This document shows positions 1 through 64,000 of a stretch of 64,000 nucleotides of DNA, one piece after another. The translations under genes were made by a program, and so were the position numbers. Numbering within the stretch: position 1 is the first letter of the stretch; every line of letters starts with the position of its first letter. This DNA comes from Planctomycetota bacterium (GTDB lineage: Bacteria; Planctomycetota; Planctomycetia; Pirellulales; Pirellulaceae), in NCBI GenBank assembly GCA_037144155.1, contig JBAWXH010000008.1, positions 28,261-92,260 on the forward strand. Direction: 5' to 3'. The notes under the pieces are model-generated. The model saw only the letters and a program-made list of their open reading frames with translations, searched no databases and was not told the origin of the DNA.

Positions 1-1429
1 ATAGCGATTCCGACTGAAGAGAAACATAAAGAGCGAGAGGGAAGCACCATGCAAACGCGTTGCGAAGGACTTCGCGAGGTACCAATTGCTCTCGTCGCGG
101 AGCCAAGCCATGCTCTTCGACAATGCGCAATTGAAATAAGTACCGCCCAACCGATGACCATCCTCGATAAATCAACAGCAGGTAAATAGCAGGGACGATC
201 AGCGAAGCAAATGCGATGATCGGAACCAACCATTGCAGGTTGCCATTCTTCGTAGTACCCGCCCCCGACAGCGTAAAGATGGCGACGGCAAAGGGGGCGA
301 TGGCCAGCAGCAAAACCAGTTGGTCGGCGACATACGCCATCGCGCGCGGTGCATAACCGGCTGGGGTCGTGCTGACAGGAGCGATTGACTTCAGTTCCTT
401 CAGTAACTCATCGTAGTCTCCAAAACGAGCATCCGGAGTCTTGGCCAACAACCGTTCAATGAGGGTCTTGAACTCTCGCGGGACATTGGAAGGCCATGGG
501 TTTGGAAAGTCGATCTCCGCATGCAAGTGGGTACTGACTCGCTCGCGAATGGTATTTCCAACCAACTCAAACGGGGTCCGTCCAAATACGAGTTCAAAAA
601 GCGTTACCCCCAATGCGTACATGTCCGATTGGATACTAAATCCATCACCGGAGATCAATTCCGGAGCAACGTACGAAGGGGTTCCAGCAATCGGGCCGTC
701 TGTTTCGTGATCGGAACGATTCCTCGAGAGTCCGAAGTCGGATAGTTTGATGCGACCATCACCAGCCATAATTAAGTTGGCAGGTTTGATGTCGGCATGC
801 ACGATGTCAAACAGCGCTGCATGTTTGAGAGCGGATGCGACCTGAATACCGTAGCGAATCGCCTCTTCGTACGGAATCGATCCGTCGTTTCGAAGCCGTT
901 CGGAGAGGGTTGGGCCAGGAAGTAGTTCCATGGCGAGAAAAGGTTCTTCTTCCTGACGACCCACGTAGTAAATCGTCACGACATTGGGATGATTGAGGCG
1001 ACCTTGAGCGACCGCTTCACGCAGCATTGCTTTCAGTCGCGAGTCGCCGCACAGATTGCGGTTCTGTATGACCTTGACCGCGACATAGCGCTGCAGGGAC
1101 ATGTCGAGCGCACGATAGACCGCTCCCATCCCTCCGCCACCCAGCCGACGTTCCAAACGGAAGTGACCAAACACCTTGTCGGATAGTCCATCATCGGGCT
1201 CCAAATCGATGTGATGGATGCGACTCGCGTCTTTGATATCCGAAATGCTGACCGTTGCGTTGATGGCATTTTGGATGGCTTCCCCCGAAATGCGACGTTG
1301 GCACGACGGACATTGGCCTCCCAATTGGAAATCGATCGGAAACTGGTAGCCACACACACAATGGTAGATGTGCCCCGGCTTTCGGGGGTCAATGAGCTCG
1401 GATTCCAAGGCTTGTGGACTGGTCTGCAT
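1..1429 (-). CDS. Ser/Thr protein kinase with N-terminal Cys-pair (zinc-ribbon-like) segment and C-terminal RDD-like membrane domain; runs off the left edge
   Basis: Not in the ORF track; translated by hand from ATG at 1429. Reads MQTSPQ..HCVCG..CPSC..FGHFRLERRLGGGGMGAVYRA..VAVKVI..LNHPNVVTIY..IVHADIKPANL..IKLSDFGLSR, then hydrophobic RAMAYVADQ..GRYLFQLRIV (RDD-like). The middle section was only spot-checked for stops. Confidence 0.9.
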   Translation of the reverse strand, partial: MQTSPQALESELIDPRKPGHIYHCVCGYQFPIDFQLGGQCPSCQRRISGEAIQNAINATVSISDIKDASRIHHIDLEPDDGLSDKVFGHFRLERRLGGGGMGAVYRALDMSLQRYVAVKVIQNRNLCGDSRLKAMLREAVAQGRLNHPNVVTIYYVGRQEEEPFLAMELLPGPTLSERLRNDGSIPYEEAIRYGIQVASALKHAALFDIVHADIKPANLIMAGDGRIKLSDFGLSRNRSDHETDGPIAGTPSYVAPELISGDGFSIQSDMYALGVTLFELVFGRTPFELVGNTIRERVSTHLHAEIDFPNPWPSNVPREFKTLIERLLAKTPDARFGDYDELLKELKSIAPVSTTPAGYAPRAMAYVADQLVLLLAIAPFAVAIFTLSGAGTTKNGNLQWLVPIIAFASLIVPAIYLLLIYRGWSSVGRYLFQLRIVEEHGLAPRREQLVPREVLRNAFAWCFPLALYVSLQSESL

Positions 1430-1563
1430 ACGCCAAATTGTACACACTGAAGGCTGGGATCGAAGGCGGTCTTCATTCAATCTGCACACGTGTCTTGGTA
1501 GTGAACACCCACTTCTCGATCGCAAGTCCTTTTTAGCGACCTGAAAGAAAGCGAACCCACGGA

Positions 1564-2664
1564 ATGGAATGGCCGGAATTGCCAGCGGATCATCCGACTC
1601 CTAGCTTGATTGTCGACGCATCTCGCGTGCGTCGCAATCTCGATCGAATGCAAGCATATTGCCATGCGCACGGATTGCGTCTGCGTCCCCACACCAAAAC
1701 GCACAAATCGCAAAGCATGGCACGATTGCAACTCGATGCAGGGGCGATCGGGCTGACCGTTGCAAAGGTGGGTGAAGCGGAATGCATGAGCCAAGTTTGC
1801 TCCGATATCTTCATCGCCTATCCAACCGTTGGCGGGGCCCGACTAGAACGGTTGGGCGAGCTGGCACGCAGCCAACGAATCACGGTTGGGGTCGATTCCT
1901 TGGTCGCTGCCGAAGGAGTACGCCATGCCGCCCGACGGTTCGCGACGAGAATCGGCATTTTGGTCGACTTGGATGTCGGATTCCATCGAACAGGAATTTC
2001 CGATCCGAACGAGGCAATTCGCCTGTGCGAATGGATCGCACAACAAAAGGATCTCTATCTCGCGGGAGTGATGTGCTTCCCCGGACACATTCTCCCCACC
2101 GCAAACGAAGAAATTTGGCAGGCTTACCAAACGAGTGTTCATGACGTTCTGGATGGATTGCATAAGCGCAGTATCGAAGCCCCCACGATTTCTGGAGGTT
2201 CGACCCCCACGGCGATGCAATCCCACCGCAATTCGCTGCTGAACGAAATTCGTCCCGGTACCTACATCTACAACGATTGGAACGAAGTTCGTTTAGGGGT
2301 TGCGACTCTCGATGATTGCGCGGCCCGAGTATTGGCGACCATCGTGAGTACCCCCTCCCGAAATCGTTTTGTAGTCGACGCAGGTAGCAAGACCCTTTCG
2401 AGCGATCGGAATGCGGCCGAACCCGATTCAGGATTCGGCCATGTCGTAGAATATCCCGAGGCAAAGATAATCCGACTCAGTGAGGAACATGGTGAAGTCG
2501 TTTTGCCTGAATCTTATGTCGGTCGACCACCAACAGTCGGGCAAACGGTATGGATTATCCCCAACCACATTTGCGTATGCGTCAATTTGCAGAATGCGTT
2601 TTATCTCGTCGACGGGGGGAATGCGATCGAATTGAATGTGGATGCAAGGGGACTCTTGGTTTAA
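1564..2664 (+). CDS. Fold-type III PLP enzyme, D-threonine aldolase / D-serine dehydratase-like (alanine racemase N-domain)
   Basis: LRPHTKTHK PLP-lysine motif, EIRPGTYIYND, SEEHG, and IPNHICVCVN metal-binding His/Cys. Confidence 0.85.
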   Translation: MEWPELPADHPTPSLIVDASRVRRNLDRMQAYCHAHGLRLRPHTKTHKSQSMARLQLDAGAIGLTVAKVGEAECMSQVCSDIFIAYPTVGGARLERLGELARSQRITVGVDSLVAAEGVRHAARRFATRIGILVDLDVGFHRTGISDPNEAIRLCEWIAQQKDLYLAGVMCFPGHILPTANEEIWQAYQTSVHDVLDGLHKRSIEAPTISGGSTPTAMQSHRNSLLNEIRPGTYIYNDWNEVRLGVATLDDCAARVLATIVSTPSRNRFVVDAGSKTLSSDRNAAEPDSGFGHVVEYPEAKIIRLSEEHGEVVLPESYVGRPPTVGQTVWIIPNHICVCVNLQNAFYLVDGGNAIELNVDARGLLV

Positions 2665-2917
2665 ACACGGTTGGGCGAGAGACCCAGACAGACGAACGTG
2701 CGATCCATTTTGTTTGTCCGGTTAAGAGGAACTTCACGGAGGACTTCCTTCGAATCTGCAGATTGGCAGAATCCTCGGAAAAGGCAGGATTGCTCGATCA
2801 AAGTTGACAATAGATTCGCATTCTTGATCTCATCCGGCACGGCTATTTGTTGACGATTTCGCTCAGCTCGGTTTGAATGATGCTGTCCAACACCCCGAAG
2901 AATGGAAGCCTACACCT

Positions 2918-4366
2918 ATGAAAATCGAATCTTTTACCTCGGATTGGATCCGAACCCCTTGCGATGCAATGATCGTTGCTATCGACGACGATTGGAATTC
3001 ACAGCAGGAGGTCGCTCAACTCTCCGATGCGACGGACGGATGGTTCCAGCGGATCTTGGAACAAGGGGACGTATCGACCAAACCGAACAAAGTGACGATC
3101 TTGCTCGGACCACCTCAGGTGGCCAGTCCCTTGATCGCAGTCGTTGGAACCGGTTCACGTTCCAATGCGAGCGGCAACACGCTCTATCGAGCCGCAGGTG
3201 CCGCCATGAAGGCAGTCATGACGAAACCCCGAGGGACCGTGCGCATCGCTGGGATGGGCATGTCCCCGCGTGAAGTGCGAGCGGCCATTGCAGGTGCCAT
3301 GGTAGGTTGCAAAGGACAAGATCTTTTCCGAGCAGAAAAAGGTTTGCATGAACCCGAAGTCCTTCAATGGGTTGGAATCAACGAACACGAATTGGAATCC
3401 GGAAAGATCATCGGCGATTCGGTCAACTTGACCCGTCGATTGGTCAATCTTCCGCCTAACTACCTCTATCCCGAATCGTTTTCCGAGGAAGTATCTACCG
3501 TCGCCGGTTCGTCCGGACTATCGATTGAGATTTGGGACAAAGGTCGCTTGGAACGGGAACGGTGCGGTGCCCTTCTCGGGGTTGCCCGTGGATCGGTTCG
3601 CGAACCTCGCCTAGTGATTCTTCGGTACGCAGGAAACGGGTCGGATGAAGCACCGTTGGCGCTCGTCGGCAAGGGAGTCACTTTCGACAGCGGCGGCTAT
3701 TCGATCAAGCCAACCGATGGAATGCTAACAATGAAATGCGACATGGCCGGTGCCGCCACCGTCTTGGGCATATTGAACGCTGCGGCGCGATTGAAAGTAA
3801 AACGCCCTCTCATCGGTATCTTGGGACTCGTTGAAAATTTGATTTCAGGTGATGCATTCAAGCTGGGGGATGTACTGACCGCTCGCAGTGGCAAGACGAT
3901 TGAAATCCACAACACCGATGCGGAGGGTCGCTTGGTCCTGGCGGATTGCCTCAACGTCGCGCTCGATTATCAACCCTCGCATATCGTCGATTTCGCGACA
4001 CTCACAGGTGCTTGTGTGATTGCATTGGGTAATGACGTCGCAGGACTGATGTCGAATCATCAGGATCTCCAATCGGAAATCCAATCCATTTCCGAAGCAT
4101 GCGGAGAATACACATGGCCCTTGCCTATGTACCCATTTTTCTCAGAATTGATCACGGGCAAAGTCGCCGATATCAAAAACGTGGGAGAAGGCCGATGGGG
4201 AGGAGCCATCACTGCCGCCAAATTTCTGGAAGAGTTCGTGGCAGGAAAGCCTTGGGCCCATTTGGATATCGCTGGCCCCGCTTTTTATGACAGTTCCAAG
4301 CCTTGGTGCGATGCAGGAGGAACGGGATTTCTCGTGCGGTCGTTTTCTGAATGGCTGCTTGCATGA
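2918..4366 (+). CDS. pepA: Leucyl aminopeptidase (M17)
   Basis: VGKGVTFDSGG, MKCDMAGAA, NTDAEGRL, ATLTGA, WAHLDIAG motifs. Start taken at ATG 2918 (ORF track starts 2873). Confidence 0.95.
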   Translation: MKIESFTSDWIRTPCDAMIVAIDDDWNSQQEVAQLSDATDGWFQRILEQGDVSTKPNKVTILLGPPQVASPLIAVVGTGSRSNASGNTLYRAAGAAMKAVMTKPRGTVRIAGMGMSPREVRAAIAGAMVGCKGQDLFRAEKGLHEPEVLQWVGINEHELESGKIIGDSVNLTRRLVNLPPNYLYPESFSEEVSTVAGSSGLSIEIWDKGRLERERCGALLGVARGSVREPRLVILRYAGNGSDEAPLALVGKGVTFDSGGYSIKPTDGMLTMKCDMAGAATVLGILNAAARLKVKRPLIGILGLVENLISGDAFKLGDVLTARSGKTIEIHNTDAEGRLVLADCLNVALDYQPSHIVDFATLTGACVIALGNDVAGLMSNHQDLQSEIQSISEACGEYTWPLPMYPFFSELITGKVADIKNVGEGRWGGAITAAKFLEEFVAGKPWAHLDIAGPAFYDSSKPWCDAGGTGFLVRSFSEWLLA

Positions 4367-5103
4367 CTCCTCCTTTAGACGAAGACCAAGATCTCGAAAG
4401 TGCGGACGACATCCGTCGGCAGTACCACGAACTTGCAGAACTGGCAGGATCACTCGCTCACGAGATCAAGAATCCACTCTCCGTGATTCACATGAACACC
4501 GACCTCCTCTGTGAAGAGATGGAGGAAAGCCAATGGCCGGGGAAACGCCGCGCGATTGCGAAAGTGGACATGATCCGGCAGCAATGCCACCGCATGGAAA
4601 ACTTGCTTCGCGATTTTCTGCGGTTTGCCAAGATGCAAGATATGGAGATGACCGTCGGGTCGCTCAATGACCAAATCGCTGTCGTTTTGAATTTATATCA
4701 AACGCAAGCGGACAAAAACAACATTCGGCTTCAACGCTTCCTGGATCCCAATCTCCCCAACATTCGGCTCAACAGCGGAGCGCTACAGGCCGCACTTATC
4801 AACTTGGTCAAGAACGCCATCGAAGCCATGCCCGATGGAGGAGAGCTTTTTGTTCATTCCTACATCACGCCTCAAGGAGTCGCGATGGATATGATCGATA
4901 CAGGCTGCGGCATGGACGAAACCACTGCGATGCGGATGTTCGAACCTTTCTATTCCACCAAACCAGAAGGTTCGGGTTTAGGCCTCCCCACCACGCGGAA
5001 AATCATCGAAGCCCACGGCGGCCGAATTAGCGTTCAAAGCGAAGTGGGCCGAGGAACCAAATTCGTGATCGAGTTCCCGACGCCGATTCGATTGGCCACG
5101 TAA
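4363..5103 (+). CDS. Cytoplasmic histidine kinase (HisKA + HATPase) with no sensor domain
   Basis: LAHEIKNPL H-box, NLVKNAIEAM N-box, DTGCGM, GSGLGL. ATGA overlap with the pepA stop. Confidence 0.9.
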   Translation: MTPPLDEDQDLESADDIRRQYHELAELAGSLAHEIKNPLSVIHMNTDLLCEEMEESQWPGKRRAIAKVDMIRQQCHRMENLLRDFLRFAKMQDMEMTVGSLNDQIAVVLNLYQTQADKNNIRLQRFLDPNLPNIRLNSGALQAALINLVKNAIEAMPDGGELFVHSYITPQGVAMDMIDTGCGMDETTAMRMFEPFYSTKPEGSGLGLPTTRKIIEAHGGRISVQSEVGRGTKFVIEFPTPIRLAT

Positions 5104-5144
5104 ATCCAATCTCGATCAAACAATCGGCACAATGCGAGTTCTGT

Positions 5145-5166
5145 TGAGCCTGAGGCGCTAGCCGAT
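5145..5166 (-). repeat. REP-like unit (family A, TCGGCTAGCGCCTCAGGCTCA)
   Basis: tgagcctgaggcgctagccga is the exact reverse complement of the units at 35772 and 45498. Confidence 0.85.
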
Positions 5167-5246
5167 CGCATTTCGTCATGCGAGTATTGTCTCAAAACAC
5201 CTGTTGGAAGTGGCCTTTTCGCACCCTACCGTTTGATCCCTAGACT

Positions 5247-6053
5247 TTGCAATTCAATAAAGCATCAGGAGAAACAGCTTTGGAAACCGTACAGCCTGAA
5301 GAGAATAGGGTCGAACCAAATTCCTCCATCACTCCAAAAAAACGAATGGTAATACCCCAGTTGTTCTGGATCTTCATCGCTTTCCTCGGAACGTACCTGG
5401 CCGTTGCATACGGATTGGTCCCGTTCTTGTGGAGCCTGTATGACCATCGTCATCCTGCCATAACCAAGTCTCCCACATTGACCGTGACCTCGGATGGACA
5501 TCCGGGAGACCCGATCAATTTGGCGCTCATTGGAAGCGAAGCAGACTTGAAACACGCCATGAAAGCAGCCGGATGGTTTAAAGCCGATCCCCTCAGTATC
5601 AAAGACGATCTCATGATTGCCGAAGGGACAATACTCAAGCGCCCTTATGACACAGCCCCGGTGAGCGATCTGTTTTTGTACGGTCGCAAAGAGGATCTCG
5701 CATTCGAACAACCCGTCGGCAACGATCCACGCAAGCGGCATCACGTGCGGTTTTGGAAGTCGGAACAGTTGGATGCCAATGGACAACCGGCATGGATGGG
5801 TTCTGGGACCTTTGATGAACGTGTGGGACTCAGCTACACCACCGGACAAATCACCCACCACGTCGATGCAGATATCGATCGAGAGCGAGACCATATCATC
5901 GATACCCTCCAAGCATCCGGTGGGCTTGTCGATCAAACGCCCATCGATAACTTTCAACCGAAGCACGAAGGCCACAACGGTGGGGGCGATCGCTGGATCA
6001 CCGATGGTCGGCTGATATCAGGTACTCTCAAGAAAGAAGAACCAGCCCAGTAG
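5247..6053 (+). CDS. LssY C-terminal domain protein
   Basis: One N-terminal TM segment; GDPINLALIG, GRKEDLAFEQ, RHHVRFW, THHVDADIDRERD, TDG motifs typical of LssY_C. Start uncertain. Confidence 0.8.
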   Translation: MQFNKASGETALETVQPEENRVEPNSSITPKKRMVIPQLFWIFIAFLGTYLAVAYGLVPFLWSLYDHRHPAITKSPTLTVTSDGHPGDPINLALIGSEADLKHAMKAAGWFKADPLSIKDDLMIAEGTILKRPYDTAPVSDLFLYGRKEDLAFEQPVGNDPRKRHHVRFWKSEQLDANGQPAWMGSGTFDERVGLSYTTGQITHHVDADIDRERDHIIDTLQASGGLVDQTPIDNFQPKHEGHNGGGDRWITDGRLISGTLKKEEPAQ

Positions 6054-6126
6054 AACGGCGGGCACTGTGCCGATCGATCGGGCCTCTTCAAAGAATGGGA
6101 TAAATCTGTGTATGTCGGCTAGCGCC

Positions 6127-6303
6127 TTTTGAAGTTGCGCCATTTGAGCCTGGCGAAGCCCCAATCCATGCTTTCCCGAGCTTTTTCGTACTCGTACTCA
6201 GCGTTAGCGGTACTCGTACTCGATGGGGGATCGTCGAGTACGAGTACCATTTCATTGAGTACGAGTACGAGTACGAGAGAGCTCAAACAGCGCAACTTCA
6301 AAA
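6127..6303. mobile_element. MITE-like element, copy 1 (177 bp, 14-bp perfect TIR, GAGTAC hairpin core)
   Basis: TTTTGAAGTTGCGC (6127-6140) and GCGCAACTTCAAAA (6290-6303), flanked by direct repeat CTAGCGCC (6119-6126, 6304-6311). Homologous to 17804-17980 and 63564-63747. Confidence 0.7.
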
Positions 6304-6337
6304 CTAGCGCCTCAGGCTCAAGAAGAACAGGTTCGAG

Positions 6338-6492
6338 GTCTACTTTGCGGCTTGGCAAAAGCAGTTACACGTTATGCCGGTCCCAAGGGCAATCTGCAAT
6401 TTCCATGGAATGAGCCGATGCCACTCGATTTGATAGAACGAATCGGGAAACTACAAATGCAACAAGACAACAACAAATCCGCCGCGAAATGA
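6338..6492 (+). pseudogene. 3' remnant of a DUF1801/YdhG-like gene with an internal frameshifting deletion
   Basis: VYFAAWQK (from 6338) joins out of frame to KAVTRYAGPKGNLQFPWNEPMPLDLIERIGKLQMQQDNNKSAAK* (6358-6492). No 5' half or start codon. Confidence 0.65.
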
Positions 6493-6721
6493 AAGTAATC
6501 ACCTCGCGTCCGCCGAATATTGATCCACACCGTTCACGCGGAGCGGTTAATGGCTCCGCCTTCAATCACATCACGCTCTTTATACGTCATTCGTTCACTG
6601 AAAACGTTGGTGATATGCAAACGTTGATTGCCAGACACTGTTTTCACGGGTACCGTACAGTATCGCTCAAATCAACAGTGTCGCTCAAATCGAACACCTG
6701 CCCTGACTCTCATTAAAGGCT

Positions 6722-8092
6722 GTGGAGATCTCTATGCCTATTCAGGTTGGCTTCCAACATTTGCGGTTCGTATCGATCATGTTCATCGGCATTGCGACGA
6801 ACGCTAAGCCATTATGTGCTCAAGAGGCATGGCCTCAGTTCCGTGGACCGGGGGCGCTTGGCGTCGCATCCAGTAACAACATCCCGGACCATTGGACCGC
6901 CACCGAAAATGTGGCTTGGAAAACAGATATCCCAGGCCGCGGATGGTCCTCCCCCATCGTTACTGGTAATCGCATCTTCCTAACTACCGTCGTCAATTTG
7001 GGAGAAAGCGAGGATCCAAAGAAAGGGCTCTACTTTGGTGGCGAACGGCTCAAACCGCCAGCTTCCACTCACCAATGGAAGGTCCTTTGCTTGGATTTGG
7101 ATTCGGGAAGCATTCGATGGGAACGGATGGTTCACGAGGGAACTCCCGAAACATCGATCCATATTAAGAACAGCTTTGCATCGGAGACTCCCGTCACCGA
7201 TGGAGAACGCATCTATTGCTGCTTTGGCAATCAAGGCATTTTTTGTTTTGACTTAGAGGGCCAGCCGCAATGGGATTACCCGCTGGCTCCTCATCCGACG
7301 CGATTGGGCTGGGGTCCTGCTGCCTCACCCACCCTGCATGACGGTCGGTTGTACTACTGCTATGACAATGAGAAGGAGTCGTTTTTGATCTGTCTCGATG
7401 CCGCCACCGGGAAGCAGTTGTGGCAAGTCCCTCGTGAGGAAAAGAGCAATTGGTCGACCCCTTGCATCTGGAAGAATCAGCAACGGGTCGAACTGGTGAC
7501 GGCGGCTACTGGCAAGGTCGTCTCGTACGATCTCGACGGCAAGATGTTATGGTCCCTGGCAGGTATGTCCAGCATCACGATCGCAACTCCCTACGTCGTC
7601 AACGACTTGCTCTATGTCAGCTCAGGCTATGTGATGGATTCAGCTCGTCCCATCTATGCCATCAAGCCTGGGGCATCGGGGGATATCACCCTCCCCAAGG
7701 AACAGTTGGAATCGGAGTTTGTTGCTTGGTGTCAACCAAAAGCAGCCCCCTACAACCCGACCACACTGGTCTACGATGGTCGATTGTATTCCTTATACGA
7801 TCGAGGGATTTTCGCGTGTTACGACGCACTGACCGGAAAAGAACAGTACAGCGGCAAACGGATTCCTAATGGTCGAGCGTTTACGTCTTCGCCGTGGGCG
7901 ATGAATGGAAAGATCTTTTGCCTCAACGAGGATGGTGTGACGTTTGTATTTCTTTCGGGTGATCAATTCGAATTGTTGCATACCAATCCGCTGGCCGAGG
8001 ATGACATGGGGATGGCCACGCCGGCGATTGTTGGGGATCGGTTGCTGATCCGGACCGCGGCACGCATGTACTGCATCCAGTCGAAACCATGA
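6722..8092 (+). CDS. PQQ-binding-like beta-propeller protein (BamB-like, planctomycete expanded family), secreted
   Basis: Signal peptide, WPQFRGP, GRGWSSP, repeated xSP/W blades, ATPAI..LLIRT C-terminus. Confidence 0.85.
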   Translation: MEISMPIQVGFQHLRFVSIMFIGIATNAKPLCAQEAWPQFRGPGALGVASSNNIPDHWTATENVAWKTDIPGRGWSSPIVTGNRIFLTTVVNLGESEDPKKGLYFGGERLKPPASTHQWKVLCLDLDSGSIRWERMVHEGTPETSIHIKNSFASETPVTDGERIYCCFGNQGIFCFDLEGQPQWDYPLAPHPTRLGWGPAASPTLHDGRLYYCYDNEKESFLICLDAATGKQLWQVPREEKSNWSTPCIWKNQQRVELVTAATGKVVSYDLDGKMLWSLAGMSSITIATPYVVNDLLYVSSGYVMDSARPIYAIKPGASGDITLPKEQLESEFVAWCQPKAAPYNPTTLVYDGRLYSLYDRGIFACYDALTGKEQYSGKRIPNGRAFTSSPWAMNGKIFCLNEDGVTFVFLSGDQFELLHTNPLAEDDMGMATPAIVGDRLLIRTAARMYCIQSKP

Positions 8093-8104
8093 TACGGCGG
8101 TCTG

Positions 8105-10420
8105 CTATGTGGATCCTCGGACTTTACCAAACGGACTCAGCAGAAGGGCGGGGAGAAGGACCAAATCACCCAGAATGGAACTGCCGATCATCGCGATCAT
8201 CAAGATCGCAAACTGGCGCGTGGGATTGAACTCGGCCAATAAGAATGGGAGCATCGAGCAACAACTGATGAGCATCGTGTGCACCATCGCTTTCGCGCAA
8301 TTGGAGAAAGTATCCGCAATCGCTTCTTGACGCGTATCCCCCGCTGCCAATCTCCGCGAATACCAATTCACGAAATGCAATGTATCGTTGACCGCGATTC
8401 CCATCGCCACACTCGCTGTCAGGATCCCTGCGATATCGATGGAATACCCCAACCAAGCCATCGATCCGAAAACAATCGTTTCTGGAAGAACGTTTGGAAT
8501 CATGATCAATAATCCCGCTCGCACGCCGCGCGCGATCAACATCATGACGGGTGTGATCAAGAAAAATGCCGTCGTAAAACTGGATCCCAAGTCGCTCAAC
8601 AAGGCTAATTGCGTATCGTGCATCATCGGCGACAGGCCCGTATATTCAGCAAGGAAGGGCTCGTAATCGATGTCAGGTTCCGTCTCTTCGGACGACTCCT
8701 CATCGGTTGGATGCTGAATAGAATCCACCGTCGTGCGCACTCGATCCGTTAGTTCGCCATAGTTGAGTCGCGACAAGGCGGTTACTTTGGCGGTAATCCT
8801 CCATGTCCGGTCCCCTTCATGCGCCGCCACCAATCCTCGTTCTTCCAGCATCGGCAAGTTTCTGGTCAGTTCATTTTTCAATACGCGACGCTTGGCAACA
8901 TCCCGCACCCTGCCACCGGTCGGCAGTTTGGGAAGAAACGTCGTGGCGGACAATACTCCCCCAATTTCATCATTCGATCGCAAAGCGGCTGTGACGCGCT
9001 CGACCCATTCGACTTGATGATAGACATCGGTTTTTTCGGAATTTGGAAATCGCAACAGGACTTCGACGGACGCAACGGGACCCAAGTGCTCTTCAATCCA
9101 CGCCATCGATTGGACAGTTTCGCTCTTCTTGGGAAACATGTCATCGAATTTCGTCGAGGACTTGAGATGGAGTAGCCCGTAAAAGCTGAACAGGATCAGC
9201 CCGATACCGCCGGCACAAATGGCCCAAGTGTGACGATGGATCCAAGCCGTATATTGAATCGCCCAGGGCGCGATCGGTGCCGAATCTTCGTGGAGAACTG
9301 GGGACTTGCCGTCTGTCGAAGGCTGATCATCGAGCGAAACATCTTTGGCATGCCGGCGGAGGAACTCCTTGCGACAAAGCCAATCCGACAGTTGCGGAAA
9401 TGCAAGAAGAAGTACGACGGTGGCAAAGCATAAGGTAATCGCGGAATAGATACCAAACGTTCGCACCGGCGCCAGTTGACTGGTCGCCAAAGCGGCCATC
9501 CCCAGGGCTGTGGTGAGCGTCGCCAAGACGCTCGGCTTGAGACCTAACAGGATGGAACGTGCACCCAGGTAGTCGCGATGGGAATAGGCGACATCGCCGT
9601 AATAATTCATGAAGTGAACTGCCGCTGACAAGGTCAGCATGAATACCAATGTCGGCAACACGATCAACACCGCGCTGAACTCGCCTCCGGTCGCTGTCAC
9701 GAAAGCTACCGCGATCAATTGACCTACCCCTGCAATCAACAGGACCGCGATCGCGCCACGAAGGCTTCGGAGACACAGCCAAGCCAATACAATCCCAAGG
9801 ATACTGGAAGGAATCACGAGCTTTTTGAGACTCTGCTCGGCCGCGCGATCGACGGAATACCCTTCGTACACGGATCCCACCATCCGCAATTGGTCCCGCC
9901 CTAATCCCTCGACGCGATCGGCCGCTGTTCTGACGAATTCCACAGATCGGTTCTGCTGCGCGACTCCATAGGGTGAGAAGCGAATGAAGGTGGCGGCCGT
10001 TCCATCCTCTCCGATGATGGAACCTCGCAATCGATTCATGGCTGTCTTTTCGGACAAAGACAGCGGTGATCGGGTCAGTTCTTGGAGTACATCGGCACTT
10101 GTCTGCCAAGAGTCCATCAAAGGCTCTTCGATGGGATTCAGTCGCAGCAATTGTTCTTTGAAGGCTGCCAACCTCGGATCATCGACGCGGCATCCCGGCC
10201 AGGAGGCAATCAAATATTGATCGGACCCGAAATCGCGCACAAAGCCTTCGTAACGGATGCGCTCGACGCGTCCTTCCGGAAGCCATGCATGGGCCGATGC
10301 CGATCCGATCCTGATACCACTGGCGATGAACGCAACAAGAGGCAAGCACAAAGCGATGACCAAAATCGACCAGCGCGAGAGGGTATGGAGCTGTTCGACC
10401 GTTTTCTGAGTTGGCGACAA
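8105..10420 (-). CDS. MMPL/RND-family membrane transporter
   Basis: Two clusters of TM helices with periplasmic loops, GIAVNDTLHF motif. TTG start at 10420 is a guess (ORF track extends to 10567). Confidence 0.85.
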   Translation of the reverse strand: MSPTQKTVEQLHTLSRWSILVIALCLPLVAFIASGIRIGSASAHAWLPEGRVERIRYEGFVRDFGSDQYLIASWPGCRVDDPRLAAFKEQLLRLNPIEEPLMDSWQTSADVLQELTRSPLSLSEKTAMNRLRGSIIGEDGTAATFIRFSPYGVAQQNRSVEFVRTAADRVEGLGRDQLRMVGSVYEGYSVDRAAEQSLKKLVIPSSILGIVLAWLCLRSLRGAIAVLLIAGVGQLIAVAFVTATGGEFSAVLIVLPTLVFMLTLSAAVHFMNYYGDVAYSHRDYLGARSILLGLKPSVLATLTTALGMAALATSQLAPVRTFGIYSAITLCFATVVLLLAFPQLSDWLCRKEFLRRHAKDVSLDDQPSTDGKSPVLHEDSAPIAPWAIQYTAWIHRHTWAICAGGIGLILFSFYGLLHLKSSTKFDDMFPKKSETVQSMAWIEEHLGPVASVEVLLRFPNSEKTDVYHQVEWVERVTAALRSNDEIGGVLSATTFLPKLPTGGRVRDVAKRRVLKNELTRNLPMLEERGLVAAHEGDRTWRITAKVTALSRLNYGELTDRVRTTVDSIQHPTDEESSEETEPDIDYEPFLAEYTGLSPMMHDTQLALLSDLGSSFTTAFFLITPVMMLIARGVRAGLLIMIPNVLPETIVFGSMAWLGYSIDIAGILTASVAMGIAVNDTLHFVNWYSRRLAAGDTRQEAIADTFSNCAKAMVHTMLISCCSMLPFLLAEFNPTRQFAILMIAMIGSSILGDLVLLPALLLSPFGKVRGST

Positions 10421-10789
10421 TCCCACACCTGCCTGAAAGGAATTCGATTGCGTTCGCCGACCGCAATAGACCCTGAGAGGTCGAAGACGGACAACCGCAA
10501 ACCATCCAATGTAATCCGGACGGTCCACGTGCAGTAGATATCCTCGACCTTTTGCGGTCGATCGCATTGCGATGGAGACTTTGGAATCTCAGAATGCTAG
10601 GAAAAATAACGTCGGACCATTTCAAGGGGATCGAACGAACAGGCTCCGAAAAGATGCCCCTAGAACGACCTATTCCGCGCAGCCCGCTTCAATTGGGCAG
10701 GACTTCTACTCCAATCGCTCCGTCAGATTACCGTTCTTACATGCTACACTAGTATCAGGTCGTGCAGTCAACTCAATAGACCGTTTCAT

Positions 10790-11515
10790 TTGTCAATTAC
10801 CATGGCTTCTTGGACACAAAGAAATTTTCGTTGGATTTGGATCATGGCTAGCGTGTTTCTAATATTCGCTGCAAGCATGACTGGGAACATCTTCCGTGCG
10901 CACCCTCGTGTACTAGCGCTCGGCGACTCGTATACGATCGGCGAATCAGTGGAAACGTCAGGGCGTTGGCCCGTTCAGATGCTCCACCTTTTGAAGAAAC
11001 AAGGAATCAATCTGGGGGAACCTCAGATCATCGCCAAAACAGGATGGACCACGGACGAACTGCAAGCAGGAATCGCTCAGGCAACGGTCCAGGACCGGTA
11101 CGAATGGGTCACGCTTTTAATCGGTGTGAACAACCAATACCGCAAACGGGATGTGGAATCCTTTCGAAAGGACTTTCAAAGCTTGCTCGAATTTGCCATT
11201 GAGAAGGCGGATCATCGCCCTGAGAGAGTCCTCGTTCTCAGCATTCCGGATTGGGGTGTGACCCCCTTTGCGGAAGGACGCGATCGAGCGGAGATCGCTC
11301 AGCAAATCGATCGGTATAACGAGGTCAAACGAGAAGAAACGGAGCGACTGCACGCACACTTTATCGATATAACGGATATTACACGAGAAGCCAACGACAA
11401 GCCCCAGGAACTGCTAGCGAGCGACGGATTGCATCCATCGGGCGCAATGTACTTGCGATGGGCGGAACGGGCTGCAAAAATCATTGCCGAACCTACGAAG
11501 AATCCCAACCGCTAA
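10790..11515 (+). CDS. SGNH/GDSL hydrolase
   Basis: LALGDSYT, LLIGVNN, DGLHP catalytic blocks. Confidence 0.9.
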   Translation: MSITMASWTQRNFRWIWIMASVFLIFAASMTGNIFRAHPRVLALGDSYTIGESVETSGRWPVQMLHLLKKQGINLGEPQIIAKTGWTTDELQAGIAQATVQDRYEWVTLLIGVNNQYRKRDVESFRKDFQSLLEFAIEKADHRPERVLVLSIPDWGVTPFAEGRDRAEIAQQIDRYNEVKREETERLHAHFIDITDITREANDKPQELLASDGLHPSGAMYLRWAERAAKIIAEPTKNPNR

Positions 11516-11569
11516 GCCCTTCCGTCAACGAATTTGCCCAGTCGACATCCGCCGTCGCATCTGTCGCAT

Positions 11570-12808
11570 CTAGGTAACCCCATTGCGACTAGGAGGGTGA
11601 TTGCGAAAGGATTGATCGCGAACGGAAGTCTCGAGAGCGTCGACGGCTGACTCGATCTCTCCGATTACCGTATACAACGGTGTGATGCCAAATCGAATCG
11701 TGCTCGGTTCCCGAAAATCTGGAATCACCTTGAACCGCTGTATCAAGTCTTGCGTGATCTGCCACGCATTCGGATGTGCCAAAGAAATATGAGACCCTCT
11801 CATGGCCGGGTCACGAGGGGTCTGAAGGGAAAAACCTAGTGGCTCTAGCCGCAAATCGATCCATTCAATGAATCGTTCGGATAATTCCAGCGACCGTTCG
11901 CGCAAGGAATCGATGCCCGCTTCGAGAACCAGATCAACTCCCGGCTCGATGGCAGAAAGGGATAGGATAGGGGGTGTTCCGACAGTGAAACGATCAATTC
12001 CCGGATTCGGCACGTATCGCGTCGAAAAGTCAAATGGGCGATCCGCGCCGAACCACCCTTGGATCGGGTTGTGCAGGAGTGGCTGAAGGTCCTGACGCAT
12101 CATCAGGAAAGCTGGTGCACCCGGTCCACCATTCAAATACTTGTAGGTACAACCGACGGCAGCATCGACCCGCGCCTCTCCCAATGCAATAGGCATAGCC
12201 CCAACGCTATGACTGACATCCCACAGTATCCTGGCTCCTTTGGCATGTGCCAACCGCGTGATGGCACCTACATCAAACGCATAGCCACTCTTGAAGTGAA
12301 CGTGGGATAATGAGACGAGGGCTGTATCGCTATCGATCGCTCGATCCAATGCTTGAAAAACTTCTCGATGGTTTGGCACGGGCAAATCGATGACCCGAAC
12401 TTGGTACGGTCGATCGCAAAGCTTGGAGATCCCGTCGAGGATGTAGATATCCGTAGGGAAGTTGGTGGCATCGGTGATGATCGTGGTTCGAGTTCCACAA
12501 TCCTGCAGCAATGCCCAAGCCAATTTGAACATATTCACGGATGTCGAATCGCAAACCACCGTTTCGCCCGTTTCCACGCCAATCAATCGCCCGATTTTGT
12601 CCCCGATTCGGCGGGCTAGGGCCAGCCAGTGACGGTTCCATCCGCCGATCAGTTCTGTCCCCCACTGCTGATGAATCACTTGTTGCAAATGGGTAACTGT
12701 GGCTCGAGGAAGTCGCCCGAGCGAGTTTCCATCGAGATAGATCAAGCCCGGATCCTCGATGACGAAACGTTCGCGATAGGGATTGTGATCGAGAAATGAG
12801 GTTTTCAT
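11570..12808 (-). CDS. kynU: Kynureninase
   Basis: IYLDGNSLG, WDVSHSVGA, VGCTYKYLNGGPGAP, RGSHISL, PDFREP..IRFG. Confidence 0.92.
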   Translation of the reverse strand: MKTSFLDHNPYRERFVIEDPGLIYLDGNSLGRLPRATVTHLQQVIHQQWGTELIGGWNRHWLALARRIGDKIGRLIGVETGETVVCDSTSVNMFKLAWALLQDCGTRTTIITDATNFPTDIYILDGISKLCDRPYQVRVIDLPVPNHREVFQALDRAIDSDTALVSLSHVHFKSGYAFDVGAITRLAHAKGARILWDVSHSVGAMPIALGEARVDAAVGCTYKYLNGGPGAPAFLMMRQDLQPLLHNPIQGWFGADRPFDFSTRYVPNPGIDRFTVGTPPILSLSAIEPGVDLVLEAGIDSLRERSLELSERFIEWIDLRLEPLGFSLQTPRDPAMRGSHISLAHPNAWQITQDLIQRFKVIPDFREPSTIRFGITPLYTVIGEIESAVDALETSVRDQSFRNHPPSRNGVT

Positions 12809-12950
12809 GAGTTATTTGGTTGATTCAAAGTCCTAGGATACGGAAGTATATTGCAAGGCGAGACTCCTACCTAGTCATAGGTTGTAACCTTCGTAGCCGT
12901 TGAGCAACCCCGCAACGGAATGCGTACTCTTCTTACCGAAAGCCCTTACG

Positions 12951-14009
12951 ATGATGACTTCGCGACGAACATGGCTAACAGGTCTCACAGCCGCAGCCTC
13001 GATGACGATATCCCGTACTTCTTCCGCGAGCACAAAAGATCCGATTCGCGTTGGGCAAATTGGTGTTGGCCATGGGCACGCTTCGAAATTATCCGTCTAT
13101 CGTCAATCGAGCGACTATGAAGTCGTCGGGATCGTAGAAGCGGATCCGGCGTTACGAGCCAAGGCTGAGAAAGCACCCGCCTTCCAAGGCGTGCCTTGGA
13201 TGTCGGAGGAACAGTTATTGCAAACGCCGGGTTTACAGGCCGTACTGGTAGAAACATCTCCGGCTGAATGCTTGGATGTCGCCGAGCTATGTATCGATGC
13301 AGGTTTGCATGTCCATTTGGACAAACCCGCCGGCGAATCCATCGAACAGTATGAAAGGATATTGAAACAGGCCGCAACGAAACGATTGATGGTGCAGATG
13401 GGCTACATGTTTCGATACAACCCAGGATTCTTACTGCTCGAAGATCTACTCCGGGAGGAGGTGTTGGGAGAAATCTTTGAAGTGCACGGAGTCATGAGCA
13501 AAGTCGTCGACCCAGAAAATCGTACACGGCATGCACGCTTCCCTGGGGGCATGATGTTTGAACTGGGTTGTCATCTGGTGGATTTGGTAGTCCGCATCTT
13601 AGGCGCTCCCACTCAAGTCTCCTCTTTCTCGCAAACCTCCTCGCGAGCTCAGGACAAATTAGCGGATAATATGCTGTCGGTTCTGACTTATCCGCATACG
13701 ATTGCAACGATCAAATCCTCTGCCCTGGAAGTCGAAGGGTTTGCAAGGCGGCATCTAGTGGTTTGTGGTAGTCGTGGAACTTTTCACATGCAACCGCTCG
13801 ACCAACCGACGGTCAATCTGACATTGACCCATGCCGTGGGAGAATATCGGGTTGGTGAAAACAAGCGATCCTTTCCTCCCTTTGAACGCTATGTGGCCGA
13901 TGCGATGCAGATGGCGCACGTGATTCGAGGGGAATCTGAAGTCGACTACGATGCTTCGCACGATCGGCTCGTCCAACGCACACTGCTTCAGGCCTGTGGT
14001 TTGCGATAA
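12951..14009 (+). CDS. Gfo/Idh/MocA oxidoreductase with Tat-like signal
   Basis: SRRTWL leader, GQIGVGHGHA, HVHLDKP, GGMMFELGCHLVD. Confidence 0.88.
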   Translation: MMTSRRTWLTGLTAAASMTISRTSSASTKDPIRVGQIGVGHGHASKLSVYRQSSDYEVVGIVEADPALRAKAEKAPAFQGVPWMSEEQLLQTPGLQAVLVETSPAECLDVAELCIDAGLHVHLDKPAGESIEQYERILKQAATKRLMVQMGYMFRYNPGFLLLEDLLREEVLGEIFEVHGVMSKVVDPENRTRHARFPGGMMFELGCHLVDLVVRILGAPTQVSSFSQTSSRAQDKLADNMLSVLTYPHTIATIKSSALEVEGFARRHLVVCGSRGTFHMQPLDQPTVNLTLTHAVGEYRVGENKRSFPPFERYVADAMQMAHVIRGESEVDYDASHDRLVQRTLLQACGLR

Positions 14010-14027
14010 AAACGGCGTTATGACGAA

Positions 14028-16655
14028 TCATTGTTTGGTAAGAAATGCCATGAGATCGCGGAGTTCCAGATCGGTCATTTGGTGGGCCAGGCCGGTTGGC
14101 ATGAGGGAACTTCGAAGCTCTTTGCGACCGACGATGTCTACCTTTTGAAAAGTGACTTCATCCCCATGGTTGTCGCGGTAGACCTCATTGCTGGAGGATC
14201 GCAATAAGATCCCCGTAAACGTGGAACTATCCTCCAAGTCTAAATAGGTCGAATAAAATTGCGGCGCTACATTCCGGTTGGGTTCGAGGATTGAGTCCAG
14301 AATGTCGCGATAGGATCCTTGTTCATGTACGAAACTAAGATCTGGACCAACAACATTTCCTCGACCATCGTAACGATGACACTGACTGCACGCAGCTGTG
14401 CCTGACGAGAAGAAGACCCGCCGTCCCGCGTCGTGATCGGCTTGTCCTGGCAGCGATTTCAGTCGTTCCACCACCACGTCCGTCGCCATGGTTTCGGGAC
14501 TCCGATTCGTTAACAACTGTGGGTCTTTGATCGCCTCAATCATCACAGCAAACTCGGGATGCGAAGCTACGGCGAGCTTGAGCGGTTCCTCGTCGTCCAA
14601 TTTAGCGATCGGGTGCCGCAAGGCCCTCAAAGATTCCTTGAGAACCTTTGGTGATGCGTTGGGAAGTTGCTTCACGATGGCGTCGCGCTGAGCAGGATCA
14701 TCGGTTCCGATGAAGCCAATCAATGCCTCGGCTCGAAGATCGTCACTTGCCGATGGATCGTTGAAGATTTGCAATAGTGCATTTTGTACCTCGGGTTGCC
14801 GTTTCATAACCAGTGTCCGAATGGCTTCCAATTGAAGCATCGGGTTCCGGCTTTGATACCATTGCAATAGAAGTGGGATGGTTAGTTTTTCATGGTTCGG
14901 CGAAACCATGCGCAACAAATACGCGCGCGCCGCAGGTGGAGTGGAAGGCCCCAAGAGACGGTCGATCAAGGAAGCCTGATCGGTCACTCCGGCTTCGGGT
15001 TTTCCCTTCAGTGTGTTGGAAGCGGCCAGAGCCGCTTCGAACAATCGATAATCCAGATTAGGTTCGTTGAGCAGCGATTCGACTTTGGGCAAAAACTCTT
15101 TCAATTCTCCATCTGCGATCCATCGCAAACATTCGAAACGCAATTCCGGATTTTTATCATCCCATAAGAATTTTACCCACTTGGGATCCTTTAAATTGGT
15201 GCGCCGTAATGCGACCAGAGCCCATACTCGGTCTTCGGATGATAGAGCCCGGAGAGTTTCGGTGTTCCAGGAATTGCTTTGGATCGCCATGGCTGTCAAT
15301 GCTGCATCCGCCAAGGTCCGGTCTTTGGATTTGGCGATCTGCAAAAGTTCCGCAAGGTTCTTTTTGACTCTTCCCTGACGCAGCTCTTCAGCCAATTTTG
15401 CTTCGGCGGTGAGAGGTTCACGCTCCATTTGTAACCAAGGTGCTTGCTCACGATCGATCTCCAGTTTCCATAATCTTCCCATCCCGTGTACTTGGTAGGA
15501 CGGCGAAACCCAATCGGTCATATAGAAGGCTCCGTCCGGTCCGAGCGCTAGGCAAACCGGTCGAAAATAATCGCTCCCTCGAAGCAGCTCGATTCTCTCC
15601 GAAGTCAGAGTGGCACCCTTCCAATGCAGAGGGAAGAAATCGATGCAATGGTTGCTCCAGGAGGGAACGAGGACACCACCCCCAAGCTCAACCACCGAGC
15701 AAGGTCCTTCGCTGCAAGAATGAATCATTCCGAGAGTTCCTCGCAATTCGCCATTCCATGCCACAAAGGGATGCACGGGAGCGCTCCCGTAGATGTACTG
15801 GAAGCCGTAGTCCCCACGTTCAACGACATGCAACAACCTGCACGGAGGTCGGCTACCAGGATCATTCTCGGCGGCGAACATGTTTCCATCGCTGCGCATC
15901 ATCAATCCGAAAGGATTCCAAAAACCGCGCGCGACGCGGCGCAAGCCATTCCCTTCGCGCGTGACGTGGAAGACTCCTCCTTCTCCCTTTCCAGCAAGCT
16001 TGCGATTGTCGGCTCCTCGCAAAGTCCAGTCTTTCCCGAAGTTCTCACCAAGGGAAAACAGCAAGCCTCCATCGTTGTGCCACGCCATACCGCTCAATCC
16101 GTTGTGTGGGTAGTCGGCAAGGGTATCGAGCGTAGCGATGGTCTGCTCTACGTCCCCCACACCGTCCCCATTGGTGTCTTTGACACGGAGGATGCGATCG
16201 CGCTGTGCCAAGTAAACCCATCCATCTTTGGCGAGCAAGAGTTGCATCGTGGTCTTGGTCTTCTCATAGAAAACATGCCGGTTTTTCCCATCCCGGTCGA
16301 AGACCAGTATTTGATCCTTGCGTGGACCTGCGTAGCCATCGGGCGGAAAATGGGTATGGCATGCGATCAAATAAATGCGCCCTTCCGTATCGACATCAAT
16401 CCCAGTCGGTGTTGCCAACTGGGGGTGTTCGGCTAGTAACGTCAGTCGCACGCCGGGCTGCATGAGTTCGATCTTGGGTGCGGTTTTGTCCTCGATGCGT
16501 ACTTCTGCTTCTTGCAAACTCCAGGCGATTCGACTGGTGCTGAAGAACACCGCTAAGATGAGGAGTAACAACTCCCATGGCGACAATCGAGTGGGACTTG
16601 TACTTGGTTCGACAGACAATGGTTGGGGAGAAGCGGGTTGCATACAACTCATCAA
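14028..16655 (-). CDS. PVC-type membrane-bound dehydrogenase / heme-binding protein (beta-propeller + HEAT-like + CxxCH cytochrome c)
   Basis: Propeller with GFWNPFG and FRPV..GPDGAFYMTDW; C-terminal CSQCH..VGPDL..ILEP..SSLMP. Confidence 0.88.
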   Translation of the reverse strand: MMSCMQPASPQPLSVEPSTSPTRLSPWELLLLILAVFFSTSRIAWSLQEAEVRIEDKTAPKIELMQPGVRLTLLAEHPQLATPTGIDVDTEGRIYLIACHTHFPPDGYAGPRKDQILVFDRDGKNRHVFYEKTKTTMQLLLAKDGWVYLAQRDRILRVKDTNGDGVGDVEQTIATLDTLADYPHNGLSGMAWHNDGGLLFSLGENFGKDWTLRGADNRKLAGKGEGGVFHVTREGNGLRRVARGFWNPFGLMMRSDGNMFAAENDPGSRPPCRLLHVVERGDYGFQYIYGSAPVHPFVAWNGELRGTLGMIHSCSEGPCSVVELGGGVLVPSWSNHCIDFFPLHWKGATLTSERIELLRGSDYFRPVCLALGPDGAFYMTDWVSPSYQVHGMGRLWKLEIDREQAPWLQMEREPLTAEAKLAEELRQGRVKKNLAELLQIAKSKDRTLADAALTAMAIQSNSWNTETLRALSSEDRVWALVALRRTNLKDPKWVKFLWDDKNPELRFECLRWIADGELKEFLPKVESLLNEPNLDYRLFEAALAASNTLKGKPEAGVTDQASLIDRLLGPSTPPAARAYLLRMVSPNHEKLTIPLLLQWYQSRNPMLQLEAIRTLVMKRQPEVQNALLQIFNDPSASDDLRAEALIGFIGTDDPAQRDAIVKQLPNASPKVLKESLRALRHPIAKLDDEEPLKLAVASHPEFAVMIEAIKDPQLLTNRSPETMATDVVVERLKSLPGQADHDAGRRVFFSSGTAACSQCHRYDGRGNVVGPDLSFVHEQGSYRDILDSILEPNRNVAPQFYSTYLDLEDSSTFTGILLRSSSNEVYRDNHGDEVTFQKVDIVGRKELRSSLMPTGLAHQMTDLELRDLMAFLTKQ

Positions 16656-16855
16656 TGAAAGAAGCGTTGACAGGCCTGACGGGATCCAATCGTGAGGTAA
16701 ATCAAAACACGACGGAGGGCATCCAGTTTAAGATATTGTCAGACGGGTTGCTTCCATAAAGAAGCGGTCTTGCAAGAATGTTCAACATCAAAACCCGTGT
16801 GTCGCGGCCATGATCATCCCCCCTTCCGAATATCCAACCGTCCCATCGATAGGCT

Positions 16856-17800
16856 ATGAGATCACGAATGCACCGCTCCTATTTACCGTTTCCTGAACGA
16901 TTCTTCTCAGGCTCGGTCATACTCACTTCGATGCAGCAGTGGGCCTTCTGTGCGATATTCTTTCTCTCCACATTCTTGGGGACAGAGTTGAACAAAGCAC
17001 GCTCTCAAGAGATATCAAGCGACGTTTCGCCTCGCACCCATTTGCAATTCCCCGGAGAGCGACTCGATGAATGGCATGGATTCAAACGCCATCGATTTGA
17101 TTTTCAAGGCAACGAAGCATGGGTCGTGGAACCGCGCAAGACTCTGGAGGGGGGATGGTTTACCTGGTGTCTGATGTTCCCCGATGCGTTCACGGATCGG
17201 TGCGCTGTTCCAGCCTTACTCGAGAGAGGATTTTACCACGTCTATTTATCTGTCGGCAATTCTTTTGGTTCACCGGCCTCCGTCCAACAGTTGGCCGATT
17301 TTCATGATTTCCTGATGGAGCGCGGGTTCGCTCAAAAGGCGGTGTTGATAGGCATTAGTCGCGGAGGTTTGTACGCGCATCGCTATGCAGCGGAGCATCC
17401 TACGCGCGTCCGTGTCATCTATGGGGATGCTCCCGTACTGGACATGAAGAGTTGGCCTGGCGGACGGGGAAAAGGGAAAGGTAGTCCTTCGGATTGGGAA
17501 GCCATGAAGAATGCGTACGGTTTCACCAATGAAGACCAAGCGATTAACTACAACGGCAATCCGATCGATACGCTCGAGCCATTGGCTCAACATTCGATTG
17601 CGATTATCTACGTGTCCGGAGATGCGGACGATGTGGTCCCCATCGAGGAGAACGCACTCTTGGCGACGGAACGCTATCGCAAACTAGCGGGTACGGTAGA
17701 GCTGATTCGCAAGCCTGGTGTCGGTCATCATCCGCATGGGCTTGAGGATCCGATGCCCGTCGTCGAGTTTATTCTGCAGCACATATCCGCCTCTGAATGA
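16856..17800 (+). CDS. Alpha/beta hydrolase (secreted esterase/peptidase-like)
   Basis: GISRGG nucleophile elbow, GDADDVV Asp, GHHPHGL His. The true start may be downstream. Confidence 0.8.
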   Translation: MRSRMHRSYLPFPERFFSGSVILTSMQQWAFCAIFFLSTFLGTELNKARSQEISSDVSPRTHLQFPGERLDEWHGFKRHRFDFQGNEAWVVEPRKTLEGGWFTWCLMFPDAFTDRCAVPALLERGFYHVYLSVGNSFGSPASVQQLADFHDFLMERGFAQKAVLIGISRGGLYAHRYAAEHPTRVRVIYGDAPVLDMKSWPGGRGKGKGSPSDWEAMKNAYGFTNEDQAINYNGNPIDTLEPLAQHSIAIIYVSGDADDVVPIEENALLATERYRKLAGTVELIRKPGVGHHPHGLEDPMPVVEFILQHISASE

Positions 17801-17803
17801 GGT

Positions 17804-17980
17804 TTTTGATATGGCGCTCTTTTGGCTTCCCTCGTACTCAATGAAATGGTACTCGTACTCGTACTCGTACTCGATGCGGTTTCTTCGAGTACGAGTACCG
17901 CTATCGCTGAGTACGAGTACGAAAAGCAAGGGAAAACAGGGAATGGGGCTTCGAGACAATCGAAGATCGCAGCTTCAAAA
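17804..17980. mobile_element. MITE-like element, copy 2 (177 bp, decayed TIRs, inverted central loop)
   Basis: ttttgatatggcgc ... tcgcagcttcaaaa ends. Same AATGAAATG / GAGTAC core and AAAAGC..GGGAAAAC..GGAATGGGGCT segment as 63564-63747. Confidence 0.65.
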
Positions 17981-18054
17981 AGCGAGCTTGCGGATCGAAG
18001 TCGATTTCTAGCAAGAGATCCGATCGGGGATTGGGGCGGTCCCAACACTTCATC

Positions 18055-18762
18055 TTATCTTCGAGGGCCGGGAGGATAGGTTTGCTGACCAGGCACGTTG
18101 TACCCTTGCAATGGATATTGGGGCTGACCATTCCCTGACCCGTTTTGCGGGTAGTATCCATTAGGTTGCGCCTGATTCCACGCATTGGGTTGCTGGGGAT
18201 AGGGATTGGGCGGTGGCTGTTGGTACGCTTGGTAACCCGTTGCGGGAGGATAATTGGGGGGGACAGGGTTGTAGCTGGGCCCTTGGTAGCCCGTGTACAT
18301 CCCTTGAGGCTGTGCGGGTGCAGGATTACCAGCGTAAGGTGGGGCGCCAGCGTACGGTTGGGCGCCGGCGTACGGTGGAGCGCCAGCCGGAGAATATCCA
18401 TTCGACGTAGACGGGTAACCAGGTGCAGTCGATGGAAAGCCGTTCGAAGGCAAACCCGGCAATTGGGTACCGTTGGCTGCGGCTTGGGCTTGAACCTGCC
18501 GCCAATCAATTCCTTGGGATTGAAGATCATCGACGATCCGCTCGCGGGCTTCGTCGACTTTTTCGCGATGGAACTCCAATTGAGGCGTGCCGTTATTCCA
18601 ATCGACCGTCAGTGCTCCAGTTGCTAGCAGCCCGCTAATTGCAATAAACAGAACCTTGGACCCGAGGGGTGAGGAGGCAAGCTGGCGGATGGGAGCAGGC
18701 GCAAATATCAAAGCCGATTCGATGACTTGTTGCTGAGTGGTCTTCTTCACCGCCTTGGCCAT
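18055..18762 (-). CDS. Hypothetical membrane-anchored protein with P/Q/G/Y/N-rich low-complexity tail
   Basis: MAKAVKK start, hydrophobic VLFIAISGLLATGAL segment, GAPPYA repeats. Composition is consistent with a real protein. Confidence 0.7.
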   Translation of the reverse strand: MAKAVKKTTQQQVIESALIFAPAPIRQLASSPLGSKVLFIAISGLLATGALTVDWNNGTPQLEFHREKVDEARERIVDDLQSQGIDWRQVQAQAAANGTQLPGLPSNGFPSTAPGYPSTSNGYSPAGAPPYAGAQPYAGAPPYAGNPAPAQPQGMYTGYQGPSYNPVPPNYPPATGYQAYQQPPPNPYPQQPNAWNQAQPNGYYPQNGSGNGQPQYPLQGYNVPGQQTYPPGPRR

Positions 18763-18985
18763 GGCTTCATCCTTGTGCAAACCCACCGAGCGAACCTGCC
18801 CTTTGAAAACTAATGCTGTTCTGTATCGGCAACCCGATGACGAGAGCAAGCCCGTTCTGGCAGGAATTCGGATCATAGATAGCAATCGCAGAACCGTTTA
18901 GATGGTTTATTCCGCGGCTATGGTTTGGAGGGAGGCGGCTATGGTTCGGAGGCAAGACCGGATGCACCGGAACTCCAAAATCGGA

Positions 18986-21769
18986 TCAGCCGGTAGTACC
19001 AAGTCCGCTGGCGATGGCATTGACGGTGAGCAAGAGTTGCGGGATGAGTTGATCGGCTTCTTTCGTTTGTTGCATGCGATGATAGCTGCGCCACATTTTG
19101 AGTAAATCGATTTGTTGCCGATGGAGCACTTTCAAGCCGTTGGACCGGAGATTCATCATTCGTTGAACGTTTGGGCGTCGGTCTGCAAGCCGTCCACCAT
19201 AGATATGTTCGATCATGCTACGCGTGAGTTCCAGTTCCTTTTCGATGGCACTCATGAATCGATCTCGTAATTGGGGATCTTCAACCATCATGGCGTAGGC
19301 TCTCATGATCTCGATATCGGTTGCTGCAAGACTCGTAGCCACGTTGCTGATTAAGTAGTGAAGTGGCGCCCATTGGTTCATCGTCTCTTTGATCTCTACG
19401 AAAGTGGATGGATCGTTCTGTTGAAGCTGCCCGAGTGCAGATCCTACTCCGTACCAACCCGACAAAAAGAAGCGTGCTTGCCCCCAACTAAAGACCCAGG
19501 GAATTGCGCGTAGGTCCGCCAGTGTTTGTTGGCCGGTGCGGCGCGATGGACGCGATCCGATGCGACTTTGTTCGATCGCATCGATCGGAGTGGCTTGGCG
19601 AAAGAACGTGACAAAGCCCTCCCTATGTAGCAATTCTGTGTAGCTTGTGCGGGCCCATTGCGCGAGTTGGCTCAATGTGTTTTCGAGGGGATGATCCGAT
19701 CGATCGTTGTGCTGATCGGACAGGGTCTTTCTGGCGATTCCAGCCAAAAACAGTTCTAGATTGTAAATGGCGGTGGACTGATGCGCGTATTTCTGGGGTA
19801 TCGTTTCCCCTTGTTCGGTCAGTCGCAGGTCGCCGCGGAGTGAGTCATGGGGTAAGGCTTTGATGAATCGATGCGTTGGTCCCGCTCCACGGCTGATCGT
19901 TCCACCTCGACCATGAAAGAATCGAATACGAACGCCATACTTTTGGCCAACATCGACCAGTTCCTTTTGAGCTTGCCTCAAATGGACGAGGCTGGCCAAG
20001 ATCCCTCCATCCTTGTTGCTGTCGCTGTATCCGATCATGATTTGGCCGACAGGTTCCACTTGTCCCCTTCGTTTTTGAATCGCGCGCAGGCTCCGGAGCG
20101 TGATGGGGTGGTTTAGGAACGCATCGTAAATCGAGGGACTTCGCTGCAAGTCATCCACGGTTTCAAAGAGAGGGACCACCATCATAGGACATTGCAATCC
20201 CTCGGATGATTCTTCCATCAAGCCCACTTCTCTAGCTAGAAGATAGACCACGAGCAAATCCGACACATTCCGAGTCATGCTCACGATCAAACATCCCAAG
20301 CCATCTTCTCCGTATGCGGCGCGATACTCTTTGAGTACTCTCAACGAGGAGAGAACCGCATCGGCTTCCAGTCCAAGGGAGACATCGGGGCGAGCAAAGG
20401 GTCGTTTGGACTCGAGTTCGCGCTCCAACATCGCGATCCGTTCTGCTTCCGTCCACTGCGAAAAATTTGTGGTTGTATAGCCTGCGGCCGCCAGCAGTTG
20501 TTCGACCGCACGATCGTGGAAGGCACTATTCTGTCGAACATCGAGCACCGCCAAATGGAATCCGAATGTCTGAACGATTCGCATCAGTGGTTGAACGGCG
20601 TAATCTGCCGGCCGTCGCTGACCTGATGCAACCAAGCTGTTGTAAAGCAGGCGGAGATCCTCCAGCAGTTCTGATGCACCTTGGTAGGCAGGAAGTGCAA
20701 CGGGTGCGATGCGGTCTGAAGACGCATCCAGTCGAGGCAAGCGCGCCAACATCGTGTTGATGAACTGCCGCCATGGTTCATTGGGATTGCGATCGATGGC
20801 CTTTTTCCCCTCCGTCCCCAAACGATCCGAAGCGGCTGCTAGGACTTGCAAAAATTCCGGATTCGGTCGCTGCCAATAAGCTGATAGGCTCAGCAGTCGG
20901 GTCAATTGCAACAACTGGCGGTGAACGAGCCCCAACGCGCTGCTACGCATTTCCAGCAAGCTCTGTCGTGTCACGTCCGCAGTGACGAGCGGATGACCAT
21001 CCCTATCCCCCCCGACCCATGTTCCAAAGGTCAAACGAGGAAAAACGAGAGGATCATCGAAAACGGATGGGTCGAGGCCAACGTCGGTCCATGCCCTTCG
21101 CAGTCTGCCATCCAGCGGACGAAGGACCGCGGGGAAAACGTGCGTTAGATAGTCGAGCACATTGCGACGCTCAGACTGAATGTCTGGCTTGTCGAGGTAG
21201 ATTTCACCGGTTCGCCACAAGATCGCCAGCAATGCTCGAACGGCGAAATCATTTTCTTCCGCCTGAGGATTTTGGCCACCCAGCGCATCGTTCGACGTTT
21301 GCTGATGCAGTTGAAGTCGTTCGAAGAGTCTGCGGTGGTGAGCCAGAACGGTCGCCCGCTTCGCCTCGGTGGGGTGAGCTGTCAAAACCAGCTCCAATTG
21401 GAGTTTTGGCAGTTCCTTGGCAATCTGTTCCGACGACCAGCCTTGTTCCTTGAGTTGGCGGAGGGAATCACCCCAAAGAGCCGGCAAAGCATCCAACCCG
21501 GATTGCCGCTCCATGCTTTGTCGAAAGTGATCTGCCGCATTCTGCTCGGCCATCCCCAACAATTGGAATGCGATCGAGTATGCCTGTGTCAAGTGAACCG
21601 ATGGGCTCAGGTTTGCCGACGAAGAAGGTTCCTCGGTGGACAGTGGGAAAATTCCTGCGAGTTCTTTCTCACCAGACTCCTCAAGCACATCTCGGAAGGA
21701 TTCCAAAATCCAGTCCCATTGGCCACGCAGGCTTTGCTCATTCAAGGCCAGAACGCTCTCGACAACCAT
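18986..21769 (-). CDS. ppc: Phosphoenolpyruvate carboxylase
   Basis: VLTAHPTE, WVGGDRDG, MIGYSDSNKDGG, FHGRGGTISRG, LRAIPWVFSW. Confidence 0.97.
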   Translation of the reverse strand: MVVESVLALNEQSLRGQWDWILESFRDVLEESGEKELAGIFPLSTEEPSSSANLSPSVHLTQAYSIAFQLLGMAEQNAADHFRQSMERQSGLDALPALWGDSLRQLKEQGWSSEQIAKELPKLQLELVLTAHPTEAKRATVLAHHRRLFERLQLHQQTSNDALGGQNPQAEENDFAVRALLAILWRTGEIYLDKPDIQSERRNVLDYLTHVFPAVLRPLDGRLRRAWTDVGLDPSVFDDPLVFPRLTFGTWVGGDRDGHPLVTADVTRQSLLEMRSSALGLVHRQLLQLTRLLSLSAYWQRPNPEFLQVLAAASDRLGTEGKKAIDRNPNEPWRQFINTMLARLPRLDASSDRIAPVALPAYQGASELLEDLRLLYNSLVASGQRRPADYAVQPLMRIVQTFGFHLAVLDVRQNSAFHDRAVEQLLAAAGYTTTNFSQWTEAERIAMLERELESKRPFARPDVSLGLEADAVLSSLRVLKEYRAAYGEDGLGCLIVSMTRNVSDLLVVYLLAREVGLMEESSEGLQCPMMVVPLFETVDDLQRSPSIYDAFLNHPITLRSLRAIQKRRGQVEPVGQIMIGYSDSNKDGGILASLVHLRQAQKELVDVGQKYGVRIRFFHGRGGTISRGAGPTHRFIKALPHDSLRGDLRLTEQGETIPQKYAHQSTAIYNLELFLAGIARKTLSDQHNDRSDHPLENTLSQLAQWARTSYTELLHREGFVTFFRQATPIDAIEQSRIGSRPSRRTGQQTLADLRAIPWVFSWGQARFFLSGWYGVGSALGQLQQNDPSTFVEIKETMNQWAPLHYLISNVATSLAATDIEIMRAYAMMVEDPQLRDRFMSAIEKELELTRSMIEHIYGGRLADRRPNVQRMMNLRSNGLKVLHRQQIDLLKMWRSYHRMQQTKEADQLIPQLLLTVNAIASGLGTTG

Positions 21770-22260
21770 ACCTATCCCTTGTGGTTTATTGGAATTTTCA
21801 ATGGACGCTAGCCACCAAGAATCACGTTTTCGTCGGAATCTGCTAGGTCGGTTGAATGCGAAGAGGGCCTGTAGCGTAAACGTTCGCGTATGAACTTTCT
21901 ACTAGACCTTTCAAAGCTCCGCGTTAAAGCTCGGCGAACCCTTGGAACAAATTTGGCAGTGGGAACAAATCTGGACCGGCACCCCCTGTTCGCATTTACC
22001 AGGTTCGTTTTTAGAATGCTTTGGTTACCATATACGGAAGATCGATTGGAACCGAGGAATAGGGATCGAAGGAATGGTAATGAATGGTGGGAAGGTTGCA
22101 GGTGAGTCTAGCTTGCGGGGTACATGAACATGTCGGCAGGCTGGATAGCCCTGCGAGAATCTGGAGTGTGTCGGGCTGGATGCCGACGGGACTGTCCCTA
22201 GGAACTGATTTCGGATCGCGAGATCTAAGATTCCATGTTTTAGTAACGGGTAATTCTTCG

Positions 22261-22590
22261 ATGGCTACGCCTAAGACAACTGTCTTTCATCTTCCCAATC
22301 GCATCGACACTTGGACTATCCAGCAGGTGGAAGAGTCTTTCTTTGTGCAACAATTCGATCCGGGCGTCCATGTTATTTTGGACATGAGCAATGTCACCTT
22401 TATGAGCAGTTCTGGGATTCGATTTTTGCTGGTCGCCTCCGACCGTCTGCGCAAGAACGGCGGAGGTGATATCCTGCTAGTCGCTTTGCAGAAGAGCGTT
22501 TACGATATTCTCGCTGTTTGCAACCTCGACAAACGACTCCAGATATTCGAGACATTGGAAGCCGCCCAGAAACATTTAGGGATGCCCTAA
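22261..22590 (+). CDS. STAS domain protein (anti-sigma factor antagonist type)
   Basis: LDMSNVTFMSSSGIR motif, about 109 aa. ATG at 22261; the upstream extension in the ORF track looks non-coding. Confidence 0.85.
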   Translation: MATPKTTVFHLPNRIDTWTIQQVEESFFVQQFDPGVHVILDMSNVTFMSSSGIRFLLVASDRLRKNGGGDILLVALQKSVYDILAVCNLDKRLQIFETLEAAQKHLGMP

Positions 22591-22777
22591 ACAACCTTCT
22601 TCGGGCCCACCTCTCTCCCGGGCCCAGTCGCGGTTGGCATGAGGTCGATGCATCGCGAATGACAACCAAAAAACAAAAAAGCCTTCGATGCAACTTCGAT
22701 CGAGGCATCCGGCTCGGTGTACATTTCCCTAGTCCATTCGTCCAAGAATTTTATCCTCCCAGCTAGAACTTCGAGCT

Positions 22778-23728
22778 ATGCCGACAAATTCAAGCAACGA
22801 GCGCAATCGAAGCGGAAAGGAATGGTTCAAGACCGCCTTCGCATGGACCGGGACTGCATTGCCATTGTGCTATCCCCGGATCCTCCTGATGGTTGGCTTT
22901 TCGATCCTCGTCGAATTGATCTACAAGGGGGAAGTTTTTTTTGGACTTAATCCCGAGCCCGTCAGTGAAGGGAGCGAGCTTGATTCGTTTGGCCACGTGG
23001 TTCTCGGCTCATTGATCGGCTTCTTGCTTGTCATGCGAATGAATTCTTCGAATAGTCGGTATTGGGAAGGGCGCACGCATTGGGGAACGATCATCAATAC
23101 CAGCCGCAATCTCGCACGAGCTGCGTCCCTGTACACCAAGGAGGGAGAATACTTTGCAGATTTAGTTGCCGGATTTGCGATCAGCCTGAAGCTTGCGCTG
23201 CGAGGCTCTCGCGATTTAGCCGAAGCCGCACCGTTCTTGCCCGAGTCCCTCGTGCGCGTAGCGGATAACTTTGGAAATCAACCGACCGCCATCGCGGCCG
23301 CCATGACGGCTTGGGTTCGCAAGAATTCGGTGGACGGCATAATCAATCCCGAAATGACGAGGCACTTCGAAGTCCAGATTGCCGAATTGATCAACGCGCA
23401 AGGGGGGTGCGAGAAGATCCAGAAGACCCCATTGCCGTTCGCGTATGTTTCACTGATCAAACTGCTGATCTTGGCTTATTTGGTCACGTTGCCACTGGTC
23501 ATTTGCGAACGCTTTGGATGGTGGTCCCCGGTCTTGATGGCTGTTTTATCGTTAGGCATGTTCGGTATGGAGGAAACCAGTGTTGAAATCGAAGATCCCT
23601 TTGGAACCAATCCCAATTGTTTGGATTTGGATGTATTGACGATTACTATCACACGGGACGTAGGGCAGCTTTCCCATTTTTCGGATGCCCTCGTGAGCGC
23701 AGCGCCTGGCCCCATCAATTCGTATTAG
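22778..23728 (+). CDS. Bestrophin-family ion channel
   Basis: LLVMRMNSSNSRYWEGRTHWG, CEKIQKTPLPFAY, EIEDPFG. Confidence 0.92.
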   Translation: MPTNSSNERNRSGKEWFKTAFAWTGTALPLCYPRILLMVGFSILVELIYKGEVFFGLNPEPVSEGSELDSFGHVVLGSLIGFLLVMRMNSSNSRYWEGRTHWGTIINTSRNLARAASLYTKEGEYFADLVAGFAISLKLALRGSRDLAEAAPFLPESLVRVADNFGNQPTAIAAAMTAWVRKNSVDGIINPEMTRHFEVQIAELINAQGGCEKIQKTPLPFAYVSLIKLLILAYLVTLPLVICERFGWWSPVLMAVLSLGMFGMEETSVEIEDPFGTNPNCLDLDVLTITITRDVGQLSHFSDALVSAAPGPINSY

Positions 23729-23769
23729 CTGGACATCCTGGCGGAACGGGTGCCTGAAACCGACCCACC

Positions 23770-24558
23770 ATGAAACGACCCCTTGGGAAGGGACCCACTC
23801 CAGGTCCGTACATTGAAAAAGTCTTCATGGATCGGTCTCGTATTCAGGATCCGAATCACTACGCGTTTCAAATTCCAGCTATCGAAAAGTTTGAGCAATT
23901 AGAACTGCATCCGAAAGTAACCTTCTTTGTCGGCGACAACGGCTCCGGCAAGTCCACATTGCTTGAAGCGATCGCCGTTGCCAATGGTTTGAATGCAGAA
24001 GGTGGAAGCCGTAATGTCCAATTTTCAACACGCGCTAGCCACTCCCAGCTGCACGAAGCATTGCGCATGCGTCGCTACCATGCGTTGATTCCCGACGCTT
24101 GGTTTTTGCGAGCGGAAAGCCTCTACAACGTAGCGACCGAAATCGAGCAGCTCGACCTGCAAGAAAGCAATTCTCGCAAGTTGATCGACAGTTATGGCGG
24201 CAAGTCGCTACACGAGCAATCCCATGGCGAGTCCTTCCTCGCCATCATGTCCAATCGATTCTCAGGAGGGCTCTACCTGCTGGATGAACCCGAAGCTGCG
24301 CTCTCCCCACAACGCCAGCTTGCTTTCCTTTCCTTACTGGATGCTTGGGTTCAAAAAGGTTCGCAGCTCATCATCGCGACCCATTCACCGATCCTCCTTG
24401 GCTATCCCAATTCTTGGATTTATTCTTTTTCCGAGGATGGAGTGAAACGGGTCCAGTATCTCGATACGGACCATTATCGGTTGACCAAACAATTCTTAGA
24501 TGCGCCGCAACGGATGCTCAAACACCTCCTACAGGGCGATGCTTCCGAGATGGACTAG
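23770..24558 (+). CDS. Predicted ABC/AAA ATPase (stand-alone)
   Basis: GDNGSGKST Walker A, SHGESF signature, LLDEPE Walker B, IATHSPILL. Confidence 0.88.
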   Translation: MKRPLGKGPTPGPYIEKVFMDRSRIQDPNHYAFQIPAIEKFEQLELHPKVTFFVGDNGSGKSTLLEAIAVANGLNAEGGSRNVQFSTRASHSQLHEALRMRRYHALIPDAWFLRAESLYNVATEIEQLDLQESNSRKLIDSYGGKSLHEQSHGESFLAIMSNRFSGGLYLLDEPEAALSPQRQLAFLSLLDAWVQKGSQLIIATHSPILLGYPNSWIYSFSEDGVKRVQYLDTDHYRLTKQFLDAPQRMLKHLLQGDASEMD

Positions 24559-24832
24559 CCATTTTCAACCCTTTTTTGCCTGCACGCGAATCGTTCGAAA
24601 TGAGAGCATTTGCCGAATCGACTCCTTCCCTTCTCCGCGAGACTCCCCTGGTTGCGATCTCCCGTTAACCCTGGTTCTGATAGCCTCCTAGTGCCGATTC
24701 GACTAGACTATCGTCTCAAAAGATCTTGTACTTTGTTGTTGCCTGGTGCAGCCAGTCAGTCATGTCGAGTAAACCACACGAACCCGCGCCGAATCCCTCG
24801 TCATTCGAGAGATTCATCTGAACAGTGCAACC

Positions 24833-25447
24833 GTGACGGGTCACTCGTTGACCGATCCTCCATTGTTGGGACCAGTTATGCCCGACACGATGGGAGAAGA
24901 AACATCGCAGGAAAATGGAGTCGCACCAGCCAATAAATCCGACGACGCTAGCACGATCAGAACCAATCTTGTCCTTGGTGACTTGAGTGTTTCCAACAAT
25001 GAAGTCAAACACGAACCATGGACCGAAAAACTGGTTGAATCGATCATACAAAGTGCACAGCCGACTGATACGGAGCCTTTGGAAGAAGATACCTTCCCTG
25101 ATGCAACCGTCGTCTTCACGGGAGGGATCGCGTGTATTTTTTGGACGACCTTCACCCTAGGGGGGATTTGTCAGTACTTCACGGGCTCATGCGTCGTCCG
25201 GCGTGATGGCTGCCGTATGAATTTGTGGAGAAGCTTGTTGCGGGCCAGTCTCTTGTTTTTGCCTGTGATCGGGCTTGGGCTGCTGGCAGCCTATGGAAAT
25301 AGCCGGGGTGTCGATGGGATTTGGATCACTTCGCAATGGAAACGGGCATTTATCATTTTGCCTTTCATTTATTTGGCTTCGACCATTCGATGGTCACACC
25401 TTACCCTGCTCGATATGGTTTCTGGAACAGCCGTCGTTCCTCGCTAA
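24833..25447 (+). CDS. RDD-like membrane protein, possibly 5'-truncated
   Basis: C-terminal GSCVVRRDG..RSLLR..P..LLDMVSGTAVVPR resembles RDD. Weak start, with an in-frame TAA at 24770. Confidence 0.55.
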   Translation: MTGHSLTDPPLLGPVMPDTMGEETSQENGVAPANKSDDASTIRTNLVLGDLSVSNNEVKHEPWTEKLVESIIQSAQPTDTEPLEEDTFPDATVVFTGGIACIFWTTFTLGGICQYFTGSCVVRRDGCRMNLWRSLLRASLLFLPVIGLGLLAAYGNSRGVDGIWITSQWKRAFIILPFIYLASTIRWSHLTLLDMVSGTAVVPR

Positions 25448-25586
25448 CGAGGCCGAGCCATTGGGAAATTGTACGTACTAAAAAACCGAAGCGACTCAGG
25501 ATTATTGGAGTACACTGTAGAGCGTCCCTTCGTTCCAAAAAACCGACATGTTCTTCCTCAACTCTTCGCCTTGGAGTCTATCAAGC

Positions 25587-26489
25587 ATGAGATGGATCAG
25601 TTTTGCAATTTGGGTAGGTTTGCTGGTCAGTCTCTCTCGAGCAGCCCCCCAAGAATCGGCCAAACTTCGGAGCGATTCCGTCGCAACCGATCGCAGTCCG
25701 ATCGAACAAGCCGCCGAAGCCTATGAAGCGGCTTACAACAAGGGGGACGCCGCTACTCTCGAAAGTCTGTGGACCGAGGAAGCAATCTATACCAATCGCT
25801 CGACGGGAAACGTGATCAAGTCGCGAAAGAAGATCGTCGAAGAGTTTAAGAAAACCTTCGCCAGCGGCAAGAAATCGACGATGGCTCTCACCACCGATTC
25901 CGTGCAGTTCATTTCCCCGACCGTTGCTGTCGAACATGGTACAGCCTCGATCGAAAGCAAAGGATCGGACCCGGAATCGTATGTCTATACCGCTGTCTAT
26001 GTGAAGCAAGGGAATCAATGGCTTCTCGACCGTGTCACCGATGATGAAGCTCCCATTCCTCATCCCAGCCAACAGTTGCAGGCACTGGAATGGATCATCG
26101 GTAGTTGGCGCGGAGGATCCAGCGATTCCGAAGTCCGGATTGAAAGCAATTGGGCAACCAACCGAAGTTTCATTTCGCGCACTTTCACCATTACCGGAGG
26201 AAAGGAGACGTTTTCGGGAACTCAGATCATCGGTTGGGATCCAATCAATCAACGGATACGAAGTTGGACCTTTGATCAAGACGGTACCTATGCCGAAGGA
26301 ACTTGGTCCAATCGCGGAGATAGTTGGACCATTACCAACCAAGGTGTGTTATCCGATGGAAAGAAATCGGGAATGGTCAACGTCATGACCAAGATTGACG
26401 CGAACACCATCTCTTGGAAAACACTCGATCGTGCGGCGGCGGGCAAGCTTCTACCGAATATCGGCGAAGTCATCCTGTTGCGTGAATAG
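25587..26489 (+). CDS. Secreted NTF2-like (SgcJ/EcaC, DUF4440) domain protein
   Basis: Signal peptide, YEAAYNKGDAATLESLWTEEA, VAVEHG, LEWIIGSW, IIGWDP..IRSWTFD. GGAG RBS. Confidence 0.8.
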   Translation: MRWISFAIWVGLLVSLSRAAPQESAKLRSDSVATDRSPIEQAAEAYEAAYNKGDAATLESLWTEEAIYTNRSTGNVIKSRKKIVEEFKKTFASGKKSTMALTTDSVQFISPTVAVEHGTASIESKGSDPESYVYTAVYVKQGNQWLLDRVTDDEAPIPHPSQQLQALEWIIGSWRGGSSDSEVRIESNWATNRSFISRTFTITGGKETFSGTQIIGWDPINQRIRSWTFDQDGTYAEGTWSNRGDSWTITNQGVLSDGKKSGMVNVMTKIDANTISWKTLDRAAAGKLLPNIGEVILLRE

Positions 26490-26614
26490 TCCAAACGATC
26501 GTTTGGTCCAATTCCGAACGGATACCGTACCAATTCCAATCCAAAGGGTTTGCACGCGTCCATGTGTCGAACCCATCTCCTCAATACATCTCAACGTCCA
26601 TAGCAGGTCCTTCC

Positions 26615-27964
26615 ATGAAACGATTTTTTCTTTTTGCGTTTGCAGTCACAGGCTTATTGCTCCTTGCTTCCACCGAATTGAGCGCTCGCGGGGGTGGCCG
26701 TGGCGGTTTCGGTGGAGGAGGTGGTGGAGGAAGAGGAGGATTTAGCGGAGGCGGAGGAGGCTTTGGAGGAGGCGGAGGGTTTTCACCCTCGCGCGGAGGA
26801 GGGTTCGACGGGGGAGGGAACCGATCGTTCGGTGGCGATAATCGAGGCTTCAGTGATCGCGGTGGGAGTTTTGGCGGAGGCAACGCAGGAGGGGATCGGT
26901 TCGGCGGCGCAGGGAATGGAAACTTTGGCGAAGCAAATCGTCCTGGCGGATTTTCTGGCGGCGATTTCGGCCGCGACGGTTCGTTCAGTGATCGCCCTTC
27001 GACAGGACAACTCAATGATTTTCTCAACGTCCCACGTCCTTCGGATGGAGGTCTTGGAAACCGGCCCGTCGCAGGTGGTGCCGCAAATGATTTTCTAAAA
27101 GGCGATGGCCTTCAGAATGCTGCGGCCAATCGCCCAGCAGCCGGTAATGTGTTTGGAGGAGATAGGACGGGACTGGAGAACAGGCCTGCCTTGGAAAACA
27201 GACCGGGACTCGAAAATCGCCCCGCTGTGGAGAACCGCCCCGGCTTAGAGAATCGGCCCGCTTTCGCAAACCGACCCGATCGAATTCAAAATCGCCAAGA
27301 GTGGATGGACAATCGCGGGCAACGATGGAATGAGGTCCGCGGTCAAGTGCTCGATAATTATCCCCGACTGAACTTTTGGTCCAACTACCCCAATTGGGCC
27401 GCGTGGCGCATCAATGCTCCCTTTCGTTGGGCTACATGGGGAACGCTGTCAGGATGGATAGGGTACGGTTCGGTCGCTGGGCTCCCTTATAACTACGGAG
27501 ACAACTATTACTACCAAGACAATTCCGTGTACAACGACGCTGGTACGGTTGTCGCTTCCGCGACCGATTACGCTCAGCAAGCCGAAAGCATCGCAAGCAG
27601 TGCACCTGCCACGTCACCTGACCAAGCGGAATGGTTGCCCCTGGGAGTGTTTGCCATCACACAAGACGGTGAAGCCACCGGTACTCCCCCGACCCGCTTC
27701 ATGCAACTTGCGGTTAGCAAACAAGGGGTTATCAACGGATTGTTAAGCAACAAATTGACCGATGAGACCCAGCCATTAGAAGGAGCCATCGATCGAGAAT
27801 CGCAGCGGGCGGCATGGACTGTAAAAGGTCAGTCGCGACCGATCATTGAAACAGGGCTTCAAAATCTGACCACTGATACCGGATCCGCATTGATTCATTT
27901 CGAGGATGGTCAGACCCAACAAGTCCTGCTCGTGAGACTTCCGGATCCGGACAAGAAGAACTAG
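26615..27964 (+). CDS. Secreted Gly/Arg-rich repeat protein (planctomycete 'protocadherin-like' type)
   Basis: Signal peptide, RGG/FGG tract, six xxENRP repeats, WLPLGVFA and RAAWTV C-terminal domain. Confidence 0.75.
   Translation: MKRFFLFAFAVTGLLLLASTELSARGGGRGGFGGGGGGGRGGFSGGGGGFGGGGGFSPSRGGGFDGGGNRSFGGDNRGFSDRGGSFGGGNAGGDRFGGAGNGNFGEANRPGGFSGGDFGRDGSFSDRPSTGQLNDFLNVPRPSDGGLGNRPVAGGAANDFLKGDGLQNAAANRPAAGNVFGGDRTGLENRPALENRPGLENRPAVENRPGLENRPAFANRPDRIQNRQEWMDNRGQRWNEVRGQVLDNYPRLNFWSNYPNWAAWRINAPFRWATWGTLSGWIGYGSVAGLPYNYGDNYYYQDNSVYNDAGTVVASATDYAQQAESIASSAPATSPDQAEWLPLGVFAITQDGEATGTPPTRFMQLAVSKQGVINGLLSNKLTDETQPLEGAIDRESQRAAWTVKGQSRPIIETGLQNLTTDTGSALIHFEDGQTQQVLLVRLPDPDKKN
27170..27277 (+). 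repeat. Intragenic 6 x 18-bp tandem repeat encoding (G/A)-(L/V/F)-(E/A)-N-R-P
   Basis: ggactggagaacaggcct gccttggaaaacagaccg ggactcgaaaatcgcccc gctgtggagaaccgcccc ggcttagagaatcggccc gctttcgcaaaccgaccc. Confidence 0.9.
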
Positions 27965-28046
27965 AAGGCCTTCTTGCGATTCGTCGGATGGCACATGGAA
28001 AATGCACACTGCTTCACGGGCAACCCACAATCGATCTGGTTGCTCG

Positions 28047-28895
28047 TTAGGCAAGAGCTTTTTCGAACAGCACCAGCAGTCGCGACCATGCCTTCTCTGC
28101 TTGTTCCTGGTTGTAGACACGCGTATCTGGCGGACACCAACCGTGTCCCGCCGGATAGACCTCGATCTCGGCCGACAAACTGGCTTTTGAAAAGGCTTCC
28201 TCAAGGACCTTTTTGGAGTCTGGATCGCGTTGGTCATCGTTTTCAGCGATAGCAACCAAAAATTGCGCCTTCATGGATGGGATGAGCAAATGGGGACTGT
28301 CCTCATTCTTCGTCGCCAACCCACCGCCATGGAATGTACCTGCTGCGCCGATCCGTTCCGGGACCGCAGCAGCCGTACGCATCACGATGGGACCACCCAT
28401 GCAGTATCCGATCGTGCCGATCTTCTTTTCCTTGTCGACCTCAGGTTGAGCATCCAGCCACTCGACAAACGCCTTGGCATCGGTGGTGTTTGTTTCCGCA
28501 TTGAGTGTTCTCGCAAGCGGAAAAACATCTTGAATGGGGGTGCTCGTGGCATCTTGTGCCACCGGTGCTTTCTTCGACCGGTAAAATGGATTGACAACCA
28601 AGACGCTGTAGCCAGATTCCGCAAGCCGCTGTCCCATTTGACGAAAGGCGGGGCGCAATCCAAAGATATCGGGCCAAACGATGACCGCTGCGTGAGCCCC
28701 CGTCTTGGGAGTTACAAAATATGCATCGCACGTTCCATCGGGCGTTCTGATTTCAACTTCTTTTTCGGAAATCTCGGCAGCATTTGCCGATCGTGGCAGC
28801 AACAACGCAGCACCGAGCCCTGCTGAAACAATCATGCCGATGTCTCGGCGAGAATACTTGCGAACGTCTTCTTCGAAATGATCTTGATCACACAT
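28047..28895 (-). CDS. Dienelactone hydrolase family protein with Tat-like signal
   Basis: SRRDIG leader, WPDIFGLR, GYCMGG, AENDD, AGHGWC. Confidence 0.9.
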   Translation of the reverse strand: MCDQDHFEEDVRKYSRRDIGMIVSAGLGAALLLPRSANAAEISEKEVEIRTPDGTCDAYFVTPKTGAHAAVIVWPDIFGLRPAFRQMGQRLAESGYSVLVVNPFYRSKKAPVAQDATSTPIQDVFPLARTLNAETNTTDAKAFVEWLDAQPEVDKEKKIGTIGYCMGGPIVMRTAAAVPERIGAAGTFHGGGLATKNEDSPHLLIPSMKAQFLVAIAENDDQRDPDSKKVLEEAFSKASLSAEIEVYPAGHGWCPPDTRVYNQEQAEKAWSRLLVLFEKALA

Positions 28896-29151
28896 ATTGG
28901 GCAATAATCCATGTGGAATAAGAGAGGTCATAGAATGTCGAAGTGCCGGCCATGCCGGTTTTCGAGTCCATCGATCAAGTGATTATTCTAGCATCCACTT
29001 TTGACCCGAAGGCACGCATTTTCTTGCTCTTGGAGCCGAATCTCGTGACGTTTGCGTGTCTGAAGCTTGGCACTGAATCACGATTTTCCATATCGGGATC
29101 GGAGAGACCCTTTGGGTCTGCCAACCTTTTTGAAATCGCGATCGAAAATCG

Positions 29152-31407
29152 CTAGGGAGCTTCTTGGATCTCGAGGACAACTGCGCTGTGAACTTCAATG
29201 GGAGGGAGTTCTAAGATCGTCATTCCCTCTTGATGCTGGATCGGCAAAGCAATCCCCTGGGGTTCGATGCGAGCGCGATCGACCGATCCACGATGGACGT
29301 TGATGCGAATGCCATGGATAGGGATGGATTCTTCTCGCAACGGAACTTCAGCATCTTGTTGACCATGGTCAGACGTTGTGTTGATGCCGTTCCAAAGATG
29401 GACAACGATGCGTCCATCCGATTTCTTCCAAAACGTGCTTTGAACACACATCGGGGCAACAACGGAAATTGGGTAGTCCGTTTTTGCTGCCCAGCGTGTT
29501 GCTCGCGCGAGCAAGACTCGTTGATATGGAAATCCGTAGCTAAACAAGGCTGCATCGAGTCCGGCAGCCAAATAGACCACTCGCCCTTCGCCATATTCGC
29601 CAGTAGCTGCTGCTGGAAAGGCGTCGCGACTCCCCTCAGGGAAGTAGAGCATGGCGGGCTTCATAGACGACGCAAATGGAGTGGGTCGAATCATTGGCCC
29701 TTTGAACGTGGCTTGGCCATTGGGTACCAAGGCTTGGAATCGAGGATCGGTAGCAAATAGGGAATCCGAAAAATCACCGAATCGCAACGCGCCGACATTT
29801 CCGCGCTGAGCCCAATATTGATCATTGACGACGATCGCAAAATTGGCATCGATCTCTGGCTTTGCGGTCGACTGCACGGACCTCCCACCATAACCCGCAC
29901 CAAACACGTCGCGCAATGCAAAATCACCTCTCGGTCGTCCCAGGTCATCGAACAGCGAAGTTTCGCAGGTCGCGACCAATCCACCACCCTCTCGCACGTA
30001 GTCCCGAATCGTTTGACATTGCTTGTCGGACAAGCATGCTACATTGGGTAGCAACAGCACACGGTACTGCGACAAGACTTCAGAACGGAGTTCCAATTCC
30101 GTGATCAAGGTAATGGGCAAATGTTCCTCCATCCCCATGCGATAAAATCCCAAGGCATGCGATAGCCAACGTTCCATGATATTGCCGTGTGCATAGAACT
30201 GTCGGGTTTGTTCACTAACCAGCAGGGCTGCCCAAGGTTCTTGTCGAAGATGCGTGAACGTCTCCTTTCGTCTGGCGATTTCACTGAGGGTTGTCTCCAT
30301 CGCGGCTTTTCCAGACATCTGAGCTAACGGTGTAAAGGATCCGTTTGTCATCGCCCCTAGACAACGCACCTCCAGTTCATGAGCAGGAAAACTATCCGTG
30401 GTATAAGGATTGCCATGGGACATGAGATACGGTTCGCTGGCCCCGACGACACCACCGCTAACCGCCCTCACGTAGGCCGCTCCAAAGTTGGGTACGACTG
30501 TTGATCCTTGATTGACTTCATCCAACCACCACTCCTGCACCGGACAATCGATAAGCCGATTCAACCGGGCCGACATTACGCGGGGGCTGGTAAGGAAGTG
30601 TCCATAGCGCCCAGCATTAGTCGTCCATGTATAAATCGCAGCATCAGGCTTTACCTCTTTCATCCGTTGTCCCAATTTGCGATACCATCCTTCGAGCTTC
30701 TCATCCGCCCACAAAAGATAGATCCGATAGTCTTCGTCATTAAGATCGATTTTGGTAGGAAATGGGCGTCCTAAATCCTTCTGATACAGTTCCCTTTCCA
30801 GCGGACTAAAATTGATAGGGTGGTGGTAACAGCCGTCAAATGAGAACCCGTCGACTTGAAAGTCGTTGAGAATTTCGATGAGCCCATCGATGGCATATTC
30901 CCCATAGGGACTGTTCAGAGGCAACGAACGCAAGCCGATGTTTTCCGGTCGTGTCAAGTCGCCGAGCGCCTGCGACGCATAGGACGGATCGTCGGTCGGA
31001 AGATGCACCCATTCGGGATGTTCCCGAACAATCTCGATCGGAGCGTAAGGAGATATTCCCAAGACAACCCGCATGCCTCGCTTCTTGGCAACTTCGATAC
31101 CGTGAAGCAATTTGCTCCGTTCAGGCTCGGCCACACCGGATGATGCTTGGTCGCGACGAAGTGGATAATACAGGGATGGGCCACCCGCGTGAATAATGGT
31201 CGCCCCGAGATCGGCGGCCCGTTCGATGGCATCGGTGTCATCCAGTGGTAAGAAGACCTTGACCGCCCCTTCGAGTACCCACTCGGGAGGAGTAACACCT
31301 TGGAATTCCGAGTCCGGTGTCAATCCTGGAAGGTCGCCACACACAGACGACAAAATGAACTCGAAGAGAACACACGGAACTGTGATCCACAGCATAAGAG
31401 ACGGCAT
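29152..31407 (-). CDS. Glycoside hydrolase-like protein (TIM barrel + beta-galactosidase trimerisation / GATase1-like domain)
   Basis: VDGFSFDG barrel, LLLPNVACLSD..YVREGGGLVAT GATase1-like domain. Start chosen at ATG 31407. Confidence 0.7.
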   Translation of the reverse strand: MPSLMLWITVPCVLFEFILSSVCGDLPGLTPDSEFQGVTPPEWVLEGAVKVFLPLDDTDAIERAADLGATIIHAGGPSLYYPLRRDQASSGVAEPERSKLLHGIEVAKKRGMRVVLGISPYAPIEIVREHPEWVHLPTDDPSYASQALGDLTRPENIGLRSLPLNSPYGEYAIDGLIEILNDFQVDGFSFDGCYHHPINFSPLERELYQKDLGRPFPTKIDLNDEDYRIYLLWADEKLEGWYRKLGQRMKEVKPDAAIYTWTTNAGRYGHFLTSPRVMSARLNRLIDCPVQEWWLDEVNQGSTVVPNFGAAYVRAVSGGVVGASEPYLMSHGNPYTTDSFPAHELEVRCLGAMTNGSFTPLAQMSGKAAMETTLSEIARRKETFTHLRQEPWAALLVSEQTRQFYAHGNIMERWLSHALGFYRMGMEEHLPITLITELELRSEVLSQYRVLLLPNVACLSDKQCQTIRDYVREGGGLVATCETSLFDDLGRPRGDFALRDVFGAGYGGRSVQSTAKPEIDANFAIVVNDQYWAQRGNVGALRFGDFSDSLFATDPRFQALVPNGQATFKGPMIRPTPFASSMKPAMLYFPEGSRDAFPAAATGEYGEGRVVYLAAGLDAALFSYGFPYQRVLLARATRWAAKTDYPISVVAPMCVQSTFWKKSDGRIVVHLWNGINTTSDHGQQDAEVPLREESIPIHGIRINVHRGSVDRARIEPQGIALPIQHQEGMTILELPPIEVHSAVVLEIQEAP

Positions 31408-31619
31408 TCTTGAGAAGGGCACGCAAAGAGAGTACCGCCTCAGTGTATCACGTCGGGCTGTTGCGAGCCTCCCGCGTCTCCGCGACGCGAGACCGTCCGA
31501 ACCATGCAAACCGGGTAGGAAGGATCACTTATGCATGAACGCCTAGATGAATAGGACGTCGAACCAATGCGTTCTGATCATCGATCAGGATGGGCTGACG
31601 TCCGTCCGTTCCCAGACCT

Positions 31620-33008
31620 TTAGGCGGCCTGCCTGGATGGCTTTTTATCCTGCTGACGTCGCTGGTAGCATTCCAACACGACTTCCAATAGCTGCCGCGC
31701 ACTTTGCTGCCAGTTCGCGGGCAAGAATCGCTCGGATGCATTCTGAGCACCAGTCCAATTGCGCTCGGTTGGAACTTGGTGTCGCTCTTGCTCCCATCGA
31801 CAGATAAGCGATTTCAGGGCTACGACATCGTGCAGTGCAAAATATTCACATGCAGTTCCACCCACTTCGCGGTGAATAGGAGTATCGCTCGCAAATGTTT
31901 TCTTGCCGTGCCAAAGAGATTCGACGATGGGCAATCCAAATCCTTCGACGATCGATGGGAGCAGGACTCCGGAACAACCACGATAAGCATATTGCAATTC
32001 CGCGTCGGTCATGTCGTGGATCGCGAACAGACTGCGTTGGTAGAGAGGATGGTTTTGAATTCGGGCAATCAACTCCGAACAGGCGTTTCCAGCTCGACCC
32101 GCAAAACACAGTTTTAAGCTCGGATCGTCGCGCCAGAGCAATTCGAATGCATCCAACGCTTGCGCATGATTTTTTCGCGGGTCGAAACTGGCGACCATGA
32201 GATAGGGCGTCCTACTATCGTCCGGTGAGAATAATCGTTTGAGATTTTCGCGAACCGCACCTTCACATGACCGTAACTCCGCACCCAGAGTGAACGCATG
32301 AACCTGCACGCGGGAAGCATCTACGGCCGGACGATGGTCGATATACTCGCGAACTTCATCCCGTACCGTCTTCGATATTGCGACAATGGCATCGGAATGA
32401 CCAATGAGTTCATCGAGGTAGCCACGAAACTTGGTACTCCGTTTGGTACCGACATATTCTGGGTGCGTAAGGGGGATCAAATCGTAGACGATGGAAGCGA
32501 CAAAGGCTCCGGCATCGCGATAACGCTTTACCGCTTCCCAAATATCTCTTTTGGTCCAATAGGCGTCGGGGAGGATCAAGACGTCGCGCTCGGAGGGGAC
32601 TAGGGCGCCGCCTCGCAACCAACGCGAGGCTTGCGTTGCCATTTTGTAGGCATGGTGCGCCGATTTGTAGATTCCTAAATGGCTAGGTGCAGGCTCCATC
32701 CATTTTTTCGTGTTGCGTGTGCCCAGAGTACGAGCAAAAAACTGAGGGCCCGCTTGAATCCAGGGAGGCACAAAATTGACCGCATTCGCTTCCCAACGGG
32801 ATAGCGTTCCCATCGCGCGCCGTTGACGCTCGTCCACGGGAAAAAAATCATCGCCGATATGGGTCGCAATCGTCGTTTGATGGATTCCCTGCTCGCGCGC
32901 TACCGAAGCGAATTGCTGAGATAGATTGCGCACCACACGTTCGATTCCGGTGGTCTTTCCGGAACACGCTGTGTGCGAGGCATCGAGCGTAATGCGAAGA
33001 GGCAGCAT
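31620..33008 (-). CDS. Glycosyltransferase family 4 (GT-B)
   Basis: TGIERVVR, YDLIP, FDPRKN, PSIVEGFGLP..ES, SDTPIHREVGG. AAGGA RBS before ATG 33008. Confidence 0.9.
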   Translation of the reverse strand: MLPLRITLDASHTACSGKTTGIERVVRNLSQQFASVAREQGIHQTTIATHIGDDFFPVDERQRRAMGTLSRWEANAVNFVPPWIQAGPQFFARTLGTRNTKKWMEPAPSHLGIYKSAHHAYKMATQASRWLRGGALVPSERDVLILPDAYWTKRDIWEAVKRYRDAGAFVASIVYDLIPLTHPEYVGTKRSTKFRGYLDELIGHSDAIVAISKTVRDEVREYIDHRPAVDASRVQVHAFTLGAELRSCEGAVRENLKRLFSPDDSRTPYLMVASFDPRKNHAQALDAFELLWRDDPSLKLCFAGRAGNACSELIARIQNHPLYQRSLFAIHDMTDAELQYAYRGCSGVLLPSIVEGFGLPIVESLWHGKKTFASDTPIHREVGGTACEYFALHDVVALKSLICRWEQERHQVPTERNWTGAQNASERFLPANWQQSARQLLEVVLECYQRRQQDKKPSRQAA

Positions 33009-33184
33009 GTCCTTGGATCGATCGTAAAGCTGATAGTCGTTGAACGTTTCGGGGGGGAGCAGCGTGGTTTGTTGTACCTGGAACCAAATCGCTACGGCAA
33101 CCCCAGCCACATTCGTTGCCATCCAAGATCCCTCACCCCACTGGTCATCATCCCAGTGAAAAAAGCTAGCAAATGATCCGTCTT

Positions 33185-33394
33185 TCAGGGGGGATCGACG
33201 CCGCCGGGATGAAAGGGATGGCAACGGCAGATGCGCAGCGTTCCTTTGAGAAGCCCCCTCCATGGCCCGTACTTTTGAATCGCTTCAATCATGTATTGCG
33301 AGCATGTCGGGGTGAAACGGCATTGGCTACCCAGCAGGGGGCTGATCGCCCTCTGATAGAAACGAACCATTTCGATCATTCCACGAGAGATCAT
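33185..33394 (-). CDS. yidD: Membrane protein insertion efficiency factor
   Basis: [39 protein letters not shown]. Confidence 0.95.
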
Positions 33395-33465
33395 GCGATT
33401 GGTTTTCTAACTGCCATGCGATCGTCGCTTGGGCCGATACCCACAACTGTCCCCGCCAGGATCGA

Positions 33466-34392
33466 TCAGGCGACCAATCCTTTGGTAACCATCATAAAGA
33501 CATCTTCGAGCGTGGGGTCCTTGTCACTGAACGATCGCATTCTGACTCCGCCGTCGACGAGGCGTTGGAGCAGGTCGGCGAGTCCCGCGTCATCGGGTTC
33601 CAATTCGGCGGTGGCCCGATTTCCATCGATATCGAGCCCGCGCAGGGCCGGGTCGCTTCTCAGGATTGAAATTCCTGCATCTTGGTTGGATAGGAATCGG
33701 ACTTCGACAATGCGGTTGCGACGAATCTGCCGATAGACAGAATCAATCGGTCCATGCATCAAGAGTTGGCCTCGTTCAATGATTCCGATCGAGGTGCAAC
33801 AATCGGCCAGTTCCGAGAGGATGTGACTGCTGATCAAAATCGTTTTGCCCATCTTGCGCAATTCTTTGAGCAACGCTTTGACTTCGATTCGGGCGCGGGG
33901 ATCCAGGCCACTCGTCGGTTCATCCAGAATTAATACGGGGGGATCATGAACAAGGGTCTTTGCCAAACACAAGCGTTGTTTCATACCTCGCGACAGGCCG
34001 TTGACATAATCATCCCGCTTGTGGGTAAGATCGAGGAGTTCAAGGACATCCCCGATGACCTGCTTGCGCTGGGTACGACCGATCTTGTACGCGACTGCAA
34101 AAAAATCCAGAAACTCCCAGACCTTCATACCGTCGTACACACCAAAGTCATCCGGCATATAACCTATGCTTCGACGCACATCCATCGGGTTCTTGTTGAC
34201 ACTGAAACCATTGACGGTCCCATCGCCGCGCGATGCTTTCAGAAGCGTTGCTAGGAAGCGAATGGAGGTGCTTTTGCCGGCGCCGTTGGGCCCAATGAAC
34301 CCGAACAGTTCACCGGCTTCGATCGTCATCGTCAAATTTCCTACAGCGGTGAACTCGCCATAGTCTTTTCCAAAGTCGGTCAGTTCAATCAT
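33466..34392 (-). CDS. ABC transporter ATP-binding protein (ABC-2/DrrA-like)
   Basis: GPNGAGKST, LSRGMKQR, LILDEP, SSH. Confidence 0.95.
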   Translation of the reverse strand: MIELTDFGKDYGEFTAVGNLTMTIEAGELFGFIGPNGAGKSTSIRFLATLLKASRGDGTVNGFSVNKNPMDVRRSIGYMPDDFGVYDGMKVWEFLDFFAVAYKIGRTQRKQVIGDVLELLDLTHKRDDYVNGLSRGMKQRLCLAKTLVHDPPVLILDEPTSGLDPRARIEVKALLKELRKMGKTILISSHILSELADCCTSIGIIERGQLLMHGPIDSVYRQIRRNRIVEVRFLSNQDAGISILRSDPALRGLDIDGNRATAELEPDDAGLADLLQRLVDGGVRMRSFSDKDPTLEDVFMMVTKGLVA

Positions 34393-34557
34393 AGAGCGCC
34401 GGCCAATACATTTTTCCAGGTGAAGAGAAAGAGTCGATCTGTAGTGTACTGAATCGTGCTCGGGACTCGAAGCATTGCTCCATTAGTTCCTTTCAAATTC
34501 TGAGGCCATCGACTCCGCTAGTCACAAAGCATCCTCCGCTGGCTTAAATCGGGCAAA

Positions 34558-35493
34558 CTACCCGATCTTGAATGAAGCCTGCGATTCTTTTCCCAGGATC
34601 TCCTCAAGCGTTTCCGGCAACTCGGGATGATCAAATTGGAATCCCAAATCTATCAACCGCTGAGGCAAACACTTGCGTCCCGCAAGAATCAAGGAAGGAT
34701 CGGTTCGCAGGACCACAGAGGCCAAGCGGACCAGAACTCTGGGTGCCGGGACATAAACGCGACGGCCGAGCAAGGTTCGCAATTGTTTCATGAATTCGGA
34801 ATTGGTAACCGGTGAAGGGGCGGATACGTTGTAGACCCCTTGCGCCAAATGATTCTCGACGCACCATTGCACAATCCGACAAAAATCCACGTGATGAATC
34901 CAACTCATGTATTGCTGACCGTTCCCGGCCGGGCTGCCCAATCCCATCTCTGTCAATCGTGCCAACCGTTGCAATGCACCCCCATTGGCTGCCAAGACCA
35001 ATCCGATGCGAAGTGTCACTTTGCGCACTTGCTCAAGACGTTGCAATTGAAATTCCTTTTCCCAACGCTTGCACACGTCGACTGCAAAACCCTCTCCCGC
35101 ATGGGTCGACTCAGTACAGTCATTCTCGTTCTTGTCGCCGTAGATTGCAGCTGAGGAGGCCTGGATCCAAGCCAAGGGTGGGTTTTCGCATTTGCGAATG
35201 GCTTCCGCCAAGGTGACAATCGATTGCACTCGAGATCGGAGAATCTCCATGCGATTCTTTTTCGTAGGGCGGCAATCGACCGGACGTCCAGAAAAATTGA
35301 TGAGCGCCGCGGCCCCATCGAGATTCTTGTACCAAGGTCCCATGTGTGGCGGATCCCATTGGACGAATCCGGGAGCATTGGCTTTTGAGCGGGTCAGACA
35401 CAAGACTTCAAAGTGGTTTTTTCGCAAGTAATTGGTCAAGCAGCTTCCAAGAAATCCACTTCCACCCGCGAGGATAATGCGTCGATTGATCAT
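34558..35493 (-). CDS. TIGR01777-like NAD-dependent epimerase
   Basis: AGGSGFLG, INFSG..VDCR, SSAAIYG, LRIGLVL, GNGQQYMSWIH. Confidence 0.9.
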   Translation of the reverse strand: MINRRIILAGGSGFLGSCLTNYLRKNHFEVLCLTRSKANAPGFVQWDPPHMGPWYKNLDGAAALINFSGRPVDCRPTKKNRMEILRSRVQSIVTLAEAIRKCENPPLAWIQASSAAIYGDKNENDCTESTHAGEGFAVDVCKRWEKEFQLQRLEQVRKVTLRIGLVLAANGGALQRLARLTEMGLGSPAGNGQQYMSWIHHVDFCRIVQWCVENHLAQGVYNVSAPSPVTNSEFMKQLRTLLGRRVYVPAPRVLVRLASVVLRTDPSLILAGRKCLPQRLIDLGFQFDHPELPETLEEILGKESQASFKIG

Positions 35494-35730
35494 TGCGTTA
35501 TTCAGGACGTTCACTCGAAGGGATGCAGAAACACCTAATTGCCCTCACCGGATTGGCGATTGACAAACGTCCATCCGGAAGGGCCAGAACGAACGGTCGA
35601 ATCCCCTACATCTCAAGGTTCAACTCAAGGTACTGTTCGCCTCCTCGGCGACAAATCATGGCCACGGTTTTCATGGTCATGGTTTTCCTTGCCATTGAGA
35701 TCCCAGTTTGCTCGACACAGCCCACAAAAG

Positions 35731-35792
35731 TGAACCTGAGGCGCTAGCCGAGTTCTTTCGAAGCGCAAAAATCGGCTAGCGCCTCAGGCTCA
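35731..35792. repeat. Inverted doublet of REP-like family A units (21-bp stem, 20-nt spacer)
   Basis: tgaacctgaggcgctagccga ... tcggctagcgcctcaggctca, one mismatch. Confidence 0.85.
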
Positions 35793-36198
35793 TGGAAACG
35801 AAAAACGACTTTTGTCGCCAATGTCTTGCTCCGGTCGATGTCGAGGTTCCGAACCGTAGCAAGCAAAAGTTGTCGGAGCGGAGTGAATTCCCCCGCTATG
35901 CTCGTTTTGCTTGCATAACCCAACATTTCTTGCCTCGACCGCGGGAATGGGGGAGCGTGCGCAACCGTGCAAAACATCGCAGACTGTAGCACGATTTCAA
36001 ATCGGAAAACTAGGGATAGCGCCCTGCCCGTAGCAAATTAACGAAAAAAAACTTTCTGAAATCGGTTGTGCGGACTGGCCCTACCGACGCAACAAATCCT
36101 ATAGTGGGGTGTTGAAAAAGTATTAGTTGGTACGTTCAGCCTTCCGTCGGTTCGCAATCATCGTGTTTGTCTGTTGTTTGCTTGGGAGGAATGGCTTC

Positions 36199-36420
36199 AT
36201 GTCCGCTGACTGGTACTTTATGAAAAAGGGCTTTTTTGGCGGTGCGAAAACGATCGGACCGATCGCTGAATCCGATTTCTTGAAAAAGATCGAAAAAGGC
36301 GAAATCGCTCCAGAAACGATGGTTTCGAGCACTACCAAAACCCACGGGCACTGGATGCATCTCAAGGAAATACGAGCGGCATTCCAGTACTGGAAAAAAT
36401 CGCATCCCACGGCGAAGTGA
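36199..36420 (+). CDS. Small GYF_2/DUF4339-like domain protein
   Basis: GGAGG RBS; WY..GP....L...G.I.PET.V..W pattern. Confidence 0.75.
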   Translation: MSADWYFMKKGFFGGAKTIGPIAESDFLKKIEKGEIAPETMVSSTTKTHGHWMHLKEIRAAFQYWKKSHPTAK

Positions 36421-36442
36421 TCGGTGTGGAAAGCGAGAATCT

Positions 36443-36474
36443 AAAGAGCGTGGCGTCTGCCGCGCTTTTTTTTT
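36443..36474 (+). terminator. Rho-independent terminator
   Basis: agcgtggc-gtct-gccgcgct stem followed by a T-run, 23 bp after the stop. Confidence 0.8.
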
Positions 36475-36761
36475 GCCTGTCGATAGATAGCGATCTCGCC
36501 CTGTCGATAGACAGCGATCTCGTAGCGTGCGATCTCATTCTTCCATTCCCCCCTTCGGTTTGGCAAGTCACGCAGTCCTAACAAACAGAGTAAGGGAAGT
36601 CGACTTTGCGGTCCCATGCAACTCCTCTGGGAGCAAAATCCCCGGTCAAAATGGAGCGATTGGTCGGATTGTGCCGATGAAGCGATTGGTAGGTCCCGTC
36701 TGCGATTCACGCTGCACAGGGTTCGTTGACCATTTCTAAACCTGGGAACGGAGTCGTCACA

Positions 36762-37595
36762 ATGTCCTTCCTCCGAGTCAAAGCAGCGACGCGTTATCCT
36801 CTTGCGATAGCCATGTTGAGCCTCAGCATGGGCAGTGTGGTATTCGAAGGAAATGCCAGCGCCGATGGTGGTCCATCCGCACCCAAACTCAAAAGGCTCA
36901 AGCCCTATCGGCAACCCGACTTGGTCGGTTTGGTATCCCATCAGGATCCCGTCAAAGGACCTGCCAACCTTCCACCCTCGGAAGGGCTTAACTTGCCTCC
37001 CGTCCTGCCAGATCAGGATGTCAAAAGTGAAACCGCAGAACTAGGAATCACACCGGTGGGAGTACAAGATGCTCCCGCGATTCCCACCAGCGATGATGCG
37101 CCCAAGAACTCAAGCGGGCGAAGTACAGAACCACTCCGACTCAAGCCCCTTCCGATACCGGATATTTCCCTCGATGGGATCGGCACCGGAACGACGCCAG
37201 AAGATGCTACTGCAGGTCGGTTGCCACCTGCGATCGCACTCCCCTATGGCCCTGATCGTGGGCGGGAATGGTATATGAGCAACTACAACTGGGTCGCTCC
37301 TGTGTATTGCCACAATCCGAATTACTATGAAGACGTGATGCTCGAACATCATGGCCAGGAGCGATGCCCGCCGCTCCAACCGGTCCTTTCCGGTGCGAGA
37401 TTTTACTCGGGGTTGTTCTTTACGCCCTATCTCGCCTACTTGCATCCTCCCTGTCAGGAGTTCAGCAATGCCGGCCATTATCGAGTCGGTTCACCAGCCC
37501 CATGCCTTCGGCAGCGCGCACCCTATAGCCCAGGAGCAATCCGTCTTCAGTTGCTGATGACCAGTACCGGAGTCTTGGCTCTGACTCCTCCATAA
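36762..37595 (+). CDS. Conserved planctomycete secreted hypothetical protein
   Basis: GGAG RBS, signal peptide, C-terminal HNPNYYEDVMLEHHGQ and GHYRVGSPAP conserved-looking block. Confidence 0.7.
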   Translation: MSFLRVKAATRYPLAIAMLSLSMGSVVFEGNASADGGPSAPKLKRLKPYRQPDLVGLVSHQDPVKGPANLPPSEGLNLPPVLPDQDVKSETAELGITPVGVQDAPAIPTSDDAPKNSSGRSTEPLRLKPLPIPDISLDGIGTGTTPEDATAGRLPPAIALPYGPDRGREWYMSNYNWVAPVYCHNPNYYEDVMLEHHGQERCPPLQPVLSGARFYSGLFFTPYLAYLHPPCQEFSNAGHYRVGSPAPCLRQRAPYSPGAIRLQLLMTSTGVLALTPP

Positions 37596-37698
37596 CAGCT
37601 GTTGCAACCGTTTCGAGCTAGTGCCGAGTTCCGCCCATGCCGTGTCTCATCGCACCTGCAGATGGGATTAACAGGTCTGCCACAATCTCATTTGCAAT

Positions 37699-37758
37699 CG
37701 TGGGATACGCTTCTAGCTTGTCAACGATTGACTTCAAAGCCTGGAAGCCTACGCCACG
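37699..37758. repeat. Degenerate inverted doublet of a second REP-like family (GTAGGCTTCCAG type)
   Basis: cgtgggatacgcttctagcttg versus the reverse complement of aaagcctggaagcctacgccacg; imperfect inverted repeat. Confidence 0.5.
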
Positions 37759-37792
37759 AGTCGGCCCCAAAAGAGTCGTACCATCGTCTTCT

Positions 37793-37829
37793 AAGGATGA
37801 CGGTCGCTTGCGATGCAACCGTCATCCTT
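37793..37829. terminator. Perfect 12-bp hairpin between convergent genes
   Basis: aaggatgacggt-(13 nt)-accgtcatcctt; no long T-tract. Confidence 0.55.
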
Positions 37830-37861
37830 GAGCTTTCGACTCCGGCCCAAACATCGCAGAA

Positions 37862-38485
37862 TCAAACTGCGATCATGTCGCTGCAGGCTTCTGCCAATCG
37901 CTTCCGGGCCGTATGCAATCGTCGCTTGATTGTTCCGACCGGTGCGGAGAAGTTTTCACTCATCTCCACCAAACTTTGCCGTTCGAAATAGAAAGCTACC
38001 AGCGTCTCCCGATCGAGATCCTTGAGACCGGCAAGTCCTCTGCGGACCTGTTCTCGAGTCTCAAGAGCAATCACGTTTTCGGAAGGGTCTTGGTCACAAC
38101 CCATGGTCGCTTCCAAGATCGCCGCATCGACGCTTGCTATCCGCCGGCGTCGAGTCGCTCGATTGATCGCCATACGCACGACGATTTGTCGAAGCCATCC
38201 AGGGAATGCTTCTGGAGTCTCCAATTGATCGAGTTTCCGAAAGGCTTGAATGAAAACATCTTGCTTCAACTCGAGGGCTTCATCCCAGTTTTCTAGGCGT
38301 CGATAGGCGATCGCGAAGACTTGGCGATCGAAACGAACGCAGATCTCATCCATCGCCAGACGATCACCATTCTTGGAGCGAACAATGAGTTCCTCCAAAG
38401 GACATTCACGTAAGTTTTGAGACAGTGTTGCAGACATTCCTAATGCTCCATCGGAATGTCGCACAATCGAGCTCGGCATGGTCAT
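37862..38485 (-). CDS. ECF sigma-70 factor
   Basis: Region 2 DVFIQAFRKL..AFPGWLRQI; region 4 SLVEMS..PVGTIKRRLHTARKRL. Confidence 0.93.
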   Translation of the reverse strand: MTMPSSIVRHSDGALGMSATLSQNLRECPLEELIVRSKNGDRLAMDEICVRFDRQVFAIAYRRLENWDEALELKQDVFIQAFRKLDQLETPEAFPGWLRQIVVRMAINRATRRRRIASVDAAILEATMGCDQDPSENVIALETREQVRRGLAGLKDLDRETLVAFYFERQSLVEMSENFSAPVGTIKRRLHTARKRLAEACSDMIAV

Positions 38486-39299
38486 CGCACGTAGATGCGT
38501 GCTGAGTGCCGAACGAATGGCGAAATTCCGGAGTTGCTCGGCTGGTTCGCCTCCACGGCACCCAAAAAAGGGGTACCTGAAACGAAATCAGCGATCGAGA
38601 AAATGGGACGGGTACGGTAGATCAGTGGCAACTGCGAGCGACCACGACCTTCAGTTCAAGGCAGGCTTTAGCCTGACCGGCGCAGCGATTGAGTTCGCCG
38701 AATGGTGGCATAAGCCGGAATCGGCATCTGAATCCAATCAGAGCCTTTCCCTGCACTTAGCCAATCGCGTGAACTTGGGAAACGCTTGGGGGATGTACCC
38801 TCCGTCGATTTACCCAACGTACTTAGGTGCGCATGAAGAAGATGAAGGAGGCAGGCAGCGACGTTGAACACCACGACTGCGCGGTTTTGCATGGAGGCAA
38901 AAACGTTGGCAAATCGAACGGATGAATTCAACATACGCATGACATCCTCCCTGCACCGTAAAAGCGCAGCATGAGATGGAATGAAACCCTAAAACACAAT
39001 GATGGCCGCGGAGGCCGATCTCCTTGGGATCGTATCCGATCGATCGATCCAAGGCAACAAAATACCGAATCATTATCGCCAGTCGGACGATTTCGGATTG
39101 AGCAATAGGAGACGTTGGTTCGCACTTGGTTCGCGAATCGAAGAAACTTTTTAGGAAATGTTTCTACAGGGGGTGGCGGCTACGAGTCTATTGCGTCGGT
39201 CGGCAGGGACTGACATTCCGTTTGGTTCCCTTGATTAGCAAGGAATTTTCTTGAGGGAAGCCATCCGAGTTGGCTCGTTGGCCGGCGCACCGTGCTTCG

Positions 39300-42200
39300 T
39301 CAGGCAACTGTCGCCAAAGAATTTTCGAGATTGTTGACTTCGGGAAACAGTTCCCCATCAGAGACCGGCTCATCCGCATGGGCCGAGCGCGTTCCTGCGA
39401 TCAGGACATAGAGGGAAGGAACGACAAACAGGGTAAAAAGAGTACCGATGGCCATCCCGGCGACCAAGACAATACCAATACTATTCCGGGCCTGTGCACC
39501 CGGTCCAGTCACAAATACTAGAGGCAAATGGCCGAACACCGTTGCTGCGGAAGTCATCAACACCGGTCGCAGTCGTGTTTTCGATGCCTCGAGCGCCGCC
39601 TCCCATTTACTTCTTCCATTTTCCTGAAGATGGTTTGCAAACTCGACAATCAGGATCCCATTTTTTGCGACCAATCCCACCAGAGTGATCAGTCCAACTT
39701 GGGAATAGATATTGATGGTGGTCAAGCCTAGAAAGGTCAGAACCAGGGCTCCCGAAATCGCCAGCGGCACGGACCCCAAAAGGACAATCAAGGGATCGCG
39801 GAACGATTTGAATTGGGCGGCTAGGACGAGGTAGATCAAGGCCAAAGCGATCCCTAGAGTGACGGTCAACGACGAGCCTTCTTTTCGGATCTGGCGAGAC
39901 TCCCCCGCATAATCGACGGTGGCAGCACTACCCAAGACTCGGTCGGCAATTTCTTCCAGAGTCCGCAAACCGGATTCCTTGGTCAAACCAGGAATCCCCG
40001 GAATGATGGCGGCTTGGATTTGAACGGAACTCTGCTGCTGAAAGCGGCTCAATACACGCGGTGCCGTTTTGGGAATCACCGATGCAAATGTCGAGACGGG
40101 AACCAATTGTCCCGTCGGAGTTCGGATCTTCAAATCCATCAAGGACGAGGCCGATTGCCGATCTTTTTCGGCTAGCTGTGGGATGACCTGGTAGGATCGA
40201 TTGAAGTAATTGAATCGGTTGACATACCCACCCCCGAGCAACACACCTAACTCTTGTGCGATGGCTGCCAAATCGAGTTTTAAATCGGCGACTTTTTCTC
40301 GGTCGATGATGACTTGGGCTTGAGGCAAGTCCACCTTCAGATCGGTATCAACGAACAAAAACAAATGGGTTGATTGCGCTTCTGCAACGACCCGATTGGA
40401 AAGTTCCATCAACTGCGAAACGGGCAAATCGCTTTTGACAACCAGCTCCACGTCAAAATTCCCTGCTCCTGGGAGGGGTGGAACAAGCACGGGAAAGGGT
40501 TGCAAGCCTGGGATTTGAGAAGCGAGTCCAAACGTCTCGGGAACCATGGCGGACGTATTCCGCAGGTGGTTCTTTTCCCGCGAGTGCCAGTCCTTGGTAA
40601 TAATCCCTCCAAATCCAGAGTTCGATCCGACCAATGCCCACATGTAATCGGTTTCGGGCATGACGGCAAATTTATCTGCCAATTGCTTGGCCCATGCGAC
40701 GCTGCTCTTCAGCGTCGAATCGGGCGAGGCTTGTAACATTACGGCGATGGCTCCTTGGTCTTCTACAGGTGCCAGTTCTTTTCCGCTCATCATGTAGAAA
40801 GGAACGGCTGCGAAACCTACCAGCAAGGTCGCCAGTGCAATTGCCCATCGCAGATTCAAGGCCATCTCCAGGATCTCTCCATAGACATGCTGAATGGAAT
40901 CGAAGACGCGATTCACAACGCGCGTTAAAAACCCTTCCTTCCCAGTGGCGCTGAGCATCTGCGCGCTCATGACCGGAGACAACGTCACCGCCACAACACC
41001 CGACAGCAATACAGCTGCCGCGAGCGTAAAGGCGAATTCTCGAAAGAGCATCCCGGTCAGCCCCCCTTGGAACCCGATCGGTGCATACACCACGGCCAAC
41101 GTAATCGTCATAGCGACAATCGGGCCAAACAATTCCCGAGCGCTGACGAGCGCCGCATTGGTCTTGCTCATTCCTTCACGGATATGTCGCTGGACGTTTT
41201 CGACTACGACGATCGCATCATCGACAACTAAACCAACCGATAGCACGATGGCCAAGAGTGTCAATAAATTGAGGGAGAAACCCAGCATGTACATCAGCAT
41301 GGTGGCTCCGATCAGCGACACTGGCATCGCCACCAAGGGTACGATCGCCGTGCGAATCGAACCCATGAATAAGAAGACAACCAATCCGACGATTGCGATG
41401 GTTTCGATCAACGTTTTGGAAATTTCGCCTAAAGCATCCCGCATGAATTTCGTGGCGTCGTAGGCTAGGTTCATTTGTACATGTTTAGGCAGCGTCCCAC
41501 GGAGCCGATCCATCGCTGCCATCAGTCGATTCGCAACATCGATTTCATTGCTACCAGGTAGCGGCCAGACGGAAACATAGACCGCCTCTCGCCCGCGGTA
41601 CATGGCGACCATGCTGGCTTCCTCCGAACCGAACTCGACCGTCGCAACATCTCCCAGACGAATCACGGCACCGTCTCTTTGCGAAACAATCAGATTACGG
41701 AATTCTTCTTCGGATTTTAGATCGGTATCCGTCAGCAAGTCGACTTGAACGGCATCATTCTTCACCCGTCCAATGGCTGCCAAGTAGTTATTTCTACGAA
41801 GGGCTCCAAAAACGTCTCCTGGGGTCAGACTCAACTCGGAAAGCTTTTGTGGTGAAATCCATACGCGCATTGCGAGCGTCCGTCCACCCTCGACACCGAC
41901 CCTTTGGACTCCTGAGATGGTAGAGAGCTGCGGTTGAATACTGCGAGTTAAATAGTCGGTGAGCTGCGGAATGTCCCATTCGTCGGAGGTAAAACTGAGG
42001 TAGAACGACGCGTAGGGTCGATCAGCCCGCTGGATTTCAACCGCCGATGGCTCAGCTTCAGCAGGCAACTCGCGGCGAACCTGCTGCAACCTGGTGTTTA
42101 CCTCTGCCAATGCTTGCGTCGCATTGTAGTTCAACTTGAGCCGAATCGTGATCTGGCTCGATCCCGCCACGCTTTGGGATTGCACATAGTCGACCCCTCC

Positions 42201-42425
42201 GATGGAGGAGACCGCTTTTTCGATCGGTGTCGTTAGGAAGCCTCGAATGGTTTCTGCGCTGGCTCCGATGTATACGGTCGTGATGACGATCGAGGTGCTT
42301 TCTAGTTTCGGAAACTGCTGCACGGGCAACGATTGCGCTGATCGAATCCCCAAAAGGACGATCACTAGATTGACCACGATGGCCAAAACGGGATGTTTGA
42401 TAAAAATATCGGTGATCGATTTCAT
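39300..42425 (-). CDS. RND efflux permease (AcrB/MexI-like)
   Basis: VQQFP, GLVVDDAIVVVENV, GLVAKNGILIVEFA, RLRPVLMT. Confidence 0.95.
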   Translation of the reverse strand: MKSITDIFIKHPVLAIVVNLVIVLLGIRSAQSLPVQQFPKLESTSIVITTVYIGASAETIRGFLTTPIEKAVSSIGGVDYVQSQSVAGSSQITIRLKLNYNATQALAEVNTRLQQVRRELPAEAEPSAVEIQRADRPYASFYLSFTSDEWDIPQLTDYLTRSIQPQLSTISGVQRVGVEGGRTLAMRVWISPQKLSELSLTPGDVFGALRRNNYLAAIGRVKNDAVQVDLLTDTDLKSEEEFRNLIVSQRDGAVIRLGDVATVEFGSEEASMVAMYRGREAVYVSVWPLPGSNEIDVANRLMAAMDRLRGTLPKHVQMNLAYDATKFMRDALGEISKTLIETIAIVGLVVFLFMGSIRTAIVPLVAMPVSLIGATMLMYMLGFSLNLLTLLAIVLSVGLVVDDAIVVVENVQRHIREGMSKTNAALVSARELFGPIVAMTITLAVVYAPIGFQGGLTGMLFREFAFTLAAAVLLSGVVAVTLSPVMSAQMLSATGKEGFLTRVVNRVFDSIQHVYGEILEMALNLRWAIALATLLVGFAAVPFYMMSGKELAPVEDQGAIAVMLQASPDSTLKSSVAWAKQLADKFAVMPETDYMWALVGSNSGFGGIITKDWHSREKNHLRNTSAMVPETFGLASQIPGLQPFPVLVPPLPGAGNFDVELVVKSDLPVSQLMELSNRVVAEAQSTHLFLFVDTDLKVDLPQAQVIIDREKVADLKLDLAAIAQELGVLLGGGYVNRFNYFNRSYQVIPQLAEKDRQSASSLMDLKIRTPTGQLVPVSTFASVIPKTAPRVLSRFQQQSSVQIQAAIIPGIPGLTKESGLRTLEEIADRVLGSAATVDYAGESRQIRKEGSSLTVTLGIALALIYLVLAAQFKSFRDPLIVLLGSVPLAISGALVLTFLGLTTINIYSQVGLITLVGLVAKNGILIVEFANHLQENGRSKWEAALEASKTRLRPVLMTSAATVFGHLPLVFVTGPGAQARNSIGIVLVAGMAIGTLFTLFVVPSLYVLIAGTRSAHADEPVSDGELFPEVNNLENSLATVA

Positions 42426-42450
42426 CGTCCTGAATGGCCCCTTCAACGCA

Positions 42451-43551
42451 TCAATTCCGGCGTTGTTGTAAAGCTGTATTGGTCAATTCGGAAGGAGCAA
42501 CCCAAGTGCCATCCGAGATCTTGAACGATCCATCCGCGACGATCGTCTCGTTGGCTTGCAAGCCACTCAAAATGGCAATCTCATTGCCGACCGATGGGCC
42601 AGGAATCACGGTCCGTTGCCGGGCTATCGAACGGTCCGGATGTTCACGATCGGATTCCACTACATAGACAAAATTCCCTGCCGGACTGCTTCTTAGGGCG
42701 GATGAAGGAACGGTCATCGAAGGAACGGACAATCCGTATTCCACATCCACTCGGACCGAGTCATGGATATGCATTGTCTCAGGGGGGGAATCGATTCGAG
42801 CCCGCGCCAACATAGATCGCGTCACTCGATCGGATTGCGAATCGGTCGCAACAATTTTGGCTGGGAAGGATGCACCATCATGCTTGATCAGGACCTCATT
42901 TCCGACTCGGAGGTAGTCCGCCACTTGCTGAGGCATCATGAAGTCCACAAACACGTAACTATCCACTCCCTGCAACATGGTCACGAGCGATCCCTCAGGC
43001 AGATATTGCCCTGGATGGATATCAAGTAATCCCGCCCGGGCTGGGAAGGGAGCCACTAAAGTCTTCCTACGAATGATGGCCTCGATGCGTTTCACTTCGG
43101 CTTCGGACTGAGCCAGCAGTGCTTCGGTCTGATCCCTGTCCGATTCCGTCAATGCCTGAGTCTCCATCGCTTTCTTGATCCTTTGAAAGGTAGACATGGC
43201 AATGCGCTGGGCGGCTCGAGCGCTCTGCAACATGGCTTCCTCAACGGCCGTATCCAATTGCAGCAGGACTTGCCCGGGTTGTACCACATCGCCGGATTGG
43301 AAATGAACGGTGGAGACTGTACCGACGGATTCGGTTTTCAATTGAATACTGCGCGGCGCGACCACCGTTCCAATCGCTGTCGATGCTTGGCGGATTTGCG
43401 AAGAGCCTGGTTGGGCGATCACGACAGGGGTTGGAGATTCAGGTGGCAAAAATTGCGGCGCCATCATCGAACGGTACTTCAGCCCCGCTACGATTGCTCC
43501 GATGCCCACCACACCCAGGAGAATGAGTATCGATCCAAAAAAGGTTTTCAT
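42451..43551 (-). CDS. RND periplasmic adaptor (MFP)
   Basis: N-terminal TM, GTV..V.F.SG..V..GQ.L, APF..AG..I..GQY; co-oriented with the permease. Confidence 0.92.
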   Translation of the reverse strand: MKTFFGSILILLGVVGIGAIVAGLKYRSMMAPQFLPPESPTPVVIAQPGSSQIRQASTAIGTVVAPRSIQLKTESVGTVSTVHFQSGDVVQPGQVLLQLDTAVEEAMLQSARAAQRIAMSTFQRIKKAMETQALTESDRDQTEALLAQSEAEVKRIEAIIRRKTLVAPFPARAGLLDIHPGQYLPEGSLVTMLQGVDSYVFVDFMMPQQVADYLRVGNEVLIKHDGASFPAKIVATDSQSDRVTRSMLARARIDSPPETMHIHDSVRVDVEYGLSVPSMTVPSSALRSSPAGNFVYVVESDREHPDRSIARQRTVIPGPSVGNEIAILSGLQANETIVADGSFKISDGTWVAPSELTNTALQQRRN

Positions 43552-44040
43552 AAATGGTTGATTTGCCAAGCCAATGAAGTCCGCGAGCGTCGAATCTCGC
43601 CTGCCCGCGAGACCATACCATGCCCACAACAGTTTAATTCAATGTGTTCGGACATGGAAACGAACCTACTCCATTCGACCTGAACCGAGGTAAAAACCTC
43701 TCCGAAAGCGTAACCTTGATGAAGCGGAATCGCATCTTTCAGGTTCCGAGACCACTTTCCAATCCGTTCTGAATTCTAACGTTCTCGTTCAACATGTGTC
43801 GCAACTCGCGCCCTCTCCGGCTTCGGGCGGCATCATCGGCTTGCATGAATGAGATTCAGCAAGGCCTGGCTCAAACGACTTAAAGTGCCAGTGTTCCATT
43901 GGGCAATGGCCGACGATGTGGCCGATAGGCAACCGATGGTAGTTCATCTTTGTAATCGCTCTCCTAGTACATCATAATGATCATGGTCATCATGGTCCGT
44001 GTTTCCTCGTTTCGCTCGGTGACCGCGACACATTCTGCGG

Positions 44041-45264
44041 ATGCCAAGAAAGTTCGTTCCGGCAATGAACCAGCCTCAACGTGATGCAAATCTTCCAGAT
44101 GCAGCATTTGCAAATTCGTCCATGCGTATTGCCTGGCTATGGCCGATACTCCTGCTGATGTGGTGTGCCGTACTCTGCTTCGCGCATGATCCACGACCGT
44201 TGGGTGCTCCTTCTTGGGCGATCCAGGCCGTTCATTCGGTAGTAGGAATCTCCGAGTCCAAGTCGATCGTCGTGGCTACGGTCGCTCTTCGAGCCAGCGG
44301 TCTGGCAATCCTAGGGCTATTGGCGTCTCTCAGCTTAGGACGCGTTCCCCTGAAAATCGCTGCCCCAGCTGTCGTCTTCGGCGCTCCACTGCTGGCGGTC
44401 CTATGCCAGTGGATCAACCACGGGCATTTCCCGATCTCTATGCAATTGCAGTTGGGAATCGCAAGCGCTTTAATGGGGGCAATCGGTGGGCTTGCGTTGT
44501 ACCGAAGTTGGATCGCGGGTGCTGTACTTATCGGCCTGTTGGCGGGAGTCTATCTTTGGGGAACTTCGACGGGAATTACGGACGATTTGGCACGGAATGC
44601 CCGGATCACCGGAGAGTACGTGCTGGACCATGCAGATGAAATCTCCAATGGGGACCAAGGATTTGCAGATCTCCTGGAACGGGCATTCTTCTTTGCCGAT
44701 GACAATTCCCACGGAACGTCGGCCGTGGAAACGAACAAAGCCGCGATCCTGGCATTGGGAATTATCCTCGGTGAGGAGCGCGTGGCTCGAATCGCACAGC
44801 GCGATATGAAGTTCGAACGAACGAATGAGATTTTTAAATTGCGGCAAAGAATCACGCTGCGAGGCCGAAGCGATTTGCCGCGCCACTTTTGGGTGAGTGC
44901 GGCGATCGTCGTTCTCGCCGACGAGAATCGAGCCATGACGGTCGGCATCGGCAAAGAACTGATGGATGCAACCGATGGCGGTTCGGGTTTCTCCTTCGTC
45001 GACCTATTGGCGAATCGAGCGGGTATGCTGCTGGCAAACACGGCAACGCAAAGCGATTCAACTGCGAGAGCCTTGCATGCGAGAGTTCGGGAGGGCGTCG
45101 TACTCGATGACTTTTTCCCTGGCATCGATGAACTTCCCGAGGGATTCACGATGGATGAGTTTCAATCGCAACTCGGCGGATTGGGCGGAAACGAAACGTT
45201 GCGGCTAAAACGGGAAATTGAAGAAAGGCTTTCGACCTGTAGGGGATTGCATACCGCGTCGTGA
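44041..45264 (+). CDS. Membrane-anchored hypothetical protein (5 TM-like segments + helical domain with RHFWVSAA / GSGFSFVDLLANRAG motifs)
   Basis: Long ORF with hydrophobic N-half and a conserved-looking C-domain. Start may be 44122. Confidence 0.7.
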   Translation: MPRKFVPAMNQPQRDANLPDAAFANSSMRIAWLWPILLLMWCAVLCFAHDPRPLGAPSWAIQAVHSVVGISESKSIVVATVALRASGLAILGLLASLSLGRVPLKIAAPAVVFGAPLLAVLCQWINHGHFPISMQLQLGIASALMGAIGGLALYRSWIAGAVLIGLLAGVYLWGTSTGITDDLARNARITGEYVLDHADEISNGDQGFADLLERAFFFADDNSHGTSAVETNKAAILALGIILGEERVARIAQRDMKFERTNEIFKLRQRITLRGRSDLPRHFWVSAAIVVLADENRAMTVGIGKELMDATDGGSGFSFVDLLANRAGMLLANTATQSDSTARALHARVREGVVLDDFFPGIDELPEGFTMDEFQSQLGGLGGNETLRLKREIEERLSTCRGLHTAS

Positions 45265-45286
45265 TAACCATCGTCCCCCTGGGTTT

Positions 45287-45380
45287 CTCGTACTCCTATT
45301 CGATGACATGGTACTCGTACTCGTACTCGAATGATACCGCATCGAGTACGAGTACCGCGAAAGCTGAGTACGAGTACGAG
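45287..45380. repeat. Isolated GAGTAC hairpin core (copy 3, no TIRs)
   Basis: gtactc x3 - GAATGATACCGCATC - gagtac x2 - cGCGAAAGCt - gagtac x2. Confidence 0.8.
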
Positions 45381-45497
45381 GTCGCTATCACTTCGGGGGA
45401 AGATCAACTGAATCTTTCCACACAAGCATTGTCCTTCCTGCGCACGTGGTAATCCATTACTCGACGCGATTGGCAATCCAATCATGGTCGTAGTGGA

Positions 45498-45518
45498 TCG
45501 GCTAGCGCCTCAGGCTCA
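45498..45518 (+). repeat. REP-like family A unit (intact, empty site)
   Basis: tcggctagcgcctcaggctca, identical to 35772-35792. Confidence 0.85.
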
Positions 45519-45546
45519 TGGTTATCCATTGTTGGTTGGCATGACG

Positions 45547-46530
45547 TCAGTCGTCGAATCCTTTGGTTTCGCCTCCGGCGATCGAAGCCACATTCTTGAG
45601 GATGGTCATGTCAGCTTGGTAGCTGATCGTTCGAATCGAGCCATCACAAAGGACGGCATTCCATCCAGCGCCATGCGAACTTCCAAAGTCGTGACACGCT
45701 TTGCAGCTCTCTTGCGCATCCGCCTCGGGCCCGCGAGCGATGTAACGTACATACGAGTTGGTCGAGCCGTAATACTCGGGGAAGCCAATCAGAGGAGTTC
45801 GGTCACCGTAGCAAGTTCCAGTTTGGAGTCGGCGGGCATTCATGGCTTTTTCACCTAGGAGCAGGCTGTTGCTCATGCCGTCGAGAATCGCAGCCAATTT
45901 GATTTTGCTGCCGAGAGTCCATACACCCGGCTGTTCGAGCACGATCGTGGCATCATTCACGTTCGTGCTCAAAGCCGCTCCGCCGCTAATGGCATAGTCC
46001 GTTCGCGCCCCTTTGGATCCGAACTTGGTATCGAAGGGAGCTACAAGCGGATAGGCAATGGCATCGCGTCGCGACGGGCAATTGAATTGCGGCACGGTTT
46101 GTTCGACAAACTTGTAGTCGGCGGCGTTCAGAAGAGCTTCTCCCGCAAAGTTATCGTTAATCCGGATGAGATTGGTCGCCAATTGGACTTGTTCCATGTG
46201 AGGCATGATCTGCACCATCCAAGGAACTCCGTGGGCATCCATCCGCGCCGAAGTGGTGATCCCTGCGACGGCCAGAGGAGCCAATTCCCCGGCGTACCCC
46301 GGCAGCCTCTTGTTCGCCGATTCGTAATTATGAACACCGAGCATAATTTGACGCATGCGGTTCATGCAGTCCGCACGACGGGCCGCTTCGCGGGCTGCTT
46401 GGACAGCAGGGAGCAATAAACCGACCAGCACGCCAATAATGGCGATTACGACTAATAGTTCAACCAGCGTAAAGGCCCGATGAATACGTGATCCTAAAGC
46501 GGAACGATTGACCGAATAGAAAACAGCCAT
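45547..46530 (-). CDS. DUF1559 prepilin-type cleavage/methylation protein with H-X9-DG motif
   Basis: RAFTLVELLVVIAIIGVLVGLLLPAVQAAREAARR, FNCPS, HGAGWNAVLCDG. Confidence 0.95.
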   Translation of the reverse strand: MAVFYSVNRSALGSRIHRAFTLVELLVVIAIIGVLVGLLLPAVQAAREAARRADCMNRMRQIMLGVHNYESANKRLPGYAGELAPLAVAGITTSARMDAHGVPWMVQIMPHMEQVQLATNLIRINDNFAGEALLNAADYKFVEQTVPQFNCPSRRDAIAYPLVAPFDTKFGSKGARTDYAISGGAALSTNVNDATIVLEQPGVWTLGSKIKLAAILDGMSNSLLLGEKAMNARRLQTGTCYGDRTPLIGFPEYYGSTNSYVRYIARGPEADAQESCKACHDFGSSHGAGWNAVLCDGSIRTISYQADMTILKNVASIAGGETKGFDD

Positions 46531-47030
46531 CTTCAAACTCCGAGAAAGATAGAAAAGAATTACCGGAGATGTCTTCGACATGAAGAAGTCACAGAAGATG
46601 AGCCTCGAGAGGCGCATCTTCGGTGCGGGCTTGCATCCTTCTAATCGTGACTCCCAAGAGTCTAGCGGGTGCGCGAAAAGCGCCGCAACTATCACGGGTA
46701 ATATTTTCCTTAGAAAATCGCCCGAAGAATACGTTGCCCTCCGACAGGTTCTCTTTAGGAACCTTGACTCGCTCGGTCCTTCACAAGGAGTGTCAGCTGC
46801 GTTTCGAAACGAAATGTCTCGGTTCCCGATGCATCACACCGCGCTGATTACGTCCTAATTCGAAACCGTTCGCAAGCAACGGACTGGCCCTGGGTCATGC
46901 GTCGGGTTGTGATTTTCGCCCCGCGATGGGATAACTCTATGAAGAGCGGATCAGGTCGGATGCGACTGAACCTGACGGCGGAAACGCCATAGATCCTTGA
47001 ATACTCCTTGAATACTTAGCGGAGACTCTC

Positions 47031-47513
47031 ATGTCAGACTGGCTTGAAATTGGTACGAAAGCCCCTAGCTTCTCACTACCCTCCGATTCAGGAGCGAAAA
47101 TCAAGCTCTCGGCGTACAAGGACTCCCCAGTCGTCCTTTACTTTTATCCAAGAGATGACACACCGGGTTGCACAAAAGAGGCCTGTGCATTTCGCGATTC
47201 CAGCCAGGAGCTCAAGAAACTCGGGGCTGTTGTTCTCGGGGTGAGCACCGATTCGGTTGCTTCGCACGTCAAATTCCGTGATAAATTCGAGCTCAACTTC
47301 CCATTGCTAGCCGATGAAGATCACGCCGTCGCAGAATCCTATGGTGCGTGGCGAGAAAAAAACATGTACGGCAAGAAATCTATGGGGATTCAGCGGAGTA
47401 CTTATCTGATCGATGCGCACGGCAAAATCGCGCGCGTTTGGAAGAAGGTAAGTGTCGACGGTCATGATGCCGAGGTTTTGGAGGCCTTGCGTGAACTCCT
47501 TAGCGCCGGTTAA
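47031..47513 (+). CDS. bcp: Thioredoxin-dependent peroxiredoxin BCP/PrxQ
   Basis: YFYPRDDTPGCTKEAC. Confidence 0.95.
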   Translation: MSDWLEIGTKAPSFSLPSDSGAKIKLSAYKDSPVVLYFYPRDDTPGCTKEACAFRDSSQELKKLGAVVLGVSTDSVASHVKFRDKFELNFPLLADEDHAVAESYGAWREKNMYGKKSMGIQRSTYLIDAHGKIARVWKKVSVDGHDAEVLEALRELLSAG

Positions 47514-47611
47514 ATCGGTCCCGAAGTTCGCTACGCTATCCTCGTCCATGCCTTCGGTTGACTACGTCAGGCGACCTGTTTCCTTCCCAGATCTCAACTC
47601 CCATCATCATA

Positions 47612-48412
47612 ATGCACCCTCTTCAACTGGTCATTCAAGGAGCTTCGGGCAGAAACGGACGAAGACTGATCGCTCTAGGCAGTTTGGATCCGGAGGTCCA
47701 GCTTGTTGGAGCCATCGTTCGGCCGACCTCCCATGCCGTTGGACAGGATGCTGGCACCGTCGCTGGAGGTGCAGCCATCGGCTTGGCGATCGACCACCAT
47801 TGGCCGTCAACATTCGAATCGGTCATCGATTTCTCTAGTCCAGAGGGTTGCATGGAAGCGTTGGACGAATGCCTGCAGCACCATGCATCCATTGTTATTG
47901 CAACCACAGGACTTCAACCCACGCAAATCTCTCGTATTCATGAAGCGGCAAAACAGATTCCGGTCTGCTTCGCTCCCAACACCAGCGTTGCTGTCAACAT
48001 AGGGATGAAACTCGTCGAACGGGCAGCCCGCGCTCTCAAGCACATTCCTGGAGGAGTGGATGTCGAAATCATCGAACGGCATCATCGCTTCAAAGAAGAC
48101 AGCCCCAGCGGTACCGCTATCAAACTCGGACAACTGATCGCATCCGAAATGCAAATCGAGAATCATGTGCATGGACGGGAAGGACTCGTAGGACGACGCA
48201 CTCACAATGAAATCGGATACCACGCAGTACGAGTCGGTGACGACGTCGGTCAACACACCGTTGTGTTTGGCATGATGGGCGAAACGGTAGAGATCCGAGT
48301 GGCTGCATCGAATCGAGACTGCTATGCGACCGGAGCCATCGCGGCTGCAAAATTCCTAGCCAATCAAGGCCCAGGACTCTATTCGATGGCCGATGTGTTA
48401 GGACTTGATTGA
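47612..48412 (+). CDS. dapB: 4-hydroxy-tetrahydrodipicolinate reductase
   Basis: GASGRNG, IDFS, ATTG, EIIERHHRFKEDSPSGTA. Confidence 0.95.
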   Translation: MHPLQLVIQGASGRNGRRLIALGSLDPEVQLVGAIVRPTSHAVGQDAGTVAGGAAIGLAIDHHWPSTFESVIDFSSPEGCMEALDECLQHHASIVIATTGLQPTQISRIHEAAKQIPVCFAPNTSVAVNIGMKLVERAARALKHIPGGVDVEIIERHHRFKEDSPSGTAIKLGQLIASEMQIENHVHGREGLVGRRTHNEIGYHAVRVGDDVGQHTVVFGMMGETVEIRVAASNRDCYATGAIAAAKFLANQGPGLYSMADVLGLD

Positions 48413-48444
48413 TCGATTTTTTCCTTCAAGGCGCAACCAAGACG

Positions 48445-48801
48445 ATGGCTCGATGCGATCAAGGATATCTCTGCCGCGTTTGTGGTTTGGAAGTGGAAGA
48501 GCTAACCGATAGCGAACTCTATCTACGCTACGTGATCCATGAAATCGATTCTCAGACGCTGATCCATTTGCGCGATTGCCACTTAACGTGCAATCCGGTT
48601 TTGGCCCAGTTCATCGATGATCCGCGTCTGTCGTTCGATCTCTCGGTTCCCGAATCACTCGACCAACGGTCACTCGATCAGGCATTTGTGATGGAAAGAC
48701 GGCTGCGGCTGAGTGAAGGATATCGCCGTCTATGGGAAATTCGAGATCATCGACGCCGTTTCCCGCACATCCAAGACTATCCCCTTCCTCGGCAAGATTG
48801 A
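48445..48801 (+). CDS. Conserved hypothetical Cys/His-containing protein
   Basis: CDQGYLCRVC and CHLTC clusters; follows dapB in the same direction. Confidence 0.7.
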   Translation: MARCDQGYLCRVCGLEVEELTDSELYLRYVIHEIDSQTLIHLRDCHLTCNPVLAQFIDDPRLSFDLSVPESLDQRSLDQAFVMERRLRLSEGYRRLWEIRDHRRRFPHIQDYPLPRQD

Positions 48802-48874
48802 CGCTCGAACGATGAGACATGCATTCTTGTCGAGTTCGAGAGTGCCATCGAATATCGAATTGGCTTCCTTTGGG

Positions 48875-49660
48875 TCAGCCAGCACGACGTTCCAAAGAGG
48901 AGGCTGTCGTTTGCGCGTGTCGCGATGCCCACTGTTGGAGCTTGGATTCCAGCATTTGCAAAACCTTTGCTGCCAGCGCTCCATCGATCGCTCGATGATC
49001 GCAAATGAGTGCGACATCGCACGAACCATCCGGGAGGATTGGACCAATGGCTAGGCTGGTCGTCGTGATCAAGGGATGGTGCCCATTGAGCGCTCCGAGT
49101 TGCCCAAGACTCGATACCGTGAATGTGCCGACAGCTTTTGCCCTTCGACGACCACTCCACTGTGTCAGTATCCACCACATGGCTCGACGTACGACGGCTG
49201 GACGGCTTTCTAACCGCAAGCCATCTCGAAACACGGCTTCAATGGGATGGTGAGCAAATCCGTCGATCGCGGATTGAATGTCATGGATCGACTGTTGGTG
49301 CGGTGATGCCATACGGCCCCAGATCAATCGCTCGTTCCCTTGATCGTCCGAGCGATGGACTGTGATACTGGCCACGGGCTCTGGATGCCTGTAAAGATAG
49401 TTTGTCGGCCATCGGACGAAGAGTTCGCGCAGCTCAGGTGTGTCGCTGCAGATTTGGCTGTAGGCGCGGACGAAAAGAGCGGTCCAGCCAACGCGCGACG
49501 GGAGATCGCGCCGAGCTGCATCGACTGTCCCCAGTTGCATAGTACGAACGACAGGAAAGCTGGGGACGGATTGGGCTGCGATTGCGATATCCACAGCCAT
49601 GCGCCGATGACTGGGGAGCCATCGGCGCGAGCCTCGGTCTTTGCCGGATGCATTGCTCAT
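48875..49660 (-). CDS. Stand-alone 2-oxoacid dehydrogenase E2-like acyltransferase catalytic domain
   Basis: GTFTVSSLG and DHRAIDG motifs; no lipoyl or E3-binding domain. Confidence 0.75.
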   Translation of the reverse strand: MSNASGKDRGSRRWLPSHRRMAVDIAIAAQSVPSFPVVRTMQLGTVDAARRDLPSRVGWTALFVRAYSQICSDTPELRELFVRWPTNYLYRHPEPVASITVHRSDDQGNERLIWGRMASPHQQSIHDIQSAIDGFAHHPIEAVFRDGLRLESRPAVVRRAMWWILTQWSGRRRAKAVGTFTVSSLGQLGALNGHHPLITTTSLAIGPILPDGSCDVALICDHRAIDGALAAKVLQMLESKLQQWASRHAQTTASSLERRAG

Positions 49661-51645
49661 CGCTTGGCCGATTCCAACTTTTTCAATTCATCGAGGGAGG
49701 CTTGGGTCTCGACGGCGCCGACACGGCTCTTCTTCGGATTGAGCAAATTGGTTACTTGGGAATCGGCGATCAGCTTGGACATAAAGCTGTCCATTTCGAC
49801 TCGCGTCTTCTTTTCGAGAATCTCTTTGGAAAGCTCGGTCTTCACGGCTTGGAAATCTTTGACAACGGGATCGGTGAAGCCTTGGCAACGAACAATCACA
49901 TACTGTCCGGCCACTTCAACGATTCCGGACATTTCGCCCGGCTTCAAACCGAACGCAGCTTTTTCGAGGTTGGGCTGACCGCCATGCTTTCGAAGAGGAG
50001 GTACTTTCCCAAAGTTCGCTCGCGAACTGGGCTCCACCGAATACTGATTTGCGAGCTCACCGAAGAACTGCTCGGTCGATCGATTGCGAGCCATCTCCCA
50101 AACCTCTTGGGCGGTGCGCTGATTGCTGAGAACGATGGCCAGGACTTCGGCTCGCTGGCCAAAACTAGCTTCGAATCCCTTCTTGAGATCTTCGTCAGAG
50201 ACGGTAACCCGATTGGAGACCAGCTTCTTGAGAGCCACCGTTGGCCAAACGGCATCCCGCACGTAGAGATCGACGGTTTTGCCATCTTCGCTCAATACAT
50301 CCGCGATCCAGCGTTGGAGATCCGGGGTTCCATCGGCATTGATGTAGCCATAGAACTCCGCAGTATTTCGAATCTCCTGGTCGATCTCTGCTTGAGTGAC
50401 TTGCTGACCGGCTTTGGCGAGCGCTCCCTCGACCAGTTTTCGATTGATTTCGCCTTCGAGCGTTTGTGTCCCGAATCGTTTGACACATTCCTTCTCAAGG
50501 ATATCCATCATGATCCCCTGACCATTGAGGATGGCCGCGACACCTGGATATTGTTGTTGCAGTTCAGGGTGTCCCATGACGGTCACGACTTGAGCATTCT
50601 GTCGTAAGTCGGTGTACATTTTCTCGGCGGATTCCCGCAGTTTCTGTTCTTGCATTTCGCTCTTGATGCGGTTTTGAATTTCCGCCAATTGAGGCGCCGG
50701 AGGATTTGCGGGTGGGACGTGACGAAGGCATTGCAGCGTCACATGCATATCACTGACCGTGAAGATCTTCGAGATTTCCCCAGGCTGCAATCCGAACGCG
50801 ATGGCTTCAAATTCATCATCCCCAGAGAATCTGCGAATCGGTGGAATCAGACCATCGACGCTGGCGCTGTTGGTGTCTTCGCTGTGGTTACGAGCCAAGG
50901 TTTTGAATGAGTCGGGGTTTGCCAACGCTTGAGCGTGAATTCCCTTGAGCTGTTCAAGATCCTTGCACACAATCATCCGGACTTGGACTTTCGGTCCGAA
51001 TTCGCTTTGAAAGGCGCGATCGATCTCTTGAGGAGAGACCTGAATCAAATCCTTTCCCAATTGACGCAGTGCGAGCATTGGCCACACGATATCGGACGAA
51101 TATTGCTCGGGAGTAATGTTCCGCTCTTCCTGCAACAGCTTGGTGTACATCGGTACGCTGAGATTGAACTTGGAAGCCACTCGAGCGATTTCATCGTCGA
51201 CATCCTTTTGCGTGATCTCAATCTTCTTGCTTTGGCAAGCTTGGAGAATCAGGTAACGATTGACGATGTTGTCAAGGATCTGATCTCCGTAGCGGAGCAC
51301 GCACTGCTGCGCAAGATCCTGCAATGTGATGGATTGATTATTCACCACCGCCACAATGGGGGGACCGGATTCACTGTCCTTGATACTGCGTGTATTGGAT
51401 GCGGGCGTGGCGACAACCTTGGGATCTTTGGTTGAGGCACTGCCACTAGGGGGATTTGCCTCAGGTGCATTCCCTCGGAGCTGGGCGGTGGTCTTGGTCC
51501 CTTTCCGCTCTTGACCCATTGAAGGTGTCGCGCTCGAAGCGAAGAGGGCAAGCAGTAAGGTTGAGTCGAGAACGCGCCGGCTTGCAGTGCGAGAAAACTG
51601 GGACAATCGCATGGTATTCCTCATGAAGGATGCGAGGTGGGACAC
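49657..51645 (-). CDS. Large secreted parvulin-type peptidyl-prolyl isomerase (SurA/PrsA-like, two rotamase domains)
   Basis: FKTLARNHSED..G, FGELANQYSVE..G, AFGLKPGEMSG; 4-bp overlap with the next gene. Confidence 0.9.
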   Translation of the reverse strand: MSHLASFMRNTMRLSQFSRTASRRVLDSTLLLALFASSATPSMGQERKGTKTTAQLRGNAPEANPPSGSASTKDPKVVATPASNTRSIKDSESGPPIVAVVNNQSITLQDLAQQCVLRYGDQILDNIVNRYLILQACQSKKIEITQKDVDDEIARVASKFNLSVPMYTKLLQEERNITPEQYSSDIVWPMLALRQLGKDLIQVSPQEIDRAFQSEFGPKVQVRMIVCKDLEQLKGIHAQALANPDSFKTLARNHSEDTNSASVDGLIPPIRRFSGDDEFEAIAFGLQPGEISKIFTVSDMHVTLQCLRHVPPANPPAPQLAEIQNRIKSEMQEQKLRESAEKMYTDLRQNAQVVTVMGHPELQQQYPGVAAILNGQGIMMDILEKECVKRFGTQTLEGEINRKLVEGALAKAGQQVTQAEIDQEIRNTAEFYGYINADGTPDLQRWIADVLSEDGKTVDLYVRDAVWPTVALKKLVSNRVTVSDEDLKKGFEASFGQRAEVLAIVLSNQRTAQEVWEMARNRSTEQFFGELANQYSVEPSSRANFGKVPPLRKHGGQPNLEKAAFGLKPGEMSGIVEVAGQYVIVRCQGFTDPVVKDFQAVKTELSKEILEKKTRVEMDSFMSKLIADSQVTNLLNPKKSRVGAVETQASLDELKKLESAKR

Positions 51646-51971
51646 GGGTGCGGACCCGCATCAGTTTGTTCGCCGGTCAATATCCATCCTGAACATTGGC
51701 CGATCGTCGGCGAGAAACTGAGTAACGGAAAGAGTGTACGAAGGGGGCAAAAACTGGGTCAAGATGACTTTCGCGCTCCTACCCGAAGGTGTGGAGGGCG
51801 GAAGGTTCACGAAACGGGATCCAATTCACCCCCCGCGGGCAGATCCAACGTTCCCTTCTTCAATCGCTTGCCTGTAGAATGTGACGAACTAGTTTACTTG
51901 GAGGGACTTGAGGCTGGATTTAGATAGGATCCCGTCCAATCATCCCTTCTGATCATCCTGTTGGAACCGCC

Positions 51972-52520
51972 ATGACTTTGATAGCAAAAAATGAAGTATC
52001 CTCATTGGGGGTGCCAGCGGAATTCGCTCGCTACGAAACCTTGCGCCGCGCAAACACATGGTGTTTTTCCCTCTCCCGGGATCAATGGCAGCATTTGCAG
52101 CTGACCGCTTCCGATGGCCGAGTTTTCAAGGATGTGTCGGTAGTGCCTTTATTCCCGGTCGCTACACCGAAAGAATGGATTTCGATAGTAGGGAGCGAGG
52201 GGGACGAATTGGTGAGTCTTCGGGACCTGGGTTCGCTCGCTCCGCGTGACCGTGAACTGATTGAAGAGGAGTTGGCATTTCGCGAGTTTGTACCGCAGAT
52301 ACTCAAGATTGTCTCGGTATCGGGAACCCAGGAGCCATGCGAATGGGAAGTGGAGACCAACTTCGGCAGGACCCGTTTTGTGCTGAATGCAGAAGAAGAT
52401 GTACGTCGAGTGAGTGCATGGACCGTTCATTTCCAGGATGCGAGCGGCGGGCGTTTTTGGGTCGAGGATATTCGCAAGCTCGACAGTCGCTCGCGGGCCT
52501 TCGTGGAATGGTACGTATAA
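51972..52520 (+). CDS. DUF1854-like protein
   Basis: V.VVPLFPV..P.EWISI..EL..L, ELAFREFVP.I, WEVET..G, D.RKLD..SR. Confidence 0.8.
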   Translation: MTLIAKNEVSSLGVPAEFARYETLRRANTWCFSLSRDQWQHLQLTASDGRVFKDVSVVPLFPVATPKEWISIVGSEGDELVSLRDLGSLAPRDRELIEEELAFREFVPQILKIVSVSGTQEPCEWEVETNFGRTRFVLNAEEDVRRVSAWTVHFQDASGGRFWVEDIRKLDSRSRAFVEWYV

Positions 52521-52543
52521 CGCATCGCAGTCAGGTCCAATGA

Positions 52544-53341
52544 ATGATTCATTCTCTCGATTTTCGTGGTCAGATGATCTTGCTGGGAACCGGTACCAGC
52601 GTCGGCGTTCCATGCATTGGTTGTTCGTGTGATGTTTGCACGGGCGGGGAACCTCGCAATCAACGGACTCGATCAAGCGCTATCCTCGGCTTGCCCGAAG
52701 GCAACTTGCTCATCGACACACCTCCGGATCTGCGAAGCCAACTGCTGCGAGAGAAGATTGGATTAGTCCATTCGGTGTTGTACACACATGAGCATGCCGA
52801 TCATTTGCACGGGCTGGATGACGTGCGATTATTTCCGTTCATGCTCGGGCATCCTATCCCGATTTATGCATCGGAAGTGGTGGAAGCAAGAATACGTCGT
52901 ATCTTTGACTATGCATTTGATGAACGAGAGCCAACGCATCCGGGAGCCGTTCCCAACCTGGAGCTGCGCCGCATTTCGACGCTGCCGATCGACATCCTAG
53001 GATCCGTATTGATTCCGATACCACTGGTTCATGGTCCGTACTGCCGTTCGTTAGGATACCGTATCGGAAATATCGCGTACTGCACCGACACCAATCGGAT
53101 TGAGCCCGAGAGTATGCAATTGCTCGAAGGACTCGACGTCCTCGTTCTGGATTCGCTGCGTTTACGTTCCCATCCATCTCATTTTTCTGTCGGTGAAGCC
53201 TTGGATGTGATCGAGGTTTTGAAACCCAAGCGAGCGTACCTGACCCATTTGTCACACGAACTGGATTACATGACCTTTAACAGGGAATTGCCCGAGCATG
53301 TATCTCTGGCGTACGACGGACTTCGAATTCCGTTGACTTGA
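52544..53341 (+). CDS. MBL-fold metallo-hydrolase (PhnP-like)
   Basis: LGTGTSVGVP..C.C..C, THEHADHLHG, YCTD, THLSH. Confidence 0.92.
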   Translation: MIHSLDFRGQMILLGTGTSVGVPCIGCSCDVCTGGEPRNQRTRSSAILGLPEGNLLIDTPPDLRSQLLREKIGLVHSVLYTHEHADHLHGLDDVRLFPFMLGHPIPIYASEVVEARIRRIFDYAFDEREPTHPGAVPNLELRRISTLPIDILGSVLIPIPLVHGPYCRSLGYRIGNIAYCTDTNRIEPESMQLLEGLDVLVLDSLRLRSHPSHFSVGEALDVIEVLKPKRAYLTHLSHELDYMTFNRELPEHVSLAYDGLRIPLT

Positions 53342-53789
53342 GATGCTATTGGGCATCCGGTCGCGAGGCGGGTGTGGTGTTGATGGATCTGGACAACTGA
53401 AATCCGCGACAATGAAAGGATCCATCCGTCCGTCGCAAGAGGTGCACAGATAGACTAACCGTCCTCCCTAGCTGCACGGTTTCCTAATGCTTTCCTAGTG
53501 CCGAGGAGGGTGCAAAGTTTCCGCATCCGGGAGCGAGCTCCTCGACATGGTTTTTTCCGAGCGAACCCCGGGGCCGAAGCCATGTCTTGTTTAGAATCCC
53601 CGTCGGTTTGGAAACCAATACTCCAATTTTCGTCCGCTCTCAGCCATCCGAAGGCGATCTACCCAGCGCCCTCTCCGACATCCGATATCCGATGTCAGGA
53701 TCGGTTCGATGGATCGTTGTTGGACGCAAGAAAGCATTCCTTGGTGGATCTGGATGAGGTTAGGTAACCCCACCCGAGGGTTTGGAATG

Positions 53790-53795
53790 TATAAT
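53790..53795 (+). promoter_or_regulatory. Candidate sigma70 -10 box upstream of hflX
   Basis: Perfect TATAAT about 130 bp upstream of the likely start; no clear -35. Confidence 0.35.
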
Positions 53796-53926
53796 TCGAA
53801 ATGTGGGGACATTGAGCTTCGGAACCGTTGTGCATCCAAACCAGCGCGTATCGAGACAGAAGGGCGAAGGGTTTGCCTGTCCCAAAAGCGAATCACCAAT
53901 ATTCATCGACGGAGAAAACCATCCCA

Positions 53927-55390
53927 GTGCAATCGCATGATCGATCACAAAGTCTGGCCAGCGAAACGTGCATTTTGGCACGCCTGCTTCTTCCCAAGGA
54001 TATCAACACAGACGATCCGTTTGACGAGTTGCGAGGACTCGCGGAAACAGCCGGTATTCAGGTAGCCGGAACCGTGTTCCAGAAGAGGGATCATCCCGAC
54101 CAATCGACGTACTTAGGAAAAGGAAAAGTTGGCGAGCTCTCCCAGTTGTTGGAGATGACGGATGCCGATGTCGTTGTCTTCGACAATGATTTGACCCCCG
54201 CCCAAACGCGAAACCTGGAAAAGGCGCTCAATGCGAAAGTCATCGACCGATCCGAGCTGATCTTGGATATCTTTGCCACCAACGCCCAAACACACGAGGC
54301 GCGTTTGGCGGTCGAATTAGCGCAACTCGAGTATTCACTCCCGCGTCTCAAGCGGATGTGGACCCACCTTTCTCGACAAACGATGGGAGTGGGGATGCGA
54401 GGTCCTGGGGAAAAGCAATTGGAGGTCGACCGCCGACTGGCGGAAAAACGGATTCACGACCTACGAATGGATCTAACCAAAGTCGAGCGTCGCAGAGCTC
54501 GCGAAGTAGCATCGCGTACCGGAACCTTTTGTGTTTCGCTGGTAGGCTACACCAACGCAGGCAAAAGCACCCTGATGAATATGCTGACAGGAGCCGATGT
54601 CGAGGCAGCCGACAAACTGTTTGCGACGTTGGATACACGAACGAGAAAATGGATGCTTCCGGGTTGGGGGCCGATCTTATTGAGCGATACCGTCGGGTTC
54701 ATCCGAGATCTTCCTCACCATTTGATCGCAAGCTTTCGCGCGACCCTCGAAGAAGCGCGACAAGCCAATCTTTTGTTGCATGTCGCAGATGCGAGCAACC
54801 CATCGGTCCTTCAACAAATTTCCTCCGTCTACAAAGTTCTCAAAGAGCTCGGTATCGATGAGAAGGATACGTTGTTGGTGCTGAACAAGGCGGATTGTGC
54901 TGGAGCGGCTGAGCGGATTGCGTTGGTTCTCGAACGCTATCCGAATGCGATTTCCATCTCCGCCAGATCGGGGGAAGGGATTGGGGCCTTATCGTTGGGG
55001 GTCAGCGATGCATTGACATCAAGCTTTGTCGAGCTGGAACTGCATCTGCCTCTGGCCGACGGCAAGACCCTTTCCTGGTTGGCATCGCACGCAGAAGTCT
55101 TGGCCAAACAATACAACGAAGACGAGGCCGTCATCCATTGCCGGATGCCTGCCAGCGCTGCGGGAAAGTTGGCCGGGCAAGGCTTTGAATTGCGCGTACT
55201 GGCGGGGAAAATCCCCGAACCGGCCCAAAAAGGCCTGCCCAGCAATGCCACCTACTTGGAACCGGATCGCGATCCTTCCATTCCCACCGAGGCGGAGGTG
55301 GATCTTGAACCCGGCCATTCCGAGCATCGAAGTGCAAACACTGTTTCTGCCGATCAAGCGTTACCAGGCAACGCAGCCGACGTCGCTTAA
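53927..55390 (+). CDS. hflX: Ribosome-splitting GTPase HflX
   Basis: YLGKGK, LAQLEYSLPRL, GPGEKQLEVDRR, GYTNAGKST, DTVGF, NKAD. GTG start after GGAG chosen (ORF track starts 53828). Confidence 0.95.
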   Translation: MQSHDRSQSLASETCILARLLLPKDINTDDPFDELRGLAETAGIQVAGTVFQKRDHPDQSTYLGKGKVGELSQLLEMTDADVVVFDNDLTPAQTRNLEKALNAKVIDRSELILDIFATNAQTHEARLAVELAQLEYSLPRLKRMWTHLSRQTMGVGMRGPGEKQLEVDRRLAEKRIHDLRMDLTKVERRRAREVASRTGTFCVSLVGYTNAGKSTLMNMLTGADVEAADKLFATLDTRTRKWMLPGWGPILLSDTVGFIRDLPHHLIASFRATLEEARQANLLLHVADASNPSVLQQISSVYKVLKELGIDEKDTLLVLNKADCAGAAERIALVLERYPNAISISARSGEGIGALSLGVSDALTSSFVELELHLPLADGKTLSWLASHAEVLAKQYNEDEAVIHCRMPASAAGKLAGQGFELRVLAGKIPEPAQKGLPSNATYLEPDRDPSIPTEAEVDLEPGHSEHRSANTVSADQALPGNAADVA

Positions 55391-55429
55391 CGCTAGGATC
55401 GCACCTCGATCGTCCCCCCATGCAACCAC

Positions 55430-56266
55430 TTGTTAGGAAATCCACTCCCCTTGGCTCGACGTAAGATACGCAATCTTCGTGTGCTGTTGACCGGCGCATC
55501 CAGTGGCATAGGGTATGAAATGGCATTGCAGTTGGTGCGCATGGGGGCCAACGTCCTGGCGACGGCGAGGCGCTATGAGAAACTGAGCCTTCTAACAGAA
55601 GAAACAAAAGGATTCTCTGGGAGCTTGGCAATTGTGCCTGGTGATATTACCGAGCCATCCCACCGCAGCTCGTTGATCGTATGGTGCGAGCAACACTGGG
55701 GAGGCCTAGATGTCTTGATCAACAATGCGGGTGCCGGCGCCATCGGACCGTTCTCCGAAGCCAGTAGTGAACGGCTAAGACAAGTCATGGAAGTTGATTT
55801 CTTCGCCCCTGCGGAATTGACTCGATTGTGTTTACCTCTCCTTCGAAAAGGCAATAAACCGGCCATTCTCAATATCGGTTCTGTCCTCGGACATCGAGCG
55901 GTTCCAAACAAGAGCGAATACTGCGCGGCCAAATTTGCGATGCGAGGTTGGTCGGAATCGATTCGTGTCGAACTAGCGACGGAACGGATCGAAGTGCTCA
56001 TGGTCAGCCCTAGCACAACGCGCAGCGAGTTCTTTGATTCCTTGCTCGATAGCCGATCCGACGTCCAAAGCCAATCGTTGGGGAGTATGTCAGCAGAGAG
56101 TGTCGCAAAGATCGCGATCGCTTCCCTCGTTCGATCCAAACGGGAGATGATCATCAGTTGGGGAGGCAAGGCGTTGGTGTGGTTTGGTCGCTATTTTCCG
56201 AGCTTGACCGATCGCATTCTGGTCATTGGGAAATCGCGGGGAACCGACGACTTCCCAATCCGTTAG
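55430..56266 (+). CDS. Short-chain dehydrogenase/reductase
   Basis: TGASSGIG, NNAG, YCAAK. Confidence 0.93.
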   Translation: MLGNPLPLARRKIRNLRVLLTGASSGIGYEMALQLVRMGANVLATARRYEKLSLLTEETKGFSGSLAIVPGDITEPSHRSSLIVWCEQHWGGLDVLINNAGAGAIGPFSEASSERLRQVMEVDFFAPAELTRLCLPLLRKGNKPAILNIGSVLGHRAVPNKSEYCAAKFAMRGWSESIRVELATERIEVLMVSPSTTRSEFFDSLLDSRSDVQSQSLGSMSAESVAKIAIASLVRSKREMIISWGGKALVWFGRYFPSLTDRILVIGKSRGTDDFPIR

Positions 56267-56338
56267 CACACACTCATTCGGCATCCAGTTTCCCTCTCGG
56301 CCTGAGGATTCGAAACAAGCCTGCTATTTGCAAATAAA

Positions 56339-56367
56339 AAGGGCCTCGCGTTGTTCGCGAGGCCCTT
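56339..56367. terminator. Bidirectional intrinsic terminator
   Basis: aagggcctcgcg-ttgtt-cgcgaggccctt with an A-tract before and T-rich sequence after, between convergent genes. Confidence 0.85.
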
Positions 56368-56428
56368 ATTGTTTTGAGTCTTTGCCATCGGCGATATCGC
56401 TCGCCCAATGACTTATAGGCTCCGTTGT

Positions 56429-57808
56429 CTACTGGTACCAGCTTTCGTCATTGGTCCAGGCAGCGCCTCGTTGATGTGCACTGACAACACTTTCGGATTC
56501 TTTGGTGTTGGTTGCGACTCCCCACGATTCGATCATCACGCCGCCGCTCGCAGCCACCATCAAGCCTTGCACGGATTGAAGGAAGCTTACTTGAGGGTCG
56601 AGCGATTTGGGGACATCGAACTTGGTCGTCTCGATCGTCGCAGCATCACCAAGAATTGCCGATAGATCGCAACCCGCTTGCGATTGCAGGTTCTGCGATT
56701 CGATCACGGCAGCCACAACGCACAGGTCCATGACATTCCGAAGATCGCCGAAGACGGTATCCTTGGTCGCGAGAACATCCATTTTCTTCGTGAACAGATC
56801 CGCCCATTTTTTGGCGGCTGCATCGATCTTGCCAGTCTGCTTGGCAGCACCACTCGCGTCGTACACTTCTTGTTCCGTTAATGTCTTGATACCCGGACCG
56901 CTGACTCGCCATGCCAATCGGTCCTGACTGTGTGTGATGGAATCGTAATCGCAAGCCATCCACCAACGGGATTGAATCCCCGCGGCCGCCGAAGAGCGAC
57001 TTCGGATCATTTGAAGGTAGCTGGGTAATCCATCTACAGGAGCCTGAGCCAAGTTCATACCATAGAGCTTCATACGGTAGTCTGCTGTTAGGATCACGCG
57101 AGCCATGTGGCTGTCCGCAGGAACACCCTGGAGCTTGATCTGTTGAGGACCAAATGCTTCGGCAACCATCGGACCTAGCACTTGCGGGTTCGGATTTGAT
57201 CCGATATTCCTCAACAGCTGATTCAGTTGAACGACTCCTTGTTCAGTAGGCTCAATCGAAACCGAAATGCCTCCATTGCGTGCATTGGACACGTATCGGA
57301 AAGCGGTCAACAAATCATCGAGATAGACTACCGGTCGACCCGACACTTTGCCCACAACCGATCCTGCTGGACCCACGTGCCACGGTTCGGAAGGTCCAGC
57401 GATCACGATGTCTTGCCGTTCTGGATAGACAAACACGTATTCAACGCGGGTCAATCCGCCGAGATACAAAACCTCTTCTGGCAACGATGTTTGATTTCGA
57501 ACCGCGTCGAGAACCAAGGCTTGGATCTTCTTGAGAGAGATCATGCGGAGGTCGGTTGGCTTAGCCAAATCCCCCTTGGCTTCAGCGACTTGGTCTCGCA
57601 TCTGCATAAGGAAGCCGTTTTGCTCTTCAACGGTTGCATTGCGAAGAACGCCATCCGCATCAACGCGTACACCTCCCACAACACCAAAGCGGCCATTGTT
57701 AAAGAGTTGGGCTTCCACTCGAGAGGCTTGCAGCGAACACGCAATAGCCAGAAAGACCATCGTCCGAATCATCCAAGAACTCGGGAGGACGGAAGCAATA
57801 AATCGCAT
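56429..57808 (-). CDS. DUF1598-like secreted protein
   Basis: Signal peptide, VGGVRVDADG, LDDLLTAFR, ADYRMK..G, SRWW. GGAG RBS. Confidence 0.8.
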   Translation of the reverse strand: MRFIASVLPSSWMIRTMVFLAIACSLQASRVEAQLFNNGRFGVVGGVRVDADGVLRNATVEEQNGFLMQMRDQVAEAKGDLAKPTDLRMISLKKIQALVLDAVRNQTSLPEEVLYLGGLTRVEYVFVYPERQDIVIAGPSEPWHVGPAGSVVGKVSGRPVVYLDDLLTAFRYVSNARNGGISVSIEPTEQGVVQLNQLLRNIGSNPNPQVLGPMVAEAFGPQQIKLQGVPADSHMARVILTADYRMKLYGMNLAQAPVDGLPSYLQMIRSRSSAAAGIQSRWWMACDYDSITHSQDRLAWRVSGPGIKTLTEQEVYDASGAAKQTGKIDAAAKKWADLFTKKMDVLATKDTVFGDLRNVMDLCVVAAVIESQNLQSQAGCDLSAILGDAATIETTKFDVPKSLDPQVSFLQSVQGLMVAASGGVMIESWGVATNTKESESVVSAHQRGAAWTNDESWYQ

Positions 57809-57901
57809 GGTCGATACTCCGTTAGGAATCGAAAAGTTTGTGCTACGATATAAGTGGTTCAAAACGCTTACCTTGCTCCAGTGTATTTCACTTGCCCCGC
57901 G

Positions 57902-59977
57902 ATGCAACCAAACACACGCTCGGCTTACCTCATTATTCGCCAGGGAAATCGCTGGGCGGACGTCTTTCGCCTAGAAAACGGCCAATCCTTGATCGTCGGC
58001 CGGGCATCCTCGAACGAAATTCCCGTCTCGGACGAGCGGGCCAGCCGTCGACATGCAGAGGTTTTTTGCCAGGGTGACGACTGGTTTGTCCGCGATTTGG
58101 GCTCGCGCAACGGTACCCTACTCAACGGCGTTAAAATCGATACCGCCTGCCTTCTGGTTCCCGGTGCGCAAATCGTAGTTGCCTCCTGCTGGATGACCTT
58201 CGTCCGTTCGCTTGAGGACTATATCCCCCCTCCCAACACTTCGGACGAAGCATCTCCCCAATCTCATACGCAAACCGATATCCCTCCCGCGATCACGCAC
58301 CGAAAAGATCGCACCTCGCTCCTCGAATCGCGAGAGATCGATCCGAGCGAGGTAGAGGGTCTGGCAGAGAAACCTTCGGTCGAGCCTCAATCTGCGCCAA
58401 CCTTGAGGGACACGCTAACCGATTCCGATCGACCGAGGCCCGGTTCGCCCGTCGCGATGGATCTGCTGCAACTCGCGTTCGATCTAGCACAACAAACCAA
58501 TGTCAACGATGCTTGCGAACTGGCGCTCAAGCAACTCTTGCAGACGGTCGCTTGTCAAGCCGGAGGCGTTCTGCGATTGGAGGACACCAAACGCGCACCA
58601 TCCAGTGTGCAACCAACGGAGGTCAATGTTGTGGTCATGGCTGCTCACGAACGGGCCGGCCGCGCGTACCATCCCGTTAGCGAGACGATCATAGCGGCAG
58701 TCCGACGCGACCCCGCGGGGATTCTCGCGCGGAACGTGGCCAGAGACGCGGAGCTTCTTGGATCCAAGCCGAGTGACGCGAGTCATGTTCTCACGACGAC
58801 GAGCATGATGGTAGCGCCCATCCGAATCGAGGGCACGCTGTACGGACTGATCCATCTCTATGCGCGGGCCGCTGATCCCGAACTGACACCCGCGGATCTT
58901 GAAGTCGCTCTGGCCATTGCGGAAGTGTTGGCCGTCTCACTGAAAAACCTGATGCGGCAGCAGACGCTCGAGAACAAACTCCAATCGACCGCCGACCGTT
59001 TGAAACAACTGGAACAGCAACTCGGTCACGGTGAATGGATCGGTGGCGCGGAAGGGATGCGGCAGCTCCGAGAGCAAGTGCAACGCGTTGCTCCCACACA
59101 TGCCACCATTCTCATCCGTGGTGAAAGCGGTACAGGCAAAGAACTCGTCGCCCGTGCGATCCATGATCGGAGCGGGCGTTCAAGCGGTCCATTCATCGCC
59201 ATCAACTGCGCCGCATTGACGCCAACTCTTTTGGAAAGCGAACTCTTCGGACACGAAAAAGGTGCGTTCACCGGTGCGACTGAACGCAAGCTCGGAAAGT
59301 TCGAACTCGCGAATGGCGGAACGCTAATGCTCGATGAGTTGGGCGAAATGAGCATGGAGATCCAAGCCAAATTTCTACGCGTTTTGGAAGGTCAAGTCTT
59401 TGAACGGGTGGGAGGAAGCAAACCTATCCGAGTCGACGTCCGGGTCATCGCCGCGACCAATCGCGATCTAGAACAAGCCGTTAAAGACGGAGAGTTCCGT
59501 TCCGATCTCTATTTTCGCTTGCGAGTGATCGAACTCAGGATTCCTCCACTTCGAAATCGGTTAGAAGATATCGTGCCGTTGGCAGAGTTTTTCTTGAAGC
59601 AAAACCGCGCTCGGTCTGGCCACGGACCCATCGGCTTCAGTCCCATAGCCCAACAAGCCATGCGCGATTACCACTGGCCAGGTAATGTCCGCGAACTAAA
59701 GAACTGCGTCGAGCGAGCCCACGTTCTTGCATTAGGTCCGCTCGCCGAGCCCGAAGACTTGGCCCTATCGCACTTGCAAGTACCAGGCATTCATGCGGAA
59801 ACCATTCCAACGGTTGCGGTTTACCAAGAAAAAACTCTGGAACAGATAGAATTGGACCACATTGAAGCCACCATGCGCCACACGGGAGGCCAAAAAAATC
59901 GGGCCGCATCGATTCTGGGAATCGAGCGATCGACCTTAGATCGGAAGCTGAAACGGCTTGGCGATACCGGAAATTGA
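57902..59977 (+). CDS. Sigma54 enhancer-binding protein, FHA-GAF-AAA+-Fis HTH
   Basis: [19 protein letters not shown] (FHA), GAF-like region, [23 protein letters not shown]-terminal HTH. Confidence 0.95.
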
Positions 59978-60136
59978 GTCCATCCAGGCCTATGGATTCT
60001 TCGTAAAGCTCCTCCATCTTGTCTATCTTGCCAGCGTCTCCGACTCTGCCTTGATTCTCGGAATCCAGCCATCTATACGCTTGTTCAAGCTCGGTCGCAG
60101 CGGCGCGAGCATCTGTTCCATGCAAATAGGGTGGCC

Positions 60137-61264
60137 ATGGTTTTGTTGCGAGGTCCTCAAACGAAAAAAGTTCAATTGGATCCAGATTGGCTTCTCGGTC
60201 CTGCATCTGCAACGACGTACCCTAAACCAGGGGAGCACGAATCGCATAGCGACGCAGAGAACTCGCGTCCATCTTCGCGGTCATTCGTTCAACGTTGGAG
60301 AAGAGCTTCTTTCGGAGTGCTTTTGCTGGTCGTCCTGGTGGGAGTTCTAGCCACCCAGAGAAAAGTGATTCTCGACGGGTGGTCGATACAGAATTGGAGT
60401 TCCTGGAACTTGCAGGAAGAACGCACCGAGGACACGCTTCGAACGATGATCGAACTGTCTGCCTTGGCCGCGCAATCCAATGCCAACCTGATCGATCAAT
60501 TGAGTTCTCACGACCCTGAGACACGGAGCGCAGCCTTTCAATCACTTTGCACTCGCATCGACAGCTTGGGAGCTCATCGATCTTCGGTCCCACAAAGGAT
60601 TACGATTGTTGAAATGCTTCAAGCCGTGCCGACCGACGTTGCCGAAGTCAATCGCATGCGCGGTCTTTTGGCTTCGCAATTGCTACTAGGACTCGCGTTA
60701 AACGATCCGGCGATTCAATCGGCGCGCGAAGCGTTGATCGCAATGGTGGAGCCGATTTCATCACCTTCCAAAAATCTAGATCGCAAATTGGAGACGAGCC
60801 ATACCACAGGACTCGATTCCTCCACACCAAATCCAACAACCAAAACAGCCAACCCTATTCGCGGTGTCGAGCGATTGGGGCTGCGAGATCTTCTAAGAAT
60901 GCTTCGAAGCAGCCAGTCCAAGATGGTTTCCGCCGCGACGCAAGAACTCAAGCGCCGAGGCTATGACGATTTCAATCTCGATGTGATCTTCGAACTTACG
61001 TACGGCAATGGGTCCCAGCAATTGGCATTGCTACCGCAATTGGAAAGAGTGTTTGGGGAGGATCTCGTTCCTGCATTGCAGTGGTTATCCGAAACCCCTG
61101 ATACCCGCGTGCGTACTCAAGCAATTCACATGTTGACAGAAAAGCAGAATGGGATGTTTCGAGAGAACCATCCGGACTTGCTTCACCAAACATCGAGCGA
61201 CGATCCAAACGCAACGGGGGATTTGCTGCTGGCTTCCGACGATTCCTCTGGCACACAGCGGTAG
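60137..61264 (+). CDS. Membrane-anchored HEAT-repeat-like hypothetical protein
   Basis: One TM (FGVLLLVVLVGVLA) followed by helical repeats. Confidence 0.65.
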   Translation: MVLLRGPQTKKVQLDPDWLLGPASATTYPKPGEHESHSDAENSRPSSRSFVQRWRRASFGVLLLVVLVGVLATQRKVILDGWSIQNWSSWNLQEERTEDTLRTMIELSALAAQSNANLIDQLSSHDPETRSAAFQSLCTRIDSLGAHRSSVPQRITIVEMLQAVPTDVAEVNRMRGLLASQLLLGLALNDPAIQSAREALIAMVEPISSPSKNLDRKLETSHTTGLDSSTPNPTTKTANPIRGVERLGLRDLLRMLRSSQSKMVSAATQELKRRGYDDFNLDVIFELTYGNGSQQLALLPQLERVFGEDLVPALQWLSETPDTRVRTQAIHMLTEKQNGMFRENHPDLLHQTSSDDPNATGDLLLASDDSSGTQR

Positions 61265-61296
61265 TTTGTCCCCTTCCGGGAAAAGGACTTCCAATC

Positions 61297-63519
61297 ATGG
61301 TTTTTCATTCCAATTCAACAACAGCAAAACACCTTCGATGGCTCTTCGCCACCACCTACCCATGGATTTGCTTCGGAAGCATGGTGATGCTCACCACTGG
61401 CGTTCTGCCTGCGGATGAGCCTCAGGGCCAAGTTTCAACTAAGAGTTCTTCTTCCACGCTGCCGCAAGCCAGCCATCGATTCGTGCATTCCCATCGAGCC
61501 ACCGTGCGATGTGGACCCAGCGATGAGTACTACTCCACTGCGGCGCTTGAACGGGGAACACCGGTTGAGGTCTACGTCGAAACCACCGATGGTTGGTCAG
61601 GAATTCGGCCCCCTGAAGGTAGCCATGACTGGATTCCTGCCGACTCTGTCTATCTATTGCCAGGAGCACGAATCGCCGAGGTGTCGGTGGAACGGGTGGC
61701 AGCCTGGGTCGGTTCCGATTCACCGAAGAACGAAAAGCTCCTCTACCAGACCGAATTGATTCAAACGCAAACCGTTTCGATTTTAGGAGAAGCGTATCGA
61801 GGACCAGAAGAAGATCGGAAACTGTGGTTCCGCATCGCGCCTCCCCAAGGTGAATTTCGATGGGTGCGAACCGAACATCTTGGTACGGAGCCGATTGCCA
61901 AAGAAATTTCCAAAAAGAATGTTGGGGTATCCATGACTACCTCTCCAAAGAACATCACTGGAAGCGGCGTTAAAAAAGCCTCGTACCAGCCTCCTTCGAA
62001 AGATTCCAGCAACGCCCCCACGGAATCAACCGGCGAAGGGGAAATCGTATGGTCGGACGAAACAGAGCAACTGTCGAAAATCGATCGTGAGATCGAACGT
62101 GAACAGCAGGAACTGAATCGCACCGGAAAAGGTACCGCATCTAAGTCCCCGAAAGACCCCTCGGCTACACCCAAACGAACGAGTAGTTCTCAAATCAATG
62201 CCCGCAATGCATCGAACAAAATCATTTCTTTACAAACCACCGAATCGAAGTCGAATAACCGTTCCCATATCCCTACCGAAGGGGAGCCAAAACCTAGGCC
62301 GATCACCGGACCGGAGAGTGAAGAGCAGTACTGGCAAGCGATGCAACGTCAAGCGAACCAGCGCCAAGCGAAACAACCTCAGCAACAGCAACGCGATATT
62401 CCAGCCCCGTCGGGTGCGATGGGCAATATGCTGGGTCTGCTCGGTATCAGTGTCATCGATTCGAATCCCAAGGGGGCAAATGCCCAATCAACAAACTCCC
62501 TTCATCCCATCCCTCGTAGGGAACCGACTCGTAACGCGAGTCCCGCATATGGTGATAGTTACACTTCGATCGTTAATGGATACGACCCGGCCGACGGTTC
62601 CAGCCGCCTCGATCGATTGCCTCGGCCAAGAAGCCGTTATAGCACAGCCAAACGAAATAGTTTGGTTGCGGATCGTCAAGCCGATTCATCGAGCCTGCTG
62701 AATACGATCTTGAATTCGCGCGAGCCCCTTTGGGGCAATACGGACGAAAAACGCGTGGTAGATACCGCATCCAATGATCCGGCCAGCACTCCGATCGGAG
62801 TTTCTCCACCGATCTCCGCTGTGTCGTATCTCAATCCGAATAGTTCTATGCCATTATCCGGATCGCGAAGTTCCGATTGGGAGCAACCAGAGAGATTTCA
62901 GTCACCTCAGATCCAAGAGGCATTGCTTCAGTTATCGTCCATCGTCAGTCGGCCGACCAGCGAATGGCATTTGGCTCCCGTACGAGATACGGCCCTGTTC
63001 TGGATCGAACGGGGAGAAACGCCATTGCTACGAGGAGAAGCACGCTTGCTGATGGATCGCATCGATCGATTCGAGTCGATTCGTCAGAGAACAGCGGTGA
63101 TGGGTGGAGCACCTTCCATCGCTGGGCCTATCCGAACTCCTTCCATCGGCGGGCCCATCGGTACCTTGCCAGCAGTTGCCCCCAATGCAACGATGCCAAG
63201 CAACTTCTCGGTGTCGAACGCTTCTGGGAACAACTACACTCCCACCGCACCGTACACCGAAGCTGTTCCGCAACGTACCATCGACTCTGCCTCGGAACTG
63301 TCCGGTTGGTTGGTCGCAATGCATACGTCCGTCCCCGGCCAGCCTGAATTTGCCCTAACCGACGATGCGGGGAGCTTGATTGCCTATGTTCGCTCGACGA
63401 CAGGTCTCAATCTGCGTCGTTACGTGCAGCAACCCGTCACGGTTTTCGGGACGCGCGGATACATTCCCAATTTGGCCGCCAAGCAGATCGTTGCCGATCG
63501 CGTCGTAAGGATCCGATAA
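61297..63519 (+). CDS. Secreted protein with two SH3-like domains, a disordered linker and a conserved C-terminal domain
   Basis: ATVRCGP..YYST..L..G..VEV..GW..I.PP and WFRIAPPQGEFRWV; S/T/P-rich middle. Confidence 0.7.
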   Translation: MVFHSNSTTAKHLRWLFATTYPWICFGSMVMLTTGVLPADEPQGQVSTKSSSSTLPQASHRFVHSHRATVRCGPSDEYYSTAALERGTPVEVYVETTDGWSGIRPPEGSHDWIPADSVYLLPGARIAEVSVERVAAWVGSDSPKNEKLLYQTELIQTQTVSILGEAYRGPEEDRKLWFRIAPPQGEFRWVRTEHLGTEPIAKEISKKNVGVSMTTSPKNITGSGVKKASYQPPSKDSSNAPTESTGEGEIVWSDETEQLSKIDREIEREQQELNRTGKGTASKSPKDPSATPKRTSSSQINARNASNKIISLQTTESKSNNRSHIPTEGEPKPRPITGPESEEQYWQAMQRQANQRQAKQPQQQQRDIPAPSGAMGNMLGLLGISVIDSNPKGANAQSTNSLHPIPRREPTRNASPAYGDSYTSIVNGYDPADGSSRLDRLPRPRSRYSTAKRNSLVADRQADSSSLLNTILNSREPLWGNTDEKRVVDTASNDPASTPIGVSPPISAVSYLNPNSSMPLSGSRSSDWEQPERFQSPQIQEALLQLSSIVSRPTSEWHLAPVRDTALFWIERGETPLLRGEARLLMDRIDRFESIRQRTAVMGGAPSIAGPIRTPSIGGPIGTLPAVAPNATMPSNFSVSNASGNNYTPTAPYTEAVPQRTIDSASELSGWLVAMHTSVPGQPEFALTDDAGSLIAYVRSTTGLNLRRYVQQPVTVFGTRGYIPNLAAKQIVADRVVRIR

Positions 63520-63563
63520 GGGCAGAGAAGGCACAGCCGACAAAAGCGGGACTATATCGCTAG

Positions 63564-63747
63564 TTTTGAAGTCGCGCTATTTTGGCTTCTATCGTACTCG
63601 TACTCAATGAAATGGTACTCGTACTCGTACTCGAAGATACCGCATCGAGTACGAGTACCGCTAACGCTGAGTACGAGTACGAGTACGAAAAAGCTAGGGA
63701 AAACATGGAATGGGGCTAAGAGTGGCTCGAATTGCGCAACTTCAAAA
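63564..63747. mobile_element. MITE-like element, copy 4 (184 bp, opposite orientation to copy 1)
   Basis: TTTTGAAGTCGCGC ... GCGCAACTTCAAAA with CTAG immediately outside both ends; right flank continues as a family A REP variant. Confidence 0.7.
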
Positions 63748-63892
63748 CTAGCGTCTCAGACTCATGGAAACGAAAATCGACTTCTGTCGGCTTTGTCAAA
63801 AAAGAATCTGCTCCGATTCATAGCGATTTCCGACAGAGGCAAACTGGATCGCCTGACTCGTCGCCAACTCCATGCTCAATCCAACTTTTTGT

Positions 63893-64000
63893 TTAACCCA
63901 ACGACTCGGATCGCAATCGCTGATACCGAGCGATCAATTCGTCTACCTCCGTTCGCAGGGCTGCGAGCGATCCCGAATTATCGATCGAATCGGTCGCGGC
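63893..64000 (-). CDS. coaE: C-terminal end of probable dephospho-CoA kinase (partial, enters from the right edge)
   Basis: Hand translation AATDSIDNSGSLAALRTEVDELIARYQRLRSESLG*; the IDNSGSL..L...VD motif is typical of the CoaE C-terminus. Confidence 0.6.
   Translation of the reverse strand, partial: AATDSIDNSGSLAALRTEVDELIARYQRLRSESLG

Follow-up and report, generated by a model that had tools for sequence, protein, structure and literature searches.

A MITE inserted in a REP unit of a freshwater planctomycete shares its ends with REP-targeting ISs of other Planctomycetota

What lies between the two halves of the split REP unit at 6115–6320 of the window (the whole 64,000-nucleotide stretch of planctomycete DNA analyzed here), and how did it come to be there? 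The segment reads tcggCTAGCGCC, TTTTGAAGTTGCGCcaTTTGAGC...GCTCAAAcaGCGCAACTTCAAAA, CTAGCGCCtcaggctca, and we have little doubt that its central part, the 177 bp at 6127–6303 of the forward strand, is a MITE, a non-coding mobile element, inserted in a REP of a freshwater planctomycete (copy 1). The element is bounded by terminal inverted repeats (TIRs), the left one at 6127–6149 on the forward strand and the right one, located by an inverted-repeat search, at 6281–6303 on the reverse strand; according to the repeat finder these 23-nt arms are 91% complementary and their outer 14 nt are exact. The left TIR, of which the first 14 nt are TTTTGAAGTTGCGC, fits the family consensus TTTTGAAGTTGCGCnnTT as well as the ends of the full-length ISs described below. 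Direct reading places the 8-bp sequence CTAGCGCC on both sides of the element, at 6119–6126 and at 6304–6311, as an exact target-site duplication. Excision of 6127–6311, that is, of the element and one 8-mer, joins the proximal part of the REP unit (6115–6126) to its distal part (6304–6320, forward strand) and yields TCGGCTAGCGCCTCAGGCTCA, an intact 21-nt unit. A preliminary description of the locus had claimed a MITE-like insertion in a REP with a target-site duplication, and the return, upon excision, of the unit found at 35772 and 45498; the 23-nt TIR and the exact repeat bear out the first claim, and the 21-mer regained is identical, as the second had it. Neither the TIR nor the REP unit is a chance match, because both occur far more often than expected: the TTTTGAAGTTGCGC 14-mer is present six times in the window with up to two mismatches, where 0.76 occurrences are expected and none of 100 shuffles reached six, and the REP unit is present five times against an expectation of 0.02. 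Nor are the junctions assembly artefacts, since independent metagenome contigs cross both of them, the left in runs X1, X6, X7 and X9 and the right in run X1. The two mechanical open reading frames that overlap the element have no Pfam match.

The window holds three copies of the MITE. Copy 2 (63564–63747, reverse strand; 184 bp, found by the TIR search) has an interior that is the reverse complement of that of copy 1, and adjoins on its right side the REP unit CTAGCGTCTCAGACTCATGG at 63748–63766; it is 93% identical to an element of a metagenome contig (L167:2310–2499). Its flanks repeat only CTAG (atcgCTAG on the left and CTAGcgtc on the right), the full duplication being absent. We rejected copy 2 as a clear case of an element lying between inverted REP arms, because, once the palindromic CGCTAG core is set aside, the likeness of its left flank to a REP arm does not exceed what chance would give; loss of 4 bp from the left junction (atcg-CTAG[cgtc]) and insertion in two arms followed by recombination are equally good explanations. 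Copy 3 (17805–17980, reverse strand) is decayed, with TIRs that read TTTTGATATGGCGC and TCGCAGCTTCAAAA and flanks that match at five of eight positions. Intact, empty units of the REP are found at 5145–5165 (reverse strand, by its match to the 21-nt unit), at 45498–45518 (forward strand, identical to the restored unit) and as a pair at 35731–35792, in which two inverted units are separated by a 20-nt spacer; the unit at 35772–35792 is identical to the restored one and its partner at 35731–35751 is the reverse complement with one mismatch. Filled and empty sites thus coexist in the window, as had been claimed, with two of the six REP units occupied. REP units extend at 35793–35818 and at 63767–63792 into a longer shared repeat, CATGGAAACGAAAAWCGACTTYTGTCG, and those at 45498 and 6304 do not, so that there are at least two types of REP-containing repeat. 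The spacer of the REP pair (35752–35771; gttctttcgaagcgcaaaaa) contains AGCGCAA followed by AAA, which is similar to the inner portion of the right TIR (AGCGCAACTTCAAAA); the likeness, which lies away from the usual insertion position, may be a coincidence or a remnant.

Elements with the same ends were sought by a scan of one genome per species with TTTTGAAGTTGCGC, which returned at least 120 loci. Thousands of chance matches to a 14-mer are expected, by our own arithmetic, in the 596 Gb covered, and single matches in unrelated phyla are accordingly put down to chance. Among the matches listed, inverted pairs 110–410 bp apart come almost only from Planctomycetota MAGs (Pirellulales, Planctomycetales, Isosphaerales and Gemmataceae). 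The short TIR-bounded elements, 31 among the matches listed, have 8-bp flanks that agree at all eight positions in 11 cases, at seven in six and at six in five, the chance of a single full match being 1.5e-5. Tabulating TIR pairs and their flanks, as the preliminary description had suggested, thus gave in these other genomes flanks alike at six or more positions for 22 of 31 elements. Nearly all of the 31 occupy the same place in a REP arm. A duplication is missing from about a quarter of the surveyed TIR pairs, and several of these stand between inverted REP arms. Only the termini are conserved between genomes; the interiors show no relationship to one another and in many cases are built of local REP-like hairpins. 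From 64 ends the family consensus is TTTTGAAGTTGCGCnnTT, and positions 17–18 (TT), which lie outside the search pattern, are 86%–95% conserved. Two TIR-bounded elements with REP-arm flanks were binned outside Planctomycetota, one in an Alphaproteobacteria MAG (L007) and the other on a 3.5-kb contig of a Chitinophaga MAG (L038); this placement probably reflects mis-binning, horizontal spread being the alternative.

The same ends also bound an autonomous partner, an IS of 1.5 kb (1502–1514 bp) that has a single gene for a DDE transposase of 454–455 aa and was read in five lineages, two of them multicopy (14 and 11 copies) and three with a single copy. In a Mariniblastus MAG the ends stand 1508 bp apart with one 455-aa open reading frame between them (L110), and the MAG carries 14 full-length copies (L110/L123–L136), with flanks that agree at all eight positions in eight copies. 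All of them lie in the arm of a REP hairpin, in the arrangement ...CCTCG-CTCACGCG-IS-CTCACGCG-TCGGGTT, and one copy (L136) has a variant 8-mer, ctcacgca, that is unique to it and present on both sides. Five Mariniblastus copies share one mismatched duplication, ctgacgct on the left and ctcacgcg on the right, which suggests that identical copies have exchanged flanks, or that another systematic process is at work. In the second multicopy lineage (ENA sample ERZ21831104; P0104/P0111; L141–L151) the 11 copies measure 1506 bp and encode a transposase that is 68% identical; the flanks agree at all eight positions in 10 of the 11, and seven different 8-mers occur, each matched on both sides. Three more full-length ISs, in JGI records and one GenBank-style record, came from a scan of a metagenome-contig collection with the extended end of the window element, TTTTGAAGTTGCGCnnTTTGAGC: L164 (1502 bp; transposase identity 71%), L160 (1509 bp; 66%) and L157 (1514 bp; 47%). 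The preliminary description had proposed a non-autonomous element that targets REPs, and had pointed to TIR pairs enclosing a transposase gene as a check; ISs of 1.5 kb with one DDE gene, the same ends and 8-bp duplications at the same REP position are what such a proposal predicts. All 14 copies at L123–L136 stand in one orientation relative to the REP arm. We rejected orientation-specific insertion as a general rule, because the lineage of the ENA sample has both orientations, six against four.

The transposase of L110 matches the Pfam family DDE_Tnp_1 with 63.6 bits (cut-off 23), and DDE_5 just under the cut-off of that family. Its best NCBIfam match is IS701 (NF033540), at 83.8 bits against a cut-off of 150, and the best IS4 model gives 58.8 bits, where 250 is required. 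None of the 12 family matches reaches its curated cut-off. In an alignment of eight homologues D98, D201 and E344 are invariant, as is the complete motif Y337-(2)-R340-(3)-E344-(6)-K351. More than 2,825 homologues were found at E ≤ 1e-10; the best 120 of them are 68%–76% identical, about 454 aa long and mostly carried on contigs of about 1.5 kb, and their source records call the homologues only "transposase" or "hypothetical". A PDB sequence search with the transposase returned no relative, and the 64-kb window contains no homologue of it.

Where in the REP do these elements enter? Empty sites were reconstructed for 26 insertions with duplications that agree at seven or more positions, and 19 of these could be oriented by the duplication itself. 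The 19 give the consensus target AaCCCGA-aGCGnGAG-CGAGGac, the other seven fit when reverse-complemented, and the target in the window, GAGCCTGA-GGCGCTAG-CCGAC, fits the same frame. All full-length copies of both multicopy lineages (14/14 in Mariniblastus and 11/11 in the ENA sample) stand in REP arms at ACCCGA-N8-CGAGG. Thus the elements enter the REP arm at a single point that lies between its outer and its inner stem, although the REP sequences differ between genomes. Outer REP arms in inverted orientation flank the elements at L008, L010, L072, L107 and L149. Such flanks would arise if both arms of one hairpin received an insertion and the two elements then recombined: L147/L148 has the form of the intermediate, a single REP hairpin with two full-length ISs in direct orientation, one in each arm, and L149, in which an IS copy is flanked by two outer arms only, that of the product.

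Taken together with the anatomy of copy 1, the ISs suggest how the REP unit in the window came to be split. The window MITE is best explained as a non-coding derivative of a 1.5-kb IS widespread in Planctomycetota, of which it retains no more than the ends of roughly 18–23 bp. The transposase would bind the TTTTGAAGTTGCGCnnTT ends, excise the element and join it to the target with an 8-bp stagger, the repair of which would leave the 8-bp duplication. The target is very precise and consists of the 8 bp that separate the outer stem ACCCGA from the inner stem CGAGG in the planctomycete REP arm, in this genome GAGCCTGA-GGCGCTAG-CCGA. As the MITE has no transposase of its own, we infer that a full-length copy, present elsewhere in this genome or in an ancestor, mobilized it in trans, presumably by this cut-and-paste chemistry. 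The hexamer hairpin in its interior, itself an abundant repeat, was probably picked up, or kept, as filler.

That hairpin occupies 6186–6274 of the window, where two inverted repeats and the predicted fold delimit a two-tier structure of (GTACTC)n and (GAGTAC)n. The interior of the window copies consists of this hairpin, with (GTACTC)2–3 and (GAGTAC)2–3, and of a non-palindromic left segment that sets the orientation. The preliminary description had called the hairpin the cargo of the element; it does sit inside copy 1, but it is also present outside TIR-bounded elements. A hairpin of the same two-tier design with no recognizable TIRs is found at 45287–45380, with an intact REP unit about 120 bp downstream of it, and in the lake metagenomes that contain this organism the hexamer core has a summed contig word depth 300–500 times as great as the flanks have, against about five to nine times for the TIR and REP bins. 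The TIR-less hairpin and the depth of the core show that the hairpin is an independent repeat and not private to the MITE. In the genome-contig collection the hexamer core was matched only in another Pirellulales MAG. A member of the hexamer-hairpin subfamily in a Pirellulales MAG (L122) has an exact duplication, cgcgtaag, in a REP arm. Further members come from metagenomes. The element of L167, at a different locus of a freshwater metagenome, is flanked by exact copies of CTAGCGCC and lies in a REP of the same family as that of the window; that of L162 is 88% identical to copy 1, with flanks that match at seven of eight positions; others lie at L165/L166. In L160, the hexamer-hairpin MITE is about 50 bp from the full-length IS, each placed against one arm of the same REP hairpin. 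Judged from these sequences, the two-tier hairpin is conserved throughout the subfamily, with compensatory GTGCTC/GAGCAC variants, and the subfamily recurs in freshwater metagenomes. The Pirellulales MAG STL-PLA40 also contains a repeated element of roughly 300 bp (L121:1650–1960 and L122:1450–1760), which is without the TIRs of the MITE family and is made of tandem arrays of 6–7 nt, (CTAGTG)n, (GTACTC)n, (ATCTCA)n and (ATTGCAG)n, round a GAGTAC...CGCTAACGCT core.

Is the element still mobile? The identification may be right and the element a dead fossil all the same, inherited vertically and decaying in a lineage that has lost the autonomous IS, a reading that we hold to be quite possible, if somewhat doubtful. 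The history of the locus bears on it. The left flank with its REP has no exact match in the metagenome-contig collection, and the neighbouring protein has none on record. A Pirellula sp. MAG is the nearest genome available (78% aa identity for the downstream PQQ/BamB-like gene), but just upstream of that gene synteny is lost; the upstream gene is a different one, and neither the REP nor the MITE is there. In four lake or freshwater metagenomes the close strains have the MITE at this site. No contig joint that skips 6127–6311 was found in eight metagenome runs, in which contigs break in the hexamer repeat. Because all close strains sampled in the four metagenomes have the filled site, the insertion at 6127 looks old and fixed rather than recent, as expected of a fossil. 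Moreover, the window contains no transposase, copies 1 and 2 differ by roughly 15%–20% and copy 3 is degenerate, and in the best-matching metagenome, X1, nothing akin to the Mariniblastus IS was found at a nucleotide identity of 80% or more, although this threshold is too strict to decide the matter, given that the transposases are 66%–77% identical at the protein level. Against a fossil speak the perfect 14-nt ends and the perfect duplication of copy 1, and the element of L167, so close to copy 2, which stands, with its own perfect duplication, at another locus in a related metagenome organism. Short fragments related to the transposase gene in the lake metagenomes X3 and X7, and the proximity of a full-length IS to a hexamer-hairpin MITE in L160, likewise speak against it. 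A divergent strain in runs X2 and X3 departs from the window at 6076, 22 bp after the LssY_C stop codon, and its loose end, CAATGGACCTTAAAGAAGAACGGGATAAGA, is readable for 30 letters.

Could the palindrome instead belong to the locus, as the gene of a structured non-coding RNA or as a regulatory or terminator structure, the flanking repeat being mere local REP repetition? We consider this very improbable. The fold predicted for copy 1 as single-stranded DNA is very stable (−59.9 kcal/mol; z = −12), and a terminator-like stem–loop lies at 6209–6248. All three window copies follow stop codons at a distance of 5–73 bp (copy 1 by 73 bp, after the open reading frame at 5247–6053; copy 2 by 45 bp, after 61297–63519; copy 3 by 5 bp, after 16856–17800). 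Furthermore, the hexamers of L160 and L161 are GTGCTC/GAGCAC, a compensatory change on both arms that keeps the hairpin. However, a position after genes is a property of the REP target and not of the element, only the termini are conserved between genomes with unrelated interiors, the 8-bp flank varies from site to site and yet matches on both sides of each element, and the same termini bound a transposase gene. An RNA gene in particular was dropped, since an Rfam scan of 5900–6500 at E ≤ 10 found no family and gave only chance matches to miRNAs and snoRNAs, with a best E-value of 0.3. More improbable still is a REPIN-like doublet of the REP system, moved by a REP-associated tyrosine (HUH/Y1) transposase (RAYT) in place of a DDE enzyme: copy 1 does lie inside a REP, and L008, L010, L072 and possibly window copy 2 lie between inverted REP arms, like the interior of a REPIN, but inverted arms are explained by insertion in two arms and recombination (L147/L148 to L149), REPIN/RAYT systems have a Y1 HUH transposase, no TIR-defined ends and no duplication, whereas copy 1 has an 8-bp duplication and 18–23-bp TIRs shared with an IS that encodes a DDE transposase, and no RAYT gene adjoins any copy examined. 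Enzymes of the IS200/IS605 type are not known to leave a target duplication or to use terminal inverted repeats.

The element in the window is therefore best compared with MITEs and their parent ISs. Copy 1 agrees with the usual description of a MITE, in that it is shorter than about 600 bp (177 bp), has no coding capacity, is bounded by TIRs and a duplication of fixed length, recurs at unrelated loci (three copies in the window, and subfamily copies in L122, L160–L162 and L165–L167) and has its ends in common with an autonomous IS, although the ISs are in other genomes. It resembles MITEAba12 (PMC6382973), which is likewise short, non-coding, bounded by TIRs and a target duplication, and has its ends in common with an IS that supplies the transposase in trans. 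MITEs of that type are without a strict REP target, however, whereas the planctomycete family keeps about 18 bp per end throughout the phylum and has lineage-specific hairpins as interiors. By its features the parent IS is best classed as an IS4-family-like element close to ISPepr1 rather than as an IS701 element; NCBI's curated models leave it unassigned. Members of the IS4 family have the full YREK motif and direct repeats of about 7–13 bp, and the ISPepr1 subgroup combines a length of 1500–1600 bp, 7–8-bp repeats, ends of the form YT-AA-YTT---A, a complete YREK motif and an AT-rich target (De Palmenaer et al., 2008; PMC2266710). Going by published features only, the planctomycete IS is alike in its length (1502–1514 bp), its 8-bp repeats, its complete YREK motif and its T/C-T ends; it differs in that its ends fit YT-AA-YTT---A in the first two positions only and in that its target is a GC-rich REP arm. 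IS701 provides its best NCBIfam match, together with a weak Pfam match to DDE_5, and has a similar size of 1400–1550 bp. In contrast, IS701 elements have duplications of exactly 4 bp and mostly are without the Tyr of YREK (PMC2266710), whereas the planctomycete IS has an 8-bp duplication, an invariant Tyr and a score far below the cut-off. It is the complete motif together with the 8-bp duplications that argues for a likeness to IS4 rather than to IS701.

It is well established that ISs of five families target REPs, among them the IS4-family ISRm22 of Sinorhizobium meliloti (Tobes & Pareja, 2006; PMC1525189), placed in subgroup IS4Sa by De Palmenaer et al. (PMC2266710). ISRm22 shares the DDE_Tnp_1 (formerly Transposase_11) type with the planctomycete IS and, like it, has a REP as its specific target, every genomic copy being inside one (PMC1525189); it differs in its phylum and in its REP, the likeness being one of published description. 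No MITE derivatives of ISRm22 are reported in those two papers (PMC1525189; PMC2266710). With copies within REPs at a fixed position, the planctomycete IS corresponds to the type 1 REP association of Tobes and Pareja. Other ISs that target REPs or BIMEs are IS1397 and ISKpn1, of the IS3 family, and ISPpu9, ISPpu10, ISPa11 and IS621, of the IS110 family (PMC1525189; PMC12288879), the last group being still under dissection (PMC12288879). They, too, are highly specific for a fixed position within REP palindromes, but their transposase families and chemistry are unrelated; IS110 elements, unlike the planctomycete IS, have no TIRs and no typical duplications. IS3 elements make duplications of 3–4 bp.

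The preliminary description had put the locus forward as a candidate for an undescribed system, which overstates the case, because the MITE and its parent IS are a conventional pair within the IS4 superfamily, and the targeting of REPs by ISs is established (PMC1525189). REP-targeting ISs and MITEs are well known, no new kind of system is revealed here, and only the precise, phylum-wide choice of target and the near-invariant ends exceed routine annotation. No description of the end sequence or of a planctomycete MITE was found in the open literature covered; what we have is a conventional MITE of a phylum-wide, REP-targeting and apparently undescribed IS of that superfamily. Planctomycetota, in which little mobile DNA has been described, thereby gain an IS/MITE family defined by its ends, the length of its duplication, its target and its type of transposase. 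The family accounts for many of the breaks in planctomycete MAG assemblies and for many of their 1.5-kb orphan contigs. Filled and empty REPs could serve as strain-typing markers for freshwater Pirellulales, and an IS4-superfamily case of base-precise REP targeting could help to study how DDE transposases choose their targets.

The ends are near-invariant (TTTTGAAGTTGCGCnnTT) in transposase lineages down to 47% identity. In a more speculative reading, which we think unlikely, this IS/MITE group and the planctomycete REP would form a phylum-wide co-evolving pair, in which the transposase recognizes some structural or composite property of the REP, as opposed to a plain sequence, and the MITEs spread lineage-specific hairpin modules to the 3' ends of genes. 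If so, the DDE transposase would be unusually site-precise, and the GTACTC hexamer array could be a protein-binding or terminator module. As for the surroundings of individual IS copies, that of Neorhodopirellula pilleata (L152:1–1296; SJPM01000057) adjoins a transposase gene (DEDD_Tnp_IS110/Transposase_20) of the IS110 family, which is known to target REPs, and that at L150:2449–3687 adjoins a group II intron reverse transcriptase.

Follow-up and report, generated by a model that had tools for sequence, protein, structure and literature searches.

Heritable inversion of the hairpin loop in a MITE family dispersed among Pirellulaceae

Introduction

How does the loop at the tip of a palindromic repeat come to stand in opposite orientations in different copies of that repeat, and does it go on inverting at each locus or is its orientation passed on? 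This question is raised by the repeat at 17804-17980 of a 64,000-nucleotide stretch of DNA from a Planctomycetota bacterium (hereafter the window, by which we mean the whole stretch analysed). A first-pass annotation had read the segment between the GTACTC and GAGTAC arms of this repeat as inverted relative to another copy, had attributed the inversion to recombination or template switching, and had likened it to the isomerisation of flip/flop hairpin termini.

Results

The repeat is one copy of a MITE family of Pirellulaceae

The 64-kb window carries four copies of one palindromic repeat, designated A to D (Table 1), of which copy A is missing from the first-pass account. The repeat at 17804-17980, copy B, is one copy of a non-autonomous MITE dispersed in Pirellulaceae, an assignment that we base on its terminal repeats and target-site duplication, its small size and intergenic position, and the existence of empty orthologous sites. 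Alignment of ~50 copies placed the length of the element at ~165-200 bp and its ends at TTTTGAAGTTGCGC and GCGCAACTTCAAAA; individual elements measured 164-210 bp, and tandem modules brought some up to 335 bp. We located terminal inverted repeats of 14 bp, which pair with one another in the predicted fold, in 48 copies, and in 20 of these the ends were directly abutted by exact direct repeats of 6-10 bp, with a mode of 9 bp. A null of shuffled flank pairings gives 1.2 such copies, indicating that the direct repeats at the junctions are target-site duplications. The family inserts preferentially into a second repeat, and a second short repeat is likewise the insertion site of copy A, where the target-site duplication GGCGCTAG is found at 6304-6311 and 6119-6126.

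Nearly all copies whose gene context was scored lay between genes (74 of 79). Neighbouring genes were in tandem for 38 of the 79, convergent for 27 and divergent for 14, and in the tandem contexts there was a mild orientation bias, the element being co-oriented with the genes in 25 cases and opposite to them in 13. Copy B itself sits between convergent genes, which were called on the identical contig L171: an alpha/beta-hydrolase gene that ends at 17800 and, on the minus strand, a 235-aa ORF spanning 18055-18762. Sites orthologous to that of copy B were empty in more distant genomes (L099-L103) in which the neighbouring protein shares 62-71% amino acid identity and which do carry the family. 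The exact core GTACTCAATGAAATGGTACTCGTACTC was present in >98 contigs from Pirellula, Neorhodopirellula, Aureliella and other Pirellulaceae, and the cultured Neorhodopirellula pilleata Pla100 is among the carriers (L045, L059, L065). The population from which the window derives is freshwater and Pirellula-like and was found in many lake metagenomes, and in lake metagenomes the core reached a depth hundreds of times that of unique flanks.

Searches for relatives of the family returned little. No terminal-repeat pair enclosed a transposase-sized ORF, as a parent IS would require, in 1.75 Mb of fetched loci, and three long-range terminal-repeat pairs that were considered as a parent IS were rejected as separate MITEs or chance. 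Rfam gave no matches to the window at the gathering score, and a permissive search with copy D produced only miRNA-hairpin hits of 19.5 and 18.3 bits against cut-offs of 80 and 91, neither of them a real match. The terminal repeat TTTTGAAGTTGCGC and the GTACTC arms matched no described family in the searchable literature.

Table 1. Coordinates within the window of the four repeat copies and of the component parts of copy B.
Feature	Position	Strand	Remarks
MITE copy A	6127..6303	-	Flop-type loop GACGATCCCCCATC at 6223-6236 (D-like orientation)
MITE copy B, full-length	17804..17980	+	Ends from terminal repeats; 177 bp
Copy B left terminal inverted repeat TTTTGATATGGCGC	17804..17817	+	Degenerate version of consensus TTTTGAAGTTGCGC
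Copy B outer 5′ arm, GTACTC x1	17834..17839	+	
Copy B 5′ bulge AATGAAATG	17840..17848	+	Predicted unpaired; conserved across Pirellulaceae genera
Copy B inner 5′ arm (GTACTC)4	17849..17872	+	
Copy B terminal loop GATGCGGTTTCTTC	17873..17886	+	'Flip' orientation
Copy B inner 3′ arm (GAGTAC)2	17887..17898	+	
Copy B 3′ bulge CGCTATCGCT	17899..17908	+	Mini-hairpin
Copy B outer 3′ arm (GAGTAC)2	17909..17920	+	
Copy B asymmetric 3′ internal segment GAAAAGCAAGGGAAAACAGGGAATGGGGCTTCGAGACAATCGAAGA	17921..17966	+	Type elsewhere linked to flop copies
Copy B right terminal inverted repeat TCGCAGCTTCAAAA	17967..17980	+	
Copy C, decayed core	45290..45377	+	Loop GAATGATACCGCATC at 45329-45343; terminal repeats unrecognisable
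MITE copy D, full-length	63564..63747	+	Flop loop GAAGATACCGCATC at 63633-63646

Read from 5′ to 3′, the first half of the element consists of an outer arm, (GTACTC)n, the bulge AATGAAATG, a further (GTACTC)n run and a 14-nt loop that begins with GA and ends with TC. The second half consists of (GAGTAC)n, CGCTAnCGCT, another (GAGTAC)n run, a longer 3′ segment and the other outer arm. The whole element is predicted to fold as a single long hairpin with the nested inverted GTACTC runs at its centre and with the 5′ bulge AAUGAAAUG left unpaired, and the stem of the mini-hairpin in the 3′ bulge covaries between subfamilies (TGCCCTTCGGGCG, CGGCTTACGCCT and others). Predicted folding energies were -40 kcal/mol (z = -5.2) for copy B as DNA and -94.8 kcal/mol (z = -9.7) for copy D as RNA. 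Once orientation was normalised, pairwise identity among copies was 0.77 in the loop, as compared with 0.74-0.78 in the terminal repeats and 0.61-0.66 in the internal spacers.

The loop occurs in two mirror-image forms

The loops of copies B, C and D lie where the first-pass annotation had placed them, each between GTACTC and GAGTAC runs. As had also been reported, the reverse complement of the copy B loop agrees with the copy D loop at 13 of 14 bases, while direct comparison of the two gives 6 of 14. Since the GA and TC at the ends of the loop are palindromic, we counted only the 10 inner bases, 9 of which match between the reverse complement of B and D (chance probability ~3e-5). The copy B loop is in addition the exact reverse complement of a 'flop' loop, GAAGAAACCGCATC, at another locus (L223), and the bulges have the same polarity in both. 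Together with the nested core inversions described below, these matches bear out the claim that the segment between the arms has been inverted. The accompanying claim that the flanks (AATGAAATG upstream and CGCTAnCGCT, or GC-N4-GC, downstream) share one polarity holds for copies B and D; both motifs are degenerate in copy C, the core of which is probably inverted relative to its residual flanks, with an ambiguous alignment score. The reported variation in hexamer number was reproduced and extended, with 1-4 units per arm in the window, 1-6 in the family, and differences even between strains at one locus.

A scan of a genome collection for the window's loop type gave no matches. Loops were not the object of the scan from which orientation was scored: for unbiased scoring, metagenome contigs were scanned for the subfamily's 3′ bulge and its flanking hexamers, which yielded 55 loci, most of which trace to a single lake population of another species, and 56 parsed copies. 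Among these 56, 26 loops were flip (GATGCGGTATCTTC-like), 24 were flop (GAAGATACCGCATC-like) and 6 were other. The first-pass annotation had allowed that loops might prove so variable that a reverse-complement match is expected by chance. Among 528 pairs of 14-nt loops from one subfamily, with a match defined as at least 8 of 10 inner bases, 135 matched directly, 143 matched as reverse complements, and none matched both ways, demonstrating two discrete mirror-image loop forms and not noise. Each variant of the 3′ bulge was found with both loop orientations, and the bulges and asymmetric flanks kept one polarity in 48 of ~53 copies. The arms that bound the loop can be written as (GTACTC)n+GA and TC+(GAGTAC)n around an inner spacer of 10 nt. 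Of the 35 copies scored for the perfect inverted repeat that they form, 33 had one of 14 bp and 2 had one of 20 bp.

The whole core can be inverted as well

Inversion is not confined to the loop. When the orientation of the core was scored against the asymmetric flanks by local-alignment score, the entire core, comprising both bulges, the inner stem and the loop, was inverted relative to the flanks at L173a, L179 and L208a, and L226a and L204 were likewise core-inverted between the outer hexamer arms. Core inversion was found in ~10% of the subfamily and all four loop/core isomers exist, which is what one would predict if inversion can affect whatever lies between a GTACTC arm and a GAGTAC arm. 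Of the two spacers, the loop, which is the shorter, was inverted more often than the core. At one further locus (L049) the reverse complement of the 5′ bulge now stands in place of the 3′ bulge, which is an arm-homogenisation signature of the kind that accompanies template switching.

Loop orientation is heritable and stable at orthologous loci

Orthologous loci were reached by homology searches, by way of genes closely homologous to those in the flanks. Their orientations were read from consensus contigs, not reads, in which switching at low frequency within a population would not show; L171 and L172 are the window's own genome and were excluded as non-independent. At the copy B locus, loop sequence and orientation were identical to the window's in a sister strain of 99.3% nucleotide identity (L168, L169) and in a sister species of ~90-92% identity (L165, L166). 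Because copy B shares its orientation with a sister species that is ~90% identical, its inversion predates ~9% divergence. Loop sequence and orientation were also identical at the copy D locus of strain-level relatives (L228, L229 and L230), in which the flanking protein is 99% identical.

Hexamer number was less constant. The inner 5′ arm at the copy B locus has 4 units in the window, 3 in the sister strain and 2 in the sister species, and two further orthologous pairs (L187/L190 and L194/L205) had the same loop in the same orientation with different hexamer counts; the copy D orthologues had counts equal to the window's. Slippage was thus seen in 3 of 4 orthologous comparisons, and the retention of orientation at loci with differing hexamer counts suggests that slippage is faster than loop inversion, although coverage comprised the two window loci and two pairs found by chance, such that a moderate rate of inversion in place would be missed. 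In four lake metagenomes, contigs broke inside the hexamer arms of copy B (at ~17858 and ~17897), leaving the locus unbridged.

Across copies, orientation correlated with sequence outside the loop (permutation p = 0.0005). The correlation was weak, in that the nearest neighbour agreed in orientation in 30 of 47 cases, and it took the form of a tendency for the 3′ segment to read GGGAAAACATGG in flop copies and GGGATnnTACGG in flip copies. Copy B is discordant in this respect: it combines a flop-type flank, GGGAAAACAGGGAATGGGGC, and the bulge CGCTATCGCT, which mostly accompanies flop loops, with a loop that is nonetheless flip. Parsimony required up to 11 changes of orientation, compared with 16 +/- 1.8 for shuffled labels, on a tree built from ~110 noisy columns; in this count, gene conversion between copies could be mistaken for repeated inversion.

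Other subfamilies differed in their ratios. Two sister subfamilies were near-fixed, one at 8:0 and one at 9:0 with one inverted exception, and in another subfamily orientation differed between genomes. Mirror-image pairs recurred in unrelated subfamilies (L012/L095 versus L022; L020 versus the other JBKCUI copies; JAXMBQ versus JBGSNE/CAKQNH). The correlation with lineage and the unequal ratios among subfamilies argue that copying of the element does not reset orientation at random, and that the ratio is not everywhere at equilibrium.

Discussion

The reading that we favour, and to which we give a probability of roughly two in three, is that the segment between the hexamer arms undergoes sporadic, reversible inversion, likeliest by template switching, and that each resulting orientation is then inherited and spread by copying of the MITE. 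The 14-nt tip loop, surrounded by a perfect inverted repeat of at least 14 bp, would occasionally be exchanged for its own reverse complement when a replicating strand jumps to the opposite strand in one hexamer arm and back in the other, that is, by intermolecular template switching. The same process acting at the outer hexamer arms could occasionally invert the whole core, including both bulges. Each inversion would be a rare and reversible mutation that is afterwards stable at its locus and passed to new copies, and such stable inheritance combined with MITE copying would explain why both loop forms coexist in one genome, at ~1:1 in the subfamily scored here. Copy B would then be a member of a flop-type lineage in which the loop inverted before the source genome and its ~90%-identical sister species split.

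As the molecular route, template switching is the most likely, and recombination between the arms is less likely. Exact replacement by the reverse complement, preserved length, recurrence, reversibility and the more frequent inversion of the shorter spacer together make up the documented signature of template switching. Intermolecular template switching has been found to invert spacers between perfect arms, reversibly and with a preference for long arms and short spacers (PMC8604942), and loop-only inversions have been documented in bacterial rRNA hairpins (PMC8794818). The first-pass proposal of recombination or template switching therefore stands as regards inversion mediated by the arms, with template switching favoured; the comparisons made here do not discriminate template switching from RecA-type recombination or from the processing of an extruded cruciform.

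Several other readings of the two loop forms have to be weighed. That the likeness of variable loops is fortuitous, or that assemblers mis-orient the palindrome, could be suspected from the facts that short-read contigs break within the repeat and that loops differ between subfamilies, yet it is effectively refuted by the improbability of the B/D match and by the 143 reverse-complement pairs, none of them ambiguous. Assembly artefact is excluded because the perfect inverted repeat is typically only 14 bp long, which is shorter than any assembler k-mer and far shorter than the read length, and because the orientation at a given locus was reproduced in independent assemblies from ENA and JGI. 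A rather unlikely history, though one with more to commend it, is a single ancient inversion after which flip and flop lineages were both amplified, discordant copies such as B arising by gene conversion or recombination between copies. The flank characters that track orientation, the fixation of other subfamilies for one orientation, and the lack of any inversion at the orthologous loci compared for copies B and D would all fit such a history. It sits poorly with the weakness of the association between flank and orientation and the 11 parsimony steps, with the occurrence of both orientations alongside each 3′ bulge variant, and with independent mirror-image pairs in unrelated subfamilies; moreover, the core inversions indicate that the arms have mediated inversion repeatedly.

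At the other extreme, each locus might isomerise continually, or at every round of copying, through a hairpin or cruciform intermediate of the parvovirus or hairpin-telomere kind or by means of a dedicated recombinase, with consensus sequences hiding the mixture. The near 1:1 ratio in this subfamily, the conservation of the loop sequence in both orientations and the extreme stability of the hairpin in predicted folds are what such a process might produce, and it is close to what the first-pass annotation had envisaged. We nevertheless hold it to be very unlikely. A single orientation was found at the copy B and copy D loci of every orthologue compared, over divergences from 0.7% to ~9%, and orientation is associated with lineage, the sister subfamilies being well away from equilibrium at 8:0 and 9:0, so that ongoing isomerisation is not supported and orientation is instead inherited within sublineages. 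The terminus analogy fails also on structural grounds. The flip and flop forms of parvovirus and AAV arise at the ends of a linear replicon by hairpin transfer (terminal resolution) at every replication, so that each terminus carries the two at ~1:1, and the asymmetric interior of the hairpin inverts as a whole. The MITE resembles these viruses in that its two forms, too, are distinguished by which way round the asymmetric interior of a bulged hairpin lies, and in that the population of elements contains both. It differs in being internal to a chromosome and flanked by a target-site duplication, in having a fixed orientation at each locus, and in that usually the tip loop alone is inverted, the bulges having stayed in place in ~90% of copies, unlike in terminal resolution. 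Nor does a site-specific invertase offer a plausible motor. Invertase switches such as fimS and hin comprise a segment of hundreds of bp between inverted repeats that is found in two orientations, whereas the invertible segment here is 10-14 bp, far below the length of known invertase substrates, is repeated at hundreds of loci, and was not seen in two orientations at any locus compared; the gene tables of the loci list no recombinase gene nearby.

Whether the two forms matter to the element or its host is a separate issue. The tip of the hairpin, hexamer stem and loop together, might be a site recognised in a sequence-specific manner on single-stranded DNA or RNA, which inversion would move to the other strand, making the two loop forms functional; we think this improbable. 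The 1:1 ratio, and a loop as well conserved as the terminal repeats, could mean that the forms are maintained by selection and are not neutral mutants. Were the loop functional, inversion would toggle the strand or transcript direction able to support mobilisation, termination or protein binding, and selection would hold the forms near 1:1 and preserve the loop to the same degree as the terminal repeats. Unless the two loop forms prove functionally distinct, no new biological mechanism is at issue.

Both the element class and the mutation class are already known, and what is new is this family, with its nested inverted hexamer microsatellite, its balanced dimorphism of the loop within a genome and its four orientation isomers. 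The family provides a multicopy bacterial example of inversion mediated by inverted repeats, in which each genome keeps a record of the events in hundreds of nearly identical hairpins, and in which relative rates can be read from genomes: hexamer slippage exceeds loop inversion, which is rare, and loop inversion exceeds core inversion, which is rarer. It is apparently undescribed, is widespread in Pirellulaceae, and breaks short-read assemblies of abundant freshwater bacteria. Alignment and annotation of such repeats must allow for reverse-complemented loops, as inversions will otherwise be miscounted as clusters of substitutions.

Among bacterial MITEs, Correia/NEMIS and ERIC elements are similarly small, non-coding and intergenic with many dispersed copies, and bacterial MITEs share with this family the terminal repeats and target-site duplication, the long hairpin and the preferential insertion into another repeat. 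A Porphyromonas gingivalis MITE is reported to contain an internal minisatellite (PMC4596501), and an internal variable-number tandem repeat is thus common to both elements. The core of the present family differs in being a nested inverted microsatellite with four orientation isomers.

Small hairpin-associated inversions in plastomes were reportedly described by Kelchner and Wendel in 1996. Inversions of this kind in plastomes are also the subject of a further source (PMC6824564). The yeast 'spacer flip inversion' (PMC8604942) and the loop inversions of rRNA and miRNA hairpins (PMC8794818) resemble the present case in their perfect arms and short spacer. Likenesses to such inverted-repeat spacer inversions extend to exact replacement by the reverse complement with length kept, to recurrence and reversibility, and to the bias towards long arms and short spacers. 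Here, by contrast, the inversion takes place in a multicopy mobile element, at two nested levels, with the forms amplified to ~1:1 within a genome, and the inverted spacer is 10-14 nt long compared with 2-8 nt in most reported spacer inversions.

REP and REPIN sequences are, like this family, abundant intergenic palindromes that form hairpins. The REP unit is a palindrome of 20-40 bp with a conserved GTAG/CGTC head and is without target-site duplication (PMC3733652), and REPs and REPINs are mobilised by RAYT transposases (PMC3733652, PMC3337134). We rejected membership of the REPIN/RAYT system for the present family, given its unit of 165-200 bp, the lack of a GTAG/CGTC head and the target-site duplication of ~9 bp, a feature that the HUH single-strand mechanism of REP/REPIN does not yield. 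Separate from the four MITE copies, a REPIN-like doublet is present in the window at 35732-35795.

Copy-number change within the MITE core

In copy B of the MITE, the short Pirellulaceae element whose central hairpin has GTACTC/GAGTAC hexamer arms and a tip loop, the inner 5′ arm (window 17849-17872) was found to carry four, three or two hexamers at the same locus when the window was compared with its sister strain (L168/L169, 10967-11041) and sister species (L165/L166), and the same comparison revealed one additional change of GAGTAC to GAGCAC. Since hexamer number differs between close relatives at a single locus, the arms act as a fast microsatellite and offer a possible strain marker.

Changes in copy number also involve the loop and the 3′ side of the core. 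Some copies contain the loop two or three times with a partial or full hexamer between, as in GAAGATTCCGCATC-GTACTC-GAAGATACCGCATC, suggesting slippage that took in the loop. In one symmetric variant, AATGAAATG on the 5′ side is matched on the 3′ side by its reverse complement, CATTTCATT, which replaces the usual 3′ mini-hairpin bulge, one arm apparently being a copy of its partner. In some elements a 22-nt module on the core's 3′ side, (GAGTAC)2 plus CGCTAnCGCT, is present in 5-7 tandem copies, forming a minisatellite within the MITE and bringing element length to 285-335 bp.

Coordinates of MITE core variants and of a second short repeat
Feature	Locus	Position	Strand
Duplicated loop	L178	523-625	
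Duplicated loop	L203	5883-5995	
Duplicated loop	L207	2337-2457	
Duplicated loop	L187/L190		
Symmetric variant	L049	5217-5306	
Amplified 22-nt module	L189	11706-11902	
Amplified 22-nt module	L193	1407-1631	
Amplified 22-nt module	L198	10867-11041	
TCGGCTAGCGCCTCAGGCTC repeat	window	5146-5166	-
TCGGCTAGCGCCTCAGGCTC repeat	window	6302-6322	+
TCGGCTAGCGCCTCAGGCTC repeat, inverted doublet	window	35732-35795	
TCGGCTAGCGCCTCAGGCTC repeat	window	45500-45520	+
TCGGCTAGCGCCTCAGGCTC repeat	window	63743-63767	

Effect on metagenome assemblies

In four lake metagenome runs (X1-X4; window 17797-17931), short-read contigs stopped within the hexamer arms and core depth was ~300-600 times flank depth, indicating that the MITE is a systematic source of contig breaks in freshwater Pirellulaceae assemblies.

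Insertion sites and neighboring variation

The second short repeat, TCGGCTAGCGCCTCAGGCTC, is unrelated to the MITE and gave 41 matches across the loci compared in this analysis; its inverted doublet, in which two copies oppose each other with ~24 nt between, resembles a REPIN doublet. This repeat is also a frequent host site for the MITE, with the duplication (A)GGCGCTAG there (copy A, L182, L219, L220, L223), and in other genomes (L012, L047, L060, L070, L079) the host site is a different palindrome, CCCTCGCTTACGCTTCGGG. Placement within either sequence suggests that the MITE has a target preference for other hairpin repeats.

Separately, contigs L165, L168 and L169, from the sister strain and the sister species, contain ~2.6 kb that is absent from the window at 24800/24801. 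In those contigs the site is spanned by a 1090-aa Ser/Thr protein kinase/RDD gene, while the window genome (L171) has a 189-aa ORF instead, followed by different genes, which looks like a deletion or replacement truncating the kinase.

Follow-up and report, generated by a model that had tools for sequence, protein, structure and literature searches.

REP/REPIN doublets are reportedly mobilised by RAYT transposases (Bertels & Rainey 2011), and ISRm22, which belongs to subgroup IS4Sa, is said to be a REP-seeking insertion sequence (IS). Recombination between two insertions yields transposon copies that lack a target duplication, as in IS-mediated deletions. As described by De Palmenaer et al. 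(PMC2266710), the IS4 subgroups have duplications of 7-13 bp and a complete YREK motif, and their end consensus is typically 5'-CA or 5'-CT; IS701 elements give repeats of exactly 4 bp and are mostly without the tyrosine of YREK.

The locus analysed here, copy 4, lies in a planctomycete genome and carries CTAG on both sides of a 184-bp element, with the mini-hairpin GTC-TCA-GAC in the place of GCC-TCA-GGC, exactly as set out in a preliminary description of this DNA. Copy 4 is a real yet ordinary nested-MITE locus, in which one copy of a common 184-bp non-coding MITE (B) is situated between the two arms of a palindromic MITE (A). The CTAG on each side is the inner end of one of two inverted target 8-mers, and there is no 4-bp duplication.

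Layout of the copy 4 locus

The window, that is the whole stretch of DNA analysed, is 64 000 nucleotides long and corresponds to C8:28261-92260 of a 5.45-Mb draft assembly of 157 contigs; coordinates are those of the window unless a contig (C) is named. From the left flank through the MITE to the right flank, copy 4 reads atatcgCTAG, TTTTGAAGTCGCGC...GCGCAACTTCAAAA, CTAGcgtctcagactcatgg, and in a longer read-out the MITE ends are TTTTGAAGTCGCGCTATT ... AATTGCGCAACTTCAAAA, again with CTAGcgtctcagactcatgg as right flank. The two CTAG tetranucleotides are located at 63560-63563 and 63748-63751, and the 184-bp MITE extends from TIR to TIR over 63564-63747. This stretch was matched by nhmmer to profile positions 1-185 of the B family on the minus strand (177 bits), ranking 14th by score among the 130 full copies, and its closest relative is C38:33401-33575 with 96% identity. 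Copy 1 was matched on the plus strand, in agreement with the earlier statement that the two are reversed relative to each other.

To the left of the MITE is the short outer arm of A (GGCACAGCCGACAAAAGCGGGACTATATCGCTAG; 63530-63563, plus strand), which aligns to the left arm of the canonical A element of the window (35714-35825) and also with the outer flanks of other B copies. It terminates in the 8-mer ATCGCTAG, a degenerate form of GGCGCTAG. To the right is the long outer arm (CTAGCGTCTCAGACTCATGGAAACGAAAATCGACTTCTGTCGGCTTTGTC; 63748-63797, plus strand), which opens with the 8-mer CTAGCGTC, aligns with the canonical right arm (86% identity to 35776-35825) and includes the mini-hairpin at 63753-63761 (plus strand; GTCTCAGAC, consensus GCCTCAGGC) with the changes C6>T and G12>A. 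With the short arm on the left and the long arm on the right, the composite at 63530-63797 measures 268 bp, equal to 112 - 28 + 184. It is bordered, without strand assignment, by AGAGAA at 63524-63529 and by AAAAAA at 63798-63803, as judged by comparing the flanks of A elements; the two agree at 4/6 positions and represent a remnant of A's own 6-bp target duplication.

Absent from copy 4 are the 28-bp centre of A and the second copy of each target 8-mer. The junctions are ...ATCGCTAG, MITE, CTAGCGTC..., which places the MITE directly between two outer arms. The left flank, cagccgacaaaagcgggactatATCGCTAG, aligns with the outer arm of an oppositely oriented unit (23/30 to cagccgacaaaagtgagcctgaGGCGCTAG), and it matches the reverse complement of the right flank at 10/16 positions; a state with two outer flanks was found only in copy 4 among the 130 full-length copies. 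Since GGCGCTAG ends and CTAGCGCC begins with CTAG, inverted half-sites around a MITE mimic a CTAG duplication.

The left core carries six changes in 16 nt, and the adjoining tail only two in 17-18 nt. Neutral decay accounts only loosely for this excess of changes and for the complementary A6-T12 pair in the left core. At 63556-63563 and neighbouring positions the difference, CCTGAGGCG to ACTATATCG, takes the form of a local AT-rich swap of five bases next to a nearly intact tail. A search of 63300-64000 against Rfam returned just a chance miRNA match, well under threshold.

Families A and B across the genome

The repeat that had been called REP family A is itself a palindromic MITE, 112 bp long; its termini are fixed and flanked by a 6-bp target duplication, which points away from a RAYT-type REP. 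The core, CTAGCGCCTCAGGCTC, occurs 241 times in the genome at up to two mismatches (165 perfect), mostly as inverted pairs 28 bp apart. The arms are distinguished by their tails, ACTTTTGTCGGCTGTGTC in the short arm and ATGGAAACGAAAATCG followed by ACTTTTGTCGGC... in the long arm, and all 21 dyads in which both tails could be classified combined one short with one long arm, with no case of short+short or long+long. The fixed termini read GACACAGCCGACAAAAG..., and about 32 complete copies, with a modal length of 112 bp, are present genome-wide. Across 32 elements the identity between left and right flanks reached 0.56 at k=6 only, compared with 0.22-0.28 for all other lengths, five of the 32 having perfect 6-bp pairs; this duplication sets A apart from REP and REPIN sequences, which are characterised by the lack of a target duplication and by RAYT mobilisation. 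An intact, empty A element at 35714-35825 (plus strand; short arm, 28-bp centre and long arm, 112 bp) served as the comparison copy. The complete element is predicted to fold at -46.7 kcal/mol with a 17-bp stem between the two cores.

For family B, elements of 150-230 bp were collected from paired TIR matches (n=86) and used to build a profile, and a search of the 5.45-Mb assembly with this profile yielded 130 full-length copies among a total of 267 non-overlapping loci. The TIRs are 18 nt long (TTTTGAAGTYGCGCTATT), with the sequence TTTTGAAGTTGCGCTATT found at both ends of copy 4, and the interior is made up of nested (GTACTC)n/(GAGTAC)n hairpins. Besides copy 4, the window contains copy 1 at 6127-6303 (plus strand), a further copy at 17804-17980 and a partial one at 45284-45414. 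Comparison of left and right flanks at every offset gave identities of 0.58-0.73 at exactly eight TIR-adjacent positions and chance level (0.1-0.3) beyond. The 8-bp duplication is perfect in 11 copies and matches at 7/8 positions or better in 28; it is gone (at most 2/8 matching) in 21/130, which indicates that secondary rearrangement is common in the family.

Against this 8-bp rule copy 4 is an exception, its flanks matching at just 3/8 positions. A 4-bp duplication was sought in the other full-length B copies and found in 0/129, copy 4 being the sole perfect 4-bp match, and CTAG touches both MITE ends in 1/130 copies, again copy 4. The preliminary description had set a 4-bp duplication at copy 4 beside an 8-bp duplication at copy 1. 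The second half of that comparison holds, copy 1 being flanked by a perfect 8-bp duplication, CTAGCGCC, at 6119-6126 and 6304-6311; the first half does not, as copy 4 has two inverted half-sites. Tabulation of the flanks likewise overturned the reading of the CTAG pair as a target-site duplication, and the alternative offered at the time, that CGCTAG is part of a longer TIR, met the same end, CGCTAG...CTAGCG being present in 1/130 copies. With a family rule of 8 bp and one occurrence in 130 copies, both proposals fail.

As expected of a MITE, B is non-coding, bounded by TIRs and dispersed in many copies; the family has a duplication of fixed length, and its ends are common to autonomous, transposase-encoding ISs in other Planctomycetota. 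The hairpin core (GTACTC)n/(GAGTAC)n was also detected without B TIRs in 37/120 other genomes searched of the same taxonomic family, and the full TIR-bearing element was found only in this genome in the 121-genome family sample; the core looks like a separate module travelling on its own. On another contig, two B copies (C71:2989-3172 and 5016-5192) lie about 2 kb apart with identical flanks on both sides; a segment of about 2 kb that includes the MITE is duplicated there in tandem, and the pair is not a composite transposon.

Normal insertions of B into A cores also occur in this genome. In 23 full-length copies the MITE has one inner and one outer flank and the CTAGCGCC/GGCGCTAG duplication, 12 copies pointing one way and 11 the other, and about 25 A dyads hold a single B MITE with the centre retained. 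Insertion in either orientation at a REP-like core starting with CTAG, as proposed earlier, was in this way confirmed, with CTAGCGCC as the 8-bp target. In a tree of the 130 B copies those associated with A did not cluster (21 state changes, compared with 22.4 when shuffled), so the copies in A cores are independent insertions. Spreading of a composite of A and B as one unit was rejected on these counts together with the mixed orientation. Insertions outside A share the motif gCTNGCGCy, and A is hit because its core, by way of CTAGCGCC, fits this target preference of the transposase.

The two cores of A were not used equally. Junctions between TIR and outer arm numbered 19 for the short and 5 for the long arm, and junctions between TIR and centre 24 for the short-arm and 2 for the long-arm core. 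The short-arm core (...GAACTCGG followed by CTAGCGCC) was preferred over the identical long-arm core (...AAAATCGG followed by CTAGCGCC) by 19-24 vs 2-5 junctions, and since identical cores are hit unequally, target recognition by B must reach beyond the 16-nt core. A true long-arm-core insertion was identified at C24:15250-15581, where the perfect 6-bp duplication of A, GAAGTA, is kept. In a different arrangement, at C2:6642-6807, a long-type outer arm stands beside the end of the centre that normally adjoins the short arm, which is consistent with inversion of the interior between the inverted arms of A. The T6 variant CTAGCGTC was enriched directly beside MITE ends (5/10 T6 units at up to three mismatches), which may reflect target preference, junction repair or merely the presence of older units.

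Origin of copy 4 and of its stem changes

Copy 4 is probably best explained by nested MITEs, with local recombination or replication slippage having joined an insertion at the short-arm core to another at the long-arm core. The B MITE would be mobilised in trans by a 1.5-kb IS4-type IS that makes 8-bp staggered cuts at the preferred target gCTNGCGCy, and a normal event would leave the MITE between two copies of the core 8-mer with the centre of A intact. One B would insert at the short-arm core and another at the long-arm core, either in the same dyad or in two alleles, and a crossover or slippage between the two insertions would then remove one MITE copy together with the intervening 36 bp. 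Recombination of two insertions predicts a reciprocal form, and such a form is present at C31:10477-10712, where the 8-mer and the 28-bp centre are found on both sides of the MITE (+36 bp). The interior of the MITE at C31:10477-10712 reads GTGCTC/GAGCAC where other copies have GTACTC/GAGTAC, and its left junction lacks 6 bp.

The gene order across copy 4 (genes for 740 aa on the plus strand and for 207 aa and 994 aa on the minus strand) is identical in two congeneric genomes; relatives in the genus are about 70% identical in the adjacent gene, and the B family is absent from them or nearly so. This conservation indicates that the event at copy 4 was local and that there is no inversion or translocation breakpoint. 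Ectopic recombination between distant loci was rejected as the gene order is kept in both congeners. The proposed intermediate, a dyad with two MITEs, was not found anywhere in the genome. Long-arm cores were hit about 5-10 times less often than short-arm cores, and at that rate fewer than about one double hit is expected genome-wide.

A direct repeat of CTAG around the MITE is also what a genuine 4-bp duplicating insertion into a REP unit, with an IS701- or IS5-like stagger, would leave; CTAG fits the YTAR targets of IS701/IS5-type elements, and the IS701 model is the best NCBIfam match of the parent transposase. We nevertheless regard such an event as highly improbable, as that match (94.5 bits) falls below the cut-off of 150 and the transposase has the full YREK motif that is missing in IS701, while the family signal is strictly 8 bp, the other 129 copies offering no 4-bp case. 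The empty site it implies, ...GAGGCG-CTAG-CGCCTC..., occurs nowhere in the genome, and the left flank is an inverted outer arm and not the inner half of one unit. Dyads or units lacking the centre are likewise absent from the whole genome, which leaves no plausible empty site for a 4-bp event and contradicts the earlier reconstruction of an empty site resembling family A. A normal 8-bp insertion might instead have been followed by an unrelated, spontaneous 36-bp deletion, through microhomology or hairpin processing of the palindrome, whose end happened to coincide with the MITE terminus. Bacteria tend to delete long palindromes, and the neighbourhood of copy 4 is decayed, with 6/16 positions of the left core changed; this course of events is still quite improbable, because two end points would be needed exactly, at the MITE end and just before CTAG, and, reasoning from the sequences, a deletion between the sole direct repeats at hand (CTAG...CTAG) would leave behind GGCG or CGTC as additional bases, and these are absent.

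The -36 form at copy 4 and the +36 form at C31 could alternatively stem from a single aberrant integration, in which the transposon ends were joined in one step to both inverted CTAGCGCC cores of one A with loss of 28 bp; opposite strand choice would then duplicate 44 bp, as at C31:10477-10712. Such dual-site capture appears unlikely, even though it would agree with junctions that are exact at the MITE ends and at the same position in each core, with the occurrence of the -36 and +36 forms once each among about 25 dyad insertions, with the absence of the doubly occupied intermediate and with the conserved synteny, hence a local event. A full-length IS copy in another genome (L011) likewise has inverted 17-nt flanks, but it represents a multi-copy IS on a contig of 1.7 kb, where the flanks are possibly an assembly chimera. 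Attack would have to fall on two phosphates of reversed polarity, 28 bp from each other, an arrangement for which we could draw no cruciform geometry that would place them, and we know of no DDE transposase that attacks phosphates so disposed. Ordinary recombination, moreover, suffices, given that long-arm-core insertions exist. That the IS4-type transposase sometimes joins its ends to both inverted cores of one A, giving either loss of the 28-bp centre or a gain of 44 bp, is accordingly a distinctly doubtful proposition; if true, dual-core joining would be a previously undescribed mode of integration at palindromic targets. Recombination of two insertions, the reading preferred here, has a more general consequence, namely that a short duplication can be mimicked when two insertions recombine at an asymmetric 8-bp target that has a palindromic tetranucleotide at its edge. 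Nested mobile elements lead to small local rearrangements, and a new question would arise only if one-step integration were true.

The second peculiarity of copy 4, the change of GCC-TCA-GGC to GTC-TCA-GAC in the right core, is read here as a coincidence of two transitions in an old, decaying unit, and no selection is shown. The 241 units showed about 30 one-sided changes at the six stem positions and a single double change, that of copy 4, with about 0.14 doubles expected by chance from the column counts; the reading as coincidence follows from this ratio and from the pairing of cores across arms. The preliminary description was right that the double change is real and complementary, and its appeal to selection did not stand up. 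Selection for a hairpin within the REP unit is very improbable, notwithstanding that the double change preserves pairing (predicted energy of the 3-bp stem -0.6 kcal/mol, compared with -2.7 in the consensus and with 0.0 and +1.0 when either change stands on its own) and that the left core in the same orientation, CTAGCGATATAGTCCC, has the complementary A6-T12 at the same positions, there within six changes in 16 nt. The stem is merely 3 bp long; in a complete A the predicted partner of each core is the other arm, through the 17-bp stem, and not the core itself, and the two arms of copy 4 are uncompensated against each other. Both changes are transitions, and the unit is old, its 50-nt tail being 14% different from that of another copy. 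Covariation of the 3-bp stem was rejected, with no signal in the 241 units nor in units found by their tails alone.

Parent element and related systems

The parent of B is a 1.5-kb IS4-type IS present in other Planctomycetota, with a DDE transposase of 454 aa and an 8-bp duplication. Of 401 genomes in the order, 102 contain the B TIR, and dozens of copies per genome are frequent. TIR counts reach about 100 per strand (genome G259) and matches are often about 100 bp from contig ends; this distribution across many families of the order indicates a widespread, active and assembly-breaking IS/MITE family. A 1508-bp element bounded by the B TIR encodes the 454-aa protein, and eight IS elements of 1445-1521 bp were identified in MAGs assigned to Pirellulaceae, Pirellula, Mariniblastus, Schlesneria and Planctomycetaceae; elements of 1505-1521 bp combine the B TIR with an 8-bp duplication. 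Two of the eight (L018 and L019, from the Mariniblastus and Schlesneria MAGs) have a perfect 8-bp duplication, and in most others (from the Pirellulaceae, Pirellula and Planctomycetaceae MAGs) it is near-perfect or partly visible. Relatives number more than 2,400 in metagenomes, for the most part on contigs around 1.5 kb long. Within the present assembly, which leaves roughly 9% of the genome uncovered, no autonomous copy was found, TIR pairs 0.6-4 kb apart holding no transposase, and a tblastn search with the parent transposase gave nothing better than E = 0.3.

The full-length IS already mentioned (L011; G470:C315, 1733 bp) lies between 17-nt repeats (CTAGCCCGAWGCGCGAG) that are inverted instead of direct, which is a resemblance to copy 4. 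Checked for membership of a REP family in its own genome, the flank repeat was present only on that short contig, and an assembly artefact is possible.

The 454-aa protein matched PF01609 (DDE_Tnp_1) with 59 bits against a cut-off of 23, and contains a complete Y-(2)-R-(3)-E-(6)-K motif (YSVRWQIELFFKELK). The criteria of PMC2266710 place it with IS4 and not with IS701, given the full YREK motif and the 8-bp duplication, which lies within the range of direct repeats of about 7-13 bp for IS4, although the NCBIfam scores of both families are below their cut-offs: at most 60.5 bits against cut-offs of 115-250 for the IS4 models, and 94.5 against 150 for the IS701 model NF033540. The ends start with TTTTGAAG and not with 5'-CA or 5'-CT, and the duplication of exactly 4 bp that is characteristic of IS701 was not observed, being 8 bp in ISs and MITEs alike. 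An IS5 or IS701 transposase had been put forward as the candidate; the complete YREK motif and the 8-bp duplication of the parent are IS4-family traits.

In this planctomycete the abundant "REP" is a MITE in its own right, and for annotation the analysis provides two nested MITE families and their IS4-type parent, described by TIR, duplication length, target motif and arm bias.

Compared with described systems, A resembles REP/REPIN doublets in its two inverted 16-nt cores with a short spacer, its intergenic location, its long hairpin and its abundance of about 240 cores in the genome. It differs from them in having defined termini and a 6-bp duplication, which point to a DDE-type MITE rather than to RAYT-mobilised DNA. 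Copy 4 itself resembles recombined transposon copies in its exact ends, in flanks that come from two insertion sites and in the loss of the intervening sequence; unlike in the usual recombined copies, both sites belong to a single 112-bp palindrome, as its paired inverted cores, and together they mimic a 4-bp CTAG duplication.

The parent and its MITE share with IS4-family ISs and their MITE derivatives, for example ISRm22, the DDE_Tnp_1 domain, the complete YREK motif, a length of about 1.5 kb and the 8-bp duplication. Insertion into a short, repeated, palindromic intergenic sequence is a further likeness to the REP-targeting elements of that family, and, as in other IS4-family MITE derivatives, the short TIR-bearing form far outnumbers the parent. 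They depart from the IS4 subgroups in the TTTTGAAG start of the parent ends and in scores that are below the cut-offs of the IS4 and IS701 NCBIfam models, and from the ISRm22 case in that the targeted "REP" is here a MITE with a 6-bp duplication and the autonomous copy is absent from the assembly. IS701 offers a distantly related DDE transposase, the best NCBIfam match (94.5 bits), and 4-bp targets of the YTAR type that CTAG resembles; the parent described here is set apart from it by the 8-bp duplication, the complete motif and a score under the family cut-off of 150.
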